Shown here piece by piece: positions 1-30,194 of a stretch of 30,194 nt of DNA (positions are counted from its first letter, which is position 1; each line of letters starts with the position of its first letter). The translations under genes were made by a program, and so were the position numbers. Source of the stretch: an uncultured Candidatus Saccharibacteria bacterium (GTDB lineage Bacteria; Patescibacteriota; Doudnabacteria; UBA920); NCBI GenBank assembly GCA_964407965.1, contig CAYOXN010000003.1:1-30194 (forward strand), given 5' to 3'. Below the pieces are notes generated by a model. That model saw only the letters and a list, made by a program, of their open reading frames with translations, had not been told where the DNA came from and did not search any database.

Positions 1-8059: not shown

Positions 8060-9892
8060 TTACACGGCCTGTTTAAAAAATTCTTTATACCACTCAAAAG
8101 TTTCTCGAATACCCTCTTCAAACGAGTAGCGCGATTTCCAGCCCAACACGTTTACGGCTTTTTCGTAATTGAGGCTTTGGAAAGGAATTTCGTTTACCTG
8201 GTTATTGACTACGGAATACGGGCAATTACGGCCGGTAACCAAAGAGATTTTACTTATTAAATCCAGCACCGAAAAATTGTACCCGGTACTGAAGTTAAAC
8301 GCTTCCCCTTTTACCCGCTCTATGTTTTCGGCCAGCAAAATATACCCGTCTACCACATCTTTCACATACACATAGTCGCGGACAAACGTGCCGTCGCTGC
8401 GAATTTCCAGCTTGTCGTTAAGCATTTGGCTTTTCATAATGCCGGGGACAATGCGGTTTAAATTCAAGTCCCCCGGGCCATAAATGTTGCCGAAGCGCGA
8501 AACCGCAACCGGCAGGCGGTACGTGTTGTAATAAGCAGTGGCAATTAAATCGGCGCACGATTTGGAAACGTCATACGGATGGTCGCCGTCAAGCTTTTGG
8601 TCTTCTTTGGCATCCACACAGTCTTTGCCATAAGCTTTGTCACTGGAAGCCACAACTACCCCGCGGATATACGGGCTTTTACGGGCGGCCTCTAAAATAT
8701 TTACCGTACCCATAATGTTCGTTTCGTATGTCTCTTGGGGGTTTACAAAAGCGGTAGCAACTATGGGCTGCGCGGCCAAATGGAAAATGTATTGTATTTC
8801 ATACCTCGATACCACATCAAAAACCCGCTTGGCGTCATTTACGTCACAGTGGATGTTCACCACTTTGGCGTCGAGCCCTTGCTGGTAAAAATACGACTTG
8901 GGATTTTTGGAACGTATGGTACAAAACACGTTTGCCCCAAGGGTCACCAATTTTTCCACCAAATGCGAACCCACGAGCCCTGTCCCGCCTGTTACCAACA
9001 CATTCTTGCCGCGCAAATTGTTCGGCACTGCCGTGCCGGTAACCTCGGTATGCTGTGACAAAGAAGGCAGGCTCACTTCGGGCGCCTTGGGTATACTGGG
9101 CTGGTCCCATACTTTCCAAAACGGGTCGGTTTGCCAATGCTGGTTCATTTCCTCAACTTCCTTATAGGTATCCATAGCTTTCCATTTCCCCGTATGCTTA
9201 TACAGTGCAATCTGCCCTTGTTCCGTTAAAGGTAAAAACGTCTCTTCTATCATGCTGCCTGGCTTAATATGGTTAAAAATTTCGTTCTTAAAAACCATAA
9301 AGCCGCCGTTTATGACAAAGTTATAATGCTGGTCTGCATTCTGGGATTCACCCACCAAATTTTGCCTAAAGCCTTTTACCAGTCCCGAAAGTTCGTCGTG
9401 TTCCACTATGCCAAACTTGGTCAGCGGCCGGGCGCCGGTAATGGTCGCTATTTTCCCCTTCTCCTTGTGGAAACGGAGCAAGTCCAAAATGTTTATGTCA
9501 GCCACGCCGTCGCCATAGGTGAGCATAAAATCTTCGTCGCCCACATACGGCTTTATCTGTCGTACCCGTTCGCCGGTTAGGCTTTTAAGCCCGGTGTCTA
9601 CAAAAGTAATTTTAAAATCTTCGGTACCGTTATTATGTATCTGGACATGGTCGTCTTTGGTACTTAACGTAAAGTCATGGGTAAAAGTCCGGGCATTTAA
9701 AAAGTACTCTTTTATCATATTGCCCTTGTACCCGAGCGTCAAAATAAATTCATTAAACCCATAATGGGCATATATTTTCATGATATGCCAGAGTATAGGC
9801 TTGCCACCCACTTCCACCAGGGGCTTTGGCTTAAATTCGGTTTCTTCCTTCATGCGGGTGCCCTCACCGCCGCAAAGAATAACTACTTTCAT
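8060..9892 (-). CDS. Fusion: glucose-1-phosphate cytidylyltransferase (RfbF/DdhA-like) + CDP-glucose 4,6-dehydratase-like SDR (RfbG/DdhB-like)
   Basis: N-half: ILCGGEGTR, KPKPLVEVG, TYGDGVAD, INGGF, ends PFWKVW. C-half: VLVTGGTGLVG, HLAAQPIV, SSDKAYG, PYDVSK, RFGNIYGPGD. Confidence 0.85.
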   Translation of the reverse strand: MKVVILCGGEGTRMKEETEFKPKPLVEVGGKPILWHIMKIYAHYGFNEFILTLGYKGNMIKEYFLNARTFTHDFTLSTKDDHVQIHNNGTEDFKITFVDTGLKSLTGERVRQIKPYVGDEDFMLTYGDGVADINILDLLRFHKEKGKIATITGARPLTKFGIVEHDELSGLVKGFRQNLVGESQNADQHYNFVINGGFMVFKNEIFNHIKPGSMIEETFLPLTEQGQIALYKHTGKWKAMDTYKEVEEMNQHWQTDPFWKVWDQPSIPKAPEVSLPSLSQHTEVTGTAVPNNLRGKNVLVTGGTGLVGSHLVEKLVTLGANVFCTIRSKNPKSYFYQQGLDAKVVNIHCDVNDAKRVFDVVSRYEIQYIFHLAAQPIVATAFVNPQETYETNIMGTVNILEAARKSPYIRGVVVASSDKAYGKDCVDAKEDQKLDGDHPYDVSKSCADLIATAYYNTYRLPVAVSRFGNIYGPGDLNLNRIVPGIMKSQMLNDKLEIRSDGTFVRDYVYVKDVVDGYILLAENIERVKGEAFNFSTGYNFSVLDLISKISLVTGRNCPYSVVNNQVNEIPFQSLNYEKAVNVLGWKSRYSFEEGIRETFEWYKEFFKQAV

Positions 9893-9950
9893 ACAATATC
9901 TTTAATAAGACTCTTAATTATACCCAATCTCCCTTGTCCGGTCAAAGCGG

Positions 9951-10832
9951 TTATTTGGCCAAACCTAACCGTTTTTTGACATATAAATTCAGGTTTTTAC
10001 CCAAAATCATGGTATGGACAATGAGCCGGTTAAACAGCGTAACGGAAGAAAACCCCTTATGGAGTGCGCGGAGATGGAGAAAAGGCAACCAGGAATACCC
10101 AAGCCGCATTTGCCATATGACCTGCTCGGGATGGGCGTCGCGTCCGCCTGCAAATTGTTCCTCGCTATGCACTGACAAACCTACGCCGTATAACGTACGG
10201 AAAGCAATATTCAACAATGTCATGTCATGCCGGAACAATGTACAGTCACGCCAGAACGGGTTTTTATTTACCCCTTTGTTGCGCCAAGCTTCTGCTGGGG
10301 AAAAACCCAGCGCCAAACCGGCGCGTGCCGCTTGGTAAATCCAATCTATGGCCGGTTGGGCTTTCCCGCCTTTGGCAAAACCAAAAATTCCCGCATGTAA
10401 ATTTTGGAGCCCAAACAGGTCCGGCTGTATGCCAAACATTTTTATATAACTGGCAGGCGTTATATCGCCCAACGTCCCGCCTTGGTAAATAAGGAACATA
10501 CCGTCCCGGTCAATGGCATCAAATATGCCGTCGAGGGGTTTTAACACCTGGCAGCCGGCATCCAAATAAAAATTCAAGTCCGCCATGGGGTGTTTAAATA
10601 TGTACGGCTTCCAAGTGTAACAACTGCGCCAAAAGGGCACAAAAGCCGGCACGTCTATGAGTCGCACCCCTTCTATGGAACTTATTTCCCGCTTAAAATT
10701 CGGCAGCAACCCCAAATTATAAACGTAAATAGGCGGATGGTTGGGATAAGCATGCTTAATTGAACCCAACAAGTTGAGCAGCGAAGGGAAAAACTTATTT
10801 GAAGCAGAAGTTATAATGGCTCGCGTTTTCAT
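9951..10832 (-). CDS. Putative GT-A-fold glycosyltransferase, DUF1647-like
   Basis: ITSASNKFF, VYNLGL, YTWKP, FYLDAG and RHDMTLLN resemble the DUF1647 / GT8-GT77-like motif order; sits in the polysaccharide operon. Confidence 0.6.
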   Translation of the reverse strand: MKTRAIITSASNKFFPSLLNLLGSIKHAYPNHPPIYVYNLGLLPNFKREISSIEGVRLIDVPAFVPFWRSCYTWKPYIFKHPMADLNFYLDAGCQVLKPLDGIFDAIDRDGMFLIYQGGTLGDITPASYIKMFGIQPDLFGLQNLHAGIFGFAKGGKAQPAIDWIYQAARAGLALGFSPAEAWRNKGVNKNPFWRDCTLFRHDMTLLNIAFRTLYGVGLSVHSEEQFAGGRDAHPEQVIWQMRLGYSWLPFLHLRALHKGFSSVTLFNRLIVHTMILGKNLNLYVKKRLGLAK

Positions 10833-10835
10833 GTC

Positions 10836-12167
10836 TTACATGTTTCCTATGAGCGCCCGGCCCATATAACGGAACTGGCCGCGGCCAGCTTTAAAAAATA
10901 TTAAGCCAAACGGTATAAACGAATACGAAATTAAAGTTGCCCAAGCCGCCCCATATATGCCATACCGCGGGATAAACACCACGTTCAGCGTTACATTCAA
11001 CACCATGCCTAACAAATTTAGGAACAGGGAAATTTTGGTCAATTTTTCACTGGTCAAATACTGGTTGACTATGGTAGCCAGTGTAACCGATATGCCAGCC
11101 CAGACGTAAATTTTCAAAACCCCGGCCGCTGGCAAAAAGGCCACCCCATACAACAACTTTATTATAAAAGGGGCGAGGAGCGATATGGGCACTATAAACG
11201 CCAAAGCCAGCATGGTACTAAAAAAATACAGTCGGGTAATGCGGCTTTCAAACAAAGCCTGGTTGGTTTTTTTTGCGTTAATTATTGCCGGGAAGACCGA
11301 GCCTATAATAATGCTCGGGAACACATACCATAGCTCTGCCAGCCTCACGCCCGTATCGTACAGGCCTACCGAGGTTTGGTCCAAATATTGCTTTATCATT
11401 ACTTGGTCTATGCGGGAATACACGAACGTAAAGGCTGCAGAAAGTATAAGCGGCCACGAAGCCGCAAACATGGTTTTGGCGGTAGACTTTGCCCACTGCC
11501 ATTTCCATATGCTTAACCCGGCTAGCCTATATATGACCACATAGCCAACCGCGTTCAGCACCGCTTCTATAAAATAAATAAGCAAAAAGTAACCCACGGT
11601 TAAACCGAGTTTTACGAATATTATTTTTAAGGCCGAAAGCACAAGGTTCAAAGACAGCGAAAGCAAGACCGTGGGTTTGCTGTTCACGCCGGCTTGAAAA
11701 TAAATGTTTATGACATTTAGCGGCTGAAAGAAAAAGGATGCGGCAACAACAGCCATTAAAAAATTGGTATACGGCGTGTTGCCAGCCGCGAACGAAGCAA
11801 TAAAAACCGAAATAAATGCCAAAACGCCGCCAATAACTTTAAGCCCAAACGCCGTACCTAAATATGCGTCGCGCTTTTCCGGTTCTTTAACCAAATCTAC
11901 GTATAAAATATTATCTACGCCCAACGTTGCAATAAACGCAAAAATTCCGGTAAAGCTTACCACATAACTCAACAACCCCCACGAAGAAGGCCCCAAATAC
12001 CGAGTGACATACACGCTGACAAAAAATGCCAAAACCAAGCTGGCCATACGGCCAGCCAAATTCCACCCGGTATGGAAAAAATACCGACGCGGGCCTTCTT
12101 GGCTGAATTTTTCCGCTACGGCTTGGGGCATGAGCCAATTTATAATTGTATGCGCCATGTTTCCCAT
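10836..12167 (-). CDS. wzx: Polysaccharide/O-antigen flippase (Wzx, MOP superfamily)
   Basis: 443 aa, about 12 TM; RYLGPSSWG, YSRIDQVMI, VGLYDTGVRL, IPRYGIYGAAWAT. Confidence 0.9.
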   Translation of the reverse strand: MGNMAHTIINWLMPQAVAEKFSQEGPRRYFFHTGWNLAGRMASLVLAFFVSVYVTRYLGPSSWGLLSYVVSFTGIFAFIATLGVDNILYVDLVKEPEKRDAYLGTAFGLKVIGGVLAFISVFIASFAAGNTPYTNFLMAVVAASFFFQPLNVINIYFQAGVNSKPTVLLSLSLNLVLSALKIIFVKLGLTVGYFLLIYFIEAVLNAVGYVVIYRLAGLSIWKWQWAKSTAKTMFAASWPLILSAAFTFVYSRIDQVMIKQYLDQTSVGLYDTGVRLAELWYVFPSIIIGSVFPAIINAKKTNQALFESRITRLYFFSTMLALAFIVPISLLAPFIIKLLYGVAFLPAAGVLKIYVWAGISVTLATIVNQYLTSEKLTKISLFLNLLGMVLNVTLNVVFIPRYGIYGAAWATLISYSFIPFGLIFFKAGRGQFRYMGRALIGNM

Positions 12168-12172
12168 AAGTC

Positions 12173-13816
12173 TTAAACTTTCCTAAAAACGCTAATGGAA
12201 TCTTGGGTTTCTACAAACACCACCCGGGGGTCACGTTTTAATTCTTTAACCAAGCGTATTGGCCCTTCCCAACCTTCAAACGCCCCGGGAATGGAAGTAA
12301 CCGGCGCTGAGTCATGGAAAGCTATATACCCGCCTTGGGCTATCCGGCTAACCCAATCTTCAAAATCCTGCCTGACTGCGCCATATTCATGGTCCCCGTC
12401 TATAAAAATAAAATCAAACGCATGCTGCCACGTTTTCACGACATTATAACTGAAGTCCTTGTAAAAATGGAACTTGGGATAAAATTCCATATTCGTGCGA
12501 ATTTTTTCTTCGCTGCCCACCAGCTGTTTGTTCATGCTGTCGGGAATTATAGGGTCTATGCCGTATATAGGGGCCGTGGCCACCGTTGCCATTTCCCGGG
12601 TAGTGCCGCCGTCCAACACCCCAATCTCCACTATGCCTTGCCGCGCACCCTGGGCATACCGTTTTAACAAGGCCACCTCCACATCGGTGCTGAAGCGTTT
12701 ATTTTCTTTTGCCAGCGCATTCACCAAACGCAGCCTGACAATGTCTTTGGCAATTTTAAAAAATGTTTTTGGCTGGCTAAACAACAACTGGAGTTTGTAG
12801 GTAACCTTTCTCACGGAAGGGTTAAGGTTATGCTGCCTCAAGAACCAATATAATATTTTTTTTATGGGCAATTTCAGGTACTGCGAAATTACATACACGC
12901 GCAGCCCTACCAATTGCTTGCGAAGCTTAAAATACCTCCGCACCACCGGTTGTATGGAATTTATATTATAACCGCAGCCCGGGACTTTTTCGGGTAAGGC
13001 AAACGTGTACTGTTGGAATAATTTGGTCTGGGTGAATTTTTGCAAAAATTCCTTATGCTTTTCGTATAAGTACCCGGCATTGCGGTTTATGACGCGTCCA
13101 TATTCCGGATGAGGGTTCGTCCGTGTGCCACCCCATTTGAGTTCCGACTCAAAGGCCAAAGCAAACACTATATTAACCCTTCCGGCTATGAGGCACCGGA
13201 GCGACAAGTCGTGGTTGTCATACGTGTAGGGTGCCAACGCTTCGTCCATAACGCCTATTTCCTTAACTACGGAAAACGATATGGCTTCCGGACTCCGCAC
13301 GCCGACCATGCGTTTTACCGCCATGCCCGGCAAGAGTGGGTCGGCACACATACCTATGCTAAAAGCGCTTTCTATAAGTTCCCGTTCTTCTATTTTTTTC
13401 GTCTCATGGTTTAAGGCTATGTTGACGCCATGGCGAAAAACCAATGTCCCGACGTTTTCATAACCGTAATAGTCGTATACCCTGGTAATTTTTTCTTCCA
13501 ATTCCGGATCCTTCAGCACTACGTCGTCCTGTAATATTATATTTGTCCCCCGCCCTTCCATAGGCACCGTTTTGAGCGCTATGTTTATGGAGCGGATTTC
13601 ATGGACATCCGGCGCATATATTTTCTGCAGGCTAATATGCGGATACTCTTTGGCAAGCCGATCAATAATATTTTCTGTATCATCCGTGCAGCCGTCCAGT
13701 ACGGGATACACATAGCTATTTTCCCGGCAGGCGGCAAACACACCTTTGAGCACCTGCTCTATTAAATCCTGCTTGTTGTGGATGGTAATAATGTAATTGA
13801 AACGAAAATCTTTCAT
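12173..13816 (-). CDS. Fusion: GT2-like glycosyltransferase + class I SAM methyltransferase (Methyltransf_24-like)
   Basis: N-half: IITIHNK, DGCTDDT, ILQDD, YDNHDLSLR. C-half: VEIGVLDG, FDFIFIDGDHEY, GGYIAFHD. ATG at 13816 preferred over TTG at 13822. Confidence 0.8.
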   Translation of the reverse strand: MKDFRFNYIITIHNKQDLIEQVLKGVFAACRENSYVYPVLDGCTDDTENIIDRLAKEYPHISLQKIYAPDVHEIRSINIALKTVPMEGRGTNIILQDDVVLKDPELEEKITRVYDYYGYENVGTLVFRHGVNIALNHETKKIEERELIESAFSIGMCADPLLPGMAVKRMVGVRSPEAISFSVVKEIGVMDEALAPYTYDNHDLSLRCLIAGRVNIVFALAFESELKWGGTRTNPHPEYGRVINRNAGYLYEKHKEFLQKFTQTKLFQQYTFALPEKVPGCGYNINSIQPVVRRYFKLRKQLVGLRVYVISQYLKLPIKKILYWFLRQHNLNPSVRKVTYKLQLLFSQPKTFFKIAKDIVRLRLVNALAKENKRFSTDVEVALLKRYAQGARQGIVEIGVLDGGTTREMATVATAPIYGIDPIIPDSMNKQLVGSEEKIRTNMEFYPKFHFYKDFSYNVVKTWQHAFDFIFIDGDHEYGAVRQDFEDWVSRIAQGGYIAFHDSAPVTSIPGAFEGWEGPIRLVKELKRDPRVVFVETQDSISVFRKV

Positions 13817-13830
13817 GGTCAAATGTTTAT

Positions 13831-15927
13831 CTATTTTTTAACTTGGGTTAGGTAATAATGGTACATTTTAGCCAAACCCTCACGCAATGTGTAGCGATGG
13901 CGCCACCCGGCTTGGTGCAGCCGGGAAGGGTCCATGAGTTTCCTGGGCATGCCATCGGGCTTGGTGGCGTCAAAAACCAGCTTGCCTTGGTAACCCACGA
14001 CTTCTTTCATGGCTTCTGCCACTTCGCGTATGGAAATGTCTTCCCCGGTACCTACGTTTACAAATTGCTTCTCATTATAGTGTAACATTATCCACACCAC
14101 CGCATCAGCCAAGTCATCCACATACATAAACTCGCGGCGGGCATTGCCCGTACCCCAAATAACCACTTCGGGATCGTTTTGCATTTTAGCCTGGTGCATG
14201 CGGACCATAATTCCCGGCAAAACGTGCGAACTTTGGGGGTCAAAATTGTCATTCTCGCCGTAAAGGTTTGTGGGCATGCATGAAATAAATGTTTTGCCGT
14301 ATTGCTCGTAAATCATTTCGCAAAACTTTATGCCGGCTGACTTTGCCACGGCATACCCTTCGTTGGTGGGCTCAAATTTGCCCGTCAGGAAATATTCTTC
14401 CTTCATGGGCTGGGGCGACTCGCGCGGGTATATGCAGCTGCTGCCCAAAAACAAAAATTTCTTAACGCCGTAGACATGGGAAAACCAAATAAGGTTGTTT
14501 TGGATTTGCAAGTTCTCGTTTAAAAAGTCGGCCAAATGCTCCATGTTGGCTTTTATGCCCCCGACCCGGGCGGCGCAGTCTATAACATATTCCGGCCGTT
14601 CCGTTTCAAAAAATTCCTTTACCGCTTGCTGGTTAGTCAGGTCAAGTTCCTTGCGGCTGCGCAAGACCAAGTTGGTAAAGCCGGCAGCCACCAGTTTGCG
14701 CACCACTGCCGAGCCCACCATGCCATTATGGCCAGCCACATAAATTTTAGAAGTAGGTTGCATAGTTGGGTTTAGTAAGTTTTGAATGGTAACTAAATCT
14801 TCCGGTAAAAGCTCGGGATGGTTGGGGAAATAAAACCCGGCCGCATGGATTTGCCCGGCCCAAGCGCAGCTGTCCAAACTCGCAGCATGCTTTTTAAAAA
14901 ACGGCTGTTGGGTCATGTCCCCGGCAATAACCGGACGGATTTCCACGCCTGCTTCCTCAAACGTCCTGCGGTAACGTTCGGCTGTTTCCCGATTTTTACA
15001 GACCACCGGCATGGCAAACGCAGAAATGGTTTGCATATGGGAAAGCTTCAGCGGAATAAAGTCGCTGTTCTTTTCAATATGCTTTTGGAAAAAAGCAAAT
15101 TGGTTGGCGCGCTTTTCCACTATTTCGTCCCAAAAAGCCATTTGGCTGTTGCCCAAAAATCCGGAAATTTCCGTGGGCCGCGCATTGTAAGCCAATTCAT
15201 AAAACGTATACTTGCTGTAAAACTCGGAAATGCCGTTGTTGAGTCGCAACTGGCTTTTTAAGGAATCACTAACGTCCCTGTCCCAACCGTGCGCCCTAAC
15301 CATGACAAGCATGGAGTACAACTCTTCGTCGTCGGTGCAGACCATGCCGCCTTCTATGGTGGAAAGGTGGTGCCCCACAAAAAAGGAAAACGTGGAAGCC
15401 TGTCCAAAATTCCCGAGCAGCTTGTTAAACGCGCGGGAACCCAAAGCCTCGCAATTGTCTTCCAAAAAAACTATGCCGTGTTGCCGGCAAAGTTCGCTTA
15501 TGGCCTGCAGGTCGTCGCAAAAACCCAGCGCATTGGTAATGAACAAGCCCTGCAGCTGCGGCAGGTGGGGCATGAGCGTGCGCGGAGAGACATTTAACGT
15601 GTCCAGTTCGCAGTCTATAGGTACAGCCACCAAACCCAATTGCATAAGCGGCATGACGTTGGTGGCCCATGTAAGGGCCGAGACGCCTACCCTGTCGCCA
15701 CGCTTAAGCCGGCCCAAGTTTAGCAGGGCCTGTATTAGCACTAAGTTGGCCATGCTGCCGTTACTCACAAACACCGCATATCGCCGCTGTTGTTTTTGGG
15801 CAAAGGCAAGTTCAAATTGCCTGCACTGCTCTTTCATGCTCAACGTGCCGGCATTGGCTATAAACTGCGCCAACTGCGCTTTGGTCTCCGCCTCCTTATA
15901 AAAACTAGATTTCATGAGTTTAATCAT
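13831..15927 (-). CDS. Fusion: ColD-like GDP-4-keto-6-deoxymannose 3-dehydratase + GDP-L-fucose/colitose synthase (Fcl/ColC)
   Basis: N-half DegT fold with NGSMAN, EDNCE and [15 protein letters not shown] (His at the Schiff-base Lys position). C-half: [52 protein letters not shown]. Confidence 0.88.
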
Positions 15928-16948
15928 ATTGCGCCTGTTCTGCCTGGGTCATTATTTGGACCAATTCCAAAAATCCGACTTTTGGCTGCCAGCCAAGCTG
16001 GGTTTTGGCTTTGCTTGCGTCCCCGAGCAGCAAATCCACCTCAGCCGGCCTAAAATAATGCGGATCTATTTCTATAATTATATTGCCGGTATTTTTGTCT
16101 ATGCCTTTTTCGTATAAACCTTGATCTACCCAAATTATATCCATACCTAACTCTCGGCCGGTAGCTTCCACAAATTCCCGCACCGTATGGGTTTGGCCTG
16201 TGGCCAAAACATAGTCGTCAGGTTTTTCCTGTTGGAGCATAAGCCACATGCCTTCCACGTAGTCTTTGGCATAACCCCAATCGCGCTTGGCATCCAAGTT
16301 GCCCAAGTATAACTTTTTGTCCAACCCTTTTTTAATGCGCACGAGCCCGCGGGTAATTTTGCGGGTCACGAACGTTTCGCCGCGCCGGGGGGATTCATGG
16401 TTAAACAATATCCCGTTACAGGCAAACAAATTGTAACTCTCCCGGTAGTTTACCGTTAGCCAGTATGCAAAAACTTTTGCAGCGCCATAAGGCGAACGCG
16501 GGTAAAACGGCGTAGTTTCTTTTTGCGGCACTTCCATGACCTTGCCGAACATTTCGGAAGAAGAGGCTTGGTAAAATTTGGTCTTAAGCCCGGTTTCGCG
16601 TATGGCATCAAGCAGCCGTAGCGTACCAAGGCCCGTAACATCAGCCGTGTATTCGGGTATGTCAAAACTGACGCGCACATGGCTTTGCGCGCCCAAATGG
16701 TAAATTTCATCGGGCTTTATTTTTTCGAGCAGCCGGGAAATATTACTCGCATCGGACAAGTCGCCATAATGCAAAATGAGCCGCTTATGCTCTTCATGCG
16801 GATCTTCAAATATGTGGTTTATCCGGCCGGTATTGAACGTCGAAGAGCGGCGGATAATGCCATGAACTTCGTAGCCCTTTTCGAGCAACAACTCCGCCAA
16901 ATAACTTCCATCTTGTCCGGTTATACCGGTTATAAATGCCCTTTTCAT
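15920..16948 (-). CDS. gmd: GDP-mannose 4,6-dehydratase
   Basis: [74 protein letters not shown]. Confidence 0.97.
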
Positions 16949-17240
16949 ATATTTTGTAAATAGATTATCTTACAACAGTTTAGGCTATTGCGAGAGATTT
17001 CTGTAATTAATATCTAATTATTCTAATTACCCTAATTAACCTAAACAATGACTAATGTCCAAATGTAAAAAATTGTACCATAGCATGCTCCTGTGGAATT
17101 TTAGTCATTTAAGCATTGGGGTTTATTTAGACTAATTAGGTCAATTAGAAATTAGACATTCCCCAACTTCATACCTTTTACCACCTTTGACTAGCTGGTC
17201 TACGAACTGTGCATCTGTGGTTATCAGTGATCAGTGGATA

Positions 17241-17486
17241 TTACCAGTCTTTCGTCCCCTCCCTGACTTTGCCTTTAATTTTTTGGTAGGTATCTACGGC
17301 TTTCTGTTCCACTTCCGGTGAAAGCATTCTTAACAACTCGTGGCCAAGTATGCGGTATTGCTTGCCTATTTTGTTTGCCCTTAAAAGCCCATTTTTTAAC
17401 ATGCGTTTAATAGTGCTGTTGCTGACTTTTAAAAGTTCCTGGGCTTCTTGGGGGGTATACACTTCGTGGGGTTTAATTTCTGGCAT
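17241..17486 (-). CDS. Small excisionase-like (HTH_17/MerR-type) DNA-binding protein
   Basis: VYTPQEAQELLKVSNSTIKRMLKNGLLRANKIGKQYRI matches the HTH_17 pattern. Confidence 0.85.
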   Translation of the reverse strand: MPEIKPHEVYTPQEAQELLKVSNSTIKRMLKNGLLRANKIGKQYRILGHELLRMLSPEVEQKAVDTYQKIKGKVREGTKDW

Positions 17487-17524
17487 AAAGAATTTTGTTT
17501 CAGACTGTATTATACAATATTAAA

Positions 17525-17563
17525 TGACACCCATATGGTATCATAGGGTGTCATTGGGTGTCA
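17525..17563. repeat. Three phased 10-bp direct repeats plus one inverted copy upstream of the HTH gene
   Basis: TATGGTATCA (17534), TAGGGTGTCA (17544), TTGGGTGTCA (17554), and inverted TGACACCCAT (17525). Confidence 0.7.
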
Positions 17564-17584
17564 AAATATTCAATTTTTGCAAAT

Positions 17585-17746
17585 TAAGACTTACGCGCTT
17601 GCCCTCTGGCAAGGCATTTTATGAGCAATTTGCGAGGCGTAGCGAGCTACGGTGAACAAATGCGGAATAAAATAACGCAGCCAGGGGGCAAGCCCGTTGC
17701 GGGTTTGGATCCCGTTATGGCTAAGTAGCCAAACGCGTAAGTCTTA
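17585..17746. mobile_element. MITE-like 162-bp intergenic element with 13-bp terminal inverted repeats
   Basis: TAAGACTTACGCG (17585-17597) / CGCGTAAGTCTTA (17734-17746); inner IR GCTTGCCCTCTGGC / GCCAGGGGGCAAGC; non-coding. Confidence 0.5.
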
Positions 17747-18541
17747 CCAAGCTTGCCAAGAACCTTTAAAAAGCAATTGGTTAACTTGGTATTTCTGCTC
17801 TACAGCTTCCACACCTGGCCTAACCTTTTCCAAAGCGTTGTGGCGTTTATACACAATATTGTTTTCGGCTATAAGGGTCGTGTTGGCCCCGGCAGAAAGC
17901 CCTTTGCCATCTACCCTAAATACTCCCGAGTAATTTTTGCCTTGCTGGAATTTCAGTCCCACTTGCGTAGCCCTGGCGCACCAGTCAAAGTCGCCCGCTA
18001 TTTTAAACTGCTCATCAAACGGCCCTACGCGTTCATAGGCTTTTTTGGTAAACATAAAATGCGGTCCGGCAGTCATAGTGGTTTCAAATTTCCTTTTTTC
18101 AAATTCCAAAACTTCCCCTTCAATTTTTCGCGTCTTGACCGGAATGTCAATAATTCCTAATGATACATACCGTTTAATATAAAAAGGGTAATAGCTCACG
18201 TCTACTCCCCTAATGGCTAATTCCTGTGCTTCTACCACCGCTTCCGGAAAACGGATATCGTCCGCATTCCAGGGTCCATATAAATCTCCGCGCGCCACGC
18301 TTATGCCATAGTTCCAAGCCGCATATAATCCACGCTGGTTATATTCATGTATGGAGCACCAAGGCTGGTTTTTAACAGTTTCCAAAAGCTCCAGCTCTTT
18401 CTGCGAAGGCTGAGTGGGTATAATGACTATTTCAAAAGGGAAGTTTTGTTTTTCCAATACCTCAGCAAAATGATTAACGTGCTTAAGATACTGTGCCAAA
18501 TACCGCTCCGATTTATATAGTGCGGAAATAATGCTTACCAT
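17744..18541 (-). CDS. Glycosyltransferase family 2
   Basis: SIISALYKSERYL, AAWNYGI, WNADD (DxD), FDEQFKIAGDFDW. Confidence 0.88.
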   Translation of the reverse strand: MVSIISALYKSERYLAQYLKHVNHFAEVLEKQNFPFEIVIIPTQPSQKELELLETVKNQPWCSIHEYNQRGLYAAWNYGISVARGDLYGPWNADDIRFPEAVVEAQELAIRGVDVSYYPFYIKRYVSLGIIDIPVKTRKIEGEVLEFEKRKFETTMTAGPHFMFTKKAYERVGPFDEQFKIAGDFDWCARATQVGLKFQQGKNYSGVFRVDGKGLSAGANTTLIAENNIVYKRHNALEKVRPGVEAVEQKYQVNQLLFKGSWQAW

Positions 18542-18574
18542 TGCTGTTTAAAAATTTTATTTAATTATGGTCAA

Positions 18575-19624
18575 TTAAAAATGTCCCTTTTGGCAAATTT
18601 CTTCAAACAACTTGTCGCCGTCGTAAGTGTATTTCCAGTCGGGGTAATGTGACTGGAATTTCGACACGTCAGAAATATACCAAATATGGTCGCCAATGCG
18701 GTTTTGGTCTACATAGGTAGTGTTGGCTTTCTTGCCCAATATGTCCTCGGCCTTTTTAAAAGCCTCAAGCATGGAAATGTTGGAGTGGCGGCTGCCGCCG
18801 GCATTGTACACTTCCCCGTTCCTGGGCTTTTGGTGGAAATGCCAAAACATGTTTACCAGGTCGTAGCTGTGTATGTTGTCGCGCACCTGCTTGCCTTTGT
18901 AACCGTAAATAGTATAAGGTTTGCCCGTGGCCACGCATTTTATTAAATACGCCAAAAACCCGTGGAGTTCTGTGCCGCTGTGGTCCGGACCCGTCAGGCA
19001 ACCTCCGCGGAAAACTGCCGTATGCAATCCAAAATATTTTCCGTATTCCTGGACCATGACGTCTGCGGCAACTTTGCTTGCGCCAAACACGCTGTGCAAA
19101 GTTTGGTCTATACTCATGGACTCGTTTATGCCGTTGTAAAATTCATGCGTCTCGGGCAGTTCCCAGCGCGTTTCGGTTTCCAAAAGCGGCAAGCGGTTGG
19201 GCGTGTCCCCGTACACTTTGTTTGTGGACGTAAAAATAAACGTGGCTTCGGGGGAAAATTTCCTAAAGCATTCCAATACATTCAACGTGCCCACAGCATT
19301 TACGCCAAAGTCCGTGAGCGGCTCTTTGGCTGCCCAGTCGTGGCTGGGTTGGGCTGCGGTATGGATAATAATGTCAAACTTTTGGCCGGCAAACACTTTT
19401 TCCAGCTCTTCCATGTTGCGGATGTCTGCCGCCACGTGGCGGTACTGTTGGGCATATTTTTCTTCCAAAGCTTTCCTGTTCCAATCGGTGCTGGCTTCCG
19501 CGCCAAAAAAATACTGGCGCATGTTATTGTCTACGCCAATTATTTCGTAGCCTTTTTCGGCAAAAAAATGCACAGATTGTGAACCAATTAACCCGGCCGA
19601 ACCGGTTATAAGCGCTTTGGGCAT
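18575..19624 (-). CDS. NAD-dependent epimerase, CDP-paratose/tyvelose 2-epimerase (RfbE)-like
   Basis: [57 protein letters not shown]. Confidence 0.8.
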
Positions 19625-19648
19625 AAAAAATATTCCTTAGTCTCCTAT

Positions 19649-19712
19649 ATACTAGCAGCTTTAACAAGCTTGATCAAAAATCCTTGATCAAAAACCGGAT
19701 ATATCCTATACT
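19649..19712. promoter_or_regulatory. Divergent promoter pair built on repeated TTGATCAA
   Basis: Plus: TTGATC(19684)-N17-TATACT(19707). Minus: TTGATC(19677)-N17-TAGTAT(19654). CTTGATCAAAAA is directly repeated at 19669 and 19683. Confidence 0.6.
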
Positions 19713-19748
19713 AATACGTCAGGAAACTGTAAGTAGAAAGGAGGAGAA

Positions 19749-20102
19749 ATGTTCATAACATATGGACAAGCTGTCGGCGCATGCGTTTTTGGCCTTTCTT
19801 TATTGGGTACGAGGTTCATCCCCGTTCACTCAACCACTCTCCCGGGGTCATTTGTAGGGGGTGCAATAGCAGCGTTAACCGCCGTTATCGTGGCAAGGTT
19901 ACTTTGGAAATCTCCTAATAAGCCAGTTGATAGGCCCGTGGTAGCAGCTGGAATATTTCACTTCTACACCCTATACCTACTCTACATCCCACACCACACC
20001 CTTCACGCCCTGGCGTTTACTGTCGGAGGCGCAGGCATCGCGGCTGTAACGGCTTGGGTTATAAAAACACTACGCAATCAAGCACAAACAGCACGTAATT
20101 AG
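19749..20102 (+). CDS. Small membrane protein (about 4 TM), hypothetical
   Basis: 117 aa hydrophobic ORF with AAGGAGG RBS, own promoter and terminator. Confidence 0.75.
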   Translation: MFITYGQAVGACVFGLSLLGTRFIPVHSTTLPGSFVGGAIAALTAVIVARLLWKSPNKPVDRPVVAAGIFHFYTLYLLYIPHHTLHALAFTVGGAGIAAVTAWVIKTLRNQAQTARN

Positions 20103-20123
20103 ACTTCACGGCTGGGAAGCAGG

Positions 20124-20167
20124 CATCACACCAGGCTCACTACGGTGGGCCTGTTTTTTTATGCCAA
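20124..20167 (+). terminator. Rho-independent terminator, repeat copy A
   Basis: CAGGCTCAC-TACG-GTGGGCCTG-T7 (cUACGg tetraloop), within a 44-bp sequence repeated at 21113. Confidence 0.85.
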
Positions 20168-20186
20168 TTTTACAACAAAAAACCTC

Positions 20187-20215
20187 TTGATCAATTGCCG
20201 CCATTATGGCATACT
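20187..20215 (+). promoter_or_regulatory. Putative sigma70 promoter
   Basis: TTGATC-N17-CATACT; AAGGAG RBS before ATG 20238. Confidence 0.6.
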
Positions 20216-20237
20216 ATAAGGCTTCGAAGGAGCACGT

Positions 20238-21101
20238 ATGAGTTTTTGTGACGGGGTTGTTGTAACGACCTTGCCCAACCTGGCAATATCTCGCCAGGTA
20301 AGTCCCGAGGCTTTTAAAGCACGTACTAACGTCGCGAAGGCCGCTATGATATCTGATATTAGCGCAGGCCACCGCCTAATTGCCCTATGTGAACGAAGTA
20401 TGCTGCCGCATTTCTCTGATGTATGCAACCGCATACACAATTGGGATGATGCGATGGCAGACAATGATTTTCAACGTAACAAGAAAGACCGTCGCGTCTT
20501 GTTCCTGGAAGACCCAGGCTCGGAAAACACTACCATGGGCCATGGTCGCCGCCTCATTATCGAACTTGCGACCCACATGTTCCCGCTTACTTTAGGGGAC
20601 GAAGATATTACACCGGTGATAATTTGGCGGGAGCCGGAGAAGGACATCGCAAAGTTCATCGGCGCAATCTGCGAACCGATCGTGAGTAACATTGCTGACA
20701 TTGTCATCCCCCGACGCAAGTCGCTGGCGAGCTACCCGAAATTTTCCCAAGCCTGGGAATCAACGGGAAGCATGATGGCAAGCTACATCATCGGCGGCGA
20801 ACCCCAGGACTACTGGGTTGGCCCGCGCGCTTTCCACCTGGCAGCTGCAAAATATTTCCTCAATTACCCTGGGGAACAGACGGATTTACCGGATTGGCAC
20901 GACTGCATTTTCGGACCTATTGTAGATGCAGTCGCTGACGGCAAGCGGGTGGCCGGGGTTGAAATCGATTTTGAATACCCGGAGGAACAACGGCTAGCCG
21001 AAGAGAATGACGGCGAGACAATGAAAAAGCGCATGCAAGTCATGCTCAAGCTGCTCGGGGCCATTGTTGCTCGCAAACAATGGCGCATGTCCCGGCAATA
21101 A
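20238..21101 (+). CDS. Hypothetical protein, possible divergent GT-A fold
   Basis: 287 aa; MGHGRR...VIIWREPEK...PIVSNIADIVIPRRKS resembles the GT2 core with EPE in place of DxD. Confidence 0.6.
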   Translation: MSFCDGVVVTTLPNLAISRQVSPEAFKARTNVAKAAMISDISAGHRLIALCERSMLPHFSDVCNRIHNWDDAMADNDFQRNKKDRRVLFLEDPGSENTTMGHGRRLIIELATHMFPLTLGDEDITPVIIWREPEKDIAKFIGAICEPIVSNIADIVIPRRKSLASYPKFSQAWESTGSMMASYIIGGEPQDYWVGPRAFHLAAAKYFLNYPGEQTDLPDWHDCIFGPIVDAVADGKRVAGVEIDFEYPEEQRLAEENDGETMKKRMQVMLKLLGAIVARKQWRMSRQ

Positions 21102-21112
21102 CGCCGGCACTC

Positions 21113-21157
21113 CATCATACCAGGCTCACTACGGTGGGCCTGTTTTTTTTATGCCAA
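21113..21157 (+). terminator. Rho-independent terminator, repeat copy B
   Basis: Identical stem-loop plus T8; overlaps the stop of the convergent minus-strand GT gene. Confidence 0.85.
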
Positions 21158-22216
21158 ATTTTCAAATATTTCTTTAAACCTTTTTTCGTACGTGTGTTCG
21201 GCAAGGGTTCTTTCGTAGCCTGCTTTGGCTATAGCTTGGCGCTCGCTTGCGTGGTTAAGGTAATATTTAGCTTTGGCTACCATGTCGTCCATGGTGTTAA
21301 AAACTACCACCTCTTTGCCTGGTTTAAGGTATTCGTCTAAGGGGTCGTCCGAAGGGCCGGTGAGTAAAAATCCGCCGCAGGCAGGCACTTCAAATGTGCG
21401 GGCTTTTATGGTCCGGCGCTGGGTACCGATAATAGATTTAAGATTTAAAATTGGAAAGTTTAAGTTTAAAGAATATTTTCCTAACTCTTTTTTAACAAAT
21501 AATTTGGCCAACAGGTTTAATTTTTTCTTAAAGCCAAAATACGGCGTTTCGGTAAAATTTAAGTTTATTTTGGAAAAAGAATAAATATTCAGCATTTCCT
21601 GTACGTCTGCGCCGCTTGTGTTGCCCCAGCCCCTACCTATGCCCTGGGCAGGCAAACCGGCTTTTACTAAAGCTTCAATGTAGTCCGGCCGGTTGCCGTA
21701 CTTTTGCCCGTAAAAAGTTATGTCATAGGTACCTTTGTTGAGCGCGGAATCTTGCGGCTTATACAAAAAATGGTTTACCGCCCATTGAGTTTTGAGCACA
21801 TTTTGTATGCCGGCCTTGTGGTATTCGCGGTACGCTTTGCCGTCTGTGGTGGAAACCAACGTAAATTCTTTGGCCCAGAATTGGGAATAAACATAAAAAC
21901 GCCAGTGGTCGTCGCCAAACCAGTTAAAAGTCTTGGTTTTGGTGTGCTGGGTTATGTGCCGTATGGTTTCTTTTTTTATTTCCTCGGTGAACAAAAAGCA
22001 AAACAACACGTCCGGCTGCCAAGCCCCCACGGCTTCTATGAGCATTTCGTTCATGCGGTCGCGGCCGTGTTCGCGCATAATTTCGTCAAAGCCAAAATGC
22101 CGGACCTCTATGCCCGGCATGTGCTGGAGCGTATGTAAAAAATGCTTGCATTCAAACGACTGCCCAGCCTCCGGCTTACCATATTCATTTTTTAGGGCAC
22201 AAAAAAGTACTTTCAT
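21149..22216 (-). CDS. CgeB-like glycosyltransferase (Glyco_trans_1_2 family)
   Basis: PDVLF, NWFGDDHWRF, SKINLNF, RTFEVPACGGFLLT, HTYEKRF. ATG 22216 preferred over GTG 22234. Confidence 0.85.
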   Translation of the reverse strand: MKVLFCALKNEYGKPEAGQSFECKHFLHTLQHMPGIEVRHFGFDEIMREHGRDRMNEMLIEAVGAWQPDVLFCFLFTEEIKKETIRHITQHTKTKTFNWFGDDHWRFYVYSQFWAKEFTLVSTTDGKAYREYHKAGIQNVLKTQWAVNHFLYKPQDSALNKGTYDITFYGQKYGNRPDYIEALVKAGLPAQGIGRGWGNTSGADVQEMLNIYSFSKINLNFTETPYFGFKKKLNLLAKLFVKKELGKYSLNLNFPILNLKSIIGTQRRTIKARTFEVPACGGFLLTGPSDDPLDEYLKPGKEVVVFNTMDDMVAKAKYYLNHASERQAIAKAGYERTLAEHTYEKRFKEIFENLA

Positions 22217-22308
22217 ATTTATTTCCCAAATCACAAATTATCACGAATGCACAGTTTATTTATCAATGCTTAATTAAAGTGAATTACGAAACTAGCTAAT
22301 ACCACTAT

Positions 22309-22405
22309 GTGTCATTGCGAGTGCATCCGAAGCAATCTACCCTATAGGCTTATTTGAGAGATTGCTACGTAGACAGATAAAGCCCTTTTCTCCTCGCAAT
22401 GACAC
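22309..22405. repeat. Nested palindromic intergenic element (GTCATTGCGAG...CTCGCAATGAC type, RPE-like)
   Basis: 13-bp terminal IR GTGTCATTGCGAG / CTCGCAATGACAC; inner IR AGCAATCT (22331) / AGATTGCT (22359). Confidence 0.75.
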
Positions 22406-22477
22406 TTTAGTTATTCAAAGTGATTTGATTATTTTGATACACAATCTGTGTATCTGTGATATCAGCGATCTGTGGAC

Positions 22478-23260
22478 CTAAACCGAGAAGTCTAAAATCA
22501 TCGGCAAATGGTCCGAAACCTCGTTATACGGTACCTCAAAATTTTTCACTTGCACATCTGGGCTCACAAAAGTATAATCGGCAAAATACTGTTTGCTGTT
22601 AAATTTCCGCCACGAAACTTCATTGCGCGTGTTGGTAATCTTGTATTCTTTAATCAAGTTGCGTAGCTTAGCGTCTAGCATCCCAATGCTTTGGGTATCG
22701 GGGTATAAGTTAAAATCCCCACACAATACGGTTGGGGCCGGCGGCAAAGTAGCCAATACGTCTAGCAGGCGTTGTGACTGCACAATGCGCTCGGGCGTAT
22801 CTATTTTTGTGCCTGGCCGCGACATGCCGTGAAAATTCAACACGTGTAAATTCTTGCCTTTGTCCTCTATGCCTAGTGCCTGCAATACCACATACCCTTC
22901 CTCGGGACTCGTTCCGGGCACTTCTCGGGTATCAAATAAATTATACGAAGCATACGATTGTACTGGAATGGATTTTTTTACAAATACCGCCTTGCCAAAA
23001 CTTACTGGCCATGGTGCGGGCTTGTCCACTTCAAAACCCATGCTTGATGCCGCATAATAGCAATTATACTCTGGCATCATTGCTTGCAACTCATGCAACA
23101 CATGCAAACGGGCCCCTGAACTCAATTCTGGGGCATTACTTTCGGCATTAAATATTTCTTGCAGGCAAAATATTTCTGTTTCGGGTTTTAATTCTTTTAA
23201 GTACTCAAATAACGGTTCCCCCTGGGTAGCGCTCCAAATATTAAACGACACCAATTTCAT
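22478..23260 (-). CDS. Endonuclease/exonuclease/phosphatase (EEP) family protein
   Basis: SFNIW, CLQEI, NFHG, CGDFN, DYTFVS, SDHLPM. ATG 23260 has an AAGGGAG RBS. Confidence 0.9.
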   Translation of the reverse strand: MKLVSFNIWSATQGEPLFEYLKELKPETEIFCLQEIFNAESNAPELSSGARLHVLHELQAMMPEYNCYYAASSMGFEVDKPAPWPVSFGKAVFVKKSIPVQSYASYNLFDTREVPGTSPEEGYVVLQALGIEDKGKNLHVLNFHGMSRPGTKIDTPERIVQSQRLLDVLATLPPAPTVLCGDFNLYPDTQSIGMLDAKLRNLIKEYKITNTRNEVSWRKFNSKQYFADYTFVSPDVQVKNFEVPYNEVSDHLPMILDFSV

Positions 23261-23344
23261 GTAACTCCCTTTCAAATATTATCTTTTCTTAACGCTATCA
23301 TAAAAAACCTTTCCTATCAATAAATAATCCTATACAATATCCAT

Positions 23345-24475
23345 ATGGACCAAACACCGTTAAAAATCCTCTATATTATCACCCAAGCCGACGGGGGTGG
23401 GGCCCAAAATTATGTTTTGGCCTTAGCTAGTGCTTTCCAAGGCCGCGTAGCGGCAGGCACCGAAGCCGAACGCTTATTTGCCCAAGCCAAGGAACGGGGA
23501 CTTCTTACCTTCCCGCTCAAATACCTCAAGCGCAGCATTAACCCCCTTTTTGACCTGTTGGCTGTTTGGGAAATATGGCAGCTGGTACGGGACATTCGGC
23601 CGGCCATAGTCCATGTTAATTCCACCAAAGCAGGCGTACTGGGCAGCATTGCGGCAAAACTTGCCAGAGCCAAAGTTGTTTATACCGCCCACGGCTTTGT
23701 GTTTAACGAACCCCTGTCTTCGGCCGTGAAAGGCTTTTACATAATTGCGGAAAAATTCGCTTCATACTTTCGTGACCACATTATAACCGTGTCTGAACAA
23801 GACAGGCTCTCTGCCTTGCAGCACAACCTAGCCCCCGAAGAAAAACTAACAACGGTGTACAATGGCTTGCCGCCCATAGAATTTTTAGAACGCCAGCAAG
23901 CGCGTATGGCTTTGGGCATGGCTGACGGCAGTTTGTATTTGGGAACTATTGCCAACCTCTATGCCACCAAAGGCCTCGACACTTACTTACACGCCCTTAA
24001 AGAAGTTAAAAACATGTTTTTAGATACCCGGGCCATTATATTTGGCCAAGGCCCGGAAAAACAACATTTGGACACGTTAATTAATGAGCTAGGGCTTAAA
24101 GACACAGTGGAAATTGTTTCCGGCGTACCCGATGCGGCCAAATACTTAAAGGCTTTTGATATTTTTGTCATGCCTTCCCGCAAAGAAGGCTTCCCCTTTG
24201 CCATTTTAGCAGCCATGCAGGCAGGCCTGCCTATTGTTGCCACTAACGTAGGCGGCATACCCGAAGCCTTAGAAGGTGCCGGGCTCCTGGTCCCGCCCGA
24301 AAACCCCAGCGCCCTTTCCACCCAAATTACCAGCTTGCTGCTGGAATACAAAATGCAAAACGGCTCCAGCAAACTGCAGGAACTTTCCCAAAAAGCCCTT
24401 ACCCGCAGCCAATATTTCATCCAAGAAAAAATGCTCTCCGAAACCTCTGCTATTTACCAAAAGCTCCCCCTGTAA
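23345..24475 (+). CDS. Glycosyltransferase family 4 (GT-B)
   Basis: ITQADGGGAQ, HVNSTKAG, YTAHG, FVMPSRKEGFP, AAMQAGLPIVATNVGGIPE. Confidence 0.92.
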   Translation: MDQTPLKILYIITQADGGGAQNYVLALASAFQGRVAAGTEAERLFAQAKERGLLTFPLKYLKRSINPLFDLLAVWEIWQLVRDIRPAIVHVNSTKAGVLGSIAAKLARAKVVYTAHGFVFNEPLSSAVKGFYIIAEKFASYFRDHIITVSEQDRLSALQHNLAPEEKLTTVYNGLPPIEFLERQQARMALGMADGSLYLGTIANLYATKGLDTYLHALKEVKNMFLDTRAIIFGQGPEKQHLDTLINELGLKDTVEIVSGVPDAAKYLKAFDIFVMPSRKEGFPFAILAAMQAGLPIVATNVGGIPEALEGAGLLVPPENPSALSTQITSLLLEYKMQNGSSKLQELSQKALTRSQYFIQEKMLSETSAIYQKLPL

Positions 24476-24491
24476 ACACCTATGTATATTC

Positions 24492-24525
24492 TTAAAAGGC
24501 TCACACTACTATGTGGGCCTTTTAA
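24492..24525. terminator. Probable bidirectional terminator between convergent genes
   Basis: TTAAAAGGCTCACA-N6-TGTGGGCCTTTTAA stem; shares the GGCTCAC/GTGGGCC core with the 20132 and 21121 terminators. Confidence 0.6.
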
Positions 24526-24558
24526 AATTTTTCATTACTTTCCTATTTTCACAAACCC

Positions 24559-24602
24559 AATTCTTAGCATTTTTTCACATATGTGAAAAAATGCTAAGAA
24601 TT
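24559..24602. repeat. Perfect palindrome, copy 4 (44 bp)
   Basis: AATTCTTAGCATTTTTTCACATATGTGAAAAAATGCTAAGAATT; overlaps the stop codon of the PaaX-like gene. Confidence 0.97.
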
Positions 24603-25263
24603 AAAGGACGTGTAATTTTTTAAAATGTTTTTTTAAAACTTTTTCATCTTCCAAATCCATACGGCTTATTTCCATTACCGTCACAAAACGCTCAATGTGG
24701 AAATGCTTCGTTAAAAACTCCATTTCTTCCCGGGGATCATAAGGATAAAACCATAAGCTGCGCTGCAAAGGGAATAAATGCATTTGCTTTACCTTAAGAC
24801 GAAAAAGATCGGCTGCTCCCCTATATTCCTTAGTGGGGATATCAGCGGCAATTTGCCACCACTTTTTATCCCATTTTTTTGCTTTAGGAATTTTTAAAGT
24901 CTGAAAAGTAAGCGTTTTATGGACTTTATTGCCTTTTTTAGTCAACCTAACCCAAATGCTGCCATCTTTTTTTTCCTTAAAAGAAATATACCCTCTTCGT
25001 TTTAAATAATAAAACACCCGACTAGTTTCTTCAACCCGCTGGCTCCTTGTACGATACTTAGATTTAAACCTTGATATTTTTCCCAAAGCTGAAAATAAAT
25101 TTGGAGCCACCAAAGTTATGGAAACAAAACCAGCTACTCCAATTATAGCCAATGTAACTAAAGAAACTTTTTTTAAAACTGCCAAGTCTTGGGAATCTAT
25201 TTCCCACACTCCCTTCTTTGGCAATACTTGGTTAATATGACTTTTTATTTTATTGTATTTCAT
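24601..25263 (-). CDS. PaaX-like protein: winged helix + central Cas2-like domain (CPR-type, no PaaX C-terminal domain)
   Basis: YYLKRRGYI...VRLTKKG (wHTH wing), then WDKKWWQIAADIP...FRLKVKQMHLFPLQRSLWFYPYD (PaaX central Cas2-like pattern WDgxW...DIP...LQxS.W). ATG 25263 preferred over TTG 25272. Confidence 0.8.
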   Translation of the reverse strand: MKYNKIKSHINQVLPKKGVWEIDSQDLAVLKKVSLVTLAIIGVAGFVSITLVAPNLFSALGKISRFKSKYRTRSQRVEETSRVFYYLKRRGYISFKEKKDGSIWVRLTKKGNKVHKTLTFQTLKIPKAKKWDKKWWQIAADIPTKEYRGAADLFRLKVKQMHLFPLQRSLWFYPYDPREEMEFLTKHFHIERFVTVMEISRMDLEDEKVLKKHFKKLHVL

Positions 25264-25270
25264 ACATCCC

Positions 25271-25314
25271 AATTCTTAGCATTTTTTCACATATGTGAAA
25301 AAATGCTAAGAATT
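25271..25314. repeat. Perfect palindrome, copy 5 (44 bp)
   Basis: Identical to copy 4; 7 nt upstream of ATG 25263. Confidence 0.97.
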
Positions 25315-25344
25315 CCTATTTTTTATTTTACACAGTAATTATTC

Positions 25345-28125
25345 TCAATACCCCCAAACCAAGTCACCTTTTTGGGTTGAGACTTTGAGCAGGATAAGGC
25401 CGGAGAGGGTCTTTTTTATTTTGCCGGTTTGGTCTTTGCCCACGAGCGTGGTTTTGCCTAAGGCATAGAAGCCTAAAATATCAAAATCTTTATTGGATTT
25501 AACTTGCTGGGTCAAGAGAAGTACGTTGCCTTTCTTATCAAAAAGCCAGTCAAAATGCAGTTGGGCTTTGCTTAAATTGGCAGCTATGCCATTGTAGGTT
25601 AATGACTTTATGTCTGCGCTTAGGTTTCTTTTTCTGTCCTTACCTTGGAAGGTTAAAACCGTAACATTGCCGGCAGAGTCGGTGGCGGGTATGGTATCAT
25701 TTTTATCGGATATTTTTGGATGTTTATACTTAAGTTGTTTGGTTGTAGGTGTGGATGTTAAAACGGTAGCCAACGTGTCGGTAGCAGTAAAAACCAAATC
25801 TTGGTCCTTTGGGCTAAACTGCATTATTAATTCCGGAGCTGTGGCATCTATTACAAATTCCAAGGTTTTAGGCTCTTCATTGTTGCCTGCTTTGTCGGTG
25901 GCAAAAAAAGTTAAGGTGTGCAGGCCTTCTGCTGTTACCGTAAGGGAAGTGGGGTACGTTGTCGTGGTGGTTGTAGCTTGGCCATTCAGACTGTAGGAAA
26001 TACCCAAAACCCCGGAAGCAGCCTCAGGATTATTCTGGTCTTGGCTATCTTCGGCAAACAAAGTTAGTTTGACGCTACTTCGGTAAAAACCAGGTTCACC
26101 CATAAGGCCGGTAAGTGTTGAGGTGGAAACGGGGGCTAGGACATCTTGGGCTTGTTCGGCATTCAATATCGCAGAAGGGGTTACAGCTTTGTCTACCGAG
26201 CCATCACCATTTGTATCTAATAATAAATTTGTATTACCTCCTGGTTGTTCCTGTACCGTAGCTACGAGTTTGGTTGTTACTGGGAGATTGCTAAAAACCC
26301 TAGCCTCAGCAGATTGACTGTCGTTTATATCTTGGCTAATAAACGTAAAAGTACCCGTAGCTGTACCTTTAAGCTGGATGTTAAAGTCGCCTTCTTCGGG
26401 TAAATACATGAACTTATGGTCACCAAAAACGTCCAAGCTGGCATTGGGGATACTATTGTAGGTGCTGCCGTCTTCGGCTATGCCTAGGCTATTGCCTTGA
26501 TTATCGGTAACTTGGAAATTAATGGGACTATAAATGGCATAGGCTTTACCGTTAAGTTTGCATTGGGCAATGTCTTGGGTAATAACACTTCCCACCGGAA
26601 GACTAGATCCAGTTAGAATATTGGTAATCTGCTCCTTTATACCGTCTTGGCTCATCATGCTAGAATGGTCCGCATTTAAAGCATAATATTTCTTACCCTG
26701 GTCCACCGGCACATTGGTAGCACTTTCCAAAGGCACGGTACCGTCCCCTGGTGCATAAATGGGTTTTTTGTAATTGATTATATTTCTCTTTAGTATATCT
26801 TCGTGTTGTTCTTCATTTATTTGCACAATACTCCCCTCTTTACAACCTACTAAATTGTATATATCTACCCCTGCGGTCCTTAAGTCATAATTATCAAATT
26901 CCGAAGAATGAATTTGCTGGGCGTTGTCTAGGGCGGTAGTATTTATTAATCCCAAAGCGTTTAAATGTGCCCACGAGTCTTCAAAGTTTAATTCTTGATT
27001 AGTGTCGTTTAGTGGGTGAAAGAAACTGGAATGTGTAATATGGTAAAAACTACCTTTCTTATCAAAATATGTTTGAGATGGGGCAAGGTCATACACTACA
27101 GGCAGGTTTTTGGAGAGTTTTTTCATTTCTCCGTCGGCAAGCCAAGGTATTTTGAAACCATCTCCTACTGTTAATACTTTTATGGCTTTAGGTGCTCCTG
27201 TATTAGGTACCCCCACAAATACGGCTTTGTCTATATGGTGGGAGGTTGGATTATCCATTACATACTTCTTAACTAAAAGACCGCCCGTACTGTGGGCAAT
27301 AACGTTTACTTTGCCCGCATTACGACCGGCCTCGGTCTGGTTTAAGATATATTCTATTTGTCCTTTTAAATGGTCTATATTGGTCGTACCATCCGGCTCC
27401 TTCCCACTCACCCCATACCGCCAGTCATATGGGAAAGTAAACAAATCCGTACCTTCAGTATACCCTTGAGCCGTAAGCGTGGTTAGAAGTCCTAATGTGT
27501 AATCAAAAATTATTTTTCTACCTCTGATTACCCCGCCAACTTTGATGGATTGGTTATCAGAACTTAAATCAGCTTTAAAACTTAGAACATCCATAAAATC
27601 ATCTCCAAAATCTCCCGCCATTCTATCTAAATTTAACCATATTGTTTCATTACCTAAAAGCAAATCAGAACCCGTTACACCGGGAATAATAAGTATAGGG
27701 GTTTTACTAACCTTTTTTGTTACATTAAGATCACAAGTAACATTATTATAAGGACTGGTCAAAAATCCTAAACTAGGTTCCATTTTATAAAAATAAAAAG
27801 CTGGGTCTGTACCGACACAACTTGTACTATCTAAGTCCCAAGACCAACCATTAGTATCTTGCATTTCTATAAAGTAACTCGCTCCTAGGCCAGCAGGTGC
27901 ATTATAAACTATTTGACCGTGTTGAGATACAGTTGTTACAGCCTTATTTTGATTAAAAAATCTGGAAGGATTGTACCCTGAAAAATTAAAAGTGAGAGTA
28001 TCATCGGAACCAGTAGACAGAGTAATGTTTAAAGTTAAATTCACATAAGGAGCTATCATGATGGCTCGTACCACTGAAGGTAACAAAAAACCCATCACTA
28101 ATAGAATTATAAATACGTTTTTCAT
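25345..28125 (-). CDS. Secreted alpha/beta-hydrolase (LCAT/phospholipase A2 group XV-like) with C-terminal beta-rich/Ig-like domains
   Basis: Signal-peptide-like N-terminus; PILIIPGVTGS, FPYDWR, IAHSTGG nucleophile elbow, GVPNTGAPKA, GDGTVP, DHSSM; C-terminal EGLHTLTFFATDKAGNNE repeat-type motif. Confidence 0.8.
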   Translation of the reverse strand: MKNVFIILLVMGFLLPSVVRAIMIAPYVNLTLNITLSTGSDDTLTFNFSGYNPSRFFNQNKAVTTVSQHGQIVYNAPAGLGASYFIEMQDTNGWSWDLDSTSCVGTDPAFYFYKMEPSLGFLTSPYNNVTCDLNVTKKVSKTPILIIPGVTGSDLLLGNETIWLNLDRMAGDFGDDFMDVLSFKADLSSDNQSIKVGGVIRGRKIIFDYTLGLLTTLTAQGYTEGTDLFTFPYDWRYGVSGKEPDGTTNIDHLKGQIEYILNQTEAGRNAGKVNVIAHSTGGLLVKKYVMDNPTSHHIDKAVFVGVPNTGAPKAIKVLTVGDGFKIPWLADGEMKKLSKNLPVVYDLAPSQTYFDKKGSFYHITHSSFFHPLNDTNQELNFEDSWAHLNALGLINTTALDNAQQIHSSEFDNYDLRTAGVDIYNLVGCKEGSIVQINEEQHEDILKRNIINYKKPIYAPGDGTVPLESATNVPVDQGKKYYALNADHSSMMSQDGIKEQITNILTGSSLPVGSVITQDIAQCKLNGKAYAIYSPINFQVTDNQGNSLGIAEDGSTYNSIPNASLDVFGDHKFMYLPEEGDFNIQLKGTATGTFTFISQDINDSQSAEARVFSNLPVTTKLVATVQEQPGGNTNLLLDTNGDGSVDKAVTPSAILNAEQAQDVLAPVSTSTLTGLMGEPGFYRSSVKLTLFAEDSQDQNNPEAASGVLGISYSLNGQATTTTTTYPTSLTVTAEGLHTLTFFATDKAGNNEEPKTLEFVIDATAPELIMQFSPKDQDLVFTATDTLATVLTSTPTTKQLKYKHPKISDKNDTIPATDSAGNVTVLTFQGKDRKRNLSADIKSLTYNGIAANLSKAQLHFDWLFDKKGNVLLLTQQVKSNKDFDILGFYALGKTTLVGKDQTGKIKKTLSGLILLKVSTQKGDLVWGY

Positions 28126-28129
28126 AAAT

Positions 28130-28477
28130 TTAAAACCCTATACCATGGCGGAATGAATAAATTACGTACATTGCCAAAAATATAGCTAAGGATATCAAAG
28201 AAAAAATAATGCTTAAAATCAACAACCACCTTCGATAATTTCGGTTGATATAAGTAAAATAAACAATACTTAAAGCTCCTAATAACTGGACCAATAAAAC
28301 TACCAGCCAACTTACTGTACTTTTTCCTGTGGTTAAGAAATTCTCCCTAAACACTGGGCTGTCAATTTGTGAATTATATAGACTCTGCATCAAATTAACC
28401 AAAGGACTCCACAATATTTCAGGTATTATAAACATTCCCAAACCTACCCATAGCCATATTTTTTGTAATTTTGTCAT
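28130..28477 (-). CDS. Small membrane protein (about 3 TM), hypothetical
   Basis: 115 aa hydrophobic ORF; stop 4 nt before the lipase ATG. Confidence 0.75.
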   Translation of the reverse strand: MTKLQKIWLWVGLGMFIIPEILWSPLVNLMQSLYNSQIDSPVFRENFLTTGKSTVSWLVVLLVQLLGALSIVYFTYINRNYRRWLLILSIIFSLISLAIFLAMYVIYSFRHGIGF

Positions 28478-28505
28478 TTGTTTCTAAAAGTTAATATTTG
28501 CCTTA

Positions 28506-28533
28506 AATATAACACTTTTTCCTTAGTTGTCAA
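28506..28533 (-). promoter_or_regulatory. Putative sigma70 promoter
   Basis: TTGACA-N16-TATATT, 28 nt upstream of ATG 28477. Confidence 0.55.
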
Positions 28534-28567
28534 ATTGTAAATTTATTTGGTATACAATGAACCAAAA

Positions 28568-28601
28568 TTAGCATTTTTTCACATATGTGAAAAAATGCTA
28601 A
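28568..28601. repeat. Perfect palindrome, copy 6 (34 bp, TTAGC-arm type)
   Basis: TTAGCATTTTTTCACATATGTGAAAAAATGCTAA; the right flank continues GAATTAAA as in copy 4, while the left flank has diverged. Confidence 0.97.
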
Positions 28602-28638
28602 GAATTAAATAACAAAAATTTTTACAGTGCAATTATAG

Positions 28639-29511
28639 TTAGTGGGTGTATATGACATTAAAATACCCGGTGGTGTTGTCGGGTATGCCGGTAAAGTCGT
28701 ATGAGTTTGCGTGGTCCAAATATCCTAGCTGGGCTTTTTGTGCTTGGACAAATGCCAAGGTAAACGCCAAACTGGCTGGGGAATCTACTTGTTCAAGCTG
28801 TATGACCCCGGTTTCCATACTCTTTAACTGCTTTTCGGTGCGTGCGTCTATACCATTTGCTTTTTGCACGTTTTGGTAATGTGAAAAATCGGTGCTGCAT
28901 ATAACCACCGCATTTGGGAAAAGCCTAGCCAACTCCCGCGCGAGTGTGGCTGCATCGGATTGGGAAGCTGCGGAACTGAACAAAACCGGGACTAGGGTTG
29001 AATTGGGGAAATATGTTTTTATAAACGTTGCTTGCACCCCAATTGAATGTTCGTTTTTAAAACAACCATCCTCTTCGTTTACCCCCAACGCGACTATATT
29101 TTCGGCAAGCCCGAGGTCGTTCTTCAACTCCCCTGCTGGGGTTACAAAGTTTTTTTTAGTGGTGGTTACTTTAGCACTACATTGTTCAAAATGGTCAGGA
29201 CCCACGACTACAAAGGTGCCTATGTCGGGGTTTTGCTGTTTAAGTTTGGAATACATTTCGTGTATAAACTTTTCGGCTGTGGGCAAATGATGCGAGGTAA
29301 TGGCAGCCACCGGCCGGCCCGGCGTAGAACCCGCGGTTTTAATTTCAGGCATGTGCAGGGTGTGGGCAGAATAGTCTATAAACTGGGAGACGGGCTGGCT
29401 CTCCACCAGGGGTTGTGGTTTATTCGTATACCCATGCCAAAACCGCGATCCGGTCAAAAGGATCGCGATTAGCGCTATAAGTATGGCAACACCCTTTACT
29501 AGCTTGGACAT
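28639..29511 (-). CDS. MEMO1-family (AmmeMemoRadiSam system protein B-like) protein with N-terminal membrane anchor
   Basis: ITSHHL, VVGPDHF, NEHSIGVQ..FIK, STDFSHY; hydrophobic N-terminus. Confidence 0.85.
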   Translation of the reverse strand: MSKLVKGVAILIALIAILLTGSRFWHGYTNKPQPLVESQPVSQFIDYSAHTLHMPEIKTAGSTPGRPVAAITSHHLPTAEKFIHEMYSKLKQQNPDIGTFVVVGPDHFEQCSAKVTTTKKNFVTPAGELKNDLGLAENIVALGVNEEDGCFKNEHSIGVQATFIKTYFPNSTLVPVLFSSAASQSDAATLARELARLFPNAVVICSTDFSHYQNVQKANGIDARTEKQLKSMETGVIQLEQVDSPASLAFTLAFVQAQKAQLGYLDHANSYDFTGIPDNTTGYFNVIYTH

Positions 29512-29517
29512 ACGGGA

Positions 29518-30194
29518 TTATTTTTGGGGCAAGACAATGGGTTTACCTGAATTACTCGGAGGCACAATTCTTATGTCCTGGCTTTCACTTACATTTAAAC
29601 TGTCGTAATTTACCAACGACTGGATAAGGCTGGGGTTGGCATTAAATTCTCCCTTACTGGCGGCTCGGGCATAATACTCAATGGTATTAACCGGACACAA
29701 ACTGGAAGAATTAGCGTTATGGTAGGCTGAGAAATATACGACATTGCCTTCCACTGCCAGCGGGAACCCGCGTTGGGTACACCGTGCCCAATTATACGTC
29801 AACCCGCGCTGCCACAAATATGAAATGGGTTTCAAGCCGCTCGGCAAATAGTCCACAACTTGGTATCCGCCGTCTATGGCATTTGCATTCATGGTAAATT
29901 CCAACCTCACCAGTACCGTGGAACCCTCTTCAAAAGTAGTCACCTGCCTGCCGTTTACCCAATAGGTACGCTTAACCGAAAGGTCAGTGTTTTTTGCCAA
30001 CGCATTCGGGTCTTTATACTCATTTAACACCGCTATGGCGACGGGCTTGCCTTGAATGCCGCTAAACGTTATGGAATGTAACTCGTCGGCATAAAACCTC
30101 AGCGTGGTTGAACGGCCGCGTTCCAAAGTAACTTTGTTGGTTTTGCCATTTACCTCGTAAGTGAACTCCGCAGATTCGGTATTTAACCTGCCTA
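29518..30194 (-). CDS. C-terminus of a bacterial alpha-2-macroglobulin-like protein (MG10-like domain); 5' truncated
   Basis: Frame is open to the window edge (GRLNTESAEF...); LSVKRTY, VLVRLEF, VVDYLPSGLKP, IEYYARAASKGEF.A.P. Confidence 0.75.
   Translation of the reverse strand, partial: GRLNTESAEFTYEVNGKTNKVTLERGRSTTLRFYADELHSITFSGIQGKPVAIAVLNEYKDPNALAKNTDLSVKRTYWVNGRQVTTFEEGSTVLVRLEFTMNANAIDGGYQVVDYLPSGLKPISYLWQRGLTYNWARCTQRGFPLAVEGNVVYFSAYHNANSSSLCPVNTIEYYARAASKGEFNANPSLIQSLVNYDSLNVSESQDIRIVPPSNSGKPIVLPQK

What the first reader, a model, noticed from the sequence alone, without database searches (positions are those of the whole stretch)
24556..25314. PaaX-like wHTH + Cas2-like-domain gene enclosed by a 47-bp exact direct repeat of the palindrome
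Seen: CCCAATTCTTAGCATTTTTTCACATATGTGAAAAAATGCTAAGAATT occurs at 24556-24602 and 25268-25314. One copy overlaps the stop codon; the other repeat starts 4 nt from the ATG, leaving no room for a promoter. These are the longest and mutually identical copies. Knowledge: PaaX proteins have a wHTH plus a Cas2-like middle domain; the Asp of ADIP aligns with the Cas2 YDI metal-binding Asp. No paa catabolic genes are in the window. Inference: the protein is the cognate factor of the palindromes, either an autoregulated repressor with a dispersed regulon or a RAYT/REP-like gene-plus-repeat unit that spreads the sites. Recombination between the repeats would release a 712-bp circle. Best candidate here for an undescribed system.
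Basis: partly seen in the sequence, partly recalled or inferred. Interest (0 to 1): 0.9.

Follow-up and report, generated by a model that had tools for sequence, protein, structure and literature searches.

The report
Mini-PaaX gene bracketed by private palindromes
A small DNA-binding-type gene of an ultra-small (CPR, Doudnabacteria-like) bacterium sits between two identical copies of its own 44-bp palindrome; related genes each carry a different palindrome, so this is an undescribed protein-and-repeat partnership that is most likely a self-regulating regulator whose sites also behave like spreading repeats.

Summary
An exact 47-nt repeat (a 44-nt perfect palindrome plus CCC) lies at 24556-24602 and 25268-25314. 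It encloses a minus-strand gene (24601-25263, 220 aa). The protein has a winged helix plus a Cas2-fold PaaX_M domain and lacks PaaX_C. The genome holds no paa genes and no cas1.

The palindrome core occurs 15 times in this 1.12-Mb genome, always between genes. The key test is met: four of five paralogs here, and about half of 19 relatives elsewhere, are flanked on both sides by a different, private palindrome. The core is found only in genomes with the closest orthologs, apart from one solo copy.

All six copies in the sister species sit where G000 also has one, and the arms change symmetrically. The repeats also show element-like behaviour. Copy number is 15 versus 6, one copy has no counterpart at the matching place in the sister species, and a sister palindrome is inserted in frame into a LigT-like gene.

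Two TrpR-family genes and a canonical RAYT/REP unit in the same genome share the bracket layout.

Best reading (0.55): a dimeric palindrome-binding autoregulator. Main rival (0.25): a REP/RAYT-like selfish unit. I found no evidence for the 712-bp circle and no paper describing this. Earlier notes of this scan report the same layout in at least 152 other genomes.

The parts
24556..24602 (.). 3' copy of the 47-nt repeat (44-nt perfect palindrome at 24559-24602). It overlaps the stop codon of the mini-PaaX gene by 2 nt and lies between convergent genes.
24601..25263 (-). Mini-PaaX gene, 220 aa (P0001). It has a hydrophobic N-terminal segment (about residues 33-60), a winged helix (to about residue 123) and a Cas2-fold PaaX_M domain (129-207). 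Asp141 is invariant. GC is 35% against a genome gene mean of 46.5%.
25268..25314 (.). 5' copy of the 47-nt repeat (palindrome at 25271-25314), 4 nt upstream of the ATG. It contains TTCACA-16-AAGAAT promoter-like hexamers on both strands.
25320..25348 (-). Candidate promoter upstream of the 5' palindrome (TTGAGA, 17 nt, TAAAAA). It would start transcription at about the first base of the palindrome.
   Evidence: sequence reading; not found by the stricter scan
24492..24525 (.). Symmetric terminator-like hairpin with A and T runs. It could end both convergent transcripts (the GT4 gene and the mini-PaaX gene).
28568..28601 (.). Dispersed copy of the palindrome (TTAGCA arm class), 35 nt upstream of a strong promoter-like site for the 115-aa membrane-protein gene. 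Its position is conserved in the sister species.
1729..1770 (.). Dispersed copy (ATATAA arm class), lying between a terminator-like hairpin and a promoter-like site.
3183..3222 (.). Dispersed copy (TTAGCA arm class), lying between a terminator-like hairpin and a promoter-like site.
4043..4082 (.). Dispersed copy (ATATAA arm class) at the edge of the region that is not conserved in the sister species.

Best explanation
The gene encodes a 'mini-PaaX': the winged-helix and Cas2-fold domains of PaaX without its C-terminal domain. Most likely it binds as a dimer to the invariant 22-24-bp centre of the palindrome on double-stranded DNA.

The 5' copy lies on or directly after the gene's own promoter, so binding there would shut off its own transcription (negative autoregulation). 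The 3' copy, over the stop codon, would help by looping to the 5' copy or by blocking transcription coming from the convergent side.

The other 13 copies are further sites of the same protein at the borders of accessory genes. In the window they sit about 74-97 bp upstream of where predicted strong promoters would start. Each paralog has its own palindrome, so the family gives the cell several private regulatory channels.

The long perfect symmetry, and its matched changes on both arms, is best explained by template-switch correction within a palindrome or by hairpin selection, acting on top of protein binding.

Shown here: the repeats, their placement, the fold, the protein-palindrome co-variation, and positional conservation between species. 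Inferred: binding, dimer state, and the direction of regulation.
For: Cognate pairing:
- Four of five PaaX_M paralogs in this genome are flanked on both sides by a different palindrome family that also has dispersed copies.
- A genome-wide scan finds 24 of 853 genes flanked on both sides by a shared repeat of 14 nt or more, including 4 of the 5 paralogs (Fisher p = 2.4e-6).
- Ten of 19 long-subfamily loci from other genomes have matched upstream and downstream palindromes and five more have one.
- Ortholog pairs keep the same core.
- The 16-nt core is found only in G000 (15 copies), G001 (6), G006 (2) and once in G013, out of 41 genomes.

DNA-binding fold:
- The AF2 model has pLDDT 83.
- The best Foldseek match is E. 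coli PaaX, 8a39 (E 4e-5). Residues 25-123 superpose on MarR, PadR and HxlR winged helices, some solved with operator DNA, at Z 9-10.

Sites look like double-stranded dimer sites:
- The centres are themselves palindromic with no loop.
- The 22-nt centre is identical in 13 of the 15 copies, and its central 16 nt in all 15 and across two species.

Functional persistence:
- The locus is syntenic with the sister species. All 6 of that species' copies sit where G000 also has one, despite about 70-80% DNA identity.
- All 15 copies are intergenic in a genome that is 80% coding.

Generality for regulators:
- Two TrpR-family HTH genes, which have no nuclease-like domain, show the same layout with their own palindromes.
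Against: - The core is far more uniform than ordinary operator sets.
- The arms outside the core vary, but always symmetrically, which protein binding alone does not explain.
- The 3' copy lies between convergent genes and controls no obvious promoter.
- Clusters of several different palindromes lie between convergent genes (contigs C28, C86).
- A sister palindrome is inserted in frame in a LigT-like gene.
- Copy number differs between congeners (15 versus 6), and one copy has no counterpart at the matching place in the sister species.
- Some palindrome classes have no partner gene in the assembly.
- The Cas2-type Asp is invariant, which dimerisation alone would not require.
- No binding or expression data exist.
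Confidence: 0.55

Rival explanations
1. REP/RAYT-like selfish partnership. The palindromes are mobile or self-propagating repeats. The mini-PaaX, using its winged helix to recognise them and its Cas2-fold domain as a nuclease or strand-handling module, copies, maintains or protects them. Gene plus flanking repeats would then be the unit that persists.
For: - The layout is identical to the canonical RAYT/REP unit found in this same genome (G000:C30:6661-7398).
- The arms change symmetrically, as expected for hairpin intermediates.
- The class of the C2 paralog is inserted in frame in a LigT-like gene, where five orthologs lack about 9-10 residues.
- Copies differ in number between congeners and sit at synteny breaks.
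- Mixed palindrome clusters lie between convergent genes, like BIMEs.
- The Asp at the Cas2 catalytic position is invariant.
- The count of paralogs is patchy, from 0 to 9 matches per genome.
Against: - The protein has no HUH or other known transposase or recombinase domain.
- Paralogs within a genome are at most 53% identical, so there is no sign of recent gene transposition.
- The unit and several solo copies are positionally conserved between species.
- Copy numbers are low (4-15 per class).
- TrpR-family genes without any nuclease-like domain share the layout.
- The palindromic centres fit dimer sites on duplex DNA rather than hairpin loops.
Confidence: 0.25
2. Recombination cassette. The bracket is the footprint of a circle (gene plus one palindrome) integrated at a chromosomal palindrome. 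Recombination between the two direct copies can excise a 712-bp circle, as with integron cassettes or dif modules.
For: - The direct repeat is 47/47 identical, including 3 non-palindromic bases.
- Palindromes mark the borders of segments that differ between congeners, and of single-gene units with their own terminator and promoter.
- A solo core copy occurs in G013, where no homolog was found with this query.
Against: - No deletion or circle joint was seen in four runs, though only contigs were available, so this is weak evidence.
- In other paralogs the two flanking copies differ in their outer arms, so they are not simple duplicates.
- No integrase lies next to any unit; the single tyrosine recombinase is on another contig.
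- The unit is at the same place in the sister species.
Confidence: 0.08
3. RNA-level element. The palindromes act as transcribed 20-bp stem-loops at mRNA ends (stability, processing or termination). The protein is an RNA-hairpin binder or a Cas2/VapD-like ribonuclease.
For: - The 5' region folds into a 20-bp hairpin of -26 kcal/mol, z = -9.2.
- Arm changes are compensatory.
- A perfect palindrome gives the same hairpin whichever strand is transcribed.
- The copies sit at both ends of the transcript.
- By recall, Cas2 and VapD relatives can cut RNA.
Against: - The central 4 nt are always self-complementary, although a loop would not need to be.
- The stems are AT-rich and mostly lack a proper U tract, and separate GC-rich terminators stand beside them.
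- The closest structural matches are DNA-binding regulators.
- No Rfam family matches.
Confidence: 0.07

Closest known systems
PaaX, phenylacetyl-CoA-responsive repressor of E. coli and Pseudomonas (PDB 8a39, 3l09; Pfam PaaX, PaaX_M, PaaX_C)
   Same: It is the best structural match. The PaaX_M domain passes its Pfam cut-off. Both have a winged helix followed by a Cas2-fold domain, and the WDxKW motif at the domain junction aligns.
   Different: This protein has no PaaX_C domain and no hit to the PaaX N-terminal model. The genome has no paa genes. The protein is about 220 aa, against the 305-316 residues of the solved PaaX chains. It is a multi-paralog family, and each gene is flanked by a private long palindrome.
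REP elements and their RAYT transposases (REPtrons)
   Same: The gene is flanked on both sides by its own palindromic repeat. Further copies are dispersed between genes. Different paralogs pair with different repeats. A true example lies in this same genome, on contig C30.
   Different: The protein is not an HUH/Y1 transposase. The palindromes are perfect and loop-less. Copy numbers are low. Many copies are positionally conserved between species.
Cas2 (CRISPR adaptation protein)
   Same: The ferredoxin-like fold matches (5zyf). The C106 paralog passes the Pfam Cas2 cut-off, and the invariant Asp falls at the position where I recall the beta1 Asp of Cas2.
   Different: The genome has no cas1 and the window has no Rfam match of any kind and no CRISPR-like array among its repeats. 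The domain is fused to a winged helix. Database labels of 'Cas2' for family members are misleading.
MarR and PadR-type winged-helix dimeric repressors
   Same: The winged helix superposes at Z 9-10. The sites are palindromic, and one overlaps the protein's own promoter region.
   Different: The dimerisation module would be a Cas2 fold rather than a helical one. The sites are 34-50 bp perfect palindromes. There are two sites, one at each end of the gene.
Rickettsia palindromic elements (RPEs; from my own recall, not checked here)
   Same: A palindromic repeat is inserted in frame in a protein-coding gene (the LigT-like gene on C11).
   Different: Only one such case was seen here, and it involves a sister palindrome class, not the one in the finding.

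Membership tests
PaaX repressor family | Central PaaX_M (Cas2-like) domain | tested here: met
   PF20803 E 4.9e-10, 39.8 bits against a cut-off of 24. All five paralogs pass.
PaaX repressor family | N-terminal PaaX winged-helix domain (Pfam PaaX, PF07848) | tested here: inconclusive
   No Pfam hit even at E <= 1. The fold is a winged helix, and Foldseek aligns the whole model to 8a39 over 217 columns.
PaaX repressor family | C-terminal PaaX_C domain | tested here: not met
   The protein ends after PaaX_M. PF08223 is not found anywhere in the genome.
PaaX repressor family | Control of phenylacetate catabolic (paa) genes | tested here: not met
   The 20 of about 27 window ORFs scanned encode sugar and surface functions or unknowns, none paa-like. 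PaaA/PaaC is not found in the genome.
PaaX repressor family | Release from DNA by phenylacetyl-CoA | not testable with these tools
   This needs biochemistry.
REP/RAYT (REPtron) | Gene flanked by its own palindromic repeats, which are also dispersed between genes | tested here: met
REP/RAYT (REPtron) | The protein is an HUH/Y1 transposase (PF01797) | tested here: not met
   P0001 has only PaaX_M. The genome's Y1 proteins are elsewhere (C30, C84).
REP/RAYT (REPtron) | Evidence that the repeats move | tested here: inconclusive
   In favour: a copy with no counterpart at the matching place in the sister species, 15 versus 6 copies, and a sister class inserted in frame in a gene. Against: all six copies of the sister species sit where G000 also has one.
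CRISPR Cas2 | Cas2 sequence signature | tested here: inconclusive
   P0001 has no PF09827 hit. The C106 paralog scores 27.2 bits against a cut-off of 23.8.
CRISPR Cas2 | Partnership with cas1 and a CRISPR array | tested here: not met
   Cas1 is not found in the genome. The window has no Rfam match, and its repeat scan shows no CRISPR-like array.
Integron-type gene cassette | Adjacent integrase and attC-type imperfect recombination sites | tested here: not met
   The only tyrosine recombinase is on contig C44. The sites are perfect palindromes. No excision joint was seen.

The most novel reading that the evidence does not exclude
Mini-PaaX proteins are the active partner of a second, HUH-independent kind of REP system. 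A winged helix guides a Cas2-fold nuclease to its private palindrome, and this copies, homogenises or spreads the palindromes, even in frame into genes. Gene plus palindromes would then be a self-perpetuating unit. It would coexist here with a canonical RAYT/REP unit and be widespread in ultra-small bacteria.
Probability: 0.2. Interest if true: 0.9.

Novelty: new variant of a known kind. Interest (0 to 1): 0.72.

Why it matters
Ultra-small CPR bacteria have few recognised regulators and almost no experimental genetics. This family is large: 5,932 clusters at 50% identity at E <= 0.001. Sources leave it unnamed, call it hypothetical, or label it 'Cas2' or 'PaaX'.

Each member comes with an unusually clear predicted DNA partner, so a specificity code between protein and palindrome could be read directly from genomes and tested in vitro without culturing the organisms.

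- If the proteins are regulators, this is probably a main transcription-factor family of these bacteria, and it would supply a set of orthogonal protein-operator pairs.
- If they drive the spread of the palindromes, it is a new type of repeat-propagating system built on a Cas2 fold. That would bear on the origin of Cas2 and on how in-frame palindromic inserts arise in genes.

Tried and rejected
- Exact look-up of the protein on public contigs found nothing.
- Literature searches found no description: PaaX with Cas2-like; Patescibacteria with palindromic repeats; PaaX crystal structure with Cas2; CPR transcription factor with palindrome; 'PaaX-like'.
- Read laying was uninformative. Only assembled contigs were available, and they break at the palindromes. 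No 712-bp joint appeared. Contigs from RNA libraries cover part of the gene (24800-25042), but that does not prove transcription.
- The protein tree is too poorly resolved to test co-phylogeny of protein and core beyond ortholog pairs.
- The palindrome-like stretch inside queA (contig C52) is native coding sequence for a conserved YGRKK motif, not an insertion.
- The clusters of palindromes on C86 and C28 are not copies of one longer element. Only the individual palindromes recur.
- My guess that the ORF-free stretch on C18 is RNase P RNA got no Rfam support.
- The idea of a promoter built into the palindrome fits this gene and the C106 paralog, but it is not conserved in the sister species or in other paralogs, so I keep it only as a possibility.
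- The membrane-anchor reading is unresolved. Hydropathy of residues 35-53 is 2.47, which is TM-like. However, AF2 and structural superposition place these helices as H1-S1-H2 of the winged helix.

Full report
**Observation**

None is expected by chance. Forty-four of the 47 bases form a perfect palindrome with 22-nt arms and no loop.

Between the copies lies a minus-strand ORF of 220 codons: ATG at 25263, TAA at 24603-24601. Homologs begin at the same Met. The 3' copy overlaps the stop codon by 2 nt, and the 5' copy ends 4 nt from the ATG.

The window is a whole contig (C3) of a 1.12-Mb, 135-contig, 95%-complete genome. Named homologs come mostly from Candidatus Doudnabacteria and other Patescibacteria.

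**The protein**

- Pfam finds only PaaX_M, the 'central Cas2-like domain' of PaaX (E 4.9e-10).
- An AlphaFold2 model built on 38 homologs has mean pLDDT 83.
- Its best Foldseek match is E. coli PaaX (8a39, E 4e-5), then the Jannaschia PaaX-like protein 3l09. Cas2 (5zyf) matches the C-terminal half.
- Residues 25-123 superpose on MarR, PadR and HxlR winged helices at Z 9-10.
- There is no PaaX_C domain. PaaX_C, PaaA/PaaC and Cas1 are not found in the genome.
- Asp141 (motif ADIP) is invariant, as are W131, Q167, W171 and P174.
- In the C106 paralog the Pfam Cas2 model passes its cut-off. Profile positions 2-49 fall on residues 102-154, which puts the equivalent Asp at about profile position 8, where I recall the beta1 Asp of Cas2.
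- The N-terminal hydrophobic stretch scores like a membrane helix (2.47 over 19 residues). The model nevertheless uses it as H1-S1-H2 of the winged helix, so I leave this open.
- The family is large: 5,932 clusters at 50% identity at E <= 0.001 and 3,251 at 1e-10.

**The palindrome in the genome**

The core TTTTTTCACATATGTGAAAAAA occurs 15 times, 6 of them on this contig. All copies lie between genes, by my rough gene calls, in a genome that is 80% coding. Thirteen copies carry the 22-nt core unchanged and two differ by one or two bases; the central 16 nt is exact in all 15. Outside the core the arms fall into classes (TTAGCA, ATATAA, GTATCT, TTATCA, GTATAA), and each class is mirrored exactly on the other arm.

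The genome has five PaaX_M paralogs. Four are flanked on both sides by a palindrome family of their own:

| Paralog | Core of its flanking palindrome |
|---|---|
| C3 (this gene) | CACATATGTG |
| C17 | GTTCGCAATTGCGAAC |
| C106 | TTCTATTTACGGCCGTAAATAGAA |
| C2 | ATCCCGTTCGGCCGAACGGGAT |

Each family has further dispersed copies.

An unbiased scan of 853 genes for a shared 14-mer within 130 nt of both ends returns 24 genes, including these four (Fisher p = 2.4e-6).

In 40 related genomes plus this one, the family is present in 26 of 41, with up to 9 matches per genome. Of 19 long-subfamily loci from other genomes, 10 have matched upstream and downstream palindromes, 5 have one, and 4 have none at my thresholds. 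The short subfamily tends to have ACGGCCGT-centred palindromes. Ortholog pairs between G000 and G001 keep the same core; deeper branches are unresolved.

The 16-nt core of this palindrome occurs only in G000 (15 copies), G001 (6), G006 (2) and once in G013. G001 and G006 hold the closest orthologs (67% and 51% identity). No homolog was found in G013 with this query.

**Stability versus spread**

Evidence for long-lived sites:
- Window 21685-30188 is collinear with a contig of the sister species G001.
- All six G001 copies have a positional counterpart in G000.
- At these orthologous sites the arms differ by matched changes, for example TTAGCA...TGCTAA against TTATCA...TGATAA. Sites therefore persist for a long time while symmetry is maintained.

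Evidence for repeat-like behaviour:
- G000 has nine extra copies.
- The copy on C18 has no counterpart at the matching place in G001, where synteny breaks right after the terminator.
- The left accessory zone of the window (about 550-4177) is not conserved in G001.
- The C2-class palindrome lies in frame inside a LigT-like 2H-phosphoesterase gene, where five orthologs lack about 9-10 residues.
- Several CGGCCG-centred classes have no partner gene in the assembly.
- Mixed clusters of palindromes lie between convergent genes.

**Context that changes the reading**

The bracket layout is not unique to this family. Two TrpR-family genes (PF01371) on C8 and C31 are each flanked by their own palindrome.

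A canonical RAYT is present at G000:C30:6698-7369, with the HUH motif NHFHF, the motif YIHQNP, and PF01797 at E 1e-10. It is flanked by GAAGGGCATC-type REPs that have about ten copies in the genome. So a true REPtron and two classes of HTH genes share one architecture in one genome.

**Promoters**

No promoter fits between the repeat and the ATG. However, TTCACA-16-AAGAAT lies inside the palindrome on both strands, with its second hexamer ending 8 nt before the ATG. TTGAGA-17-TAAAAA lies just upstream, which would start transcription at the first base of the palindrome. Either way, a protein bound to the 5' copy would sit on or right after the promoter.

Four other copies in the window lie 20-43 nt upstream of strong promoter-like sites. 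Their centres are about 74, 85, 95 and 97 bp before the expected transcription starts. All of these are consensus matches, not measurements.

**Reads**

Only assembled contigs were available. They break at the palindromes, show no 712-bp deletion or circle joint, and give no reliable evidence of transcription. The window matches no Rfam family. As RNA, the 5' region would fold into a 20-bp hairpin of -26 kcal/mol.

**Verdict**

The protein and the palindrome are a cognate pair; I put that at about 0.8. The most economical mechanism is a dimeric, palindrome-binding autoregulator with a small set of extra sites (0.55). The palindromes also have repeat-like dynamics, so a REP/RAYT-like partnership remains a serious rival (0.25). 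Cassette recombination (0.08) and an RNA-level role (0.07) are less likely.

It is not a PaaX in the functional sense and it is not a CRISPR Cas2. I found no paper describing it. Earlier notes of this scan report the same layout in at least 152 other genomes. I treated those notes as leads and re-tested the main points here.

Noticed in passing
G000:C30:6661-7398 (another contig of the same genome): A canonical RAYT-like gene (223 aa; HUH motif NHFHF, motif YIHQNP; PF01797 E 1e-10) is flanked on both sides by GAAGGGCATC-type palindromes. These have about 10 copies in the genome. This is a true REP/RAYT unit.
   Followed up: partly
G000:C8:15868-16510 and G000:C31:1497-2146: Two TrpR-family (PF01371) genes of about 175 aa are each flanked by their own long palindrome (AATACTCCAATACT type and CTTTGATACTACGT type), and each palindrome has dispersed copies. 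Two shorter TrpR paralogs (C94, C28) have no matching long palindrome nearby in the list.
   Followed up: partly
G000:C11:11681-11722: A 42-nt palindrome of the class that flanks the C2 paralog lies in frame inside a LigT/2H-phosphoesterase-like gene. Five orthologs lack about 9-10 residues at that point.
   Followed up: yes
G000:C86:56-443; G000:C28:6864-6983 and 9474-9595: Clusters of three to four different CGGCCG-centred palindromes lie 50-130 nt apart. On C28 they sit between convergent genes. Only the individual palindromes recur elsewhere, not the whole cluster.
   Followed up: partly
G000:C18:7516-8103: An ORF-free, GC-rich stretch of about 560 nt is flanked by two 26-nt palindromes (TCCCTTCGGGAGATCTCCCGTAGGGA type, 6 copies in the genome). 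It has no Rfam match even at E 0.1.
   Followed up: partly
window 17015-17041 and 25336-25353; G000:C86:512-554 and about 15 other contigs: A recurring AT-rich motif (TAATTACCC / CTAAACGCTACC type) lies just upstream of promoter-like sites. Several ribosomal-protein and small genes are flanked by such non-palindromic repeats in the scan.
   Followed up: no
window 20124-20160 and 21113-21149: A 37-nt terminator-like hairpin is duplicated at 97% identity and flanks the 287-aa plus-strand gene at 20238-21101.
   Followed up: no
G013:C10:22386-22401 (locus L048): A solo copy of the palindrome core (arms CTGTCAATT...AATTGACAG) occurs in a genome where no P0001 homolog was found with this query.
   Followed up: partly
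window 1849-3060, 3277-3948, 20238-21101: Genes next to the palindromes in the left accessory zone (1849-3060, 3277-3948), and the plus-strand gene 20238-21101, have high GC (51-55% against a gene mean of 46.5%) and poor codon-usage scores. This suggests acquired genes.
   Followed up: partly
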